NCBI GenBank assembly: GCA_014905635.1
Contig: JABVCE010000013.1
Coordinates: 1,116,001-1,180,000, forward strand
DNA length: 64,000 nt
Source of the DNA: Scenedesmus sp. PABB004
Taxonomy: Eukaryota
Direction: 5' to 3'
Shown here: positions 1-64,000 of the stretch, one piece after another
How positions within the stretch are numbered: the first letter of the stretch is position 1
Layout of the letters: each line of letters opens with the position of its first letter
The notes under the pieces: generated by a model
The model's input: only the letters and a program-made list of their open reading frames with translations
The model's database searches: none
What the model was told of the DNA's origin: nothing
Program-made: the position numbers and the translations under genes

Positions 1-1439
1 TCCCCATGCAGCTGCTCGTGAACAACACCATCGTCGAGCTCGCGGGCGGCAAGGTGCCGCGCAGCGCCATGGACTGGCTCGCGCTGCTCCAGGGCGCCAG
101 CAAGCACGCCGCGGGTGTGCGCCGCGCGCCGCGCGCCGCACGCCCTGCGCGCGCCCGGCAGCCGCGGCCGGCGCAGCGCACCAGAACCCGCTGACCTGCC
201 CCCGTGCTCCGCGCCCGCCGCCGCGGCGCCCGCCTCGCCCCGCCAGGCAAGCTGCCCACCTTCCTCGTCAAGTGCGGGGGGGGGGCGCCGCCGCCGCGCG
301 CTCGCGGCCGCGCAGCCTTAGCCTGTGTCCCCAGCCCCGGCCCTGACGCCCCCCCCCCACCACACACACGCACACCACCACCACCACCGCGACCGCAGGT
401 TCCTGCCCAACATCACCATCGACGGCACCGAGATCAGCCTCGGCGTCGAGGCGTCCAAGGTCATCAACACGCTCGCCAACGGCACGCTCTCGATCGACCT
501 GCCGTCGCCCGGCCCCGGCGTCGGCGTCGCCGCGCCGCCGCCGCTGGAGCTCAACCTTACCGAGGGGCTCAACGTCACACTTGACGTGTTCAAGAAGCTC
601 CCCTCCATGCTCAAGAAGGTGCGCGAGACAGGCCGCCGCAGCCAGGCTGCAATGCAAGGCCGCCCGCAAGCCGCGCTGCGGGGCGCGGCCCGCCCGCGCG
701 CCGCCGCCCGCCCACCCGCGCTGCCCGCGCGCAGGTCGGCGAGACGCTCAGTAGCGCGCCGAGCCGGCTGCCGCCGCTGGAGGAGGTGGTCGGCGCTGAC
801 GGCTCCCTCGACGTGAACAAGGTGTGCTTGGGGGACCGCCTGGGGGCTGCCGCCTGGGGGCTGCCGCCGAGGCGCGCGCCGCGTCCGTGCGCAGCCGCTC
901 AGCCCCGCCGCCCCCGCGCGTGCACCTGGCGTCGCAGCTGCTGAAGCGCACGCTGGACATCGACATCGACGTGCCGTCGCTGCAGCCCCCCAATCTCGCC
1001 AAGATGGCGGCGGACATCAGCGGCGCGCTGCCCGCGGTCGCGGCCAAGCTCGGCGTCGACACCGCCGGCGTCAAGTTTCCCGAGCCGGTGCGGGCCCGCG
1101 CCGGGGAGCACGTGGTGGCACGCGTGCGAGCCGCACGGCTCGCCGCTGCACCCCCGTCGCCGCCGCGGGCTCGGCCAGGCAGCTGGGCGTGGCGCTGGGC
1201 ACGCGTGCCCACTCGCCCCGCTCGCCACCGCGCGGCGCGCGCAGGCCCAGGTCCAGAAGGTGGTGGCCAGCGGCGGCAAGCTCATCACCAAGGACCAGGG
1301 CCGCGTGGACCTGATCGCCACGATGACGGAGCTGCCGCAGAAGCTGCCGACCTTCTCGCAGCGCCTCAGCAAGATTGTGCCGCCGGCGCCGAAGCTCGAG
1401 GACGTCATGCGCCTCGCGGCGCGCATGCTGAACCGCTGA
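1..1439 (+). CDS. 5'-truncated multi-exon hypothetical protein
   Basis: Coding-like exons (MQLLVNNTIVEL, FLPNITIDGTEISLG, LLKRTLDIDIDVPS, VQKVVASGGKLIT...MLNR*) are separated by GT..CAG GC-rich introns; stop TGA at 1437-1439. No family recognised. Confidence 0.7.
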
Positions 1440-1832
1440 GGGTGTGAGATTTGGCTGCTGTGAGGGTGTTGTGGCTGTTGAGCTGCTGCGAGGGTGCTGG
1501 GAGCCGCCGCGAGGCACACATGACCGACCCGCTGACCAAACTGTGCAATGACCGGCGCCGCCGCCCCGCGCCGTGGCCGCTCCGACAGCGCGCGGCGCCG
1601 CGCATCGAGCTCGAGAGGCGTGCGGTGCGTCCGCGTCCGCCGTGACACGAGTTCCCGGGGTCTCAATCCGCGGGGCGCAGCAGGTCTCGCCCGCTCCGGC
1701 CCAGAGCCCGGCAGGCTAACCCGGCCCGCGCTGCCACACTCCCGTCGTCACGGCAACACAGAGAGCAGTCTCCCCGCGCGTGCGAGCTCACAGGCGCGCG
1801 AGCAGAGGGGCCGCGAGCGAGCGTCTACCGCG

Positions 1833-4210
1833 ATGGCGCGCTCCCACGGCCTCGCGCTGGCCCTGGTGGCCGTGATTTTCCTCGGTGAGCGACGCGCGCT
1901 GACTGTGGCCGCGGCGCGGCGGGCGGCGGTGGCGCGCGGGCGCGGTCCCGCCCCCGCTCCCGCCATCGGCCGCCCGCGCCCGCTCGTTCCGGCGCCTGGC
2001 GCCGGCGGTGACGGCGCGAACGGCCTGACACGTGCCACAGAACTCACTGCCACCAAGACAGCGCCCCTGGGCGCTCGTGCGCGCCGCATCACGCCCTGTA
2101 CTGCTGCACTCACCGCCGCCCGCCACCGCCACCGCCACCGCCCCCGCCCTCTCTGCCCGCCCGCCCGACCACCGCAGGCGCGTCGCACCAGGCCGCCGCG
2201 GCGCGCTGGCTGACGCAGCTCACGCCCGCCGGCGGCTCGACCTGGGGCGCGCCGGCGCAGTACGGCGCGGCCGCGCTGCCGGCGCCGAGCGCGCTGCCGG
2301 CGCCGACCTTCCAGAGCGGCGCGGCCGGCGCCATTGAGATGCCACAGCTGCTGATGGGCGCCATGCCGGCGCCCAAGCCCACCGCGGTGCCGCTGCAGGC
2401 GACGCACGTGCAGCTGCCCGTCGGCGCGCCCGTTGCCGCGCCCGTGCTGCTGGCGCAGGCGGCCGCCGCCACGCCGGCGGGGTCGTTCGTGCCCGGCGCC
2501 GTCAGCACGGCGCCGCTGCCGCTCGGCACGCCCGTCGCGGCGGCGGCGCCCGCGGCCGCGGCCGCCGTGCCCCTCTCCCACGCGGCGCCGATGCCGTCGG
2601 CGGCGCAGCCCGCGGCGGCCGGCGCGCTCACCGCCAGCAACATGCGCACCGCCGCGCCCGCCGGCGCTGGCGCGGGCATGGTCAGCGTGCCCGCGAGCGC
2701 CAACCCGCTGGAGGCGCTCCGCGCGCTCGAGGCGCAGGCGCAGAGCTTCGTGCAGCAGCGCCTGCCCGGCATCGTGAGCGTCGCGAGCAACGTGCTGTCG
2801 CAGCTCAACGAGACCGCGCTGCCGCCGGGCATCGAGCGTCTGCTGCCGGCCGCCGGCGCCAACGCCACCGTCGCGTCCGTCCTCGACTCCCTCGCGTCGG
2901 GCAGCCTCAAGCTCCCCAGCCTTGCCAACCTCACCGCCGCGCTGCCCAAGGGCCTGCAGGGCCTGCGCCTGCCCGGCCTGCCCGGCGCGGGCGGCGCAGG
3001 CGCGGGCGGCGCCGGTGCCGCCGGCGCCGGCGCGCGCGGCGCGCCCGCCGCGCGCGCCGCGCCGCGCGTGGGCGCGCGCATGGTCGACGTCCACGACACC
3101 GCCGGCAACGTCATCTCGACCGTGCCCGCCGACAGCGAGCTGCGCTCCTTTGAGCCCGGGCCGCTGCGCTACTACAACCTGGCCGAGCAGGAGGCCCGTC
3201 TGCGCGCGCAGGCGGAGGCCATCCGCACGCGCGCCGAGCAGGGCGTGGACGTCGGCCTCACGCCCCGCGCGCCGCGCGGCGCCGCGGCCCGCCGCGCCGC
3301 CGCGCCGGCGGCGCCGGCCAAGACCGAGGAGGAGCCGGCGCACGCCAAGGCCGCGCCCGCGCACGCCAAGGCCGCCGCGCCCGCCAAGGCCGCCCCCGCG
3401 CCCGCGGGCGAGGACATCACCAAGCTCGCGCCGGCGGCGCCCGCGCGCCGCGCCGCGCCGCGCGCCGCCAAGGCGCACGCGGCGGCCGGCACCCCCGCCG
3501 ACCGCGACCGGCGCTTTGAGCTGGTGGACGGCAAGGTCGTGCCCGCCAAGCCCGCGGCCGCGGCGGCCGCGGCGGAGCCGACGCCCGCGGCCAAGCCCGC
3601 GCCCGCCAAGCCGGCGGAGCCCGCGTCCGCCAAGGCGGCGGAGCCCGCGCCCGCCAAGGCGGCGGAGCCCGCGTCCGCCAAGGCCGCCGAGCCCGCGCCC
3701 GCCAAGGCTGCGGAGCCCGCGCCCGCCAAGGCGGCCGAGCCCGCGCCCGCGAAGGCGGCCGAGCCCGCGCCCGCGAAGGCGGCCGAGCCCGCCGCCGCGC
3801 CCGCCGAGGCCGTGGAGGCGGTGGCGGTGGAGGTGGTGGCCGAGCCTGAGGCCAAGGAGATCGTGGAGGCTGAGGAGATTGTGGAGGCTGAGGAGGTGCG
3901 CGACCGCACAGGGCAGGGCCACCGACGGCGGGCCGCGCCCCGCCTGGCCGCGCGAGCGCTCGCGCGCCCGCGCCGCTCACGCGCCCGCCCGCCCGCTGCC
4001 ACCGCGCAGCCCGCCGCCGAGGCCGCCAAGCCCGCTGCTGCCGCTGCGGCGGAGCCCGCCGCCGCCGGGGCTGAGGCCGCCGACGAGCCCGCCGCTGCGG
4101 AGCCCGCCGCCGCTGTGGAGCCCGCCGCTGCGGCCGACGCGCCCGCCGCCGAGGAGGAGGCCAAGGAGGAGGAGGCGCAGTCCGCCGCGGCGGCCCCCAA
4201 GCACAGCTGA
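1833..4210 (+). CDS. Secreted Ala/Pro/Glu/Lys-rich repeat protein (putative cell-surface/wall protein)
   Basis: ATG 1833 gives the signal-peptide-like MARSHGLALALVAVIFLG. Intron 1885-2177 joins it in frame to ORF 2339-4210. Contains (PAPAKAAE)n repeats; TGTAA lies downstream at 4347. Confidence 0.75.
3590..3800 (+). repeat. Coding tandem repeat, 24-nt unit (PAPAKAAE/PASAKAAE), about 8 copies
   Basis: Repeated gcccgccaaggcggcggagcccgc-type units read directly from the sequence. Confidence 0.9.
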
Positions 4211-4346
4211 GCGCGCACTGGGGGGGGGGTGCGTGGGCGTAGCCAGCGGTGTAGCGCTTTTGCAGGGCTTTAGGGTTAGACTCTTGGGCAGTCCATGGGG
4301 TCCAAGCACCAGCATGTGTTCCCCGCGCGCACGCTGGCACCCTCTG

Positions 4347-4351
4347 TGTAA
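4347..4351 (+). terminator. TGTAA chlorophyte polyadenylation signal
   Basis: TGTAA about 140 nt after the stop at 4210; this is the known chlorophyte poly(A) signal. Confidence 0.55.
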
Positions 4352-4584
4352 GCTTTGGCGCAGCGAGCGCGCTAGGGTTGCCGCCAGGCCGGAGCGGGCG
4401 CGAGCAGCAGCAGCGGCGGCGCCGCCAGCACAGGCAGGGACTCGCGCGAGGCCGCCAGTCCCCGTCGCCGCGCTCGAGCGGCTCCTGCTCCCTTCCGCGC
4501 CGCGCGCAGCGGGCTTGCGACGGAGGCAGCGCGGCGGTGCCGCTGCCGCTGCCGCTGCCGCCGCTGCCGGCGCCGGGGGCCACA

Positions 4585-7500
4585 ATGATCGTCAAAGTCT
4601 CCCAGGTGCCGGACTGGGAGCGGCGAGCGATGCGGCTGTCGCTGGGGCTGGCGTTCTTCACCTCGCTGTCGCTCACGCTTTGGCTCGTGCCAGGTGCCGC
4701 GCCGCGCCGCGTGCACGCCCGCGCATAAGCCCGCCGCCGCCGCAGCCACCGCAGCAGCCTGCCCACGCCGCGCACCCCGCCGCGGCAGAGCGCTTCCGCG
4801 CCGAGTGGGGCGACGAGGTCGCGCAGTCGTGCGTGTGGGCGGGCGCGACGTGCGCGGTCGTCGCGGCGTCTCCGCTCATCGGCAAGGTCGCCCAGCTCTC
4901 GAGCGAGCGCACGCTCGGCACGCTCCTCGGCGGCCTGCTCGGCTTCCTGGTGCGCACCGGACCGCCACGGGGCGCAGGGGCGCAGGGGCGCACAGCGCCC
5001 GACGCCGCAGGGGCGCCGGCGCCGCCGCCGCGCCGTCGCGACGCCCCCTCCTCCCGCGCGCCTCGCGCGCGCGCCTCCCTCGCGCCCCGCCAGGTGTACG
5101 ACTACGGCGTGCTGATGCTCCCGGCGACCGAGGCGGTGCAGGCGGGGTTCATGGTCGCGTGCGCGGCCGGCGTCGGCGCGCTGAGCTGCTGGCTGAGCAT
5201 GAAGTTCAAGCTCGACGCGTCGATGCGGCTGTTCGTCATAACGTTCATCATCGTGAGCCGCACCCGCTGACCTGGCGCCGACCTGGCGGCGCGCCGGGCT
5301 GGCCGCGCCGCGGCCTCGCGCGCCGGCCCCAGAGCGCCACGGCGCCGCGCCGCCGCCGCCGCTCGCGCGCCCGCCGCCGCTCACGCGCCCGCGCGCGTCC
5401 GGCCGTGCGTCGCGCCCCAGGTGACGTTTGGCGCGCACAACGCGAGCAGCGAGAGCGCGGCCGGCGTCGCGCTGCTGCGCACGGGCGGCATCATCGCGGG
5501 CGTGCTGGTGCTGATGACGCTGACGCTCGTCATCCTGCCCAAGAGCGCGACGATCGAGTCCCTGCGGTGCGCCGCCGCCCCGCCGCGCCGCGCAGCGCCG
5601 CCGCGCCGTTGCGGCGCACCGCCGCCGAGCGCCGCCGCCGCGCGCCGGCGCTGGCTCGGCTGCTGCGGGCGGTGCAGGGAGATGAAGAACGGGCTCAAGC
5701 TGCTCACCGAGCTCAACACGCTCGTCTGGACGAGCCGCACCGAGGCAGAGGCGGCCATGAAGCAGGCCGCCGCGGCGGCGCGCGAGGCGGAGGCCGCGGC
5801 GGCCGCGACCGCCGCCGCCGCCGACGCGGCGCACGCGGGCGGCCGCGCGCTGGCGCGGCTGCTGAGCAGCAGCAGCGCCCAGCGTGGCGAGTACGCGCGC
5901 CTGCCCAACGGCCCCACGGCAGCAGACCTGGAGGCCGGCGCGGCGCCGGGTCCGGCGGCGTGCGCTGGCGGGTCCGGCGGCGCTGGGCGGATCTCGCAGC
6001 TCACGCGGGCGCTGCAGGGCGGCGCCGGCGGCGGCCCCGCGCCGCCGCCGGCCAAGCCGCAGTCGGGCGCGCCGGCGGGGCTGGCGGGGGCGCCGGGCGG
6101 CCCGGCGCTGTCGTATGATCAGATTATGGAGAAGTACGAGGTGTGTGCAAACCCTAAACCCACTCAGGAGGAGCCAGAGTGTGTGTGGGGGGCCGCCGCC
6201 CACCGGCCGCGGCCCGCCGCCCCGCGGCGCCGCAGGAGCGCTGCGAGGGCGTGCTGACGGCGGTGTATCAGAGCATGTTCAAGGTCAAGGAGCTCATGGG
6301 AGTCGCAGAGTCGGAGGTGCGGCGCGGCGCTGGCGCGCAGGCCGGCGCGGGTCGCAACACCGCATGCCTGACGCCCCGCCGGCGCGCCACACATGAAGGT
6401 CTACGTGCACCATTGCTACGGCCACTACGTCTTCGTCCCCGCCCTCTTCTTCACGCGCGCCGCGGTCGACTGGGCGCTGCCGCGGCGCTGGCGCCTGCCG
6501 GCCGCCGCGCTGGAGGAGCTCGCCACGAGCGTGCGCATCATCGCGCGCCTGCTGTGGACGGTGCACCTCGAGTATTCTCAGGTGTGGGCCGCCGAGCGCT
6601 GCGCGACGAGCCGGTCGTCGCCGCCACCTGCTCACTCGCCGCCGCCGCCGCCGCTCACTCGCCGCGGCCGTGTGGCGCAGGGCTTTGACGACGTGCTCGC
6701 CGCGCTGCCGCCTGCGGCGTGCATGGCCAACCTGCTGGAGGAGCTCGGGCGGCTCATGGCGGCCAGCCTGGGCGTGCTGATCGAGGCCTTCCCAAACAAG
6801 GACTCCATCCTGGTGGACGACTTCAGCAAGCTCGGCGCGCTCGTGGACCGGTGCGCGCCGCGCCGCACGCGCCGCGCGGCCGCCGTGCGCCGCGCGCACG
6901 CCGCGCGACCGCCGGCCACCGCCGGCCACCGCCGGCCACCGCCGACCACCGCCGCCGCTGGCGACCACCGCAGCATGCTGGAGGTGTGTGAGGCGCAGCA
7001 CGCACACCTCATCACCGACCTGGCCGCCAACCGGCCCAAGGCGCACCGCGCCGCCCGTGCCGGGAGCCCGCCGGCCTCGCCGCACGCGACGCTGGGCGGC
7101 GCCTTCGACGGCGCGGCGGCCCTGCTGCCGCCCACGCCGCCACGCCAGGTCGCGTTTGTCACGTTTGACTCGGTGACGGGGGCGGCGGGGGCGGCGGGGG
7201 CGGCGGGGGCGCCGCACCTGTACGACAGCCTCACGCTGGAGGGCCTGCCGGGCCCGCTGCCGGCCGAGTCGCCGCCGCTCGCGTCGCCCGACGGCACGCT
7301 GTTCAGGCTCTCGGGCCTGGGGAGCCTGCCCGGCGGCGGCAGCGACGGCGGCGGCGGCGCGGACGCCGCGCGCGCGCTGCTGCTGTCGCGCACCGCCTCC
7401 GACCTGGGGCCCGCCGCGGCTCAGGCCGCCCCGGCGGCGGCGCTGGGCACGGCAGCGTCGGGGCCGACCGGCAGCCTGATCCGTTCAAAGTTCAAGCCCC

Positions 7501-7910
7501 ACGCCGTGCTTGCGGCGGTGCGGCTGGCGCGCAGCAGCGCGGCGGCCAGGCCCCTCGGCGGGGGCCTCACGCCGCCGCCGTGCGCGGCGCCCGCCGCGCC
7601 GGCGCCCGCCGCCCACACGGTGGCGGGCGCCGCGGCGGGCGGCGGCGGCGGCGTCGCGCCCAGCCCCGGCGCGGCGCCGGCAGCTGGCAGCCCGGGCGGC
7701 GCGGGCGGCGCGGCGGCGCTGGCCAGCGCCGCCATGGCGGCGCCCGGCGGCAGCAGCGACGAGGCGCCGCGCGGGGCCATGGACCTGGGGTTTGTCAAAC
7801 TGACCCGGTGGTACAGCTTTGTCTTCCTGGTGAGCGAGCTGTACGACGAGCTCGACCGGCTCTACTGCGCGACGCGCAACGTGCTGGGCGCGCTGCCGCA
7901 CGGCCTCTGA
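4585..7910 (+). CDS. ALMT: Aluminium-activated malate transporter (ALMT/FUSC-like) anion channel
   Basis: N-terminal TM domain with WAGATCAVVAASPLIGKVAQLSSERTLGTLLGG, RLFVITF and LRTGGIIAG..VILPKSA, matching the ALMT pattern (W..TVVVV..G....R..GT..G); long cytosolic C-terminus; multi-exon. Confidence 0.75.
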
Positions 7911-8008
7911 GCGGCCGCGGCGCGCGGGGACGTGGCGGCGTCGACAGAACGCGGCGGGGCGCCTGCCCCGCTCGCCAGGAGCGCGGACGACGAGCGGCTT
8001 CAAACGAA

Positions 8009-8013
8009 TGTAA
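8009..8013 (+). terminator. TGTAA polyadenylation signal of the ALMT gene
   Basis: TGTAA about 100 nt after the stop at 7910. Confidence 0.55.
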
Positions 8014-8113
8014 CCACGACGCGACACCTCACCCCCGCTCCCGCCGCCGCAGCGCACGACGCGCGCGCGCGGGGCGCTAGCTCACCCCGCTCTCGCGCTC
8101 GGGGGCGCTGCCG

Positions 8114-10608
8114 CTACTGCTGCGGGCGCGGCGGCGCGCCAAAGCCCGTCCAGCCCGGCTGCTGCGGCCCCGGGGGCGCGCCCGGGTGCTGCGGGCGCGG
8201 CGCGCCAAAGCCGCTGTGCGGCGGCGGGCCCGCGCCCGGCACGTAGTACGGCGCAGACCCGAGGTGCGGCGGCTGCTGCTGCGGCGGCGGCTGCTGGTAG
8301 TGCTGCGGCGGCGGCTGCTGCGGCGGGTAGCCACCGCCGCCCGGGTGGTGGTGGTGCGCCATCATGGGCGGGCGCTGCTGGTAGCCGGGCGGCGCCATCG
8401 CGCCGCCCTGCTGGTACGCGTGGTGGTGCTGCGGCGGCGGGCCGCCCGCCGCCCACGGCGGCGGCGCCGCCTGCGGCTGCTGCCAGTGCTGCGGCGGCGG
8501 CCCCTGCTGCATCATCATCATCGGCGGCGCGTAGCCGCCGTAGCTGCCCGCCGCGGCGGGGCCCATCAGCGCGCCGCGCCCGTTGCGCGGCGGCGCCGCG
8601 CCGCCGCCCGCCGGCGGGCCGCCCTGCGGCGGGCCGCCGCGCCCGCCGCGCCCGCCGCCGCGCCCGCCGCCGTCCGCCGCCAGGCCCATGCGCTGCAGCT
8701 GCGCGCCCGTGGCGTGCGCGCGGAAGCCCGGCGACGGGCCCTCGCGCCCGCCGCCGCCGCCGCGGCCGCCGCCGCCCCGGCCGGCGGCGGCGCCGCCGCC
8801 GAAGCGCCCGCGGCCGCGGGCACCGCCGCGCCCCGGCGCGGCGCCGGCGCCGCCGCCGCCGCCGCCGCCCTCCCCCGCCTTGCGCTTCGTCGCGCCCTGG
8901 CTGCGCCGCCACTCCGCCTCGGCCTCATCATCACTGAAGTACGGCTCCTCCTCCTCCTCCGCCTCCAGCCCGGGCTCGTAGTCGGCGCCGCCGCCGCCGC
9001 GGCCGCCGCGCGCCGCGGCCGCTTCGGCCGCCGCCGCCGCCGAATACACGGCGTCCTCCACCAGCTGGCAGAGCCCCTCGGCGCTGAACACGCGCGCCCC
9101 GGCCGTGAGCGCCGGCGGCGGCGGGGCCGGCCCGGCGTAGCGCAGCGCGTAGAGGGGCCCCGCCACGGGGCCAAACACCTCCTCCACGCGCCCGATGGGC
9201 GTGCGGTCCTCCAGCAGCAGCACCGAGCTGCGCCGGCGCGGCGGCCAGTGGGCGGCGGCGCGTGGGGAGGGGCGCAGCACGCGGCGGCAGCGCGACGGCA
9301 GCGCGGCGGCGGCGCGGCGCGCACCCCTGGTCGAGCGCGCGCGCGTTGGCGAGGCCCTGCACCACGACCATGCCCTCCAGCACGCTGCTGACCAGCCCCG
9401 CCTGCTTCAGCTCCACGTCGGCGGGCACCACGAGGTCCCCGAGCGCCGCCACGGGCCCGCCCCAGCCCAGGTCGGCCTCCATGCTGGGCAGCCCGCCGCC
9501 GCCGGCGCCGCCGCCCTCCTCGTCCTCGTCGGCCCTGCGCGGCGGCCGCCCGGCGCGGCGGCGGTGCTGCTACTGCTGCGCGCGCTGCCGCCGCCAACGA
9601 CCCTGCGCCGCCGCCGCGCGGGGCCGCGCCCGCGCCCGGCCGCGCCCCAAGCGCCGCAGCGGCGACCGCTGCCCGGGCGGCGCCTCACCGCGCGTAGGCT
9701 TTTTCGATGAACGTCCGCATCTCAGCGTAGTCTATCGACTCCACGTCGCTCTCTTCACTGCTGCTGCTGCTGCTGCTTGCGCCCTCGCCGCTGCCGCCGG
9801 GGACAGGCCCACCGCCCGGCCCCTGCTGCTGCACGGCGTGCGCGCTGAGCAGCAGCGCCACGCGCACGCCGCCGTCCGGCGCGGGCGCGAGCTGCAGGCT
9901 CAGCAGCTGCTGCGCCTGCTGCTCCCCCGGCGCCGCGGCGGCGGCGCCGTGGCCGCCGGCGGCGTCCGCGTCCGCCATGTCGGCGTCGCCCGGCGCCTCG
10001 TCCGAGCTCTCCTCCGCTGACGAGCTCTCCTCCTCGGACGACGACTCCTGCGGGGCGTGCGCGGCGTCAGGCGTCGTCGGCGGCGGCGGCGGCGGCGCCG
10101 CGCAAGGGCGTGCCCCACGGGCGGGACGCGGCAACGGCCGTGCGGCGCCGCGGGGGCGCGGCGGCGCGTGCCTCGTCGTCGTCGTCGTCCAGCTGCTGCA
10201 GCTCCGCCATCGCCTGCATCGCCGAGGCCGCCGCCAGGGCCGCCACCTCCAGGTCGTCAACGCTCGGCAGCTCAAACGGCCCCGCGTCGCGCGGCGGCGC
10301 CTCCTCGGACCACTCCGCTGTCGCCGGCGCGTCTGCGGCCGGCGGGCGCGGCGGCGTTGCAACGGCGCCCGCCACCGGCTGGGTGGAGGCGGCGGGCAGC
10401 CCGGGCGCCGCGCTGCGCTGCTCTGCGGCGCCGCCGCCGGCTGGCGCGGGCCGCGGCGGCCGCCGCTGCTGCCCGGCCGGCGCCGCCGGCGCTGCCGGGG
10501 CGCGCAGCGGCCCCCGCCGGCACCGCGCCGCCACGCACCCGTCGCCATGTCCACGTCCAGCGGCTCCGGGGCGCCCGCCGCGGCGGCCGCCGCTGCAAGG
10601 TCGGCCAT
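8114..10608 (-). CDS. NAF1: H/ACA RNP assembly factor NAF1 (Gar1/Naf1 domain)
   Basis: Acidic/Ser N-terminus; core AGLVSSVLEGMVVVQ..ALDQGSVLLLEDRTPIGRVEEVFGPVAGPLYALRY; EEEPYFSDDEAE motif; RGG and Pro/Gln-rich tail. Confidence 0.88.
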
Positions 10609-10891
10609 TGCGCGCGCCCGCTGTGCCGGGAGCGGCGTCGAGCGTGTCGGAGACGGCGCTGTGGGTGGGCCGGAGCGCGGGCGGCGGCAAGGGGTGCGCC
10701 GCCGTCCCGCCGTCGCTGCCGCCGCGTCGCGACGCTGCGCCGTTTGCTGCCCTGCCAAACGGCGACGCCGTGCGGTATGATCAGCACCCACCCGCCCAGA
10801 TCGCATCCCCGGACGGCCCAGCAGGCGGCGGAGGACGCACAGGGTGCCGGCGGGGCGGCGACAGCGGCGGCGGGCCGCGCGCCTCGCCGCC
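10609..10891. promoter_or_regulatory. Short divergent (probably bidirectional) promoter region between NAF1 and the NELF-A-like gene
   Basis: Only 283 bp separate the two head-to-head ATGs (10608 on -, 10892 on +). Confidence 0.55.
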
Positions 10892-12953
10892 ATGGCGCAC
10901 CACCACCGCGGCGCCGGCGGCGGCCCCGACCCCTACCTGGTGGCCACCACCAAGCTGGGGCACGACTGGAGCGCCAACCGCGCCGTGCCGCACGTCTCGG
11001 GCGCCTGGCTCGAGGCGCTGCTCGCCGACGAGCGCTGGCCGGGCGTGGAGCCGATGCTCAAGCTCCGCCTGCTCCTGGCGGGCCTGGTGGCGGCGGGGCA
11101 GGTCTCCGCGCGCGCCCCGGGGCACGCCGCCACGAGCGCGGTCGCGGCGGCCGAGCTCGTCGAGGCGCTCGGCGCGCTGCAGCGCAGCCTCGCGGGCGAC
11201 GCGGACGAGTGGCTCAAGGTCATGTCTGCCGCGGCCGGCCGCTGCGACGGCCGGCTGGAGCTGGAGCCCGCGATGGAGGCGTCGCCCGCGGTGCGGCGCG
11301 CGGCGGCACGGGCGCAGCGCGCCGGGCGGCGGCGCCGCCGCAGCGACGCCCGCCACCGGCCGCGCGTGCACCCGGCTGACCGCGCACGCGCGCGCGCGCC
11401 CTCGCCGCCGCCGCCGCGCTGCTGCAGATGGCTGAGACGATGGCCGCGCTGCGCCAGGCGGTCGGCGAGTCGGCCAACCAGGCGCTGTTTCCGCCGCTGG
11501 AGGTGCGGCGCGGCGCGCGGCGCGCGCGGTGCCGCCGCGCGGCCCGGTCGTTGAATCCCGCGCGCGCGCGCCCCGCCGCCCGCAGGACGCGTTCCTGCGC
11601 GTGAACCCGCCGCCGCCCGACCCCGGCGCGCCGCACTTTGCGCTGCGGGCCGCGCCGCGCGTGCAGCCGCTGACCAGCAGCGTCAGCTACGCGACCGCCA
11701 CGCCGCCGCCGCCGACGCTGGCCAGCCCGCGGCAGCCGGGTGCGCGCGGCTGCGGCGCGGCGCGGCGCCGCCGCGGCCGCTGCCGCTTGGGGCGCCGCTG
11801 ACGCCCGGGGGGCCCGCCCGTCCGCCCGGCGGCGGCGCGCGCGCAGGGGAGCACCACGGCGCCACCTTTCTGCGACCGACGCCACGGGCCAATGCGCGCG
11901 GCGGGCTGGTGCGTGCGCAGGCGTGCTGCGCGGCGCGGCGCCCGCCCCGCGGGGCAGCGCCCGACCGCGCCCGCCCCGCGCCCGCGCACACACAGGAGCG
12001 CGCCCCGTCTGGCTTGGCGGCGGCGGCGGCGGCCGCGGCGGCGGGCGCCGGCGCCAGCGCCGGCACGCCGGTGCTGGCACGCAGCAAGTCTGGCCTGGCG
12101 CCCAAGGCCCAGAAGATCCAGCTGCTCGGCGCGGAGGAGCAGCGTGAGATGCAGGACGTGCTGAGCAAGAGCCTGCGGGCCAAGGGCCACGGGTGCGCGC
12201 GGCGCGGCGGCGACGGCGGCGACGGCACCGCGGCGCGGGCGCCGCCGCTGCGTGCGGCTTGAGCCACCCCCGTCCTGCCCCGCCCCGCGGCGCCCCGCCG
12301 CAGCGTCGCGGTGAGCGTGCGGCACGAGGCGGTGCCCGGCCACGAGCTGCGCCCGCGCGGCGCGTCCGAGAGCGGCGCCGGCCGCGGCGGCGGCGGCGGC
12401 GGCGGCGAGCGCGCCGGCGGCGCCGGCGACGTGGTGCTGCGGCAGCTGGAGCAGGAGGGCGGCGTGCTGCAGCGCGCGGGCTCGGGCAGCAGCGACGGCG
12501 GCGGCGGCGGCGAGCCGGGGCCGTCCGCGGCGGCAGCAGGCGTGACGGACGCCCAGATTGATGAGCTCTTTGATGACTCTGGCTCGGGCTCAGGCTCAGA
12601 GCCAGAGGATGAAATCATGGACGCGGCGCGCGCGGCGGCGGCGGCGGCGGCGGCGGGCGCGGGCCGGCGGCGCGCGCCGCGCCGCGCGCGCGCTGCGGCA
12701 CGCGGTGCCAGGGGGCGCCGCGCCGCCCGCGGACGGTGCTGCCGCCGCGACGGCGGCGGCGGCGGCGGCGGAGCTTCAGGACGACGGCATGGAGCTGGAC
12801 GCGGAGCTGCAGGACGCGAGCCCGGACGCCGGCGGCGGCGCGCCCGAGGACGGCGACGACGCCGCCGCCGCCGCAGAGCGGGCCGCGGCGCTGGCGGCCA
12901 AGCGCAAGCGGGGGCGGGTGATCATCGATGACGACGACGACGACGACGACTGA
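10892..12953 (+). CDS. NELFA: Negative elongation factor A (NELF-A/WHSC2)-like protein
   Basis: Spliced protein KLGHDWSA..MLKLRLLLAGL..DADEWLKVM..GRLELE..LRQAVGESANQALFPPLEDAFL..HFALRAAP..KIQLL parallels the animal NELF-A N-terminus as I recall it (KLG..W, VKLKLLLG, DSDPWV, LREKVGE..LPLE..YL, HFQLKRKP, VKLL). Acidic tail with a KRKR NLS. Confidence 0.72.
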
Positions 12954-13385
12954 GAGTTACCCGGCGGCCGGTGGGCCGTTCCCGGCACACAGGCAGTGAG
13001 AGAGGCCTCGCGGGCCGAGAGAGAGGCAAAGTTTACGCGAGCGCCTGCCTCGGGGCGGCCGCCCCCAGGCGCTCGGTCATGTGTGTGCAATGCTGCCGCT
13101 CGGTGGGCGTGCCGTTGCCCGCCGAGCATGACCAGCAGCAGCACGACCAGCTGCGGACTGACTCCAAGGAAACCCCGCGACCAGCGCCGCCCCCCCCCCC
13201 CCCCCCCTTCACCACCACGACCAACGTGCCGCCATGTAGTGGCCAGGCTCATCGCGCGCACGCGCCTCCAGCCATGGACCCATGCAGGTCGCGGCTCACC
13301 AGACTGCAGTGCCACTGCGCCGGATCGCCACACCAGATGACCACACCAGAGCCCCCCGCCCACCCGTGCCACGTTCTCGCACGGC

Positions 13386-14657
13386 TCAGTGTTCAGTGTG
13401 CGCGGCGGCGGCGTCCAGCGCCGCCGCCGAATGCGCGGGCCAGCGCCGCAGCCAGCCGGCGAAGACCAGCCAGCACACGACCAGCGGAACATCCAGCAGG
13501 ATGTGGAGCTTGAGCAGCTGTGCGACCACGAAGCCCCTGGACGAGGGCGCCTTGAAGGCGACCGGCACCTCCGGCGACGCACGCAGCGCGGCGCGGCCCG
13601 GCGCCGATGTGTGGATCCACGCCCACTTTGCCGTGAGCTCCGCGAGCGCCACGACCGCTACCGGCAGGCACACGCCCAGCCATATGGCGGCGACGTCCGC
13701 GACTGCGACGCACTGCCCCAGCACCACGCCGCCACACGGCGCGGCGCCGGCACCGGCGCCAGCTGGGCACGCCGCCGCGATGGCGTCGGCCGTGGGCTGC
13801 CACGTGCCGTCCGGCAGCGCGCTCCCCTGGCCGGTGAGCTTGTCCAGGCCAGCCGCGAGCGCCGACAGCAGCGCCGACGTCTCGTGCGACGTCGCGGGGT
13901 CGGCGAGCGCGGCGGCGCAGAAGCGGCGCGTCCAGGTCAGCACGATCACGATCGAGAACGCCCCCGTGAAGGCGAGGACGTGCAGGGAGGGCAGGCGGTG
14001 CATGAGCGCCATGGTGCACGGCATCAGCACGCCCAGCCTGCGGGCGGGGGCGCGGGCGGGCGAGGCGGGGCGGGGCGGGCCACGTCGGCGCGGCGCAGGC
14101 TCCTGCGCCGCGCGGCGATTCCTGCCGGCCGCCGGACGCGGCGCGGCCTGCCCTCCCCCGTCCCGCACACCCACACACCTGAAGAGCAGCGTCGCGAGGC
14201 GCGCCGGCGCCGACCGCTGCCCGCTGTGGCCGAGCACGGGCAGCGACGCCCACACGACCGCGCTGCAGGCCAGCCAGTGCGCCGCGCACAGCAGGCGGCG
14301 GTGCGCGTCGTATGCGGGCCGCCGCCACACGAGCAGCGCGAGCGTGGCGAGCTGCGCGGCCGCGACGGCGGCGGCCGAGAGGCGCACGGCGCGCACGCGG
14401 CCGGGGTCGCCGGTGTAGGACGGCGTCAGCACGTTGCCCACCAGCAGCGCCGTCTTGCACAGCAGCGCCGCGAGGTCGTGCTGCCGCCAGCGCGCCTCCT
14501 GCTGTGCCCAGAACGGCGCCCACGAGAAGCAGGGCCCGCCGCGCTGCTGCTGCTCGAGCGGCCCATCAGCGGCCCACCGCGCTGGTGCCGCCGCCGCTGC
14601 TGCTCCGCTGCTCTGCTCCAGCGGCCCATCACGCGCCGCGGCGCCCTCGCGGTGCAT
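13386..14657 (-). CDS. Hypothetical multi-pass membrane protein
   Basis: Several hydrophobic segments in ORF 13386-14813, one probable in-frame intron (~14038-14178), and a duplicated DGPLEQ near the N-terminus. The start codon is uncertain. Confidence 0.6.
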   Translation of the reverse strand: MHREGAAARDGPLEQSSGAAAAAAPARWAADGPLEQQQRGGPCFSWAPFWAQQEARWRQHDLAALLCKTALLVGNVLTPSYTGDPGRVRAVRLSAAAVAAAQLATLALLVWRRPAYDAHRRLLCAAHWLACSAVVWASLPVLGHSGQRSAPARLATLLFRCVGVRDGGGQAAPRPAAGRNRRAAQEPAPRRRGPPRPASPARAPARRLGVLMPCTMALMHRLPSLHVLAFTGAFSIVIVLTWTRRFCAAALADPATSHETSALLSALAAGLDKLTGQGSALPDGTWQPTADAIAAACPAGAGAGAAPCGGVVLGQCVAVADVAAIWLGVCLPVAVVALAELTAKWAWIHTSAPGRAALRASPEVPVAFKAPSSRGFVVAQLLKLHILLDVPLVVCWLVFAGWLRRWPAHSAAALDAAAAHTEH

Positions 14658-14823
14658 GAGGGCGCCAGCCTGGCCGGCCGGGAGAGCGGACGAGGAGTGG
14701 TGAGCTGCTGAGGCGCGCGGCGAGACTGGCTGCTGCGTTGCGGCGTTGCTAGTGACGCTGCGCCGCGCGGCCGCACGGTGCCCAGGGTTGCCCGCGCCCG
14801 AGCTCAACGGCACCCCCTCCCCC

Positions 14824-17800
14824 TCAACCGCCCGCCGGGACCGGCGCCGCGGCGGCGCGGTACGGCGCGAGCGGGTCGGCCACGGGCCGCACGTCGCCCA
14901 GCGCCGCCTCGGCGCCGCACATCGGGCAGCGCCCCTCCGCCGCCAGGATCGCCGCGAGGCCCGCCCCGCTCGCCGGCATGCGGCACGCCGGGCACTCGCA
15001 CCAGTCCGCGAGCGTCATGCGCTTGCCTGCCTCGCCGCGCGGCGCGCGCGCGCGGGTCACTGGTGGCCGGCGCGCTGCGCGCTGGCTGCGCGGCAGCGGC
15101 AGCGCTGCGGTGACGCGCCGCGGCGGCCGCACCCGTGGCGATGTCGAACGGCAGCTCGCTCTGGCAGCCGACGCACTGCAGCTCCGTGTCGGGGCCGGGC
15201 AGCGCGCAGAAGGGGCAGGGCGCGAGGCCCGGCGGCGGCTCGTCGCCGCGGTCGGGCTTGCGCACCATGAGCTCAATCTTCTTGCGGTGCCGCTCAGAAA
15301 CGGCGGGCCTGGGCACGGCCGGCGCGGGCGCGCACGTGGCGCGCACGTGCTGGCGGGCGCAGGTGCCGCTTGCTGGCGCCGCCGGGCCCGGCCCGGCAGG
15401 GCCCCCCGCGCGCCGCAGCAGCGGGCGCGCCTGTACTCGGGCCGCATCAGCGTGCTCGCGTGCTCAAACGCCGTGCGCCGCAGCCCCGCGCGCGCGCACT
15501 CGATGACGGTGGAGGTGAGGATCGGCACGACGTGCTTGGGGAACCTGCGGCCCCGGCACGGCGCCGTCGTCGCAGCCGCTGGCTGCAGCAGTGCGGCGGC
15601 GCCGGCCCGAGCCGGCGCGGGCGCGCGCGCGCGCCGCCCGTGCGCCCCACCCCCGCGCGCACGCCTGCTGATGCTGCCCGCGACGCGCACGAGCATGCGC
15701 GCCGCGCCGGCGTGGTCGCCGAGGCTGACGAGGCTGCGCACGAGCACGTAGCTGTGCAGCAGCGCGAGGCGGCGCTCCAGCTCGCGCTGCGGCGGCGCGC
15801 CGAGGCCGCGCAGCTGCTGCAGCGTGGCAAAGAGCTTGGCGTGAGCGAGCTTGTAGTTTCCCTCCTCCTGGCGGCGCGCAGGTGGCGAGCGGGCGGGCGG
15901 GCGGGCGTGTGAAGCGGCGCCTCAGCCGGCCCGCCGGCGGGTGCGCGCCCAGTGGCCGCCGCCGAGCGCGGGGCGCGCCTGCTCGCAGCGCGCCAGCTCG
16001 AGCGCGGCCGCCGCCGCGTCGCCGAGCTGCCCGGCCGCCATGTGGAGCCGCAGGCGCAGCGCGTCGCGCGCGGCCGGCGCCAGCCCTGCCGCGCCCTCCA
16101 GCGCGTCGAGTATGGCCGGCGCGAGCCCGGCACGGCGCGACTCCTCCACGAGCGCGACGGCCTTGGCCAACGCGGCCTGCGTGCACACCTGGCGGCACGG
16201 CACGGCGCGGCAAGCGAGCGGCTGGGCCGCTGGGCGGCCACGGCCCGCGGCCGCCCCGACCGTCGCCGCTGCCGCCGCCCGCACCTGCAGGTACAGGCCC
16301 ACCGCGCGTTCGGGCTCGCCGCCGCGGGCCCACATGTCGGCCGCCTGCTCCAGCTCCCCCCTTGCTGCATAGTACTGCGCGACGCGCTGCGCCTCCTCGG
16401 GCGCCTGCGCGGCGGCGCGGTGGGGCTCGGCGGCGGCAGGCGCGCGCCCCGCAGCAGGCTGCCTCACGGCGCTGGATCGCCGCCGCCGCCGCGCGCTGTG
16501 CCGCCGCACCCGCGCGCCATCGGCCACCAGGCGAGCAAAGGCATCCATGGCGCCCTTGGCCGCCGCCACGTCAAACGCCTGGTCCAGCTGGCCCGCGAGC
16601 AGCAGGAACTCGACCGCCAGCGCCGCGTCGCCGGCGGAGAGGCAGTGCCGCGCGACCGCCGCGGCGGCGCCCGTGCTGCGGGTGCGGCGCGCGAGCGCGC
16701 ACGCGCGCGGCGCGTCGCCCAGCCGGTCGAGGCAGAGCTGCACCACCGCGTCGACGTCGCCTGCGCCGCGTGGCGGCCGTGCAGGGGGTGGGCTGCGGGG
16801 CGGCGGGGCGGCCGAGCCGAGCGGCGGGCCCCGGCGCTGCCCCCGCCCGCCGCACCCGCGGCCTCGTACGCGGCCGCCGCGTCGGCCCAGCGCCCCTCCG
16901 CCTCCTTGGCCTTGGCGAACTGCAGCTGCAGCGCGGCGCTCGCGACGCGGGCCATGAGCGGCGCCGCGGCTGCAAAGTTCTTGGCCGCGATGTGGATGCT
17001 CGCCGCCTTCTCCACCTGCCCCGCGCGCTCGTACATCTCAGCCGCCTCGGGCAGCTGCCGCAGGGCCTCCAGGATGGCCCCGCACTCGCGCCACAGGCCG
17101 GGGCTGTCCGCCTGCGCCGTGAGCGCGCGCCCCGCGCGCAGGTCGCCAAGCTGCAGCGTCGTGCGCGCCACGCCCGCGAGGCAGGCCGCCGCGAGCCCGG
17201 GGTCGGCGCCGCTGGCGGACAGCAGGTCCAGCGCCTGCGCGCGGGCGTCACGGGGCGCCGTCGGCGGCGCTGCCGCCGCGCGCGCCGCCGCGCGCGCCCG
17301 CGCGGCGCCGCCTCCCCCGCGCTACCGCACCTGCTGGTAGTGCGTGCGCGCCTCGGCGTGCTCGCCCAGCATCTCCTGCGTCGCCGCGTGCTCCTTGAAC
17401 AGCTCCGGCACGCTGCTCGGTGCGAGCTCCTGCGCGAGCGCGAGCGCCTGCGGCCAGTGCTTGAGGTCGCGCCGCATCTCCAGCGCCGCCATCGGCCGGC
17501 TGCTGCGCAGCAGCAGCTCCTGCGGCACAGCGCGGCGCGAGCAGGGGCTCGGCGTGCGCGCCGCGGCGGCGCGCGGCGCGTGGCTCGCCGCGCAGCTGGC
17601 TCTACGCGCGCACGCACCTGGGCCTGGTTGTAGTCTCGCTCCAGCAGCACCAGCAGGCTGCCGGCCAGCAGGTTGCGGTCCTCCACGCCCGCCAGCGGCT
17701 CCAGGCTGAGCACCATCGCGGCGTCACCGACCTGGCGGCGGCGGCGCGCGCAGGGGGTTGGGCGCGGCCCCTGTTCCCCTCCCCCTCTCCACACGTCTGT

Positions 17801-20800
17801 TGGCAGCCCCCCCCCCCCCCTCCCCCCTGGGCGCACCTGCCGGAACGCGGCGGTGGCCAGCTGCACGTCCAGCGCCTGCATCGCGGCGCCGCCCAGCGCG
17901 CGCCAGCCCTCCGCCGTGCCCAGCGCCGCCGCCGCGGCGCGCGCCTCCTGCAGCCGGTTGAGCTTGACGCAGGCTGCCAGGCTGCGGCACGGCCGCGACG
18001 GCGTCGGCGGCAGCGCAGCCGCCGCGGCCCGCAGCATGCCCCCCCCCCGGCGCGCACCGCACCGCTTTGCGAGCTGCTTCGCGCCGCCGCCGGGCTCGTG
18101 CAGCGGCTTGTGGCTGTCCAGCAGCGAGGCGTCGAGCGCGCCGCTGCTGAGCCGCACGGTGAGCCGGCCGTTGGCCAGCACGACGGGCGTGTGCCCGCGC
18201 GGCAGGCTCGCGGCGCAGAGCGGCTCGAGGCGCTGCCCGCCGACGCTCTGCTGCACAAACGCGTACGCCCAGAGCTCGCCGGCCGCGTTGGCCGCGGCAA
18301 GGACGGCCGCGTCCTCCACGTCCCACAGCACCTGCGGCAACGGTTTGCAGTTGGCGGTTGGCAGCTGGCAGTTTGCAGCTGCCGCGGCAGTTGCCCACGC
18401 GATCGCGCCCTGCCCCACGCGCGCACACCTGCGCCAGCGCGCCCTGGAAGCCCGGCAGCGGCAGGAGCTCGTCGCTGAGCGGGCTGTACATCGCGACCAG
18501 GCCCGACGCGTCCGCCAGCACGCAGCGCGGCCCCGCCGGCTGCGGGTGCAGCGAGAGTATCGTGCCGCCTGGCGGCGCGGCGGGCGCGGTGTGCGGCGGG
18601 TGTGTCAGGCCGCCGGGCCGCCCCCGCGCGGCGGCGCCGCGGCCGCCCGACCGCGCAGCGGCGCCCCCGCGGGCCCGCGTCAGCAACACCGCGCACCCGC
18701 ATGGCGGAACTCGCTGACGAGCGCGAGGCCGCCGCCGTGCAGCATGTGGTACGAGAGCGCGCCGCCCGCGCTCGCGGTCAGCACAAAGTGCTTGGACAGC
18801 GCGGCGGCGACGACCGGGTCGGCGCGCGGCGCGCCCGCCCCGCCGCGCGGCAGGCACAGGTCGGCGCCGCCGTCGTCGTCGTCGCCGGCGTGCTGCACGC
18901 CGCTGCCGCCGCCGCCGGCGGCGCCGCCGGGCGCGATCGGGTGCACCAGCAGCCGGCCGTCTGTGAGCACTGCGGCGTGGCTGGCGTTGAGGTGCACGGC
19001 CGCCACGGCGCCCAGGTAGGTCCGGCGCGACACCAGCCCGACCGGCCCCGCCGCGCCGTGGCTGTAAAACAACACCTGCGCCGGTCGTGCCGGCCGCGGC
19101 GCAAAGGGTCGGGCGCGCCCGCCCCGCCGCGCGCGCCCCGCCGCGCGGCGGCCAGCCAGGCCCCGGTCGCCTGGGCTCAGGGGCCTAAACCGCGCTGCCC
19201 ACCTGGTTGTTCATGCCCACCGCGAGGTGCCCCGGCCCCAGCGCGCACAGCGCCGGCTCGCACGCGACCGCCACGGCCGTCGCGTCGCGGCTCGCCGCGT
19301 CCACGACGGTCACCTCGCCGAGGCTGGTCAGCGCCGCGACGCGGCCGCCATGCGCGGCAAACACGCTCGGCAGCGCCGCCAGGTAGGTCACGAGCATGCC
19401 GCCGCTCGTGCCCACCGACAGCACCTGGCGACGGCACCGCGACGCGTGCGCTTTGTCATTGCTGGCGGCGCGCGCCGCTCGGCGCCGCCGCGCCCGCAGC
19501 GCGCCGCCGGCGCGGCCGCGGCCGCGGCCGCGGCGCAGCCCACCTGGCCGTCCTGGCCCCAGCCGAGGCGCTCCACGCTGTGCCCCGGCGGCAGCTCCAC
19601 GCCCTCGCCCGGCGCCTCGCCGTACGCGGCGCCGACGTCGATGATCTTCACCGCCCGCCCGCCGCCCACCGCGACGCGGCGCAGCGCCTCGCAGTGCGCC
19701 ATGTCGGCCAGCAGCTCCAGCGGGCGGTGGCAGTGAACCTCCTCGCCGATCTCCGTGCTGCGGGCGCGGGCCCCCGCACCAGCGTCGGCGCGCGCGCCGC
19801 GCTCGCCGCGCCGCCGCATGCGAGGCCGCGCGCGCGCGCCAGCGCGGCCGCGCCGGCGTGCCGCGCGCGCGCACCTCAGCGACGAGACCACCACAACCTG
19901 GCCGGACTTGAAGCCGACCATCACGAAGCCGTCCCCAAACCACACGTGCCGCGCCATGCCGCCGTAGTTCTCCTGAAAGGACAGCTCCAGCGCGGCGCCG
20001 CCCGGCGCGGCGGCCCCGCCCTGCGCCGCAGCGGCGGTGGCGGCGGCGGTGGCGGCGGCGGTGACGACGGCGGTGTGCACCACGCCTCGGCCGCTGCTGA
20101 GCTGCGCACTCCACCGTGCGCTTCCGCCGCACGCGTGCCTGCATGATGTGCAGCACCCGCTTGCTGGTGATCAGTGAGAAGCCCCCGTCCTGCAAGCAGC
20201 GGGGCGCGAGAGGCGCGCGTGCCCGGCTCGGCGGCGCGGCTGCCGCCGGCAAGCGCCGGGCACGGCGCTGCGCTGCGCGCGCCCGTGCGCACCAGCTTGG
20301 CGGCGCCGGGCGCGCCGTCGTCGGCCTTGCAGGCCGCCAGCGCCAGCTCGAGCGGCTCGCCCCTGAACGCAAACGACCTGACCGTGTCGCCGCGCTGGTC
20401 GCTCACCGTCACCTGCCGCCGGGCGCGGGCGCGTCGGCGCGCCGTCGCCTGCGCGCACCGTCGCCTGCGCGCACCGCCGCCGGCCGGCGCCCCCGCCCGC
20501 CTGCCGTGGCCGCAGCGCGCCCGGCCGGGCGCACCGTCTTGTCGAGGCCCGCCATTGCGAGCGCGCCGTCGCCGCTCCAGACGCCCAGCGCGACGCGCTT
20601 GGTGTGCTTGCCCACCACCGGCGTGCGGCGGCGCTCGGAGAGGTGGAAGAGCTGCAGGTTGCCCTTCGCCGTCCCCGCCGCCAGCAGCGGCGCCGCGCCC
20701 CGCGCCCACGCGACCATGGTGACCTCCTGAGCCTGCGACCGGGCGGCGGCGGCGCAGCTGCTCCTCAGGCGGCGGCTCGCAGGACGGCGTCAGCGGCGGC

Positions 20801-21458
20801 GCCGCGGGCCCCGCGGCTCCAGCTGGCTCCAGCTGGCTGCGCGCCCGGAAATCGGTGTCCAGCTTCTGCAGCTCCTTGGTGGCGGCGCTCCAGACGTACA
20901 CAAAGCTGCAGCCCGCCGGCAGCGCCGCGAGCAGGTCGCCGGCCTCGTGCCACTGCGGCGCGGCGCCCGCGCGGCGGGCGCGCGTCGGCAGCAGCGGCGG
21001 CGGCCGCCAGGCGCCAGGCTGCCGGCGCGCGCGCCGCGCCGCGCCTGCAGCGCCAGGCAGCTGCAGGCCTTGGGTTCGGCAGGTGTGACCTCCCGCGGGC
21101 CCAGGTGGATCTCCTCGACCAGCTTGCCCTCGCGGTCGTACACGTTGACCGCGCGCTGCCGCCAGGCGCGTTTGCGCGGCCGGCGCCGCGGCGGGCGGGC
21201 GGCAGCGTTCACACGCGCATCGGGGACGCAGCGAGGCCGTCGGGCGCGCCCCGGCGCACCTTGCTGCCCGCCGCGGCGACCAGGGGCAGCCGCGGGCTCC
21301 ACGCGAGCGCGACGGCGCCGTCGCCCAGCTCCGCCGCGCCGACGGACCACAGCTTCCTCTGCGGCCGCGCCGGAAGTGCAATACGCAGTCTGTAAATGCA
21401 ACGCGGGGCGCCCGCGCTGCGGATGCGAGCCGGCGCGGCGGGCGCGGCGCCGCACCAT
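14824..21458 (-). CDS. IFT144: Intraflagellar transport protein 144 (WDR19, IFT-A core)
   Basis: WD40 N-terminus (YDREG, GTAKGNL..RRTPVVGKHTKRV, TVSDQRGDTV), TPR-like middle, and C-terminal FPKHVVPILTSTVIEC..LMRPEYR, KKIELMVRKPD, CPFC..FDIATGKRM..CPMC. Many exons. Confidence 0.95.
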
Positions 21459-22736
21459 CTCGCCCGGTCGGTCAGCGCGCGCTCCCAACCCAGCCCTGCC
21501 GCCGGTTTCAGTGCTCGCTCGCGCTGCGACTGCCGGGGAGCTCAGCGGCGGCAGGGCGGCAGGGCGGCAGGGTTCGGGTTCGGGCGCTGCTGCTGAGGGC
21601 GCTGCGGCGGCCGTCGGCACGGGGCCTCGCGTGTTCGCACGCCACGACCCGGAGCTGCTGCTGGTATTACAGAGGCAGCAGAGCGGCGCCGCCGACCAAC
21701 GAGACGCCCGCGCGCGCACGCGCACGCGCCACGCGCCCCCGCCGCCTGCGTGCGCAGGGGGAGGGGGCGGCCTGTTCAGGGTGGAGAGAGGCGCTAGGCA
21801 AGAAGGGCCGCCGCAAGAAGGAGCTCCCTCCCCGCGCCCGTGCACGCGCGGCACGGCGCGAGAGAGAGAGGCACACAGAGAGAGGGAGGCCCCGGGCGTC
21901 CGGGAGCACCGCGGTCGCGGTCGCGGCAACACGCCAAAGGCCCGCGACAACGTGCAAACGCGCAAGATACAAAACAAAGGCCGCCGCGAGCGCGCGAGCA
22001 GGCCGCGCCGCCGCGCACGCACGGCTGTGCAGGCGGCGGGCGGGCGCCGGCCTGCGGGGCGCGCGTGTCGCAGTCGGCAGCGCGCGTGCCGTCCGGGAAC
22101 CCGCCCGCGCGGCGCGGGTCACGCGATGATCAAACGCCTACGAACACGGGATGCCAAAAAGAGCGCCCCCGCGCCCGCAAAGGGGGGGACTAGCTGGGCC
22201 CTGGGCTGGAGCACGTGCAAGCTGCGGGGAGACGTCGCCCGCGCCGGTCCGGTCGATCAAACGCGCGCCGCCGCCCGTCCCGTGCGCGCGTCACGCAACG
22301 CCATGCCGCCGCCGTCGTCGTGCGTGGGGCGCCGGGCTCCAGCGGTCACCCGGCCCTCCCACGGAGGGTCGGAGGTGCGTGCGGTGTGTGCGTACGAAGG
22401 CGCTGGTCAGCTCACGAATGACGGTGCCTAGTTCCTGGCCCCGGCGCCGCGGTGGGCGACCGTGGCGCGCTGCGCTGGCGCGCGCAGGGGATGACCTGCC
22501 ACAGACCCCGTCCCATGTTCACCTAAGCCCTGCCAGACAAGCGGCCTTGGCGCCGCGACACCCCCGCGCCACGCCCACACACGCGGGGTTGCGCGCCGCC
22601 CACACACCACACACATGAGCCACGCCCGGTCGGCCGCGCGCCGCGCTGGCGGCGCGGCGCGCGGCGGGTGTGGGTTTTATTGGTTTCCTGCGGTGCGCGC
22701 GGCGCCGCTGCCGCTGCGCTGCACGTGCAGCGGGGG

Positions 22737-24327
22737 TCAGCAGCTCTGCGCGGGCTTGGTCGCCGCCGCTGCCGCGTCCGCGTCCGCGTCGCCCTGCAGC
22801 ACCAGGTCGAGCCCGGCCGGGACCGACTTGGTGCGCACCATCGACAGCGTGCGCCGCAGCTTGCAGGGCCGGTCGCCCGCGTCGACGCCGCCGGCCGGCG
22901 CCGGGGCGCGCGGCCGGCCCGCCTTGGCGGGGCACGGCGGCGGCATGGCCGCCGCGCCGGCGGAGAGCGCGCTGCCGCTGCCGCTGCCCTGCGCGGCGCC
23001 GCCGGCCGGCGGCGGCAGGCCCGCGTCGGGCGCGCCGGGCGAGTTGCTGCTGCTCCGTTCCAGCGCCTCGCCGTCCGCGCCGCAGGGCGCCGCCGCGGGG
23101 CCGGCCGCGGCGGGCTCTGCCGCCGCCGCCGCCTGCTCCGCGGGCGCCGGCGCCGCCTGCGCCAGGTCGGCCGCGCTGTCCGGGTGCACGGGGCGCGGCT
23201 TGCGGCCCTCGAGCCGGCTCCGCCGCACGGGCTGCGGCAGCGGGTTGGACAGCGACAGCTGCGGGCGCGCGGCGCGGCGGGGCGCGGCGGCGGGGTCGGG
23301 CCACGCGCGCCGCGCGCCTGCGCGCGCCGCCCGCGCCCGCGCCGTGCGCGCCTCGCGCGCGGCCGGCCGCCGCCGCCGCGGCGCACCTGCAGCGCCGCGA
23401 GCACGCTGCCCACGAAGCTGATGAAGTTGGCCACGAGCATCGAGTCGGTCGCGCGCGCGGAGAGCAGCGCCTCGAGCACGGCCACGGGGCCGGCGTGGGG
23501 GCGCGCGGGGTCATAGACGGGGACATACACCGTCTCGCCGACGCCCTCCGCCGCCGCGGCGCCGAGCGCGCTGCGCGGGTGCAGCGCGTCGGGGATGATG
23601 CGGATGTTCTGCACCACCTGCACGCACCCGCTCTTCAGCACGCGCCCCGGCATGCCCTCGTGCCCAAACTGCGGCGCCGAGAGGCTGCGTACGGCAGGGG
23701 CGGGGGGAGGGGCGCGGGCGTGAGCGGCGCGCCGCCGCGCGGGGCGGCGCAGCGTGTGCCGTGCCGCGTGCCGCGCAGCACCTCGCGAGCCGGAACGGCG
23801 CGAACGCGGCGTCGCCCATGAGGAAGATCTCGGGGTCGGCGTAGAGCTGCGCCGACAGCGGGTCCGCGCCGGGCGCGGGCGGCGCGCAGGGGCGCCAGAC
23901 CTGCGCGGGACGGCGGCCGAGCGGCGGCGGCGGCGTGAGCGCGCGGGGTCTGCGGCACAATCCCGGCACGCTCAGCGGCGCGCTGGCGTTGCACGGCCGG
24001 CGCGCCGGGCGCTCGGGGCCACGATCTCCCTCCGCTGGGCGTGCCGACTGGCGTGTTGATGATGCGGCGCTGCGGCGCGCCCCCCGAGCGCGCCCGTGCC
24101 GGTGCGCGGCTCACCTGGAGCACGCCGATGTTGCGGCAGGGGCTCATGTGACGCGCCAGCGACATGAGCGCGGCGTGGAGACGCGCCCGCAACTCGCGGC
24201 CGGCCGAGAGCTCCGCCACCTGCGCCGCCAGCAGCGCCGGGCCCGCGCCGAGCGACGCGCCACCGAGCGCCGGACCCAGCCCCGCGGGCGCCACCATGCT
24301 GGGCGCGACCATGCTCGCCGACATCAT
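22737..24327 (-). CDS. Protein with a NIN-like-protein (NLP)-type GAF domain, lacking RWP-RK and PB1
   Basis: Spliced LQVWRP..FRLAS..GMPGRVLKSG..HPR..VYVPVYD..VAVLEAL..LAALQLS matches the NLP GAF pattern (QVWVP..GLPGRVF..YPR..LPVFE..GVVE). The ORF ends in a low-complexity tail. Confidence 0.65.
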
Positions 24328-24768
24328 GCAAGCGCTTCGGCGCTGCCGGCGTGCCGCTGCTCCCCGGGCGCGCCCGCCGCTGGCGGTGGCACTGTCCCGC
24401 GCGTCCGCGATCGCCAAGCGCAGCGCTGCGCCGCCGGCCGGTCCTTGGCGTTGCCGGGGCGCTGCCGCTGCGCCCAGGCGGGCCCCGCGCGCTCCGGGGA
24501 CGGCCGCCGCCTGCCGCCGCGCTCAACTCCCACACCTCCTGACCCGCCGGGCGGGCGGGGCGGCCGCTTTTGCTCCGTCTGGCGGCGGCGGCGGTGGCGC
24601 TTCTGCAAGCGCCTTCGCAAAAGCGCCGCCGCGCTGCCGTCAGCCCGCGCGGGGCCTCCCCCGCGCCACACCGAGCCGCCAGCCCCCAGCTCGCGCCACA
24701 GCCGCCGCCGCGCCACCGCCGCCGCGGCGCGCGCGACCTCGGCCCGGCGGGTGCGCGCCGCGCCGAGC

Positions 24769-26439
24769 ATGGCCCCCGCTCGCCGCCCGCCCGGCGCGGG
24801 CGCCCTGTCCCTGCCCCTGGCCCTGGCCCTGGCGCTGCTGCTCCTGGCGGCGCGCGCGGGCGCGGCGGCGGCCGAGCAGCTGCCTCGGTGGGAGGAGCTC
24901 GCCGGCGCCGGCGCAGAGGCCGCGCGGCTCATCGTCGCGCTCAAGCACCCCGCCCTCCTCGCGCGCTTCCGCCCGCTGTGCGCCTTCGGCCGCCCGCCAC
25001 CGGACAACGCCACGCGCCCGGCGCCGGCGTGCGCCGCGCTCGCGGGCGGCGCGTGCCGCCACGTGTTTGCCTCGGCGTTTGTCGGCCTCGCGGGGCGCTT
25101 CACGCGGCGCCAGCTGGCGGCGCTGATCGAGTGCGCGGGCCCGGGCGGCGTGGAGTTTGTGGAGCGCGACGGCACGGTGCGCGCGCGGCCCGGCGCGCAG
25201 CTGCGCGCTCGCCGGCGGGCGGCCGCCCTGCCCAAGCGCGCGCCGCTGGTGCGGCGCCGCAGGTGGCCAAGGCGGAGCGCGGCGAGCACGGCGGCTGGTG
25301 GCGCCATGCGCCGCCGCCCGGCACGCCGCTGGCGGAGCTGCTCGCGGCGCAGCGCGCGGCCGCGACGGCCGCCGGCGGCGGCGGCGCCGTGCGGGCCTTT
25401 GACGACGCCGGCACGGCGCCGCGCAACGACAGCGGCAGCGACGGCAGCGGGCCCCAGGCCGCGGAGCTGGCGCGCTGGGTGCTGGCCGAGGTGGGCCTCG
25501 CCGCGCAGCGCCAGCTGGCTGCCGGCCGGCCCGACGTCGCCGCCGTCGCCGCCGCAGGCGGCCCGGCCGACGCGCGCGTGCGCGCGGCCGAGGCGCCCGG
25601 CGACGGCGCCGCGCCGGCGGCGGGCGACGGCGCCGCCGCGCTGGCCGGCGAGGCGCGCGGCAGCAAGAACCAGGACCCTGGGCTCCCCGTCGACGCGGCG
25701 GCCATCGCCAACCCAGGTGGGGGCGGCCCCCAGAGCCCGCGCCAGCGCCCGCGCGCGCGCCCGCGCGCGCGCCCGCGCGCGCGCCCACGCCGCCCGGCGC
25801 GCGCGCCGCAGAGATCGTCGCGCTCGGCGCGCTCGGCGCGGCAGGCGGCGCGGCGGGGGGCGCGCCCGCCGCGCGGGCCGCCGCGGACGCCGCCAACCTC
25901 GCAAACGGGCTCAAGGTCCAGCGCCTCGACCAGGTGCCCGCGCTGTGGCACCTCGACCGGCTCGACCAGCCGGCGCCGCCGCTGGACGGCGCGTTTGAGT
26001 ACGGCTCGCCCGCCTACACTGGCACGGGCGCGCGCCGCCGGCGCCGCGGGCGCCAGGGCAGGGCGTCGGCCGTCGGCGCGCGCGCAGCCGCGGGCGGCGG
26101 CGGCTCACGCGCGGCCGGGGTGCCCCCCACGTGGGGCACCCCTTCTCACCCCGCCGCCGCCCGCCGCAGGCAGGGGCGTGACCATCTACATGCTCGACAG
26201 CGGGCTGCGCCCCTCGCACCAGGCGCGCAGGCCGCGCCGCGCCCGCCGCCGGGCTGGGGGCGGCCAGGGGCGGCCGCCACGCCTGCGGCCATGCCGTGCG
26301 CGCCGCGCCGCGCCGCGCCGCGGCGCCTTTGCAGGAGTTCCAGCCGTGGGACGGCGGCTCGGGCGGCGGCGGCCGCGCGCGCCTGGGGCGAGACTTTGTG
26401 GACGGCGACGACGAGGCGCTGGACTGTGACGGCCACGGC

Positions 26440-26479
<40 letters not shown>

Positions 26480-27599
26480 GCGGCTGAGCGGCGCGCCGAG
26501 CCCCGCGCCGCGCCGAGCGCCGCACGGCGCGCCCCGCAGGCACGCACGTCGCGTCGACCGCTGCGGGGCGGAGCGTGGGCGTCGCCAAGGAGGCGACCGT
26601 CGTCGCGCTGCGCGTGCTGGACTGCGACGGCGCGGGCGCGATCAGCGACGTTGTCGCCGGTGAGCCGCCAGCCAGCGCGCCCAGCTGGCTCGCGGCCGCA
26701 GCGGCGGGGCCGGCTGGGCCTGCCGGCCGGGCCTGCCGGCCGACGCGCGCGCCGCGCCTGCGCGCAGCGCTCGACTGGGTCGCGGAAGAGGCGGCCGCGC
26801 CGGCGGTGGCGAGCCTGTCGCTCGGCGTGCCCGCCGGCAGCTGGTCGCGTGCGCTCGAGGCGGCCGTGGCGGCGGTGGTCGCGCGCGGCGTTACGGTCGT
26901 GGTCGCGGCGGGCAACAGCGCGCGGGACAGCTGCGGCGTCGCGCCCGCGCGCGTGCCCGAGGTGCGTGCGGGGAGCGTGCGGGGAGCGTGCGGCGCGCGG
27001 CGCGGCAGTGCGGCCTCGGCAGAGCCGCGCGAGCCCGCCCGCCGCCGACGACTGCGCTCCCCGCCCACCCGCGCGCGCGCCGCGAGGCCATCACCGTCGC
27101 GGCATCCAACTATGCGGCCAAGTTTGAGCGCGGCGCCGCCGCGACCGAGACCGCCGACAGCATCTACCGCTGGAGCAACACCGGCGCGTGCATCGACCTC
27201 TTTGCGCCCGGGTGCGCGCGCCGGGCGCAGCAGCCCGCGCGGCGCCGGCCGCGCGGGCTGCTGCGGCGCGCGAGCCGGCCGCCGCCGCGCAGGGTGGACA
27301 TCTACGGCGCCTGCGGCGGCGTCTCTCGCTGCGAGGAGGTCACCGACGCGGCTTACACGTGGAGCAGCGGCACGTCCATGGCCGCGCCGCAGGTCGCGGG
27401 CCTCGCGGCCGTCGTGCTCGAGGCGCGCCCGTCGGCGACGCCGGCGCAGGTCGAGGAGGCGCTGGTGGCCGCCGCCAGCCGCGGCCGAATCGTCAGTGAC
27501 CTGCTGCTCGAGGGGACGCCCAACCGGCTCGCGTTCAGCCGCGGCGAGGGCCTCGTGCCCGGCGGCGCGCGCATCGCGGCGAGCGGCGGCGGCGCGTAG
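24769..27599 (+). CDS. Secreted subtilisin-like serine protease (S8, proteinase K-like) with I9-like prodomain
   Basis: Signal peptide; prodomain ending FVERDGTV; WHLDRLDQ; catalytic motifs TIYMLDSG (Asp), DGHGTHVAST (His), VVAAGNS (oxyanion Asn), SGTSMAAPQVAG (Ser). Confidence 0.93.
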
Positions 27600-27857
27600 G
27601 CCGGGGCGTGCGCGGCGGCGAGCGGCGTCGGCCCCTAGGCCGGGACTTTGCGCAGTCAACAGTCGACGGGCAACGCGGCGCCGCCGGCCGCGCACGCCGG
27701 GCTCGGGGCGCGGTCCAGCGCTGCGCCGCCGCCGCCGCCCGCGCTCCGCCGCGGCGGTGTCCCCGCGAGCGCCCGCCCAGCCCCCCAGTGTTCCCGCGCT
27801 CATCTCGTGTCCCTGTGGCACCCTGAGGCGTTGCCAGACGCCGCAGCGAGAGGCGAG
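27521..27857 (+). repeat. Source copy of a ~320-340 bp dispersed duplication (other copy 59726-60042)
   Basis: Near-identical text in both places, e.g. ggcgcgtaggccggggcgtgcgcggcggcgagcggcgtcggcccctaggccgggactttgcgcagtc and ctcatctcgtgtccctgtggcaccctgaggcg. Confidence 0.95.
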
Positions 27858-27894
27858 CGCAGCTCTTTCCCGCAGGCCGCAGCACCGAGAGCGA

Positions 27895-27916
27895 AGAGAG
27901 AGAGAGAGAGAGAGAG
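27895..27916 (+). repeat. (GA)n microsatellite
   Basis: Run of ag/ga dinucleotides read directly. Confidence 0.85.
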
Positions 27917-28203
27917 CGGAGCGAGGGCGGGGCGTCAAACATCACAGCCGGCCGCGATTAGGGGGCGTGGAAGCAGGCGCAGGCGGAGGCACCAAGGTGG
28001 GCGCGCGCAAAAGGTGCCCCCCGCGCTGCGCCAGGCGCCACCCTACGCCGCCGCGCCGCCCGATGATCGGCCCCATCGCCAGCCGAGCGCTCCTGCGGCG
28101 GCGGACCGGCAGGGTGCGGGCTCGCGACGGCTGCTCACGCGCCACCCGCTCTCCCCGCGCCGCAGCCTGGGAGGCTCGCCCAATCGCGGCGGCGCGCCAG
28201 CGC

Positions 28204-31200
28204 ATGGCGCACGCCCAGGTGCGGCCTGGGGGCTGGCGGGGGCGGCTCGGGGGGCGCGGCCCGCGGGCGGGCGCTGCGGCCCGCATCGCGCCCGACCTCC
28301 CGGCGCGCGTGCGGGCGCGCCCGGGCCGGGCACTGCCCGGCCCCAGCTCCCTCCCCCGCCCCTGACGCCGACCGGCCGCGCCCGCGACGACGCGCAGGCG
28401 TACGGGCCGCTGAGCTCGAGCCCCCTGGTCGGCGCGCACCAGCAGGGGGGCCTCAGCCTGGGCGGCGACGTCGGCAACGGGCGGTCGCGGCGCAACTCGC
28501 TGGAGCTCGCCCCCGGCGCGCCGGGGCTGTACGCTGAGGGCGGCGGCATGGCGGCGCTCAGGGGCGGCTTCAAGCACGGCCCGATGCAGGCCGGGCCCGA
28601 CGCGCTCGCGCTGCTGCTCGCCGACCCCGCGCTCGCGGCGGCGGCCGCGGCGGCGGCGGCCGCCGCGGCCGCCGCGGCGGCGGCGCCCAACGGCCTGCTC
28701 GGCCCGCCCTCGACGGGCGGCCTGGCGTGCAACGGCGGGCTGCTCGCGGGCGCGGGCAGCGGCGGCTACGACGGCCTGCAGCTCGACGCCGAGGAGCCGG
28801 GCCCGCTGCCCGTGCTGCCCCGCGGCGGCCGCGGCGGCCCGCCCGGCGGCTACGCCAACGCGGCGCTGATGCTGCAGCAGCAGCAGCAGCAGCTGCAGCA
28901 GCACCTCGCGCACGCCGGCTACGGCGTCGGCCTGCCGCTTGGCGGCGGCGGCGTTGGCCCCGGCGGCGCCGGGCGGCAGCCGCGCCCGCGCCGGCACAGC
29001 GTGACGATCGGCATGCTCAACGAGCACCAGCAGGCGGCCTTCCTGGCCAGCGGCGGGCAGCTGGGGCCGCCCGGCCCGGGCTGGCCTGGCGGCGGCGGCG
29101 GCGCGCCCCCGCGGCCGCCGCTGCTCCAGCAGCAGGCGTCGCCGAACAAGCAGCTGCACGGGCTGGGCGGCATGCAGTCCGCCGCGGCGCAGCTGCAGGG
29201 CATGCAGGCGGCGAGCCTGGGCCAGCAGCTCGGGCTCGGCGGCGGCGTGCCGCTGGGCGCCCTCGGCGGCCTCGGCGCGCCCGGCGGCGGCCTCATGGGC
29301 GGCGGCGGCGGCGGCCTGGACCTGCCGCCCGCGTACGGCATGGCCGGCCCGCGCATGCCCGGGCACGGCACGGCCGCGAGCCGGCGGCACAGCTGGGCGC
29401 CGATGGGCGCGGAGTCGTCCATGGCGTACGCGCGCGGCTGGCTGCTGCAGCAGCAGCAGCAGCGCAGCGCGGGCCTCGCGGCGCAGCTGGGGGACGCGGG
29501 GGCGCTGTTCGTCAACCAGCAGCAGGAGCACCAGCTCGGCCTCGCCCCGCTCGGCCCGCCCGGCGCGGCCGTGCACGGCCGCAACGGCAGCAACGGCTAC
29601 GCCGACGCGTCCGCCGCGTCGGCGGGCTTTGCGGCGGCGCTGCAGGGCGGCCAGGCGCCGTCGATGGCGCCCCCGGCGGCGCCGCTGCCGCTCTTCCCGG
29701 GCGAGCAGCTCGGCGCCAAGGAGGCGCTCGCGGCGCACCTGCAGCAGCAGCTCCAGCAGCTGGGGCTTCAGGGCTACGCCGGCGCGCGCGCGCTCGACCC
29801 GTACGCGGAGCCGTTTGTCAGCCAGACGGGCCTCGGCACGCTCGACCCCTACAACGCGCTGACGCAGGAGCTGCAGCAGCGGTCGCTCGCGCTCGCGTTC
29901 CCGCCGCCCGACGACGGCGGCCCCGGCGCCGGCGGGCCCGGCGGCGGCGGCGGCATGTACGCGCCGCTGCAGGTCAACGGCGTGAGCGTGGACACGCAGC
30001 TGCTTGTCGCGCCCTACGCCGACAACTGGGACGTCCTCGGCGGCGCGCCGGGGTCGCTCTCGGGGTCGTCCGGCTCCGGCTCGGCGCCGCCCGTCGGCGG
30101 CGGCGCCGGCGGCAAGGGCAAGGCGCTGCCGCCGGGCGCGCTCGGCGCGGCGCGCGGCGGGCCCGCCGCGGCGTCTGCGCCGCCGCCGCACGGCGCGCCG
30201 CTCAACGGCAAGTCTGGCGGCGCCGTGCCGGCGGCGGCCGCCGAGGCGGCCGCCGCGTCCATGCTCGCCTCGCTGCCGCCGCTGAGCAAGGTCTGCTCGG
30301 ACGAGCCCTGGGACCTCGCCAAGGCGGCCGAGGAGGACGCCAAAGCGCTCGCGGCGCAGCAGGCGGCGGTCGCGCGCCTCGCGGCGGCGCTGGAGCGCAG
30401 CACGACGCTGCAGGCGGTGCGCGCGGCCGAGGACGCGGCGGCAGAGGCGGCCGCGGGCGCCGGCGGCGCGCCCGGCGCCGCGCCCGGCGCCGCGCCGCGC
30501 GGCGCCGGCGCCGCGCCCAAGGCGGGCGAGCGCGGCGCGGCGCTGTTTGGGTACCGCCTGCCCGACAGCGGCGACGACACCTGGGGCGCCGCCGCGGCGG
30601 CCGTGCCGGCGTCGCTCGGCGGCGGCTGCATCAGCGAGGACCCGAGCAACAAGCTCTTCGTCGGCAACATCGGCTGGTGCGCCGCCGCGCATCGCGCGCC
30701 CACGCGCGGGCCCACGCCGCCGCCGCGCATGTGCGCCACGCCGCGCGTTTGCGCGCCGCGCCGCGCCGCGCCCACGCCGCCGCGCCGCGCAGGTGGGTGA
30801 CCGAGGAGGACCTGCTGCACTGGTTCGGCCGCTACGGCACGGTCACAAACGTCAAGGCGCGCGCCGCCGCCGCCGCGCCGCGCCGCGCTCCAAAGCCCGC
30901 GCCCGCACGAGCCCGCAGCGCGCGCTGCTCGCACGCACGCTCTCACACGCTCGCCCCCACGCCGCTCACACTCGCCCGTGTGCGCACACGCGCAGATCAT
31001 GTACAATTCGCGCAAGATGCACAAGCCCAAGGACAAGTGGCGCAGCCGCGAGTACGGCTTCATCGACTACGCGAGCCCCGAGGAGGCGGCCAAGGCGATC
31101 GTGTGGATGGACGGCGTGGAGCTGCCCGACCTCATGAAGGACACGGCGGGCATCATCGTGCAGTACGCGAAGCCCACGGGCGCGGGCGAGGCCGGCGCGG

Positions 31201-31208
31201 GCGCGTGA
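28204..31208 (+). CDS. RNA-binding protein: long G/Q/A low-complexity region plus a C-terminal RRM
   Basis: RNP2 KLFVGNI and RNP1 REYGFIDY, with EEAAKAIVWMDG. First exon MAHAQ followed by a GT-AG intron. Confidence 0.85.
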
Positions 31209-32241
31209 GCGCCGCCGGGACAGCTGGGCAGGGCGGGGCAGGGCGGCAGCCAAACCAATGCACAGCCGGTTTTGGTCGCAGCGAGCGCGGTGGGCGGGGC
31301 AGGGGGCCATCGTGTCTGCGCGGGCCGGCCAGCGGCGGCCGCGCCGGCCGGCGCCCCGCCTGGGAGAACGGTCACGTGGGGCGGGCGGCCCCCGGCGGCG
31401 GCGGGCCGCGCCGCGGCGCTGGCGACGTTGCTGGCGGCGGCATCTGTCATTCGCATGGCGGCGAGCAAGCGAGCGCGGCCTGCGCTCGTGCCGAGCCGCT
31501 GCGAGCTGGCGCCGAGGCTTGGCGAGGCTGCCGCGCGCGCCTGCAGCAGACCTGCGTGACGTGAGCGGAGCGACATCGCGCGGCGGCGTGTTGCGTGCGT
31601 CGTGCGTGGCGAGCGAGCGTTTTCGGCCTCGCCGTGCGTGTGAGAGAGTGACGACTGCGGCGCTCCCCCCATGCTCCCCATGCTCCCTGCTGAGGCCCCT
31701 GCACTCCCCGCATCCTGTGCGCCCTCGAGGGCCGCCCGCCGATATCGGCGCCGTCTGGCGCCGGCGGGCCAGAGAGTTTGTCTCTGACGGCGCGCCGCCC
31801 TGGCCGGGGCGGCGCCCGCCGCGCACGCCGCGGCGCGCGCGCCCCTGGCCCGGGCGGCGCGCGCGATTGTGCGCTGGCCATTCTGTGTGCGCACGCGCCG
31901 CAGCCTTATTGGGTATCGGTGACGATTGCGCTGATTTAGGTCCACAAAAGGGACCGCCCGCGGCGGCCGCGCGCCAGCGCGGCCTCGCGGGCGGCGCGTG
32001 CGCCGCACGCGTCCCTCGTTCGTTCGTTCGATTGGTGGGCTGCGAGAGGGACCCCTGATCCAGGGCAGGAAGAGGGGGCGCGGACGGCGGACGCGCGTGC
32101 GTGCGCGCGGCGCCGGCGCGAGACCGGGTACCTGCGCGGCTGGCGATTGCTGCTGATGCTATGCTAAGCTCACAATCAATGGGGAGCGCCCCGCTGCTGC
32201 CGCCAGGGCCGACCATTCCTTTGTAAAACGCCACCTCGACC

Positions 32242-33120
32242 TCACGCAGGCCGCCGCCTCCACGCGGGCGCGCTCGTGCGCAGCGACAGGCAGCTGCCGG
32301 TGGCCGTCTGCGTGCGTGCGGGGGCCGGCGTCAGCGGCGCCGCACCCGCAGGGGCAGCCGCGCGCGGCGCCCACGCGGGGCGCGTCAGACGCGCGCTCAC
32401 CGCGGGCCGGGGCGCGAGCTGCGGCTGCAGCAGCGACAGCTCCCGCCACGACGCGGCCTGCTGCGCAGCATGCGCGCCCGCGCCGCGCGGCGTGGCGCCG
32501 CTCGCGCGACGGCCTGGCGGCGGCGCGGCGGGCTGCTGCGCCGCCGCGCCGCCCAGCAGGTGCAGCCGACGCGCGTCGTCCAGCTGCAGCCGCAGCTCGA
32601 GCAGGCTCGGCGGCTGCTCGGGCGGCGCCGGCTGCGGCACCGACCGGCCCTGCGCCTGCCGCCAGCCCTGCGTCGGAGCTGCCTCGGGCAGCGCGCAGCG
32701 GCTCGCCCGCTGCGCCGCGTCCGCGGCGTCGCCAGCGGGCGCGAGGCGCAGCGCGTGCTCGCGCGGCTGGCCGCGCGAGCCGCTGCAGCGCGCCGTGCCC
32801 CGGGAGAGCAGGTCTGCGTTCGCCGCAAGCTCCGGCTCCCGCACGCGGCCGCGGGCGGGCCCGCCCGCCAGCCGCGGCGGCCGCGGCGACGCGTGCGGGC
32901 CGCCGTCAACGCAGGCGGTCAGAAACGTGTGCCCTGCAGGGCGCGGTGGCGCCGGCACCGCTGGCACCGCTGGCACCGCCGCCGGCGCGCCCCCGGCGAC
33001 GCCGACGCCAGGCGGCGCTGGCGTGAAGGTCTCGAAGCGGACCTGCGGCGCGCGCCGGCAGGCTCCCGTGTGCTCCAGGTCCGTGGCGGCGCTGCTCGCG
33101 CCCGGGCGCGCCCGCCGCAT
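32242..33120 (-). CDS. Hypothetical protein
   Basis: ORF with coding-like segments (VRFETF, HTFLTACVDG, LLELRLQLDDARR), divergent from DRC9. No family recognised and exon structure uncertain. Confidence 0.35.
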   Translation of the reverse strand: MRRARPGASSAATDLEHTGACRRAPQVRFETFTPAPPGVGVAGGAPAAVPAVPAVPAPPRPAGHTFLTACVDGGPHASPRPPRLAGGPARGRVREPELAANADLLSRGTARCSGSRGQPREHALRLAPAGDAADAAQRASRCALPEAAPTQGWRQAQGRSVPQPAPPEQPPSLLELRLQLDDARRLHLLGGAAAQQPAAPPPGRRASGATPRGAGAHAAQQAASWRELSLLQPQLAPRPAVSARLTRPAWAPRAAAPAGAAPLTPAPARTQTATGSCLSLRTSAPAWRRRPA

Positions 33121-33381
33121 CGCCGCCGCCAGCTGGCGCGGACTCGCTTCTGCAGCGAGCAGGGATTTGCGCGTGGAGGACGCCACGGCGCGGGGAGCAC
33201 GCCACTGCGGGGCCGGCCGCGGCGCAGTCAAGGGCGGCTCGGCGCGACGGGGCGGCGCGGCGCCTGGGCTCCGCTCCCAGCGAGTTTCACTGCCACGGAG
33301 CTCTCCCTCCTACCAGCTTTCCATCGCCGCAGATTGACCGAGCTCGCGCCCGCCGCGCCGTCCGCAGCAGCGGCGAAGAGC

Positions 33382-35250
33382 ATGGCGCCCGCCGCAGCCG
33401 CGGCCGCGCCCGCGGCCGCGCAGGCGGCGGAGGCGGAGGCGGAGCAGCTCAGCGCGCTGGAGGCCGCGCACGTGCGCCGGCCGCCGCCACGCCGCGCACT
33501 ACGCACCGCCGCCGCCGCTGCTGCGCCACACGCACAGCGCTGACGCCGCGGCGCGGCGCGCCGGCCGCCACGCAGGCCGCCGCGGTGCTGCAGGCGGCGC
33601 TGGACCGGCTGGCGCTGCTGGCGGTCGTGCAGGTGGACCCGGCCGCGCAGGCGCTGGAACTGACGCAGAGCGTGGGCGACGACATCAGCAGCATGCTCGC
33701 ACACCAGAAGGCGCTCGAGGGCCGGTTCAGCGAACTCATCGCCGCGCAGCCCGCGCTGCGCGCGCAGCCCAACAAGGCGCCGCTGCGGCGCAACCAGGCG
33801 GAGCTGGCGGAGGTCTCGCAGCAGCTGCGCGGCGCGACCAAGCAGCTCTGCAGGCGCGCGCTGCCGGCGGCGGCTGCGCGCGCGCCGCCGCCGCGGCATG
33901 CTTTGGCGCCGTGCGACGCGCCCCGCCCGCGCGCGCCTCCCGCCGTCCCCAGGAACTTGCAGGACAGCCCCAACGTGGCCGACAACGTGGCCAAGGTCGC
34001 GGCGCACCGCGAGGCGCTTGCGGTGCTCCTGCGCGCGACGCTTGAAGCGCTGGACCAGCGCGGCACGGCCACGCCGCTCATCGCTGCGGTGCTGGCGGCC
34101 GACCAGGCCGAGGCGCGCGCGCGCGCGGGCGCTGCGCCGCGCGGGCGCGGCGCAGGCAGCAGGGCGCGCCGCTCTCACGGCCCTGCAGGCACTGCGTGAG
34201 CCCGCCCCCGCTCTGCCCCGCGCGCCCACAGGCCGCCAGTCGGGAGATGGTCGACGCGGAGCGCGGCGCGACGGCGCTGGTCAAGGCGCTGCGCAGCGAC
34301 CTGGCCAGCGAGAAGCAGCAGCACGAGGAGCAGGTGCGTCGGCGCGGCGGGGCGGCAGCGCCCCGGCGGGCGCGCCCGACCTGCTGGTCGCGCCCGCAGA
34401 TGCGCGAGCGGCGGCGAGCGCTGGCGGCGCTCAAGGAGCAGCTGCGCCAGGAGAAGCTCAGCCTGGCGCTGGACGCGCGGTGCGGCGCGGCGCGCTGCGC
34501 GGCGGCGACGGCAGTGGTCGGGGCGCCGACGTCGGCGCGCGTCCTGCAGGTTCCAGCGCAAGGAGCTCGCGGCGGCCAACCAGACGTCGCGGCGGGTGCA
34601 GGCGGCGAGCCTGGCCGACATGGAGGCCCAGCTCGCCCGGCTGCGCCAGCAACTCGAGCTCGAGCGCAGCGTGCACGGCGCGAGCCTCGACTACCTCGGC
34701 GGTGCGCGGCGGCGGTGGCGGCACGCGCGCGCGCTGCATGGTGCCCCCCCCCCCCCGGCTGTGACACCACGCCGGGCACGCGAGCCCGGCCGGCCTCTGC
34801 CGGCGCGCAGGCCGCGCGGGCGCGCTCGGAGACGACGCGGCGGCGTGGCACGCGCGGCGCGAGGACGACGGGCGCGCCAAGGAGCGGGAGCTCGAGGTGC
34901 TGCGCGCGGCGCACGCGCGCGACCTGAAGCGCCTCGCAGAGGCGGAGGCGCGGCTCCGGGACGAGCGCGGCGCCAAGGCCGCGCGGGACGCGTGCGCCGC
35001 GGAGGAGGCGGGCCGCGCGGCGGCCGAGGCGGCGCTGCGCGCGCGGCAGGCGGCGGCGGCCGTCACCATCCAGGCCGCGTGGCGCGGCTTCAAGGTGCGC
35101 GCGGCGCGGAGCGCCGGCCGGCAGAGGCGCGCGCGTGCCGCGGCACGAGGCGCTCACCGCGGCGGCCCGGCCCCGCAGGCGCGGCGCGAGGCCAAGGGCC
35201 GGCGCCGGGCCAAGGGCGGCAAGGCGAAGAAGGCCAAGCCCAAGAAGTGA
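33382..35250 (+). CDS. DRC9: Dynein regulatory complex subunit 9 (IQCG/FAP122-like)
   Basis: VGDDISSMLAHQKALEGRFSELIA..PNK..NQ..L.EVS..LR..T..LCRNL.DSPNVADN, coiled coils, C-terminal IQ motif IQAAWRGFK and a Lys-rich tail. Confidence 0.8.
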
Positions 35251-35583
35251 ATCGTGTTGACCGGGCGGCCAAGCACGGCGGCGGCGGGGGCGGCCTGGGC
35301 TTCAACCGACGCCTCTGCGGGCTTGATCGCTGGCTCGCGCCCCCGCGCCGCCGCCGCCGCCACCGCCGGTGCCGGCGGCGCCGGGCGCAGAAGCGCGGGC
35401 GGCGCTGCGACGGCCGCGGCCTCAATTTGCCTCGCCCGGCAGTCGCGTGCGTTCCTCCCGTCAATCGCCCGCCCGCGCCCGCCATCCACGCGCGTGCGCG
35501 CTCCCAGCGCCGGCAGTCGATTGCAGCAGCCGGCGATCTCCCTCGCCGCCCAGGCCGCCCCGGGGCGCGCATTGGGCAGCACC

Positions 35584-36752
35584 ATGCTCGCGCAGCAACG
35601 CTGCCGCGCGCCCGCGGCGGGCGGCGCAGCCAGGGCGGCGCCCGGCGCGGCGCGGCGCCCGGTGCCGCTGCTGCTGCCCGCCGGCCGGCGGCTGGCGGCG
35701 GCGCAGCGGCTCGTGTGCGGCGCGGCGTCCGGCGCCGACCCTTACCGCGTGCTGGGCGTGGAGCGGGACGCGGACACCAACGCCATCAACCGCGCCTACA
35801 CACAGAAGAAGTACGCGGCGCGCAACGCCGGCGACGACAGGGCGGCCGCGGAGATCGAGGCCGCGCACAGCGCGCTCATGATGCGCGCGCTCAGCGCGCG
35901 CGTCAAGGGCAAGGCCGTGAGCAAGGACGTCGCGTACGCCGACACGGAGCCGCTCTTCCCCTGGCGCCCGAAGCGCTGGGACGCGACGCCCAAGGTCCGC
36001 GCGCCGCGGCCGCGGCCGCGGCCGCTGCCGCGCCGCGCAGGCAGCCGCCGTCGCTGCTGACGCCAGCGCCGCGCTGCGCGCGCGCGCCGCAGGTCATCCT
36101 GATTGTGGGCGCGATGCAGATGGCCATGTGCGCGTACGGCTTCAACGCGCCCAACATGTCCAAGGTCATCGGCTGCATGCTCATCGGCATCGCCGGTGCG
36201 CGCCGCGTGCCGCGCCGCCGCGCGCGCCGGCCGGGTGCTGCTGCCCGCCCCTGCTGTCGCCGGCCCCGCCGCGCCCGGAGCTCGCCGCGGGGAGCCCTCA
36301 CCCCGCCGCGCGCGCCGCAGGCAACGTGCTGAAGCAGAACGCGATCAGCCCACCGCCCAAGGACCCGAGCATGGCGACCGAGGAGGAGGCGGGGCGCAGC
36401 GGGCGCAACTTTGTGCGCGGCACGCTGCTCGCGCTGCTCGCGACCTTTGCCGGCGTGCTGCTCTTCGGCGCGCCCGAGTACGCGGGCCAGCTCAGCGCGG
36501 CGATCAAGCTCCCCGACGCGCTGACCGCGCCGGGGCTGGTCGTGTCGCTCAAGATCGCGGGCGCCGCGCTCTGGTGCGCCCCGCGGCGCCCCGCGCCCCG
36601 CACCCGCCCGCACCCGCCCGCGCCCGCGCCCGCGCCCGCCCGCGCCGCGCCGCGCGGCGGCGCCGCCCCGCCCCGCGCGCCGCGCCGGCCGCGTCCGACG
36701 CCTCCGCTCCGCCCGCCGCAGCAACTGGCTGATGACCGCCTTCTACTACTGA
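35584..36752 (+). CDS. CPP1: Chaperone-like protein of POR1 (CPP1/CDF1-like, J-like domain plus TM helices), plastid
   Basis: Transit peptide; DPYRVLGV..INRAY..IEAAHS.LMM..L.AR.KG..V.KDV.YAD..P.FPWRP; J-like domain without HPD; C-terminal TM segments ending FYY*. Confidence 0.8.
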
Positions 36753-37803
36753 GGCGGCGCGCAGCAGCAGGGTGCAGCGGCAAGCAGCGGCGGCAGCAGA
36801 GGCGGCGCGGGCGGCGGCGGCGGCGGGCAGCGCCGGCAGAGGCGCGGCGGCGGCGCGGCGCGGCGCGCGGCGGCGCGGCAGCTGCCGGGGACGGCGGCGG
36901 GGAGGAGGGGCAGGGGAGGCAGCTGGGCGTGGTTGCCGGCAGCAGCAGAGAGCGAGCGAGTGGCACCTCATGCAAGCGTTACCATGCCAAGCAATGCGAT
37001 CACGCCCCGCGCGCGCGCGCGGTCGTCGCCGCCGTCGTCGTCAGCCGCTGCCGCGCCGCGGCCACGGTCGGGCCGCGCACGCGAGTCACAGACGAAGGAA
37101 CAAGGAGACCGAGGAGGGAGGTCTAGGGCATGCTGGCGGCGGCGAGCATGAAAGCAAGTGCACCCCCCCCTAGGTGATCTTCGCCGCCAACACAACACGC
37201 CCGCCTGAGCTTGCCCCTGCGGCGGCGCGGCCGCGGCCGCGCCGCGCGCCCGGGGCTGCAGGCCCTGTGCACAACCAGATGGCGGCGCCGCGGGCGCGCG
37301 TGCAGCTCTCGCCGCCCTGTACAGACAAGACGCAGCCGCGCGCAGCAGGGCAGCGGCTGTGCGCCGGCGAGCGCCGCTCGCCGAGCTGCAGCCTCTGAAC
37401 CGCGCACACGTGCACGCACCTGCCCCGCCCCACACGCGCGGGGGTCGGGCCGCGCACCGCCGCCGCCCCAGCAACTCCTGCCCCACCGACGCCCGCGAGA
37501 GCCCCCGCCCAGCAGCTGCCCCGCGCCCCTCCGCCAGCAGTGAGGTACACGCAAGTGCGAGAGGGCCGCGGCGGCCCCCAGCCGGCGGTGGGCGCCGAAC
37601 AAAGTCCCCTCGCAGCAGCCCCGCCCGCGCCGCGGCCGCCGGCGCCGCGCGGCGCGCGCGACGCCGCGGGGTGTGGCGCGCCGCGTGCGGTGGCGGGCAC
37701 GGGCGCGCGCGATAGCAGGCGGCGAGGCCCGCGACAGCAGGGGGGATGAGGGCGTCAGGTGGTGAGGGCATCATGACGCAGTCGTCGTCATGTGACGGCG
37801 CCG

Positions 37804-39377
37804 TCAGATGACGTAGTCGAGAATAAAGTCCTCCGTCTGGTCCATCGTGAGCGAGGGCTCGCTGCGCGCGAGCTGCTTGACGATGCGCGCGGGCACGCCG
37901 ACCGCGACGCTGTGGCAGGGCAGGTCGGAGACGACGACGCTGCCCGCGCCGACCTTGGCGCCGCAGCCGATCGTGACGTTGCCGAGCACGCTCACGCCCG
38001 CGCCGAGCAGCACGCCGTGCCCGATCGTGGGGTGCCGGATGCCCTTGCCCGTGCCGCTGCCGCCGAGCGTGACGTGGTGCAGCATCGACACGTTGTCGCC
38101 CACGACCGCCGTCTCGCCGACCACCACGCCCGTCGCGTGGTCCAGCAGGATGCCCCGCCCAAACGTGGCCGCGGGGTGCACGTCGACGTGGAACGCCTCG
38201 CTGATGCGGCTCTGCAGCGCGACCGCGAGCATCTGCGCGCCGCGCCGCGCGCGGGCGGGCGGGCGGCGGCCGCGGTCAGGCCGCCGCGCGCGCCGCCGCC
38301 GCCGCCGCCGCGCGCCCGCTCGCCGGCCGGCCGCTGCTCGCCGCGCCCCTCCGCCGCGCTCCCCGCGCGCGCGCGCGTGCCGCGCGCCTTGCGGCCCTTG
38401 CCCCAGAGGTGGTGCGCGATGCGGTGGCACTGGATCGCCTGGAAACCCTTGAAGTAGAGGAGGCACTGCGTGTACTTGTCGCACGCGGGGTCGCGGTCGG
38501 TCACGGCCTGCAGGTCGGCGAGCGCGGCGTCGACGATGCCGGGCGCCTCGAGGTAGCAGTCCTCGATGATCTTGACCAGCTGCGTGCTGTACAGCGTCGG
38601 CGAGGCGAGCTTGTTGGCGAGGATGAAGTTGAGGCTCTTCTCAAAGCTCGCGTGCCCCAGAATGCTGCTGTAAAGGAAGCTCGCGAGCGTCGGCTCCGCG
38701 TCGGCGTCGGCCTTGGCCTCCGCGCGCAGGCGCGCCCACAGCGCGTCCTTGCCGAGGTGGTGCGGCATCGGGCGCCAGCCCTGGCTCGGGTGGTAGTCTG
38801 CGCGGCGGCGGCGCGGCGCGGGCGCGGGCGGCGCGTCGGCGGGCGCCGCTGCGGCGGGCGCCGCTGCGGTGGCCGCGGCGCCGTGGTCCCCGGCATGCAC
38901 ACACTGGGCCGCATGCGCGGGGCGCGCGCGCGGCCGCGGCGGCGCCGCAACAGCAGCGCCGCCGGCGGGCAGCAGCTCACCGTCGGCCGGCGGCTGCTGC
39001 GGCAGCTGCTCCACCTCCGCCACCAGGCGCGCCGCCAGGCCCTGGCGCACGTCGGGCAGCTCCAGCGGCGCGGGCGCGGGCGGCCGCGGCGCCTGCTGCG
39101 CCAGTCCCAGCGCCGAGAGCTCCGGCGCGGCCGTGGCGGCCACGCCCAGCCGCGGTGCGCGCCCTGCGGCGCGGGAGGGACTCACTGTGAGCCGGAAGCG
39201 CGCCCCCGCTGCGCCGCGCGAGGCGCGTGGGCGCGGCGCGCGCCTGCCATGCGCGCTGCCCCCGGCGCGCGCCGCACCTGGCCGCCGCCAGCTCGCCGCG
39301 CCCGGCGTCGCCGTCACGACGCCGTCGCAGCCACCCACGCGCCGCGCCCGCAGGGGCGCGCCGGCGAGCGAGCGCAT
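37804..39377 (-). CDS. SAT: Serine O-acetyltransferase (organelle-targeted)
   Basis: EPTLASFLYSSILGH, DLQAVTDRDPAC, FKGFQAIQCHRIAH, DVHPAA..LLDHATGVVVGET, VTLGGSG..RHPTIG hexapeptide repeats, C-terminal DYVI. Confidence 0.96.
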
Positions 39378-40095
39378 GTTGTGTGGCGCCGGCCCGTGTG
39401 AGGCGGCCGCCCGGCCTCCGCGAGGCGCACGCGCGGTGCGAGGAGCTGCTGGGCGATGCAGACTCACTGACCCGCGGCCCTCGGCGGCGGCTGCGCGGGT
39501 GCCCCGAGAGGGAGGGGCCGCGAGGCGAGAGCAGTGGTGTGCTGCGCTGCCGGCTGCGGGCGCTGGTGCGCCGGCGTGTCGTGGCGGCGCGGGAGTGAGC
39601 GGCGGGCGGGTGGGCGGGGGCTGCCAGGGCGGCGGCGCTCAGCGGCGCGCCGTCGTCATCGACCAGCGGAACTGGAAACTTGGCGAAAACCGCCGCGGCT
39701 TTGCCCAGCTTTGAGCGGCGGCGCTGAGAACACCACCGCCTATCGGGAAGGTGCTGCACACATCAAAGTGATCGGTCACACCACCCACCTGCAGCGGCCG
39801 TGCCGACCGCCCTGGTGCACTGCCGCGTCAAACCTGGCGAGCGTGCGTGAGCACCGAGCGGCGGCCCCCCTCAGTCCCACCTCTACACGCAGCCGGTGGG
39901 CGCGCAGCTGAGCGCACCTGGCGCCGGTCACAGTCGGCTGCGCCGGAGGTGCGCCCGAGGGTGCGTGCAACGCACCCGCAGCACGTGCTGCCTGCAGGGG
40001 CTGCGTTGCTGTGAGTGACGGCCTCACTTTGCTCGGCGCCGCTTGCTCTGTTACCCGCTGCCGCGCGCCCGGTCAGGGGCGCGCACCGCCGCCGC

Positions 40096-40316
40096 TCAGC
40101 GGCCCAGGTACGCCGGCGGCGCGCCGCTGTGCGGCCGCGCCGCCATGCCGCCGGCGCCGCCGGCGGCGGAGGCGCCGCCGCGGCCGCGCAGCTCCGCCAT
40201 GGCCGCCTCGACGCAGCGCTTGACGTCAGCGTACGACACCACCAGCAGCGAGCGCTCGTCGCGGCTCTGCAGCAGCACCTGCTCCGCCACGCCCGCGTCG
40301 AGCTGCGCGGCGCGCA

Positions 40317-40347
<31 letters not shown>

Positions 40348-43300
40348 GCACGAGGGTGGGGCGGCCGCGGCGCCCCCGCCGCAGCAGCATCGCCCCCGCC
40401 GCAGCAGCGTCGCCCCCCGTCGCAGCGCCCCGGCCCGCGCCGGCGCCCGCAGGCCGGGCGAGGCGGGCGGCGCGTGGCCCGCAGCGCGCGGGCGGCCGGG
40501 CCGCCGCCCTCGCAGGGGCCCGCCGCCGCCGCTGCACCTTGTTGAGCGCCTCCACGATGTGGCCCCAGTCCAGGCCGCGGCCGCCCTCCAGCTCGCCCTG
40601 GTGGAACACAAAGTCACGGAAGAGCTGCAGCAGGTACCTGCGGCACAGGCACAGGCACAGGCGCGCGCCAGGCGGCGGGAGGAGCGGCGGCGTCGGGCGA
40701 CGCCGCGCGGCGCGCGGGCGCGCGGGCGAGCCCCCCCCCCCCCCCCCCGGCGGCCACACGGCGCGGCAAGGCGGCGCGGCGGCGCGCCTGTCGCCGGTGT
40801 CGGCCCAGGCCGCGCCCGTGTGGCCGTGCGCGTCGGGCGCGCGGTCCGTGACAAACGCGAGCTTGGAGGCGAGCCGGAAGAGCCGCCCGTTCTCCATCTC
40901 CGCCGACAGGTCCTCCAGCTGCGCCGCGGCGGCGGCGGCGGCGCGGCGCGCTCGCGGCGCCGGCTGCCACGGCCGCCGGCGGCGGCGGCGGCGGCGGCAG
41001 CGGCTGCGCGGCGGCGGCGGCGTGCGGCGTGCGGCGCGCCGCACCAGGGCCTCGTTGAAAATGGCGAGGCTGTCCATCTCCAGCAGCAGCCGCTCGCCGA
41101 GCAGCGCGCTCACGGCGCGCCAGCTGAAGCCGTGCGGCGCGTCGCCGACGCCGAGGAGCAGCACCAGCAGGCGCACCAGCTCGGGCGAGTGGTGCAGCGC
41201 CGCGACGTCGAGGCTCGGCGCCGACGCGCCGCCGACGGCGCACGCGAGCGCGAGCAGCAGCTGGCCCATCGCCTGGCGGCGCGGTGCGCGCGGCGTGGGG
41301 CGGCGTGGGGCGGCGTGGGGCGTGTGGGCGCCGCGCCGGCGCGGGCGGGTCGCGGGCGAGGGGAGCGCGGGGAGGCGGAGCCCCCCCCCCCCCCCCCCCG
41401 CGGCGCCGGCCGCCGTGCTGCCTCACCGCGACGTCGTCACGCTGCAGTGCGAGCAGCTCGTCGGCGCTGCCCGGCACGGCCTCGCCGCACAGCGCCTCCG
41501 CGACGCCGAGGCCCGACACCTTGAGCCGCCCCGCGGGCGTGAGCAGCACCTTGGTCGGCGACAGCGCCGCGGGGCGCAGCGCGAGGCCCGCCGCGTGCGC
41601 GGCGCGCAGCGCGGCCGCGAGCTGCACCACATAGCTCCACAGCACCTCCTCGGACGGCGTGTTGCGCACGAGCTGCCCTGACGCGGTCTGGCGCGGGGGC
41701 GGGGGCGGGCGCGGGTCGGCGCGGCCGGCGCGGGACGCGGCTGCGGCGCACGCTGCGGCGGCGGCGGCCCCGGGGCGGCGGCCCGCGCCGCGCCGCGCCT
41801 GCGTGGGCTGCAGGTGCGCCTGCGCGAGGCTGAGCGCGCCGGGGACGTAGGGCGCGGCAACCACGAGCGAGGGGCTGCCGTCGAGCTCGTGCGACACAAA
41901 GCCCTCGGCCGGGACGAGCAGCCCCGGGTGCCCCGCGAGCGGCGACCACGCCTCCACCGCGCCGCGCACGACGCCGAGCATCTCCAGCGAGGGGATGACC
42001 TAGACCGGGGCAGGCGGCGCGCGGCCCGGCGGGCGGTCGGCGCGCGCCGGGCGCGCCGCCGGGCGCGCCGCGGCGCCGCGCACCTGCTTGCCGCAGACCA
42101 CGCGCAGCGCGTAGCCGCGCCCGTCGCGGCTGGAGACGCCCTTGAGGCAGCTCGTGCGCACACCCCACGCGCCGCCGCCGGCGTCGGCCGCGCCGGAGAG
42201 GTCCTCCAGCGGGTAGAGCGTGTGGTAGGGCCCCACCCTGTCGGGCAGCGCCGGGTCGTCCGGGCCGGGCACGTACTGCGCGCGGGGCGGGGCGAGGGCG
42301 GGGCGGAGAGGAGCGCTCACGGCACGGCGCGGCGGTGGCGCGGCGCGGCGGCGGCGCGGCGGCGGCGCAGCGCGGCGCGGGCGGCGCGGGCGGGGCGGGG
42401 CGGCGCGTCGCGGGCGGCGGCGGCGCGGGCGGCGCGCCTGCATCTGCACGAGGTGGCTCGCGTGCGTGAGCTGCTGGCGCAGGCCCTCGCCCATGAACTG
42501 CCCCGACAGCAGCGCCTTGCCGGGCGGCAGCCCCGCGCCGTGCCCGCCGTGGAAGCCGCCCGGCCCTCCGCCGCCGTAGCCGCCATAGCTGCCCTGCATC
42601 TGCGCCAGGAGCCCGCGCTTGGCGCCGCCGCCGCTGCCGGGGCCGGGGCCGCCCAGGGCGCCGCCGAGCGCGCGGCCGCCGCCAAAGCCGCCGCCGGGCC
42701 GCCCGGACCCGGCGGCGCAAACATGCCGCCGCCGCCGCCGCCGCCGGGCAGGCCGGGGCCGCGGTTGCCGCGGCCGCCGCGCGCGGCGGCGGCGCTGCCG
42801 GGGCGCGCCGGGCTGGCGCCCAGGCCCGGCGGCAGCACGGGCGCGGGCGCGCCGGGCTTGTGGGGAGACTTGAGCATGCGCGCCGCCGCCTGCGCGACGG
42901 CCCTGCGCGGCGCGGGCGGCGAGCGGCGGGCCGTGTGGGGGCGCCGGCCGGCGCGCCGCCGACCGAGGGCGCGGCGCGGCGCGGCGCCGCACCTTGGCTG
43001 CTGCTGCGTCGGCGCGCCCGCCGCGGGCTGCTGCGCGCTGCTGCTGCCGGCACCGGCGGCGGTCGTGGGCACGAACGAGGCCGCCGCCGCCGACATGCCG
43101 CCCAGCGCCTGCTTGCCGCTCGCGGGCCTGGCCTTGCCCGCCGCCGGCGCGCCGCCTGCGCGCGGCGCCACGCGCGGCGCGTCGGCGGCGGGGCCAGTGC
43201 GCGCGCGGGCGGCAGCGAGACCCGCGCGCGCGGGCAGCCAGCGCAGATGCACGGCGCCCCGCACCCGGCACGAAGGGCGCGGCGGACGCCGCCGCGGCGA

Positions 43301-43433
43301 GGGCGCTGCCGTTGAGCGCGGCCGCGCCCCCGGCGCTGCTGCCGGCGGTTGCGCCCTCGCCGCCGCCCGGCGGCACCCAGGGCGCCGCCGATGCGGTCAG
43401 GCCCGACGGGCTCCTGCTCATCTCGTCAGGCAT
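40096..43433 (-). CDS. PAN3: PAN2-PAN3 deadenylase subunit PAN3 (pseudokinase)
   Basis: YHTLYPLE, EEVLWSYVVQLAAALRAAH, EMENGRLFRL..KL, WADTGDRYLLQLFRDFVFHQ, LNKLDAG..LQSRDE; N-terminal PAM2-like motifs. Confidence 0.93.
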
Positions 43434-44100
43434 CGCGCACGGGCGTTGGGCCTGCCTGCGGGGGGCGCCAGCGCCGCGGCGCGACCGTGGCAGCAGCGGC
43501 GGCGGCGGCGGAGCGCAGGCGTGTCGCGCCGCGCTGCCGCGTGGCTGGGAGCCCGGATGGCCGGTACGGCTGCCACCGCGGGGCGCTCGAGGCGGCGTCA
43601 GCTGCCTCAGGCGCGAGGAGCGGGCCGCGATGCGCCTTGCCCGCCTCGCCGCGCGCACCCGACGCTCCGAGCTTCGCCGGGCCCGCCGGTCAGCTGCTGT
43701 CTGCCATTGTTCTCGGCGGTGCCGGGTGGGCAGCCGGAGCCGTTGTGCTGCGCCGCAACCGCCGCCGCGCTGCTGCTGTTCGCGCGCCCCCAGGCCGCGG
43801 CCCAGCTCGCCGCCGCTGTCGTTGGCTGTGCGGATCTGGCCACCGGGGCAGCAGCTAGCAGGGCGGGGGCACACAAAGCTGGGCGGGGCACAAGGCGCAG
43901 GTTTTACCGTCCAGCGCCATCGCAGTGCGCCGCGTCAGGCGAGCCGTTCCGGCGAAGGTGCGTGCGAGTGTGTGTGTGTGAGTTTCGGAAGAGACAAAGC
44001 AAACAGCAGGATGCGCAGCGCCGCTGCTGCTGAGCGCGCCGCGGCGCGACGCCAGCAAACGCGCGTCGGCGGCCCCCCGGCCGCGGCGCCGTTCGAGCGC

Positions 44101-44102
44101 CA

Positions 44103-44132
<30 letters not shown>
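44101..44132 (+). repeat. (CACG)n microsatellite
   Basis: About 8 tandem cacg units. Confidence 0.9.
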
Positions 44133-44133
<1 letters not shown>

Positions 44134-44262
44134 GTCTGCCTGTGCCCCGCGATATGTACAGAGAAGCCCCCCCCCCTGCCTGGCTGTCGCGAGGCCCGAC
44201 CGAGCGCGCAGTGCTGCCTGGCTGCCTGCTGGCGGCCGCCTGCCGCCTGCTCACCCGGGACG

Positions 44263-44483
44263 TCACACCACAAACCCGCCCGCGCCGCCGCCGCTCGCGC
44301 CGAAGCCGCCCTCGTCCGCCCCAAAGTCGTCGTCGAGCACCTCTGCCATGGCCTCGTCGATCGCGCCGTCCGCGTCGATGCGCGCGGGGCCGGCCGTCCC
44401 GACCGCGCGCGCGGCCTGCACGAGGCGCTGGATCTCCTCCACGCTCTGCTGCGACGGCGACGACGGCTGCATCGCGGGGTTCT

Positions 44484-44520
<37 letters not shown>

Positions 44521-46227
44521 CGGCAGCGGCGGCGGTGGCAGGGCGGCGGCGCGTGAGCGCGCGGCCGCGCGGCCGCGCCCGCGCGGCGCGCCACGGGGCG
44601 CGGCGCGGCGGGGCCCCCGCCGCCGGCGCCGCGTGCCGCGCGTCTTCTCTCCGCGCGCACCGCGAGCTCGACGGGCAGGTTGCGCAGGAACCAGGGGTGG
44701 CGCTTGATCTCGGCCAGGGTGATGCGCTGCGCCGGCGCGGCGACAAAGATGCGGGCGAGCAGGTCCTGGCACTCGGGGCTGATGCGCAGCTGCGGCGGGA
44801 TGCTGTACTTGACCGCCAGGATGCGCTGCGCGCGTGCCGGGGGCGGGCGGGCGGGCGGCGGGGCGCGCGCGCGGGTCGCGCGATCGGTGGCGCGGCGCGG
44901 GCGGCCGGGGCGCGGCGCGCAGTGCGCGGCGCGCGGGCGGCGGTCTGCTCCGCCGTGCCCCGCGCCGCGCGGCGCGCGGGGTCGCGCCTTGATGGTCTTG
45001 CTGAAGTTGCGCGGGTCCGTGTGGTCCTCAAAGGGGTACGCCCCCACCAGCATCACGTACAGCGTCACGCCGCAGCTCCTGCAAGACGCGACACCGCGCC
45101 CCGCGCCGGCGCCGTGTCGGCGCGGGCCGCGCCGGCGCGCGGGCCGCGCCGGCGCGCGCGCCGTGCCGCGCCGCGCCGCGCCGCGCGCACGCACCACACG
45201 TCGGCGCCGTGGCCGTTGTAGGCGGTGCGCTGCAGCACCTCGGGCGCGATGTACGCGGGCGTGCCGACCGTGGACTTGGGCTGGCTGTCGAGCGCGCTCT
45301 TGGAGTAGCCAAAGTCACAGATCTTCACGCGCGGCGCGGGGCTGCCGTCCAGCAGCGTGTTTTCGAGCTTCAGGTCGCGGTGGCACACGCCCTGCGCGCG
45401 CGCACGCGGCGGCGCGGGGCGCGGCGCGGCCGGGCCAGCGCGCGGGCGGGCGGGCGGTCGGGCCGGGCGCCCTGCCGCAGCCGCGGCCGCGGCCCGCCGC
45501 GCCGCCCGCTGCGTCTCGCGCCGTGCCCGCCCGCCGCGCCGCGCGCCGCGCCGCCCGCTGCGCCGCGCCGCGCGGCCGCGCACGCTCTGGTGGCAGTAGT
45601 CCACGCCGCAGATGAGCTGTTGGAAGAAGTAGCGCGCCTCGTCCTCGCTGAAGCGGCCCGCCTTGACGATGCGGTCAAACAGCTCCCCGCCGGCGGCGTA
45701 CTCCATCACGATGCAGAGGTGGCTCGGCGTGAGGAACACCTGGCGCGCGGGCGGGCGCGGGGCGGCGTGGGCGCGGCGAGGGGTGAGAGGGGGGGCAGGG
45801 CGGAGGGGCGGCGGCGCGGCGCGCGGGCGCGAGCGCGGGAGTGCGGCGCGGCGCGCCTCCTTGAAGCCGACCACGTTGGCGTTCAGCAGCATGCGGTGGT
45901 TCAGGATTTCGCGCTCCACGTTCTTGTCCACCTGCGCCCGAGCCCCGGGGCGGCCGGCCGCTGGGCGGGCGGCGCGGGGCGGGCGGCGGCGCGCGCGCGG
46001 GCAGCGGCGCCGCGCCGGCGCCGCACCCGGTCGCCGCGCTCGATGAACTTGACCGCCACCAGCTCGTTGTTCTTGCGGTCGCGCATGAGCTTCGCGACGC
46101 CGAAGTTGCCGGACCCGATGTCGCGTATCTGCGGCGGGGGGGCGCGCTTGCTGCTCGCTGCCATCTGCTCCCCGCCCCCGCGCGCCAGGGCCACGCGCCG
46201 CGCGCTCACAAACTCGTATCGCTCCAT
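44263..46227 (-). CDS. SnRK2: SNF1-related kinase 2 family Ser/Thr kinase
   Basis: [78 protein letters not shown], SnRK2 box [10 protein letters not shown], acidic tail. Confidence 0.97.
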
Positions 46228-46994
46228 CTTTGTGTCGGCCGCGTCCAGGCACCCCCAGACGCGGCCCAGCCGCTGATCGCGGGGTGGGAGCCGAGCGCTG
46301 CCCTGCTCGGCCGCGAGCGCCCGGAGCTGTGGGTGTCGGGCGGGGCTGCTTGGACCTGGCGCCGCGTGGAGGGACTCTGGGGGCGGCGACAGCCGGCGGC
46401 GGCAGGCGGGCGCCCCGGCGCGGCGGCGCAGCGGCGAGGGGCTCTGCGCGCCGCGCGGTCACAAGGGCGCGGCGTGCGCTTCCGTGCCCCTCTCTTGAAT
46501 GACTCTCTTGCCGCGAGAGTTCTCGCTCGCGGCCGCACGCTCTCGACCCGGCCGTCAGGCAGCAGCCAGCAGGCGCCGCACGGGTGGCGCGCCGCGCGCC
46601 GCACGTGGCCACGCCGCGCCTCGCTACGAGCAGCGGGCCACAGGCCGGCCCCTCTGCACACAAGAGTGTCCCCTCTGCGCACACCGACCCTCAAAATGGC
46701 GGGCCCGTTGATTGATGCGTCGGCGACGCGCGGCGGCGGCTGGTGCCGCGCGGCGGTGTCGCCGGCCCCCGCTCAGGTCGGAGCCACTCCTCTGCTGTTG
46801 GCAGACCAACGAAACAACGAACGAACGAACGGCGCGGCAGCCTGCAGCCCGCGCACACCGTGGCCAGGGAGCGTCCCGCCCGCCCCGAAAACGGCCCCAC
46901 CCCTCCGGCGCCGCGCCGCGCCGTGGCCGCAGCGCGCGCGGGCGCGCGCGCGCATGCCAACCTGCCGTCGCGCGGCGGCACGCGGCGGCGCTGC

Positions 46995-48187
46995 TCACGA
47001 CACGAGCACCTTGTCGGCCCAGCTCAGCATCATCTGGCGCCCGATGCTGGGCAGGTCGGACACGACCTGCTGCACGAGCCGCCCCGGGCTCACGTCGGCC
47101 TGCAGCAGGCCCAGCACCTGCCGCACCTCCTCCACGTGTAGCTGGTTGTCCTCCGTCAGCGCCAGGATGGCCTGTGCGCGGCGCACGCACGCGGGCGGGG
47201 TGAGCGGCGCACGCGGGGGTGAGCGGCGCACGCGGGCGCGGGTGAGCGGCGCGGCGCAGCACACAGCTCGCGCGGCCCGCGCAGGCGCGCGCAGGCGCGC
47301 CGGGGCCCCACCCACCTGGCGCCGGAGCTTCTCGTCCACCATGAGCAGCCGCGCCGCATCGCGGACGGTATCGCTGAGGTCGAGCCCCCGCGCGCCGCTG
47401 CCGGCGCCGGTGCCGGCGCCGGCGGGGCTGCCCGGCCGGCTCGGCGGCGCCGCGCCGGGCATCGCCATCGCGCCGCCGCTGCCCTCGCGCGCGAGCGTGA
47501 TGAGGTTGGTCAGCCGCGCCCACTGGAACTTGCCGCCCTGAAAGAGCACCTGGATCAGGCGCTCGCGCAGCGCGGGGTCCTCGTCCGTCAGCAGGCGCCT
47601 GCGGCGACGGCGGCGGCGCGAGCGCGCGCGCGGGCGGCGGCGGCGTGAGCGCGCGCGGCGCGCGCCGGCGCGCGCGACGCGCGCGCGCGCGACGCGCGCG
47701 TGGGCCCCACGCGCCGCGCGCGTGGGCCAGCGCCGCGGCGGCGGCGGCGGCGGGCGGCGGGCGGCGGGCGGGCGCACCGCGCGACGTAGGGGTAGGCGAC
47801 CTCGAGGAAGTGGAACTGCGGCTTGAGCGTCATGCAGATCCCCTCCTGCGTCAGCAGGCTGCGGATGACGAGGCTGTAGCGCTCCGGGATGCTGCGGCGG
47901 GACGCAGGCGGCGCGGCGGGTGAGGCGCGGGCGGCCGCGGGCGGCGGCGCGCGCGGTGCCCGACCAGGGGGCGGGCGAGCGCGGCGCGGCGGCGGCGGCG
48001 CGGCGCGGCGCGGTGAGCGGTGCAGCGCGCGCACCGGATGGGGTACTGGTACACGAGCTCGTTGAACTTGCTGGTCACGGTGCGGAAGTTGAAGTCGGCG
48101 AGGCTCTGGCCCTTGGAGTCGCGCCAGATGTTCTCCAGCGCCGGCACGATCGGGCTGATGTCGGTGCCTGGAGGAGGGCCGCGGCGC

Positions 48188-48227
<40 letters not shown>

Positions 48228-50758
48228 GCGTGCGTGAGCAGGGGCGCGAGTGCGGCGCGGCGCCGACCCCCGCGCCGAGCCGCCGCGCAGCGTGGGCGCC
48301 GGCCTGCGCGCACCCGCTGAGAGGAAGCCGAGCTTGATGAAGTCGCCTGCCATCTCATCATAGTCCTCGTTCACCGCGTGCACCACGGCGTCGATCAGCA
48401 CCTGGCGGGCACAACGAGGGGCAGCCGCGGGCGGGCGCGGGCCGCGCGTCAGCGTCAGCGTCAGCGGCGCCGCGCGCGGCGGGGCGGCGGCGCGGCGCCG
48501 GCCGGTGCGCGCGCCTGCTTGTTGGAGTTGCTGAGCTGCGCGACGTTGCCAAAGTCGACGTACGCGATGCGGCCGTCGGCGAGGCAGAAGATGTTGCCCG
48601 GGTGGGGGTCGCCGTGGAAGAGGCCGAACTCCAGCAGCTGCCGCAGCCCGCTCACCACGCCCACGCTGCGCGCGCGTGCCGGGCGGGGGCGCGCCGCGTC
48701 AGCCCGCCGCCGCCACCGTTGCAGCGGCCGCGGCCGCCGCCGCCGCGCCCGGGCCTGCTGCGCCGCGCCGCCGCCGCGCCCGGGCGTGCGTCGCCGCGGC
48801 CGCACCGGATGAACTCGTCCACGTCCACGCCGCTGCTGCGGATGCCGGCGATGTCGGTGCAGCGCGTGCCCTCGATCCACTCCATGACGACCACCTTGCT
48901 CCCGCACAGGTCGCGGCGCACCCAGGGGATCTTGACCGACGCGTCGCCCGCAAAGTTGCGCCCAAACTCCTCGATGTTGCGCGCCTCCTGCGCGGCGGCG
49001 CGGCGGGCTGGGCGCGCGCCGCGCTGCCGCGAGTGCGCCGAGCGGGGCGCCGCAGCCGCCGCCGCCGCCGCGCATGCGCGTGCGCGTGGGCGCTGCCGCG
49101 CCGCGCGCCTGCATGTAGTCGAGCTCCTCCAGCAGCTTCTGCCCAAACTCGTCCACCACGAGCTCCGCGTTGCAGCCGAGGCGGGCGCGGGAGAGCGCGT
49201 TGAAGAGGCTGCCGAGGCCCCGGAACACAAACAAGTCCCGCAGGATGATCGGCTCGATGCCCGGGCGCTGCACCTTGACCGCGACCTCCTGCCCGCCGTC
49301 GCGCAGCACCGCCTTGTACACCTGAGGGCGCGTGAGGGCGTGGCGGCAGGCGCGCGCGCGGTCAGCGCGGCGGCGGCGGCGGCGGCGAGGCGGGCGCGGC
49401 GCGGCCCGCGCGCGCGGCGGCGGCCGACGCCGCGCGGCGCGCGCCTGGCCGAGCGACGCCGCGGCGACGGGCTGCTCGCTGATGCTGCTGAACACCGCCT
49501 CGAGCGGCCGGCCGAGCTGCTCTGCGATGATCGCAAACGCCTCCTCGTCAGGGAACGGCGGCACGTCGTCCTGCGCGGCACGCGCGACGCGGCGAGGGTT
49601 GGCGGCGCGCGCGGCACGGCGCTGCGTGGGTGCGCGTGCGCGCACGGGCCCCGGTCGCCCGCCTCTCCCGCCCCCTGTCCGCCCTCCTGCTGCTCGCCCG
49701 CCCTCGTGCAGGCCCTCCTCCCGCGCGCCTGCAGGATGCAGAGCTCATTCATGTAATCCTCGCGCACAATGTCCGGGCGGTTGGCCAGCACCTGCGCGCG
49801 CGCGTTGCACGGTCAAACGCCGCCACCGCCGCCGCAGCCGGCGCGCCGCCGCGGGCTGCGCCGCCGCCCCACGCTGCGCCCGCGCCCGAGCCTTGGGCCC
49901 GCCGCGCCGCGCCGCGCCTGGCCGGCCTTGATGAAGCTCGGGCCGAGCTCGGTGAGCGTCTCGCGCAGCTGCTGCGCGCGGCGGCGCACGATCTCGGGGC
50001 TGTCCTCGCTGCCGGTGAGGCGGTCAAACGCGAGGCAGGCAAAGTAGCTGCCCAGCGCGGTGACGATGTGACCCACGCGCGCCTGCGCGGCGGCGCGGGT
50101 GCGACGCGGCGGCGCGCGCGCGCGCGCCCGTGAGGCGCTGCAAGGGCGAGCCCCGCGGCCGCGCGCCCCTGCCCGGGGCCTCTGATGCGCGCGCGCGCAT
50201 GGCGCTCACCGCGACCGCAAACGCGTCGCCCGGGGAGCGCAGCGCGCGGCTGCGCACGTACTCCGGGCTGTACTTGGAGATGAGGTTGCACATCTGCTTC
50301 TCGTCCTCCAGCAGCTCCAGGCTGCCGCGCCGCTGCTCCTGCGGCTGCCGGCTGCGGCGGCGGCCGCGCGGGCGCGCGGGCGCGTGAGCGCCAGGCTGCG
50401 CCGCCGCTCGGGCAGCGCCGGCGCTCGGCGCCGGCGCTCGGCGCCGCTGCTGCCGGGCGCGCGTGGCGAACCCCCGGGCACGACGGCGGGGCGCGGCGCG
50501 GGCCCCCCTCGCGGCGCGGCCGCGCGCTGTGGCGCGGGGGCCACCACCACAATCGTGCGCCGCGCCTGCGCCGCGCGCCCGCCAGAGAGCGCGGCCCAGC
50601 GGCGCGTCCCCCGCAGCTCAGAGCGCCCGCCCGCACCTGGGCTTCAGCGGGCGCGCCGTGGCGGGCAGGGGCGTGCGCGCGAGCGCGGAGGCCGCGGCCG
50701 CGCGGGCCACCGGCGCCCGCCGGCCGGCGGGGCGGGGCCGCAGCGCGCCCGGCTGCAT
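46995..50758 (-). CDS. ABC1K1: Plastoglobule ABC1 atypical kinase, ABC1K1/PGR6-like
   Basis: [76 protein letters not shown], YVDFG; about 13 exons. Confidence 0.92.
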
Positions 50759-51654
50759 GGTGGAGGCCGCCCTGGCCGGCAGCGCGGTGAGGATTGGCGG
50801 GGCCAGGCGGCGGGGCGCGTGGGGCGGGCGTGTGGGCCGTCTCCTGCCTCCTGGTGCGCGGAAGAGAGTGGCGGGACGGGAGGGGCGGACGCGCCCTGGC
50901 CGCGCGGCGGCGGCGGCGGGCGGCGGGCGGCGGGGCGCAGCGCCGCAGCGGCGCGCGTGACGACCGACCATCGTTCCGCTCGTGGCCGCGGGCGCGCTCC
51001 CAGAGAGGCGAGCTCGCCTGTGAGGGCCGCCGCTGCCACCGCTCACGATCGCTGCGGGCGCCGTGCGCGGCGGGGCGGCCGCGCGGCCGCAGAACCTTGG
51101 TCCACTCGCCGCCCCCCACCGGCCGCCGCACCAGTCAGCAGCCCCCCCGCGGCGAGACAGCCACAGTGGGGAGCAGGCGCTAGCGGCGGCAGCCCCCCGA
51201 TCCAGGCGGCAGCAGCTCCTGCACACTTTGCAGCAGCAGCAGCAGCCCCCACTTGCCCCCGATCGCTCCCGCCTTTCCCGCGCGGTGGGCCCATTGCCCT
51301 CGCGCACGCCCCAGGTGCGCCGCGCTCGCGCGCGCGCCCGGGCCTCCCCCGCTGCTGCGCTCGCTCGGGCGCCCGCGGCGCTGCCTGGGCGCGCGGTTGG
51401 GGTGTCGCGCCGCGGTGTTGTCGCGGACGGGCGCACCGCTGCTAGTACGCGCGCGCCGTGGGCGCCGGGGGGGCGCCCTCCCATCGCCGCCCGCTGCTGC
51501 CGCGCTGCGCAGGCCCGCCCAGGCTCCGTGAGCGCGCGCGTCGCCGCCTAGGTCCGCGGCCCACACCGCCAGCCGGCGCGCGCGGCGCGGCTCGCGGCGG
51601 ACGCGGCGCGCGCGCGCGACGGCGGCGGCGGCGGGAGCAGGAGCGGCGCGCGCG

Positions 51655-52039
51655 ATGCTCGACCTCCTCGCCGCCGCCGACGGCGGCGCGGCGGCGGAGG
51701 ACCTGCTGGCGGGGGCGTCCGGGGAGGGCATGGACATGCTCGGCTACACCCCCTACCTCGGCCTGGAGCACAGCGGGCTGCACAGCCCGGGCCGCGACGA
51801 CGACGGCGGCGGCAGCAGCGACGCGGGCGGCGCGTTCTTCCCCGCCGCGAGCGGCGGCGGCGCCAGCAGCGCGGGCGGCGGGCTGCCGCACAGCGTGAGC
51901 ATGACGCGGCTCGTGCCGATGCCCGCCGCGGCGGCGGCGCCGGCGCGCAGCGGCAGCGCCGGCCACGCGCTGCCCACGAGCAGCCGCGCGGCGGCCGCGC
52001 CGGCGGGCGCGCACAGCGCGAGCCTGCCGGGCTCGCCGC

Positions 52040-52076
<37 letters not shown>

Positions 52077-54841
52077 GCCGTCGGTGGGCTCGAGCCCGCG
52101 CGCCAGCCGCGCGCCGCCGTGCGCGACGCCGAGCGACACGCCCGGCGGCGGCGGCGGCGCGCGCTCATCGGCCGCGCCGGGGGACGGCGAGGCGACGCCC
52201 GAGCCGGAGCGCCTGCCCGCCACGGCGCCCGGCAGCAAGGCCAACAGCGGCACGAGCGACCTGGTGATGGGCGCGGGGCCCCTGCAGGCCGGCAGCAGCG
52301 GCGGCAAGCTGCTGAGCCAGCTGGCGGCGTCTGCCGCGCCGCCCGCCGGCGCGGCGGTGCGCGCCGAGGCGCCGCAGGCGGGCGCCGGCGGCGCGGGTGG
52401 CAGCGCCGCCGCGCCGCCGCGCGCGGCGGCCAGGCGCGGCGCGAGCGCGAGCGCGAGCGCCAGCCCCAGCCCGGCGGGCAAGGGCGGCGCGGGTGCGGGC
52501 GGCAAGGGCCTGCCGGCGGGGCGCAGCGCCGTGTTCCCGTCGGGCGCCGAGCTGCTGGGCGCGCCGGGCGGGGAGCAGGGCGACGCAGTGCTCCTGCTCA
52601 GCAGCGCGGCGCCGTCGGAGGGCGCCAAGCCCCCGAGCCGCAGCAGGCGGCGGGCACGGCGGCGGCGGCGCTCGCGGCGGCGCTCGCGGCCGCGGTGCAA
52701 GGCGGCGGCGGCGGCGGCGGCTGGCGTCCGAAGCAGCACCAGCAGCAGCACGTGCTCGACATGCTCTATGACACGCTGCTGCCCGGCAGCGGCGGCGGCG
52801 GCGCGCGCGCGGCGAGCAAGCCGCCCAAGCCCGCGCCACGCAGCGGCGGCGGCGGCGGCGGCGGCGCGCTGGAGCCCGCGTGGAGCGACGGCATGGACTG
52901 GGCGTTGGAGCCGTCGCCCAGCGGCAGCGGCCCCGCCGCGCGGGGCAGCTTTGTGGGGGGCAGCTTTGTGGGGGGCAGCCGTGCGGCGAGCACCGACGGC
53001 AGGCCCAGCGCCGACAAGCACCCCAAGCGGCAGGCAGACGCGGACGAGCCCAAGCGCAGCCAGCGCAAGCGCGTGCGTGGCCGCGCCGCGCCGCGCCGCG
53101 CGCTGCCGCGCCTTGCCGCGCGCTGCCGTGCCGTCTTGCCGCGCGCCGCCGACGCCGCGCGTGGGCCGCCACCGGTGCCGCCGCAGGTGCGCACCGCCAA
53201 GGTGGTTGAGGCCGAGGAGGAGGAGGAGGAGCTCCTGGAGGCGTGCGGCCTGGCGCGGCGCCGCCCCTCCACCGCGGTGCAGGACCAGCAGCTGCTGCTG
53301 CGGCAGCAGCACGCGGCGCTCACCTACGGCGGCCTCAGCGGGCTGGGCCTGAGCCTGGGCATGGGCGCGGCGGGCCTGGGCGCGACGGTGCCGCTCGCGC
53401 CGTTTGCGGCCCGCCCGCCGCCAGGGCGCGCGGCGGAGCGCGGCGGCGGCAGCGGCGGCGGCGGCGGAAGCACGAGCGTGCTGGCGCAGCTGCAGGCGGC
53501 GGCAGAGGAGATGCTGAACAGCAGCACCTTCCTCGGCAGCGGTGGCGGCGCCCCTGGGGGCGGGCTGCTGGGCAGCCTGGGAATGCTGGCAGAGCTGCCG
53601 GGCGGCGGCGACGACTTCATGCCTGGCAGTGCCCCGGCGAGCGCACGCCCCCGGCGGGTGGCGGCGCCGGCGGCTCGGCGCGCGGCGCCGCGCCGGAGCG
53701 CGGCGGGAGCGCGGGCCCGGGCGCGGTCAGCGGGGGCGCCTCGGCGGCGGGCAGCCTCGCGCTCGCCGCCGCGGGCGCCGACGACGCCGGCGACGGAGAG
53801 CTGCTGGAGGACGCGCAGGGCGGGCAGCGCCCGCGCAGCGCTGCCGTCAAGCCGTCCACGTCGGCCACAGCCGGCTGGCCCGGCCCCGACGCGCCGCCCG
53901 CCGACGGCGTCGCGGCGCTCGCGGCGGCGGCCGCCGCGGCTGCGGCGTCGGGCCAGGCGCTGGCGGCCGCGGCCGCTGCCGCTGCGGCGGGCCTCTCCAC
54001 CAGCTGGGCGGCCGATGGCGCCGGCGGCGGCGGTGGCGCAGCCGGCGGTGGCGGCGGCGACGAGCAGGGCTTTCAGTTCCTGGGCGACGCAGTGGCGGCG
54101 GCGGCCGCCGCCGCCGCCGCCAGCGGCGCGGGCCTGCCACCGACGCCGGGCGCGGCGCGGCCGCGCGGGCCGTCGCCGGCCGTCGCTGCCAAGAAGAAGC
54201 GGCGCTCGGGCGCGCGCAAGTCTGGGTCGCGCGGGCGCTGCGGCGACCCCGACACGAGCGCCGCGCTCGCGGCGCTTACGCAGCTCGCGAGCGGCGACGG
54301 CGTGGCGCGCTTCGTCGGCGACCACGCGCGGCACTCGGACGCCGCGGCCGCGGCGGGCGGCGCGGCCGCGGACGGCGGCGGCGGCGCCGCGCCCGAGCCG
54401 CGCGTCGTGCAGGGCGGCCGCGGCGGCGAGGACGAGGGCACGCGCGCCGCGCGCGGCCCCGCCGCCGCGTCGCGCTACATCGGCGTGACGTGGCGCGAGC
54501 GCATCCAGCGCTGGGAGGTCTACGTCTGGGCGAGCAGCAGCAAGCGCAGCCACTACATCGGCGCCTTTCCCACCGCGATCAGCGCGGCGCGCGCGTACGA
54601 CGTCGCGGTGCTCTGGCTCGTCGGCCAGGACGCGCGGCCGCGCACGCGGCTCAACTTCCCGCTGACAGACTACAACCTCGACGAAATCCAGGCCGAGGCG
54701 AGCGCGGTCGCGGCGATGCGCGCGCTGGGCAGCCAGATGAGCGCGAGCCAGCGCGGCGCGGCGGCCGCCGCCGCCGCGCAGGCGGCCGCAAAGCAGGCCG
54801 CCGCCGCGCCGGCCGGCGACGGGGGCGGCGGCGGCGCCGGC

Positions 54842-54872
<31 letters not shown>

Positions 54873-55530
54873 GGCGCGGCCGGCGTCGCGGTCGGGCGCG
54901 CGGCGCCCGGCCGGCGCGGTCGCCGTGGCCGCGGCGGCGGCCGCCGCGGCGGCCGCCGCGGACGACGCGGCGGCGGCGGCGGTGGAGTCGGAGGTCGCGG
55001 CGTTCCTCGCCGCGACCGCGACGGCCAAGGAGGGCGCCGCCGCGGCGGCGGCGGCCGCGTGCGGCGACGCGAGTGGCGGCGAGGGCGAGGACGAGGACGA
55101 CGCGCACCGCGGCATGCTGGACGCGCTCGAGCGCCTCGGTGAGGCCGCGCAGGCCGCGCGCGGCGACGCGGGGGTCAGCGCCAGCGGGAGCGGCGAGTAC
55201 GGCGAGGAGTGCGACGACGACCTGCTGCTCCCGGGCGGCGCCGCGGGCACCGCGCTCGCCGAGGCGGCGGGCGGGCTCATGCACATGCACCGCAGCGCGA
55301 GCCAGCGCGCGCTCGCGCCGCGCGGCACGCCCGGCCCCGGGCCGAGCCCGAGCCCGGGCCCGGCCCCAGGCTCCGGCGGCGGCCCCGGCGGTGGCGGCGG
55401 CGGCGGCGAGGTGGTGCTGGACGACGCGTACCTCTCGCGGCAAGCCGCCGAGCTCGACGCGGCGGCGGCGGAGCTCGCGGCGGCCGCGGCGGCGCTCGGC
55501 TGCGAGGGCGCGCTCGGCGGCGACGAGTAG
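51655..55530 (+). CDS. AP2/ERF-domain transcription factor
   Basis: SRYIGVTWRERIQRWEVYVW..YIGAFPTAISAARAYDVAVL..LNFPLTDY at ~54470-54675. The flanking low-complexity regions change frame several times, so the exon model is uncertain. Confidence 0.8.
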
Positions 55531-55863
55531 GGCGCGGGGCGGCGGCGGCGGCCGCGGCGCGTGTGCAGGTGTGCAGAGCGGGGGGAGGATGCGGTTAGCT
55601 GCAGGGCGGGCGGCGCGCGTGATCTTTTGTTGTGTTTCCCGGCGCGGAGCGATTCGTCTCGGTCGTCGTCGTCGTGTGAGGGCCTGCCTGCCTGTCTGTC
55701 TCTGCGCGCAGTTGCGTGACGCATGTTTGGGCTTTGCAACACAGCCCCAGCCCCGCCGCCGGCAATGCGTCGCGACGTCAGGGACTGCACCCCCGCCCGC
55801 CCCGCGCCGCCGCCACGCGGCGCTGTGCACAGCGCCGCGCTCGGCACGTGCCGCGCGGCGCGC

Positions 55864-56685
55864 TCAGCACTCGCGTACGACGTACGCCGCGCCGCCGCCC
55901 GGCGCGGACGCGTAGTCGTGCGTGTTGTGGTCGGTCACGTTGGTGTCTGACAGCTCCAGGTTGTAAAAGTCCATCGCGTCCGCGCCGTCAAAGAGCGGGC
56001 CCGCGTGCCACGTGCCGGCCGCAAACTTGAGGAAGGCGCCGTGCGGCACCTTGAACGCGGCGAGGTCGGCGCTGCGCGGCGCCGCGGCGACGCTGCCGCT
56101 CGGGCGGGCGACGACGATGTACCACGGCGCCGGCGGGGAGAGGCCGCCGAGGCACTGCGTGACGCGCGCGTGGTACGTGATGCGCGTGAAGCGCAGCCCC
56201 CGGCGCGGCAGGCGCATGATGTAGAAGCGCGGCGTGCCCGCGCCGAGCTCCAGCTGCGCGTCGGCGGCGTCAAAGGGCTTGCCGTCGTCGGTGGGGCCGA
56301 TCAGCTGCGGCGGCGGCGGCCGATGCGGCGGCGCTCGGCAGCAGCGGAACGCAGCGGCGGGCGCCCAGCCGCAGGCGCCGCCCGGCCGCTGCCGCGGCGG
56401 CGGTGAGAAGCTACTGAGCGCCGTTCCAGCGTGCGGCGCTGCCTGCCCGGCAGCCAGGCGCGCCCGTTGGGGCGCGGGGGCCTGTGCAGCGCCGCCGCAC
56501 CTGACCAAACGGCGCGAAGCTCTCCGGCGTCGCGAGCTGCGCCTGCAGCTCGATGACCTGCTGTCCCGCCTGCTTCGCCGCCACCGCCACGGCCACGCCG
56601 CGGGGCCGCTGCTGCTGCCGCGCGCGCGGGCGGCGGCGGGCGAGGCGGCCGCCCGCGCCCGCGCGCAGCTGCTCAGTGTGTTCAT
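55864..56685 (-). CDS. Ureidoglycolate lyase/hydrolase (AllA-like cupin), probably plastid-targeted
   Basis: ATPESFAPFGQLI, GTPRFYIM, ITYHARVTQCLG, GTWHAGPLF, DFYNLELSDTNVTDHNTH; one intron at ~56306-56500. Confidence 0.85.
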   Translation of the reverse strand: MNTLSSCARARAAASPAAARARGSSSGPAAWPWRWRRSRRDSRSSSCRRSSRRRRASRRLVRCGGAAQAPAPQRARLAAGQAAPHAGTALSSFSPPPRQRPGGACGWAPAAAFRCCRAPPHRPPPPQLIGPTDDGKPFDAADAQLELGAGTPRFYIMRLPRRGLRFTRITYHARVTQCLGGLSPPAPWYIVVARPSGSVAAAPRSADLAAFKVPHGAFLKFAAGTWHAGPLFDGADAMDFYNLELSDTNVTDHNTHDYASAPGGGAAYVVREC

Positions 56686-57192
56686 GGGTCGCGGCGGCGG
56701 AGCGGTTGCAGCATGCCTGCGGCGTCGCGGGAGGACTGGGGCGCACTGGTCCGCGGCGGCGAGCTAACGCTGCCTGGCCCGGCCTCGCGCGGCGGCGGTG
56801 CAAGGCGCTGTGCCCCGGCAAAGCAGCGCTGCGTCAGTGATTGCCACACGTCGTTCGCAGGGTCCGTCGACCAGGCCGCCCCAGGGCCGCCCCAGCGCAC
56901 AGGCGCGGCTGCGCCGCCAAAAGGGACTGCGCGGCGCGCACAACAGATGAGCAGCCCTCGTGCCATCCTGCTGCGCGCGCACATCCCGGTGCCGCCGCTC
57001 CTGCGTCGGGTTCAAGTGCCGCGAGCGCGTCGCGGCGCTGCCATAGCGTTCCCCCCTGCTGCCGCGGTTGGGTTCCGAAGCCACGCGCCCCGCCGGCGCG
57101 CGCGGCGGGCCGCCCCGGCGCGGCGCCCCGCGCCGCCGGCTGCGGGCGTGCGCGGGGCCGCCGCCGGCACACGGCGCCGCCGCGCGCCTCAC

Positions 57193-58902
57193 TCACACCG
57201 TGGGCCCGTCGGTGAGCGCGGAGAAGCCGAACCGGTCGACGTCGCAGCCGTACCAGCGGCTCACGGCGTCAAAGCACACCTCCGCGCCCGGGTGCGCGTA
57301 GGGGTCGCTTACCGCGCCCGCGCGCACGTTCTTCTGCTCCAGCGGCGCGACCGGCAGCTCCGGCACGGACGGGTCGCGCCGCGCGTTGAGCTCGCGCACG
57401 ACCTCGGCCCAGTCCTCGTTCGGCTCGTCCACGCGGCCGACGAAGTCGACCGCCCAGTCGCCGCCCGCGGTGCGCATGCAGTGCGCCTGCAGCGGCGCGC
57501 AGAGGCGGCGCGGCGGCGGCGGCGCTCGTGGCGCGCGCGGCCGCGGCGCCTGGCAGGCGGCCGGGTGAGCCGCCGGCTCTCCGCCAGCATCATCATCATC
57601 CTTACGAGCAGCTGTATAGCTAAAAAAACAGCTGTGCATCATCCAGTCAGATGACTTGCTGTGAGCCCCTTTGGTCGGCCGCACCTGGTCGGTCATGTGG
57701 AAGTAGAGGTAGCTCTTGCTGCGCTTGATGCAGCCCCGGTCGTGCAGCGCCTCGGCCGCGGCCCACGGGTCGGCGCAGAACGACGCCCACGGCACGTGGC
57801 ACGCCGGGTCCCGCAGCTTGTCGCTGCGCGGCGGACGGCGCGGGCGCCGCGGCGGGGCGTGAGCCGCGCCGCGCCGGCCGCCGCGCCGCGCCGGCCGCCG
57901 CCGCGCCGGCCGCGCTGCGCGCCCGCGCCCTGCCGCCACCGCGCGCCCTGCCGCCGCCGCGCGGCGCGCGCGGCGCCGCGCCGCGCACTCGTGCATGCAG
58001 CCGTTGGAGTGGAGGTACTTGTAGAGGCTGTACGCGCGGCGCCAGGGGTTGCGCACAAAGCCAAACACAAAGTATTCCTTCCACGTCGCGCTGAGGCTCT
58101 GCAGGTCGAGCTCGGTCGCGTTCCAGTAAAAGTGGAGGACCATGCAGCTGCTCGCGTTGTGCCCCGCCGTCGCCCGGTTGTTGCACTCGCCGAGCACGTT
58201 GACGATGCTCGTGCTCGCGGCCTTGGGGCTGCGCACGTAGATGTACTTGTACCTGGTGGGAGGCAGGCAGGCGCGCGCGGGGCGGGGGCGCGGGCAGGCG
58301 AGGCGCGGGGCTTGGTGGTGCTGTGCGCGCACAGCGCGGCGGCGGCGGCGACGGAAGCAGAGGGCCGCGCGCGCGGCGGGGCCGCGCCGCCAGCCCCGCC
58401 GGCGCGCGCGGTCGGCGCGCGCGGCTCGCTCACTTGTGGTTGACGAACACGTGGCAGCCGGGGAAGGGCAGCGGCGGGTGGTCGGGCGCGGCGCAGGTGT
58501 AGCTGTCGGCCGTCGCGGGCCCCGGCCCGCCCGCGGCGGTGCGGTTGACGCGCCAGGAGATGAACGCGTCGAGCCGCGCGTCCGAGTGCGCGCCCAGCCA
58601 CGCGCGCGGGTCGGTCACGCCCGCCTTGGCCACGCGGCCGTGCACCGCGGGGCGGCGCGGCAGCGCGTCGGCCGACGACCGCACGTCGGCGCTCACGTCG
58701 ACGAAGCGCGCGCCGCCCGCCGCGCCGGCGGCGCCCGCGGGCGGCCCCGCCGCGCCCTGCTCGTGCAGCGAGCGCGCCATGCCGCCCGCGCCGAGCTGCG
58801 CCGTCGCGCCGGCGCCCGCGCCGGCGCCGGCCGCCTCCGCGGCGCGCGCGGCCTTGCTCTGCAGCGCCGCCACCGCGGCTGCGAGCGGCTCAAACGGGGG
58901 CT

Positions 58903-58933
<31 letters not shown>

Positions 58934-59149
58934 CGCTGCGTTGTCACTGCTGCCGCCGCCGCCGCCGCCGCCGCGCGCCGCCAAGAAGCTGTGCAGCTGC
59001 ACGACGCCCGCTAGCAGCAGGAGCGCGCACGCTGCGAGCGCGGCGCCGCGTGCCGCGCGCGCCGGCCAGCGCGCGGCCGGCCGCGGCGCCGCGCCCGGGT
59101 AGCTCGCGCGCAGCCGCGGCAGGCTGCCGCTCGGCGCGCCCTTCAGCAT
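57193..59149 (-). CDS. Type II membrane carbohydrate sulfotransferase (Sulfotransfer_2 family)
   Basis: N-terminal TM anchor; 5'-PSB YVRSPKAASTS; 3'-PB FGFVRNPWRRAYS; HMTDQ; DFVGRV; terminal Y..D..RFGF. Confidence 0.88.
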
Positions 59150-59725
59150 GCCGTCCGGCCGGCGCCGCCGCTGCCGCCGCCGCTGTCGCCGCCGCCGCGC
59201 GCGGGGGGAGCCAGGGGTGCGGCGCGCGGTGCCTCGCCGCGCGCCGCGCCGCGCCCGCTGCCGGCGGCCCGCACCCTGCGCGTCCTGCGGGCGCGGGTGC
59301 GTGGGCGGGGGTTGAGGCCGCGGGGGTGGGGAGCTGCGAGCATCGGCGTCACCGCGCGGGCGCCGCTGCGGGCAGCTAGCGCCCCGGCGGCGCGCGGCGG
59401 CCGCCCCGCGCGGTCCGGACGCCTGCGCTGCCTGGAGATGGCACCCGCAGCCGGCCTGCCGCGGCGTGCTGACGCGGCACGGCGCGGCTGGGCGCGAGAC
59501 GCGCGGCATGGCCGCGCAGCCGCCCAACCACCCCGCGCGCGGCGGCGCCGGGCCCGGCACCGATGTCTGCGTGACCGGGGCGAGCCGCAGCCGGCGCGGC
59601 GCGGCCCAGACCCCGCGTTTGCGCGGTGCCGCACCCGAGTCTACTGCTCGCGCCGGTGGTGACCGGCGCGCTGCTCTCTTCGCTCCACGCCTAAATAAAA
59701 ACGCCAAGAGAGCAGGGAGACGCAA

Positions 59726-60042
59726 CAACCGGCTCGAGTTCAGCCGCGGCGAGGGCCTCGTGCCCGGCGGCGCGGACGGCGCGTAGGCCGGGGCGTGCGC
59801 GGCGGCGAGCGGCGTCGGCCCCTAGGCCGGGACTTTGCGCAGTCCACAGTCGACGGACAACGCGGCGCCGCGGCCGCGCGCGCCGGCGCCGGGCTCGGGG
59901 CGCGGTCCAGCGCGGCTGCGACGCCGCCGCCCGCGCTCCGCCGCGGCGGTGTCCCCGCGAGCGCCCGCCCAGCCCCCCAGTGTTACCGCGCTCATCTCGT
60001 GTCCCTGTGGCACCCTGAGGCGTCGCAGCAGCGAGAGGCGAG
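59726..60042 (+). repeat. Duplicated copy of the subtilisin gene's last codons plus downstream region (27521-27857)
   Basis: Direct-orientation near-identity with small indels; still encodes NRLEFSRGEGLVPGG..GA*. Confidence 0.95.
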
Positions 60043-60366
60043 GTTTCGAGAGCGTGGGCATGGCAGCACCCACGCGCCGCACCCGCGCGCCCGTCGCGCA
60101 CGGCATGGCGTCCGTGTGGGTCGCCCGACACCGACGCGTGCCGCTCCGCCGCGGCGCGCTGCCGCGTCCGGGGCGGGCGGGGTTGATCGACATCTGCGCC
60201 GCGCCGCCCGCTGCCCGGCGCCCCGCGCAGGCCCGCTCCTGGCGAGCGATGGGCCGGAGGAGGGGGTTATGGGCGGGGGTGAGCGCCCGCGCCGCCGCGC
60301 CGCCGCGCCGCCGCCGCTGCTGAGATGGGCGGCGGCAAGCGCCCGTGCCGCTGCTGCGCATGCGCA

Positions 60367-60469
60367 CGGCACGCCGTGGAAGAACACCAGGCTGCGTCGC
60401 GTGGTCTTCCACGGCGTGCCGCGGAAGAACACCAGGCGACGCAGCCTGGTGTTCTTCCACGGCGTGCCG
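60367..60469. repeat. Inverted repeat, perfect 34-bp arms, with a structured 35-nt spacer
   Basis: 60367-60400 cggcacgccgtggaagaacaccaggctgcgtcgc is the exact reverse complement of 60436-60469. Confidence 0.95.
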
Positions 60470-61075
60470 AACGGCAACTGCGCGCTGCACCTGCTCGCCG
60501 CGGTGCGGCGGCGCCTGCTGCACCTGCTGCGCCTGGCGCCCGGCGCCGACGTGGTGGCTTTGTGCTCTCGCTCGCCGACCCCGAGGGAGGCGGTGCTGAT
60601 CGGTGCTCCTTCTTGACCGCCGCCGAGCTGCGGCTCTGCTCTGCGTCGCGCACCGCCTGCCGGCGTCCTCGAGCGCCGCGCCGTCGAAGCTGGGCGCGGC
60701 GGCCTCGCAGGCGGCGCCCGGCGGCGGCGGCGAGGAGGGCGGTGCCCCGGCGGCGGGCGGCGCCAGCGCCGGGCCGTCCGCCGGCAGCGCCGCGGCTGGC
60801 AGCGACGAGGTGGGGGGCCCGGCGGCGGGCCCGCCGCAGCAGCCGCAGCAGCAGCAGCAGCAGCAGCAGCAGCGGCGGCGCAGCCGCAAGAAGCGCCGCG
60901 GCAAGGGCAACGGTGCCGCAGCGCACAGCAGCGCAGGCTGGCTGACGGCCGCCGCTGCGCCGCGCCCCGCAGGCACGGTGGTGCGCCGCCTGCGCAGCGC
61001 GCTGGCGCGCGCGGCGCGCGTGGGGCGGCCCGCCCTGCCCGCGGCGCTGGTCAACGCGCGCATGCACCTCATCAA

Positions 61076-61202
61076 CTGCCGCCGCTGCACCGCGCGGCGG
61101 GTGCTCACTCGCAGGCGTAGTACGTCATGAGCTCGTGCGCCTGCAGCTCGTGACGTTCTACGCCTGCGCGTGAGCGCCCGCCGCGCGGTGCAGCGGCGGC
61201 AG
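61076..61202 (+). ncRNA. Intronic pre-miRNA-like hairpin (58-bp stem, 11-nt loop)
   Basis: Arms 61076-61133 and 61145-61202 are complementary with 4 differences (2 become G-U on +). Lies inside predicted intron 61020-61214. The structure is certain; ncRNA function is inferred. Confidence 0.5.
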
Positions 61203-61356
61203 CGTGTGTTGCAGGACCTGATTTTTGCTGTCACGAGCCTGCCAGGGCGGCAGTTTATGTTGGCAACGCGCATCCCAGGGGAGCTGCAGCGCATGCTGCC
61301 GCTCTTTTGGGCGGCGACGGGCGCGGCCGCGGCGGAGCTGCCGCGCTGGGTGAGCC

Positions 61357-61450
61357 CCGCGGGTGGCGCGCGTGCAGGCGCACGTTGAGCGCAAACAGCC
61401 GGGTGTAGCCTTTTGCACTCAACGTGCGCCTGCACGCGCGCCACCCGCGG
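61357..61450 (+). ncRNA. Mirtron-like intronic hairpin (33 perfect bp plus extension)
   Basis: ccgcgggtggcgcgcgtgcaggcgcacgttgag pairs with ctcaacgtgcgcctgcacgcgcgccacccgcgg and fills most of predicted intron 61350-61460. Function is inferred. Confidence 0.5.
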
Positions 61451-62010
61451 CTGCGCCAAGCTGGGCAGCGCGCTCGTGTGCGCCGTGCTGGCGAAGAGCC
61501 CCGCCGCGTGGGATGCGGCGTGGCAGCCGGCGGAGAAAGTCCAGCGGCGGCGGCGAGGCGGAGGCGCGCCGCGCGCTGGAGTTTCTGCGGCGCCACGCGC
61601 TGGCGCTGCGGCTCGAGCTGCTGCGGCCGCTGCCGCCGCAGCACGACCCCGACGCCGCAGCCGGCGACGGCGACGCGGCGCCCGGCGGGCCGGCGGCGAC
61701 CGCCGCTGCCGGCGCGCGGGACCGCCCGCCGCCCGCCGGCCGCGCGGAGGACCTGCAGGCCCTGGGCCGACGGCGGACCTGTAGACGTGGCTGCTCGCCG
61801 GCCGCGGCTCGGCGCACGCCGGCGGTGGCGGCAGCGACGGCGGCGGCGGCAGCAGCGGCTGGCGCGCGGCGATGGAGGCGCCGCCGCCCGCGGACGCGCC
61901 GGCCGACCCCGGTGCCAACGACGACGCAGAGCAGCAGCCGGCCCAACAACCGAGCCACGCGCAGCGCCTGGACGCGCTGCGTCAGGCGCGGCGGCAGCAG
62001 GCGCGGCGGC

Positions 62011-62101
62011 AGCAGGGCGAGGCAGACGCGGCCCACCGCGAGGCCGACGCAGCGGCTGCGTTCGGCGACCTGGCGGTGGGCCGCGTCTGCCTCGCCCTGC
62101 T
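62011..62101. repeat. Inverted repeat, perfect 29-bp arms
   Basis: 62011-62039 is the reverse complement of 62073-62101; further imperfect pairing occurs inside the spacer. Confidence 0.95.
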
Positions 62102-62176
62102 CCCCCACTGCCGCCGCCTGCAGGCGCGAGGTGAAATAATTCGCAGAGCTTCCTGCAGGCGGCGGCAGTGGGGGAG
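62100..62176. repeat. Inverted repeat, perfect 25-bp arms, with an AT-richer 27-nt loop
   Basis: ctcccccactgccgccgcctgcagg (62100-62124) versus cctgcaggcggcggcagtgggggag (62152-62176). Confidence 0.95.
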
Positions 62177-62376
62177 TGGCGGCGCCGCGCGCCAGGCGCG
62201 GCCGTGGTGCGGCAGGTGCAGGGGCTGCCGCTGCTGGAGCTCGCCGCCACGCCGCGGGTCGTGGCGCAGCGCGCCGCGAGCGTGCCCGGGCCGTCGGCGC
62301 CACCTTCGCGCCTCGCGGCGCTGCAGCAGCTCAAGGCCGACACGGCGGCCGCCCAGCAGCGCCTCGCTGCGCTGGC

Positions 62377-62579
62377 GGTGCGGCTTGGCGGCGACGTGCT
62401 GCCCGGCGCGCTGGTTGCGAGGCCGCCTGCCTGGCCTCCCTGCGCGCCTCGTAGAGCTTGTGACGCGCTGCTGGGCCAACCTCTACGAGGCCCGCAGGGA
62501 GGCCAGGCAGGCGGCGCTCGCAGAGGTGCGGCTTGGCGGCGACGTGCTGCCCGGCGCGCTGGTCGCGAGGCCGCCTGCC
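62377..62579. repeat. ~55-bp direct repeat enclosing a 39-bp inverted repeat
   Basis: ggtgcggcttggcggcgacgtgctgcccggcgcgctggt(t/c)gcgaggccgcctgcc occurs at ~62377 and ~62525; arms 62422-62460 and 62477-62515 have 2 mismatches. Confidence 0.93.
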
Positions 62580-63240
62580 GCCGCGCTGGGCGCGCTGGCG
62601 GACGCGCGCGAGCAGCTCGAGGCGGCCGCGTGGCAGCAGCAGGCGGCGCCGGGGCCCCTGGCTGCAGTGTGGCCCGGCGCGCAGGCCGCCCACGCGGCCC
62701 TCGCCGGCGCGGGCCAGCAGCTGGGCGAGGCGCGGGCGCGCGCGCTGCGCTTTGCCGGGCGGCACCTCGGCGATCATGTCGCTGCGGCGGCCGCGCAGGA
62801 GCGCGCGTGGCACCCGCCGGCGGCGCTGCCGGCGGCGCCGCCGCAGAGCCTGGCGGCGGCGCGCGAGCTGCTGGACCGGCTGGACGCCGTCCTCCAGCAC
62901 CTCCGCCTGGCTGCGCCGCGCGGCTGAGCTGCAGGCCGACATCGCCGCCGCTGCCCTGCGCCAGCGCAACCCGGGGTTGCGAGTCGACGCGGCGTCGCGT
63001 GCGCGCGCGGCCGCGTTTGCCCCCGGCGTGGACGACGCGCTGCTCGAGCGCCTGCGCAAGCTGAGGGCACGCGGCGCGCTGCAGGTCGAGCGTGTCGCGG
63101 TGCAGGTGCCCCTGGGCGCTCTCGAAACGGTGCAAGTGCACCCGCCCGTAGCGCTGGGCGAATGCTCGACAAACGGCTACGACGCGTGCGTGGCGCGGGT
63201 GTGCGCCGACCCGGCCGCCGCCGCCCGCGCGCCGGCTCCC

Positions 63241-63290
63241 GAGCCGGGCTCGAGCGACGCCGAGCCGGGCTCGAGCGACGCCGAGCCCGG
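63241..63290 (+). repeat. 21-bp tandem repeat (EPGSSDA x2 plus a partial copy)
   Basis: gagccgggctcgagcgacgcc is repeated. Confidence 0.85.
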
Positions 63291-63408
63291 GCTGGCGCCG
63301 ACGCCCGACCCCGCGGCGGCGGCGGCGGCTGCAGCGGCGGCGGCGCCGCCGTCGCGCGACCCGCTGCCGCCCTGGCGCCGGCCCGCCCGGCCCGGCCCCG
63401 CCGACCGC

Positions 63409-63456
63409 CGCGCGGTGTCGTCGGCCTTGAACGTTCAAGGCCGACGACACCGCGCG
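63409..63456. repeat. Perfect 48-bp palindrome with no spacer
   Basis: cgcgcggtgtcgtcggccttgaac|gttcaaggccgacgacaccgcgcg, centre 63432/63433, checked base by base. Confidence 0.97.
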
Positions 63457-64000
63457 CGCGCAGGCCGCGCTCGCCGCCGGCGGCGCAGTCCTCGACGCCG
63501 TGTTTGACCCCGCCCGGCCGGCCGCGCCGGCGGCCGCGGCGGCGGCGGCGGCGGCGCCCGGCACGCGGCGATGTCGCCGAGGCGGGGGTCCCAGCCGAAC
63601 ACCAGCGCTGGGGGCGCACGCTGGTGTTGGCGCTGTCGCACCCTGCCTACGGCTGCACGCGCCGCGCGCACCGCCGCGCAGCACCGCTGCCCCGCCGCGC
63701 ACGACGCGCGGGGCGGCGCCGACGTGGTGACGCTGTCGACGCGGGGGTATCGGGACGCATCAGCACGGGGCGGAGGGGGGCCGGGGCGGGGGCACGTCGG
63801 TGCGTTTGCGCGCGCGCAGGAGGGCCTGGCCACGCGCGCGCCGCGGCAACTTCCTGGCCGCCGCCGACGCGGCGGGCGCGCGCGTGGGCCTGTTTGACCG
63901 TGCATTTTCTGTCTACGGCTGCATGCATGCGTGGGAGTTTCGGGTGCACATGCTGAACGACAAGGAGATGCACCGGGTTAATTTTTCAACGCATTCGTCA

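What the first reader, a model, noticed from the sequence alone, without database searches (positions are those of the whole stretch)
10892..12953. NELF-A-like gene in a green alga
Seen: colinear motif matches across ~170 aa to the NELF-A N-terminal (NELF-C-binding) region, including PLE..L, HF.L and a later K..LL segment, compared from memory. The animal C-terminal domain appears replaced by an acidic tail. Known: NELF stabilises Pol II promoter-proximal pausing and is considered absent from Arabidopsis and budding yeast, though subunits occur in some unicellular eukaryotes. Inference: this alga may retain a NELF pausing complex.
Basis: partly seen in the sequence, partly recalled or inferred. 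Interest (0 to 1): 0.72.

Follow-up and report, generated by a model that had tools for sequence, protein, structure and literature searches.

The report
Green algal NELF-A pausing-factor gene
This gene is a true green-algal version of NELF-A, part of the complex that holds RNA polymerase II near gene starts in animals; such algal genes were already known, but many algal copies also seem to keep a short polymerase-gripping motif, which is worn down in this one.

Summary
Confirmed. Window 10892-12953 is a spliced gene of Scenedesmus sp. PABB004 (HT031_004364) encoding a NELF-A orthologue; no second copy was found. Direct Pfam and PDB searches miss it. A profile of 40 algal relatives matches human NELF-A at E 1.2e-32, and the predicted fold's top five matches are all NELF-A (Z up to 11.9). 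Both invariant NELF-C-binding tryptophans are kept. The genome also encodes NELF-C/D (clear) and NELF-B (weaker, colinear exon hits). NELF-E was not tested. The animal C-terminal domain is not detected.

The headline is not new: Vos et al. 2016 reported NELF-A and NELF-C in Chlorella variabilis.

One point may be new. A short motif about 60-170 residues after the core is conserved in many green algae (22 of 32 rows) and aligns with human tentacle residues 250-263. This questions the view that NELF-A's polymerase-binding part is confined to animals and their relatives. The window's own copy is degenerate (p 0.45), and a motif-only PDB search found nothing. A predicted RPB2 complex gave weak support (0.52, best control 0.00). 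Pausing itself is untested.

The parts
10892..11290 (+). Exon 1 (residues 1-133): NELF-A helical N-terminal domain, with W26 and W107 (human W24, W89)
11291..11427 (+). Intron 1, GT-AG, 137 nt
   Evidence: model reproduces P0001
11428..11502 (+). Exon 2 (residues 134-158): extended region up to PPLE
11503..11585 (+). Intron 2, GT-AG, 83 nt
11586..11739 (+). Exon 3: end of extended region (HFALR, 11634-11648) and an RVQPL...TPPPP segment shared with P0002-P0004
11740..11846 (+). Intron 3, GT-AG, 107 nt
11847..11908 (+). Exon 4: disordered tentacle
11909..11995 (+). Intron 4, GT-AG, 87 nt
11996..12192 (+). Exon 5: tentacle, holding the motif and a predicted helix (residues 276-292)
12113..12139 (+). 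Degenerate tentacle motif KIQLLGAEE (residues 270-278); same alignment columns as the algal basic-hydrophobic-LD motif that aligns to human residues 250-263; the Asp found in 27 of 40 rows is Gly here
12193..12303 (+). Intron 5, GT-AG, 111 nt
12304..12656 (+). Exon 6 (preferred model): Gly-rich and acidic tail with a short QIDELFDDS motif; NCBI instead removes 12542-12593 as an intron
12657..12711 (+). Proposed intron 6, GC-AG, 55 nt, 93% G+C; inferred, one of 24 in-frame options that keep the acidic motif
12712..12953 (+). Last exon: acidic tail ending in a basic cluster then VII and poly-Asp, like the Tetradesmus and Raphidocelis relatives

Best explanation
The gene encodes the NELF-A subunit of an algal NELF made of at least A, B and C/D. 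Shown: orthology, fold, kept interface tryptophans, partner genes in the genome. Inferred from the human structure: residues ~11-180 wrap NELF-C, with W26 and W107 in its hydrophobic pockets; NELF-C joins NELF-B; the complex docks on early-elongating RNA polymerase II with DSIF and slows it near promoters. Inferred, weaker (about 50%): residues 267-292 of the disordered tentacle bind RPB2 as a second anchor. The animal C-terminal domain that binds Integrator INTS12 is not detected, so that link is probably missing. I expect a broad, modest slow-down rather than the sharp animal pause. Confidence by step: orthologue 0.97; A-B-C complex on polymerase II 0.8; measurable promoter-proximal pausing about 0.5.
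For: Profile hits to human NELF-A at E 1.6e-6 and 1.2e-32 over residues 4-294. 48 of 101 relatives scanned hit Pfam NELF-A_N at E<=0.001, 32 above its cut-off. AlphaFold2 residues 11-140 have block pLDDT 87-98. The top five Foldseek and VIA-align rows are NELF-A chains: Z 11.9, rmsd 2.3 A, 121 residues; next unrelated Z 8.0. W26 is in 35 of 40 rows (5 gaps), W107 in 39 of 40; human W24/W89 are the invariant NELF-C contacts. NELF-C/D: TH1 hit at E 2.8e-20; 4 of 5 exons scanned hit TH1, from model position 33 to 575 of 579. NELF-B: 2 of 7 exons hit only COBRA1, in order, 16.9 and 17.5 bits; exon 1's best PDB hits are NELF-B, E 0.03. One copy found. The tree groups known relatives together. Complex with RPB2: weak support, 0.52 against best control 0.00 (caveats in the Full report section).
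Against: The protein itself does not hit Pfam NELF-A_N or any NELF-A chain alone. Foldseek E is only 0.017, and Z under about 13 can be generic for helical bundles. Each NELF-B exon is under the family cut-off of 22 bits, 5 of 7 exons hit nothing, and the first family search found no match at E<=0.001. The window's tentacle motif is not significant against shuffles (p 0.38 and 0.45). No expression, binding or run-on data were obtained. Chivu et al. state that the Pol II-binding HDAg-like domain was found only in animals and Capsaspora.
Confidence: 0.78

Rival explanations
1. A true NELF-A in an A-B-C core that does not cause pausing. With a worn tentacle motif, no animal C-terminal domain and perhaps no NELF-E, it serves as a polymerase-bound scaffold for capping, early termination or promoter chromatin.
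For: Motif degenerate here and in most Sphaeropleales rows (1 of 5 at p<=0.05) and gapped in Pleodorina. No match to the human C-terminal part. Most regions outside the core diverge in unicellular NELF-A (PMC4940160).
Against: Chivu et al. report that species with NELF-B and -C/D have higher pausing indexes than those without. The motif site is still the best-scoring site of the window's tail.
Confidence: 0.17
2. Not NELF-A: a generic helical domain (CID-like or similar) that resembles it by chance.
For: No direct Pfam or PDB hit. The first unrelated fold match is a CTD-interacting domain, Z 8.0. The atlas recognition score is low.
Against: Profile E 1.2e-32 with colinear motifs; 48 of 101 relatives in NELF-A_N; partner genes present.
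Confidence: 0.02
3. A decaying or unexpressed remnant.
For: The last splice is unresolved and the window's branch is longer than its sisters' (0.69 against 0.19-0.45).
Against: Open frame, 99% G+C at third positions in exon 1, invariant residues kept, 42-47% identity to close relatives, and short C-terminal motifs shared with Tetradesmus.
Confidence: 0.03

Closest known systems
Human NELF-A (WHSC2; PDB 5L3X_A, 6GML_U, 8UHA_U, 8UHD_U; Pfam PF23553 NELF-A_N)
   Same: N-terminal helical domain and extended region (Z 11.9, rmsd 2.3 A, 26% identity over 121 residues), both interface tryptophans, PLE and HF-x-L motifs, disordered tentacle with a motif at a similar distance.
   Different: Below the Pfam model as a single sequence. 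An Ala-rich stretch lengthens the N-terminal domain. The tentacle motif lacks the Asp. No detectable C-terminal domain (human 431-528, which binds INTS12 according to bioRxiv 10.64898/2026.06.30.735463); an acidic tail instead.
Chlorella variabilis NELF-A and NELF-C (Vos et al. 2016, PMC4940160)
   Same: NELF-A and NELF-C homologues in a green alga, conserved core, divergent remainder.
   Different: Another order of green algae. Here NELF-B is also located. I saw no mention of a tentacle motif in the passages read; the supplementary alignments were not seen.
Uncharacterised green algal relatives: Tetradesmus obliquus (P0003 cluster), Raphidocelis GBF96764.1, Dunaliella and Cymbomonas entries that UniRef names 'NELF-A N-terminal domain-containing protein'
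   Same: Same family; Tetradesmus shares the core, the mid-protein motif region and two short tail motifs.
   Different: Tetradesmus keeps the Asp of the motif; Trebouxiophyceae, Tetraselmis, Cymbomonas, Mesostigma and Chlorokybus keep a much more canonical motif.

Membership tests
NELF-A | Sequence homology to the NELF-C-binding region (human 6-182) | tested here: met
   Profile E 1.6e-6; 3e-27 to 5L3X_A and 1.2e-32 to 6GML_U
NELF-A | Direct match of this protein to Pfam PF23553 above 27 bits | tested here: not met
   No hit; but 32 of 101 relatives pass the cut-off, so this reflects divergence from the model
NELF-A | N-terminal helical fold | tested here: met
   Top five rows NELF-A in Foldseek (E 0.017-0.15, prob 1.00) and VIA-align (Z 10.1-11.9)
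NELF-A | Invariant W24 and W89 that insert into NELF-C | tested here: met
   W26 and W107
NELF-A | Tentacle element that binds polymerase II | tested here: inconclusive
   Family motif aligns to human 250-263, human motif reached by about 1% of random sequences; window copy p 0.45; motif-only PDB search empty; complex weak support
NELF-A (animal type) | Folded C-terminal domain (human 431-528) | tested here: not met
   No positive profile score beyond human residue 294; no compact fold after residue ~160 in the model
NELF complex | NELF-C/D gene in the genome | tested here: met
   G000:C77, TH1 E 2.8e-20
NELF complex | NELF-B gene in the genome | tested here: met
   G000:C1 near 3843829; three exons point independently to NELF-B in order, each weak
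NELF complex | NELF-E gene in the genome | not tested
   No search was run; I had no NELF-E-specific query, and an RRM search would not discriminate
NELF complex | Physical A-C-B assembly and DSIF-dependent pausing | not testable with these tools
   Needs co-purification and run-on sequencing

The most novel reading that the evidence does not exclude
The polymerase-gripping part of the NELF-A tentacle is not an invention of animals and their relatives. It is kept as a short motif from Mesostigma and Chlorokybus to Trebouxiophyceae and, in worn form, in this alga. Green algae would then have a three-subunit NELF that pauses polymerase II without the animal C-terminal domain, lost on the way to land plants and eroding in some Chlorophyceae.
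Probability: 0.35. Interest if true: 0.65.

Novelty: new member of a known kind. Interest (0 to 1): 0.36.

Why it matters
As a gene identification it is ordinary: NELF-A and NELF-C in a green alga were reported in 2016. Its value is as a test system. Green algae hold NELF-A, -B and -C/D while land plants reportedly lost the core, so algal knockouts with run-on sequencing could show what NELF did before animals. If the tentacle motif is ancient, the model in which NELF-A gained its polymerase-binding part near the origin of animals would need revising.

Tried and rejected
Single-sequence searches missed NELF-A: Pfam on 6 exon stretches, on P0001-P0004, PDB, PF23553 against the genome. A profile of the tentacle motif alone (29 rows, 34 positions) found 0 PDB sequences at E<=10, so the motif is supported only in context. 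COBRA1 at E<=0.001 found nothing; the gene appeared only at a looser threshold. The atlas gave no usable hit for NELF-B exon 1, and a later NELF-B exon found nothing in PDB. HEXIM search: no match, and no control rang, so uninformative. No RNA holder was listed, so no reads were laid. Su and Vos 2024 is not held. NCBI's last intron (12542-12593) was judged unlikely: 58% G+C against 87-92% for introns 1-5, and it gives an Arg-rich frame; against my choice, third-position G+C is lower in the acidic frame (0.74 against 0.92) and the pairwise match of the acidic motif is weak (E 0.59). Earlier scan findings: none by sequence or by the full word set; the 8 shown of 16 for 'NELF' concern other subunits or organisms and were not used. 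The upstream gene got no Pfam hit. The supplements of PMC7896298 hold none of six NELF or MOZART terms.

Full report
Gene. The window is G000:C6:1116001-1180000, 75-83% G+C. The finding runs from ATG 10892 to TGA 12951-12953. Exons 10892-11290, 11428-11502, 11586-11739, 11847-11908, 11996-12192 and one from 12304 are joined by five GT-AG introns of 83-137 nt in an open frame. Exon 1 is 100% identical to NCBI protein HT031_004364 of Scenedesmus sp. PABB004 (P0001, 494 aa). One more intron is needed. NCBI's is 12542-12593, which is 58% G+C against 87-92% for the other five and yields an Arg-rich frame. I prefer a GC-AG intron at 12657-12711 (93% G+C; 493 aa). It keeps a QIDELFDDS motif resembling one in Tetradesmus, and GC donors occur in the NELF-B and NELF-C genes of this genome. 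This is unproven: 24 in-frame options keep the motif, third-position G+C favours NCBI's frame, and the pairwise match is weak (E 0.59). A search of the genome with exon 1 found only the gene itself.

Identity. Single-sequence searches fail. The atlas placed exon 1 nearest clusters carrying PF23553 NELF-A_N (0.91; family on 38% of members; low recognition score, so a lead only). A profile of the N-terminal ~190 residues of four close relatives hit human NELF-A 5L3X_A at E 1.6e-6, next hit 0.37. The same profile found 103 proteins among 1.84 billion. Of 101 scanned (P0001 and one 5817-residue protein left out), 48 hit NELF-A_N at E<=0.001 and 32 passed the cut-off, best 46.2 bits. I aligned P0001-P0004 with 36 of the 48 hits of 200-999 residues, dropping 12 that looked by eye like intron read-through or truncated calls (A4). 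This profile matched 6GML_U at E 1.2e-32 over residues 4-294; the best unrelated hit was 7.3e-6, to a low-complexity stretch. AlphaFold2 on A4 gave block pLDDT 87-98 for residues 11-140 and little order after ~160. Foldseek ranked five NELF-A chains first (E 0.017-0.15, none under 0.001). VIA-align gave Z 11.9, rmsd 2.3 A over 121 residues, next unrelated Z 8.0; the tool warns that such Z values can be generic for helical bundles, so the sequence evidence carries the weight. Human W24 and W89, the invariant NELF-C contacts (PMC4940160 section 6), align with W26 and W107.

Partners. NELF-C/D lies on C77 (TH1, E 2.8e-20); 4 of 5 exons scanned hit TH1 from model position 33 to 575. NELF-B lies on C1: missed at E<=0.001, found as two colinear weak matches 1.1 kb apart. 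Two of 7 exons hit only COBRA1 (16.9 and 17.5 bits, cut-off 22) and exon 1's top five PDB hits are NELF-B (E 0.03). NELF-E was not searched. The HEXIM search was uninformative.

Spread. Of 30 clusters looked up, 16 name an organism and all 16 are green algae: Tetradesmus, Raphidocelis, Pleodorina, Chlamydomonas eustigma, Dunaliella, Micractinium, Coccomyxa, Trebouxia, Symbiochloris, Myrmecia, Stichococcus, two Tetraselmis, Cymbomonas, Chlorokybus, Mesostigma. None is a land plant, but no animal protein was recognised among the hits either, so this does not show absence. The tree groups the window with Tetradesmus and Raphidocelis (99/93), the three Chlamydomonadales together (99/99) and Chlorokybus with Mesostigma (96/83) (order names recalled). 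This fits vertical descent.

Tentacle motif. That stretch includes K255, listed among residues whose cross-links placed the tentacle on polymerase II, along a path that includes the RPB2 protrusion (bioRxiv 2021.04.25.441328, passages). The tentacle is called necessary for pausing (PMC11139899, passages). That this very segment binds the protrusion in the 2024 structures is my recall of Su and Vos 2024, which is not held. Tests: 32 of 40 rows are gap-free there. Leaving out one row, 26 of 32 score p<=0.05 against 200 shuffles of their own tail. Leaving out whole clades with equal clade weights, 22 of 32 do against 1000 shuffles (the 13-row 'Chlorellales' clade is named from one member). The human motif scored 10.7 bits, reached by 64 and 52 of 5000 random 360-mers. 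Against: a motif-only profile found nothing in PDB; the window's copy has Gly for the Asp and is not significant (p 0.38, 0.45), though it is the best site in its tail; Pleodorina is gapped there and C. eustigma scores nothing.

Complex prediction. Residues 255-300 of P0001 were folded with residues 15-700 of Tetradesmus RPB2 (P0122; 88% identical to the first exon of this genome's RPB2). Verdict: weak support, score 0.52, best of 3 controls 0.00, partner pLDDT 54, runs agreeing in at least 60% of contacts. The mark was reached by 51 of 78 solved and 2 of 108 mismatched pairs, but at 0.60 or under by only 5 of the 78 solved and by all 4 mismatches that passed (of 180). On eukaryotes it was reached by 39 of 65 solved and 2 of 126 unrelated pairs; peptides and disordered chains are untested. 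My alignments were not used, no interface was given, RPB2 is a stand-in, and a like complex has been solved, so the pass may be from memory. It moves my odds only a little.

Tail. Nothing beyond human residue 294 scored positively. The human C-terminal domain (431-528) binds the INTS12 PHD finger (bioRxiv 10.64898/2026.06.30.735463, abstract and passages), so that link is probably absent here. Whether algae lost it or animals gained it was not tested. The fold was made from NCBI's model, which differs from mine after residue ~375.

What is known. Vos et al. 2016 state that NELF-A and -C homologues occur in Chlorella variabilis and Dictyostelium and that most regions outside the core diverge (PMC4940160, passages and section 6; figure supplements not seen). 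Chivu et al. report NELF-B and -C/D as widespread and lost in land plants, NELF-A homologues in some unicellular eukaryotes, the HDAg-like domain only in animals and Capsaspora, and NELF-E only in animals (bioRxiv 2023.02.19.529146, passages). Their Table S1 and Figure S6 were not seen and may already show algal sequences or this motif. Searches listed no paper whose title or abstract start concerns an algal tentacle motif or NELF function in algae; most subscription journals are not in the library. Other papers seen as passages: PMC13232147, PMC13443923, PMC10482750; PMC7896298 as listing and supplement search.

Verdict. A real NELF-A orthologue in a genome with NELF-B and NELF-C/D: a new member of a known kind. 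The identification is secure; pausing is inferred. The one lead beyond print is the family-wide tentacle motif, moderately supported for green algae and weakly for this gene. Interest 0.36; novel case probability 0.35, interest 0.65 if true.

Noticed in passing
L004:595-807 (G000:C1, just upstream of NELF-B): A MOZART1 ORF (Pfam PF12554, E 8.9e-22) ends 93 nt before the NELF-B ATG on the same strand: a possible bicistronic locus. Not found by name in the supplements of PMC7896298.
   Followed up: partly
L004:1366-1506, 1618-1755; L003:6560-6461 (minus): NELF-B and NELF-C genes appear to use GC-AG introns with CAG|GCGCG donors; GC donors may be common in this genome and mislead annotation.
   Followed up: partly
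window 12542-12711: NCBI model HT031_004364 probably has the wrong last intron, giving a poly-Arg frame in place of an acidic stretch.
   Followed up: partly
window 12551-12580 and 12900-12950: Two short tail motifs (Q-x-x-x-L-F-x-D/E-acidic; basic cluster then V-I and poly-Asp) recur in Tetradesmus P0003 and Raphidocelis P0015. By recall the first resembles TFIIS-N-terminal-domain-interacting motifs of elongation factors; untested.
   Followed up: no
window 10608 downward, minus strand: A gene starts head-to-head with NELF-A, 283 nt between start codons. It looks NAF1-like by recall; Pfam gave no hit.
   Followed up: partly
window 11658-11714: An RVQPL...Y...TPPPP segment just after the core is nearly invariant in P0001-P0004 but has no counterpart in more distant algae; possible lineage-specific binding or phosphorylation site.
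   Followed up: no
L003:7551-9314 (minus): A farnesyl-diphosphate-synthase-like gene (recalled from the translation) lies directly upstream of NELF-C/D on the same strand.
   Followed up: no
window 13386-15014, minus strand: A convergent gene with hydrophobic stretches follows NELF-A; no Pfam hit for the part scanned.
   Followed up: partly
P0096, P0090, P0032: Pleodorina, an unnamed relative in its clade and C. eustigma show no canonical tentacle motif, suggesting loss within Chlamydomonadales.
   Followed up: partly

Follow-up and report, generated by a model that had tools for sequence, protein, structure and literature searches.

The last few kilobases of a 64-kb window (the whole stretch of DNA analysed here, 64,000 nucleotides long) raise the question of how seven strong hairpins came to be packed within one gene of a very GC-rich green alga. 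A previous sequence-only reading had hesitated between a cluster of small-RNA precursors and a hotspot of fold-back mutagenesis. Our best reading is that the hairpins are mutational scars, neither inserted elements nor an evolved RNA gene, and more specifically they are probably a cluster of insertions made by fold-back or template switching, such as break-repair synthesis produces, lying in a long exon of a now-broken orphan gene.

Clustering and folding of the hairpins

A repeat search of positions 59000-64000 recovered every arm pair of the seven fold-backs listed previously, hereafter H1 to H7 from left to right. In the stem scan over the whole window (loop of at most 40 nt, with a score of at least 20 as the threshold for a hairpin), six hairpins were found within 60300-64000 and none in the remaining 60.3 kb, in agreement with the earlier remark that the preceding 60 kb hold no comparable stem; the seventh, at 62100, was left out of the scan count solely through a two-base overlap with its neighbour, and the top stem score outside 60300-64000 is 18, reached by a simple GC repeat. 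Moreover, the whole window has nine exact local inverted repeats of at least 20 nt within 600 nt, seven of them being these hairpins; simple repeats of pure G/C, at 28658 and 54934, make up the rest. In simulation, thirty sequences of 64 kb drawn from the second-order composition of the window gave maximum scores of 12-16, with 0/30 reaching 20, while the real hairpins score 24-37.

When folded as RNA, the seven hairpins have energies of -54 to -131 kcal/mol and z-scores of -8.5 to -15.5 against dinucleotide shuffles, and for each of them none of 200 shuffles folds as well. Each folds as a single hairpin of precursor size, which is a criterion of shape only, and across the seven the stems measure 24-58 bp and the loops 0-35 nt. 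The sequences are mutually unrelated, as had been noticed before: self-BLAST returned their own inverted hits and one direct repeat only, and no second copy of any hairpin within the 64-kb window.

The host frame and its templated insertions

The host is a long former exon on the + strand at 60711..63559, recognised by its codon-position profile and by reconstruction, and it belongs to an orphan gene rich in Ala, Arg and Gln. In our reading there are also a probable ordinary intron at 60554-60710 (+) and a possible first exon (+) starting at the ATG at 60269. Similarity searches found no family or relatives of the host gene, and the sequence as it stands is interrupted by 4, 8 and 7 stops in the three frames, so that the description of the gene as unknown and frame-disrupted stands. 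When nine scars are taken out (320 nt, comprising copy arms, a 26-nt insertion and two single bases), one frame of 843 codons with 0 stops is restored, where about 7-8 stops would be expected by chance at the same base composition according to our own estimate. The GC content of this frame at the three codon positions is 0.86/0.65/0.92, and every 30-codon window has a third-position GC (GC3) of 0.73-1.00. An earlier version of the reconstruction, with 662 codons, had 0 stops as well; same-length random removals were stop-free in 3/949 trials, and 0/949 matched its contrast between GC3 and GC2.

The reconstruction is partly circular, in that the two single-base events were placed to restore the frame, with the exact bases of the frameshifts at 61545 and 62910 chosen by us, and the boundaries of H2 and H7 were moved 1-2 nt from the arm ends; boundaries come from the repeat structure alone only for H3 (39 nt), H6 (79 nt), the 26-nt insertion and H4/H5 (83 nt, within a 4-nt repeat). 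The ancestral sequence was deduced from codon periodicity and open frames alone, and the arms of H1, H4 and H5 are indistinguishable by codon statistics; where such statistics fail, the original arm was chosen by continuity with the flanks.

All of the scars are described here on the + strand. H1 (60367..60469) is a nested fold-back with arms at 60367-60416 and 60420-60469, which are 50 nt long and 90% complementary with a perfect 34-nt outer pair (-100.7 kcal/mol, z -15.2). We read its insertion as 60367-60435, 69 nt, in frame and without a stop, composed of three pieces templated on 60436-60469 (inverted 34 nt, direct 17-21 nt, inverted 15 nt), where the exact matches are 60367-60400/60436-60469 inverted, 60405-60421/60453-60469 direct and 60423-60437/60444-60458 inverted. 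The segment 60436-60469 is read as the original coding sequence, and the right arm has a GC3 of 10/11 in the frame of the following exon. H2, with arms of 58 nt at 61076-61133 and 61145-61202 (93% complementary; -131.2 kcal/mol, z -15.5), is read as two steps, in which 61101-61134 (34 nt) was inverted from 61135-61170 and 61171-61202 (32 nt) from 61076-61107. Its loop and inner right arm have a GC3 of 12/12 in phase 1 versus 5/12 in phase 0, a TGA lies in the left arm, and the frame stays open when the 34 and 32 nt are removed. For H3 (61357..61450; arms 61357-61395 and 61412-61450, 39 nt, 97% complementary), the left arm is read as an inverted copy of 61412-61450, with the loop and right arm as original coding sequence. 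In GC3 the left arm, which holds a TGA, reaches 6/13 and the loop plus right arm 15/18 in the frame of the following exon, and taking out exactly the 39-nt arm preserves phase 0.

Further downstream, the codon-position GC profile, the three-frame view and the reconstruction place a single-base frameshift without hairpin at 61545 (phase 0 to 1), and the latter two place a 26-nt insertion at 61759-61784, within 61749..61784, bounded by a 10-nt direct repeat with the copies GGACCTGCAG and GGACCTGTAG; its removal takes phase 1 back to phase 0, and the second repeat copy gives a TAG in phase 0. H4 (arms 62008-62049 and 62063-62104, 42 nt, 90% complementary) has a perfect 29-nt core at 62011-62039/62073-62101, and H5 has arms of 25 nt at 62100-62124 and 62152-62176 that are 100% complementary. 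Together, in the region 62008..62176, these perfect 29-bp and 25-bp stems mark one compound insertion of 83 nt at 62073-62155, made of inverted copies of the upstream 62011-62039 and the downstream 62152-62176 plus a 27-nt AT-rich filler, and bounded by a CCTG repeat at the original palindromic CCTGCAGG; without the 83 nt, phase 0 is joined to phase 2. No local template was found for the filler, whose longest matches in the window are 10 nt and far away, and a search within the window likewise identified no template for the 16-nt loop of H3 or for 16 nt of the 26-nt insertion.

In the region 62378..62579, H6 (arms 62422-62460 and 62477-62515, 39 nt, 95% complementary) is accompanied by a direct repeat, and its insertion at 62378-62456 (79 nt) begins with 54 nt copied directly from 62526-62579 and continues with 62481-62515 copied in inverted orientation, with the 10-nt microhomology GCCGCCTGCC at the join. 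The repeats are 62377-62431/62525-62579 direct and 62422-62444/62493-62515 inverted, the copy arm has a GC3 of 4/8 versus 21/23 in the loop and right arm, and removal of the insertion joins phase 2 to phase 0. A second single-base frameshift without hairpin follows at 62910 (phase 0 to 1; GC profile, sequence and reconstruction). H7, finally, is a perfect 48-nt palindrome without spacer, with arms of 24 nt at 63409-63432 and 63433-63456 (100% complementary), and we read 63409-63433 (25 nt) as an inverted copy of 63434-63456 plus the central CG. In the whole H2 palindrome and in H7 third positions map onto third positions, so that the call for H7 rests on the differing phases of its flanks: GC3 is 34/36 in phase 1 upstream and 32/34 in phase 2 from the right arm onward, and the needed shift of +1 is supplied by the 25 nt.

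Taken over the locus, the inverted copies adjoin their templates, with exact inverted matches of 23-34 nt in 7/7 hairpins within about 200 nt, and where the geometry permits the test (H2, H3, H6 and H7) only one of the two arms looks coding in the adjoining exon's frame. The suggestion of a hotspot of fold-back mutagenesis is accordingly supported, for the arms repeat the gene's own adjoining coding sequence in inverted form, several insertions consist of two or three templated pieces, and their deletion gives one long open frame. Counted over the former frame, there are eight templated insertions (25-83 nt) and two single-base indels, with no substitution that creates a stop, and such an insertion-skewed spectrum is at odds with slow neutral decay. 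Counting against our best reading, the frame shifts are offset in neighbouring pairs (+1 with +26, and +83 with +79), a cancelling that might reflect selection to keep the frame open instead of plain decay.

Candidate mechanism and alternative readings

In the mechanism that we infer, the locus began as a single long coding exon on the + strand, part of a lineage-restricted orphan gene. At each of six sites spread over 3.1 kb, a growing DNA strand may have quit its template and folded back or jumped to the opposite strand; that strand would then have copied 23-58 nt of nearby sequence in reverse complement before rejoining the template, and in two cases (H1 and H6) a direct-orientation stretch would have been copied in addition. 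Such a process would be fold-back or template-switch insertion as in break-repair synthesis, MMBIR-like or Pol-theta-like, with the 26-nt insertion and the two single-base frameshifts lying in the same tract, and it would leave a broken reading frame and, if transcribed, an RNA with seven very stable hairpins matching the gene's own coding sequence. There are precedents in the portions of the literature drawn on here: template switching creates perfect hairpins in one step (PMC10710096), and hairpin mutations by intra- or inter-strand switches in replication are described (PMC10710096, PMC8794818); double-strand breaks in yeast receive fold-back inverted insertions, mostly of about 5-34 bp (PMC11724301); templated insertions at breaks arise by MMBIR or Pol-theta end joining (PMC2621351, PMC8421209, PMC7165422); and template switches and 1-bp indels abound in repair synthesis (PMC12891019; PMC3039667).

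Several features of the scars bear on this mechanism. The copy lies 5' of its template in 6/7 hairpins, a polarity that is not statistically significant alone and that fits a single synthesis direction, with a nascent minus strand growing leftwards; possibly, all events stem from one error-prone repair tract or a short burst. Serial template switches are present within H1, H6 and H4/H5, and microhomology is seen at H6 (10 nt), at H4/H5 (CCTG in a palindromic octamer) and at the 26-nt insertion (10 nt), with none seen at H3. The arm identities are 93-100%, which is not proof of equal age. The arm mismatches adjoin the loops and the outer stem parts are perfect, as in H2 with 26/26 in the outer 26 bp versus 28/32 in the inner 32 bp (four mismatches), which is expected if the fold-back nucleates at, or extends, an older imperfect repeat. 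A bolder version, which we entertain only tentatively and consider improbable as a whole, is that a single burst of serial template switching in break repair made the string of seven hairpins out of one long exon and its own coding sequence, and thereby at once, if it is transcribed, a self-aimed polycistronic hairpin-RNA precursor, together with the early birth of spliceosomal introns where GT...AG is present. Why the events cluster in one particular gene is a point for which our best reading offers no explanation.

The hairpins might instead be carried by spliceosomal introns of a working gene, namely newborn introns made of duplicated exon sequence whose removal leaves the mature mRNA intact, and we hold this to be unlikely. 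Candidate GT-AG introns of the right length modulo 3 can be drawn at four hairpin sites: 61101-61214 (114 nt, G/GTGCTC ... TTGCAG/G, with slashes at the junctions), 61350-61460, 62076-62158 (83 nt, G/GTGGGC ... CTTCCTGCAG/G) and 62378-62456 or 62378-62525 (the latter 148 nt, G/GTGCGG ... AG/G). Three candidates measure 111-148 nt, and the nine introns of the ABC1-kinase gene in the window measure about 113-179 nt by hand count; in addition, one of the four arm mismatches of H2 is the T that gives the candidate 5' site GT and not GC. As the local splice signals of some of these intervals are good and their lengths plausible, a small share of the probability stays with splicing and a gene that still works. 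However, there is no room for an intron at three or more of the frame changes (about 61545, 61759-61784 and about 62910), so that the gene is still broken as assembled, and third-position GC inside the candidates stays exon-like and in phase with the adjoining exon, so that they are not old introns. Moreover, 61350-61460 requires an AAG acceptor whereas CAG closes 9/9 reference introns, the candidates of 79 and 83 nt both fall below the shortest reference intron, and in the H2 candidate the 5' splice site would be hidden within a 58-bp stem. The predicted introns in which the sequence-only reading had placed the hairpins are therefore at best partly right: old introns hosting hairpins disagree with the codon periodicity of the interiors, while newborn introns of exon sequence would fit, if they are spliced at all.

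A functional small-RNA locus, that is, a polycistronic precursor cut by a Dicer-like enzyme into miRNAs or siRNAs, is improbable in our estimation. It is compatible with the proposed mutational origin, and the geometry described above, in stems, loops and energies alike, suits Dicer substrates; as the arms copy the gene's own exons, the small RNAs would have as their target the gene itself (self-silencing) or paralogues not seen here. In the parts of the published work considered here, template switching is a documented source of new miRNA hairpins (PMC10710096), and Chlamydomonas DCL3 makes most miRNAs, cutting them from introns and UTRs within coding RNAs, and also reduces mRNAs bearing stem-loops in coding or non-coding exons (PMC4817775). 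Against this, a young and unselected state is suggested by the near-perfect arms and by the stops and frameshifts in the host frame, the bulges and asymmetry typical of evolved miRNA precursors are absent from the stems, and self-BLAST found no paralogue or target within the window. All 20 Rfam matches at E <= 1 are below the gathering score (the best has 45.7 versus 78 bits), and they fall in unrelated families, 19/20 being animal or plant miRNAs and 1/20 a bacterial sRNA, several on both strands of one hairpin; the likeness is of shape only, with no match to a described miRNA family. As for mirtrons, in 0/7 hairpins do the ends coincide with a candidate GT or AG: H3 begins 7 nt past a GTGAGC and ends 10-18 nt short of the nearest AG, and the arms of H2, H4, H5 and H6 extend into coding-like sequence.

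It is likewise improbable that the fold-backs are artefacts of assembly, amplification or library construction, produced in vitro by a template-switching polymerase (for example in whole-genome amplification) or by a poor consensus at a thinly covered contig end. In favour of an artefact, the indels and fold-backs are limited to the last 3.7 kb of the window, and strand-displacing polymerases make inverted chimeras, a recognised product in vitro. Amplification chimeras usually carry on in the inverted direction, whereas the insertions here are short, several contain two or three switches, and they rejoin the original path exactly. The loop-proximal position of the arm mismatches also argues against an artefact, one arm mismatch and a C/T difference in the repeat of the 26-nt insertion suggest later substitutions, and no frameshifts appear in conserved genes elsewhere in the window; in the ABC1-kinase gene 11 kb upstream, for example, every exon can be aligned to homologues without a frameshift, which speaks for the local assembly quality. 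Small fold-back transposons, either MITE-like or introners, or a palindromic repeat family are very improbable, for though terminal inverted repeats form hairpins and introner elements occur in some GC-rich algae, the seven sequences are unrelated and without a further copy in the 64 kb, on reading of the sequence 0/7 are flanked by a target-site duplication, the arms run into and copy the adjoining coding sequence, and, as weak evidence, exact-match scans of a metagenome collection with two queries (the unique stretch between H2 and H3, and the H5 filler) found neither.

Comparison with known systems

Template switching and fold-back repair are already known as a source of single hairpins. 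A dense run of hairpins fixed in one gene, if true, would be a natural record of error-prone repair synthesis in an extremely GC-rich genome, and the locus is unusually readable because codon periodicity tells the original arm from the copy. It could give a concrete example for two long-discussed origins, that of hairpin small-RNA genes from a gene's own sequence and that of introns from break-repair insertions; if the fold-backs prove to be artefacts, the locus is a warning for assemblies of such GC-rich genomes.

Introners, MITE-type elements and the GC-rich palindromic repeats of organelles are similar in being short, hairpin-forming insertions that interrupt genes; unlike them (multi-copy, with shared sequence and usually with target-site duplications), the insertions here are unique, locally templated and nuclear. 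In the inverted-duplication model, plant MIR genes are born as a perfect fold-back from a copy of gene sequence, and as in that model, small RNAs from the fold-backs would match the source gene; however, the plant duplicate of the target lies at a separate locus, while here 23-58 nt are duplicated in cis, inside the copied gene. The hairpins of Chlamydomonas DCL3, as far as they are described in the cited part of PMC4817775, resemble ours as long, near-perfect hairpins in a protein-coding transcription unit of a chlorophyte-like alga, and differ in that ours are formed by the host's own coding sequence, interrupt its frame, have no similarity to a known family and are known from DNA alone.

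There is also a likeness in make-up to the break-end and template-switch mutations. As in the fold-back, MMBIR and Pol-theta insertions at break ends described in the cited excerpts, the templates of the inverted duplications lie no more than tens of bases from the junction, with microhomology at the switches, two- or three-piece insertions from the same locus and 1-bp indels in the tract; those cases are experimental or somatic, follow a single induced break and are in yeast mostly about 5-34 bp, while here the insertions stand in an assembly, reach 83 nt and occupy six sites. The template-switch cases presented in the portion of PMC10710096 used here are isolated, genome-wide and deduced with an outgroup, whereas here seven occur in 3.1 kb of one frame and are deduced without one; moreover, those are replacements, and ours are mostly net insertions of 25-83 nt, two of them with direct copies. 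In other features the two agree: the inverted copy adjoins its template, the perfect pairing would come from one event, the hairpins have the size of pre-miRNAs, and the looped (intrastrand) and the spacer-free (interstrand) forms are both present.

The hairpin cluster and its host gene

All seven fold-backs that the sequence-only reading had reported were recovered in their places by a repeat search, and they are denoted here as hairpins H1 to H7. H1 (60367-60400 with 60436-60469, 34 nt) is perfect and has a further structure nested inside, H2 (61076-61133 with 61145-61202, 58 nt) is 93% complementary, and H3 (61357-61395 with 61412-61450, 39 nt) is 97% complementary; H4 (62011-62039 with 62073-62101, 29 nt) and H5 (62100-62124 with 62152-62176, 25 nt) are perfect, H6 (62422-62460 with 62477-62515, 39 nt) is 95% complementary, and H7 (63409-63432 with 63433-63456, 24 nt) is perfect and spacer-free. 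The same reading had noticed no comparable stem earlier in the window, and indeed a scan of the whole window for stems with a loop of up to 40 nt and a score of 20 or more gave six hairpins after 60300 and none before, H5 being absent from this count solely through its two-base overlap with H4, while the best score outside the cluster was 18, in a simple GC repeat. Among exact local inverted repeats of at least 20 nt there are nine in the window, namely H1-H7 and two pure G/C repeats. Moreover, in 30 simulations of 64 kb that kept the second-order composition of the window, peak scores were 12-16 as against 24-37 for the real hairpins, and the folding energies of H1-H7 as RNA range from -54 to -131 kcal/mol (z-scores from -8.5 to -15.5). 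The cluster is real and far beyond chance.

The window has a G+C content of 75-83% in every 2-kb bin and of about 0.9 or higher at third codon positions, and all six frames stay largely open for hundreds of codons, so that coding frames must be read from codon-position GC and ORF lists are useless. Pfam matches were obtained for 10 of the 22 frames selected by periodicity, including two WDR19/IFT144 propellers, Pan3, Gar1/Naf1, a CPP1-like chaperone of POR, an ABC1 kinase and a sulfotransferase. The ABC1 kinase is nearest to plant and green-algal proteins, with Chlorella sorokiniana as the top algal match (48% identity), and a protein homologue search found no near-identical relative of it. 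The DNA is thus nuclear and from a flagellate-capable green alga whose proteins the databases lack. A 24-nt-period tandem array at 3612-3768 lies within a long open frame whose repetitive Pro/Ala/Lys-rich protein has a sub-threshold Cornifin-like Pfam match.

In the host gene, a coding signal by codon-position GC runs on the + strand from about 60436 to about 63560 with its phase changing repeatedly. Its upstream neighbour is the Sulfotransfer_2 family gene on the opposite, - strand (57196-58614, Pfam E 2.3e-07), and the sequence becomes AT-richer around 59600-59750 and 63900-64000, as though at the intergenic bounds of the host. Pfam gave no family at E <= 1 for 11 in-frame pieces of the host, phmmer, run against 1.84 billion representative proteins, gave no match for the 380-residue frame 61785-62924, a word-indexed search with the C-terminal piece, limited to longer proteins, gave none among 8000 candidates, and the ESM Atlas gave no usable match for the N-terminal piece. 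Exact-match metagenome scans likewise returned no locus for a unique 24-mer between H2 and H3, and none for the filler of H5. A likeness of the N-terminal 'GNC' motif to OTU proteases was left without support. By these searches the host is an orphan gene rich in Ala, Arg and Gln, and the earlier description of it as unknown and frame-disrupted is borne out. It also contains in-frame tandem duplications at 63239-63287 (21-nt period) and 61983-62013 (15-nt period), which, in contrast to the fold-backs, are coding minisatellites of an ordinary kind.

Templates of the inserted segments

Each hairpin is a local copy of the adjoining sequence. No target-site duplication was found at any of the seven, there is no likeness among them or to any other part of the window, and no paralogues or repeat copies exist within the window. 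For example, the H1 insertion (60367-60435, 69 nt) consists of three pieces, inverted 34, direct 17-21 and inverted 15 nt, all templated by the next 34 nt. The H6 insertion (62378-62456, 79 nt) begins with 62526-62579 copied in direct orientation and continues with 62481-62515 copied in inverted orientation, and the 10-nt junction GCCGCCTGCC is common to both pieces. H4 and H5 form one insertion of 83 nt (62073-62155), which holds inverted copies of the upstream 29 nt and the downstream 25 nt together with a 27-nt AT-rich filler, and its site is the palindromic CCTGCAGG with a CCTG repeat as bounds. No local template was found for this filler, and the search for a source of the non-templated fillers gave matches of 10-12 nt only.

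Where the geometry permits, the G+C at third codon positions (GC3) tells the original arm, i.e. the former coding sequence, from its inserted copy. In H3 the loop and right arm have 15/18 against 6/13 in the left arm, which also holds a TGA; in H6 the loop and right arm have 21/23 against 4/8 in the left arm; in H2 the loop and inner right arm have 12/12 in phase 1 against 5/12 in phase 0; and around H7 the values are 34/36 in phase 1 upstream and 32/34 in phase 2 from the right arm onward. H2 is best read as having a two-step origin: 61135-61170 would first have been copied in inverted orientation (34 nt), and the hairpin so formed would then have primed the inverted copying of 61076-61107 (32 nt); such a formation would explain why the outer 26 bp are perfect and the inner 32 bp have four mismatches. 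Six of the seven hairpins have their copy placed 5' to the template; in H4 it was taken from the far side, which is what a jump between strands would produce.

The H2 loop of 11 nt and one further base form a 12-mer (61134-61145) that recurs 290 nt downstream in both H3 arms (61423-61434 and 61373-61384). The recurrence is suggestive, as the 12-mer might be one more templated piece that connects both events, but no weight is placed on it, because a composition like this one yields many local 12-mer matches (15-80 per 4 kb).

Reconstruction of the former frame

Nine segments, 320 nt in total, were removed and the result was evaluated over 60711-63559. They are 61101-61134 (34 nt) and 61171-61202 (32 nt) of H2, 61357-61395 (39 nt) of H3, the single base 61545, 61759-61784 (26 nt, bounded by the repeat GGACCTGYAG), 62073-62155 (83 nt) of H4/H5, 62378-62456 (79 nt) of H6, the single base 62910, and 63409-63433 (25 nt) of H7. 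Repeat structure by itself fixes how much was removed at H3, H6, the 26-nt insertion and H4/H5, while the H2 and H7 boundaries were shifted 1-2 nt from the arm ends and the two single bases were placed so as to restore the frame. The frame then has 843 codons without a stop, with GC1/2/3 of 0.86/0.65/0.92 and a GC3 of 0.73-1.00 in every 30-codon window; the sequence as it stands has 4, 8 and 7 stops in the three phases. A first reconstruction, with both arm and loop of H2 and H3 removed, was open too, at 662 stop-free codons; random removals of the same lengths were stop-free in 3 of 949 trials, and none matched its GC3-GC2 contrast. It was dropped as third-position GC marks the loops as original coding. 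The locus was probably one long exon.

Adjacent shifts of frame offset each other, 61545 (+1) with 61759-61784 (+26) and 62073-62155 (+83) with 62378-62456 (+79), which returns most of the host to genomic phase 0. The pairing could be accidental (about 1 in 9), could mark the two ends of one repair patch each, or could reflect selection to keep the frame open. The mid-gene scars at 61076, 61357, 61545, 61759, 62073 and 62378 are spaced 188-314 nt apart, roughly regularly, though the events are few.

Origin of the cluster

The templated insertions within 3.1 kb number eight, each 25-83 nt long, and H1 upstream makes nine; beside them there are two 1-nt indels and, in the former frame, no stop-creating substitution. 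Such a mutation spectrum is what error-prone break-repair synthesis yields, as are serial switches, a common polarity and the microhomologies seen at some of the junctions, and we therefore read the cluster as probably the scars of such synthesis. Possibly a single synthesis tract moving leftwards could have left all of them. Published work describes fold-back inverted insertions formed at yeast breaks (PMC11724301), abundant template switches and 1-bp indels in repair replication (PMC12891019; PMC3039667; PMC2621351), and perfect hairpins arising in a single step by template switching (PMC10710096). The fold-back mutagenesis hotspot, which the sequence-only reading had offered as one alternative, thus gains support from locally templated insertions whose removal leaves one open frame.

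It is conceivable from the sequence that some of the hairpin-bearing intervals are newborn introns, since they have respectable splice signals, the candidates being 61101-61214, 61350-61460, 62076-62158 and 62378-62456 (or 62378-62525); however, at least three frame changes leave no intron room, and the candidate interiors retain an exon-like codon-position GC. For reference, two homologues of the ABC1-kinase gene (47000-50100, - strand) were aligned to the window and the junctions read, giving nine introns of about 113-179 nt (counted by hand), none with a long stem inside. All nine end in CAG, and their 5' ends are G|GTGCGC, or G|GCGCGC in four; this share of GC-AG introns (G|GCGCGC ... CAG|G) is very high and presumably tied to the 80% G+C genome, and CTGAC or CTCAC are likely candidate branch sites.

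A miRNA or mirtron cluster, the other proposal of that reading, is not favoured. In Chlamydomonas, DCL3 cuts stem-loops of mRNAs whether these lie in introns, in UTRs or even in coding exons (PMC4817775), so the locus, if transcribed, would be a plausible substrate, and the products of such cutting would match the host gene itself; however, the Rfam matches are to unrelated miRNA families and are sub-threshold, on both strands and at shape level only. An in-vitro or assembly origin of the fold-backs is unlikely. The homologue alignment finds no frameshift in the ABC1-kinase exons, and therefore the assembly is sound at least at that gene. Old introns hosting the hairpins are rejected on third-position GC, by which the loops are original coding sequence.

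The proposed mechanism, break-repair synthesis with template switching, is of a known kind; unusual here are how densely its scars would lie in a single gene and how clearly the former frame can be read back.
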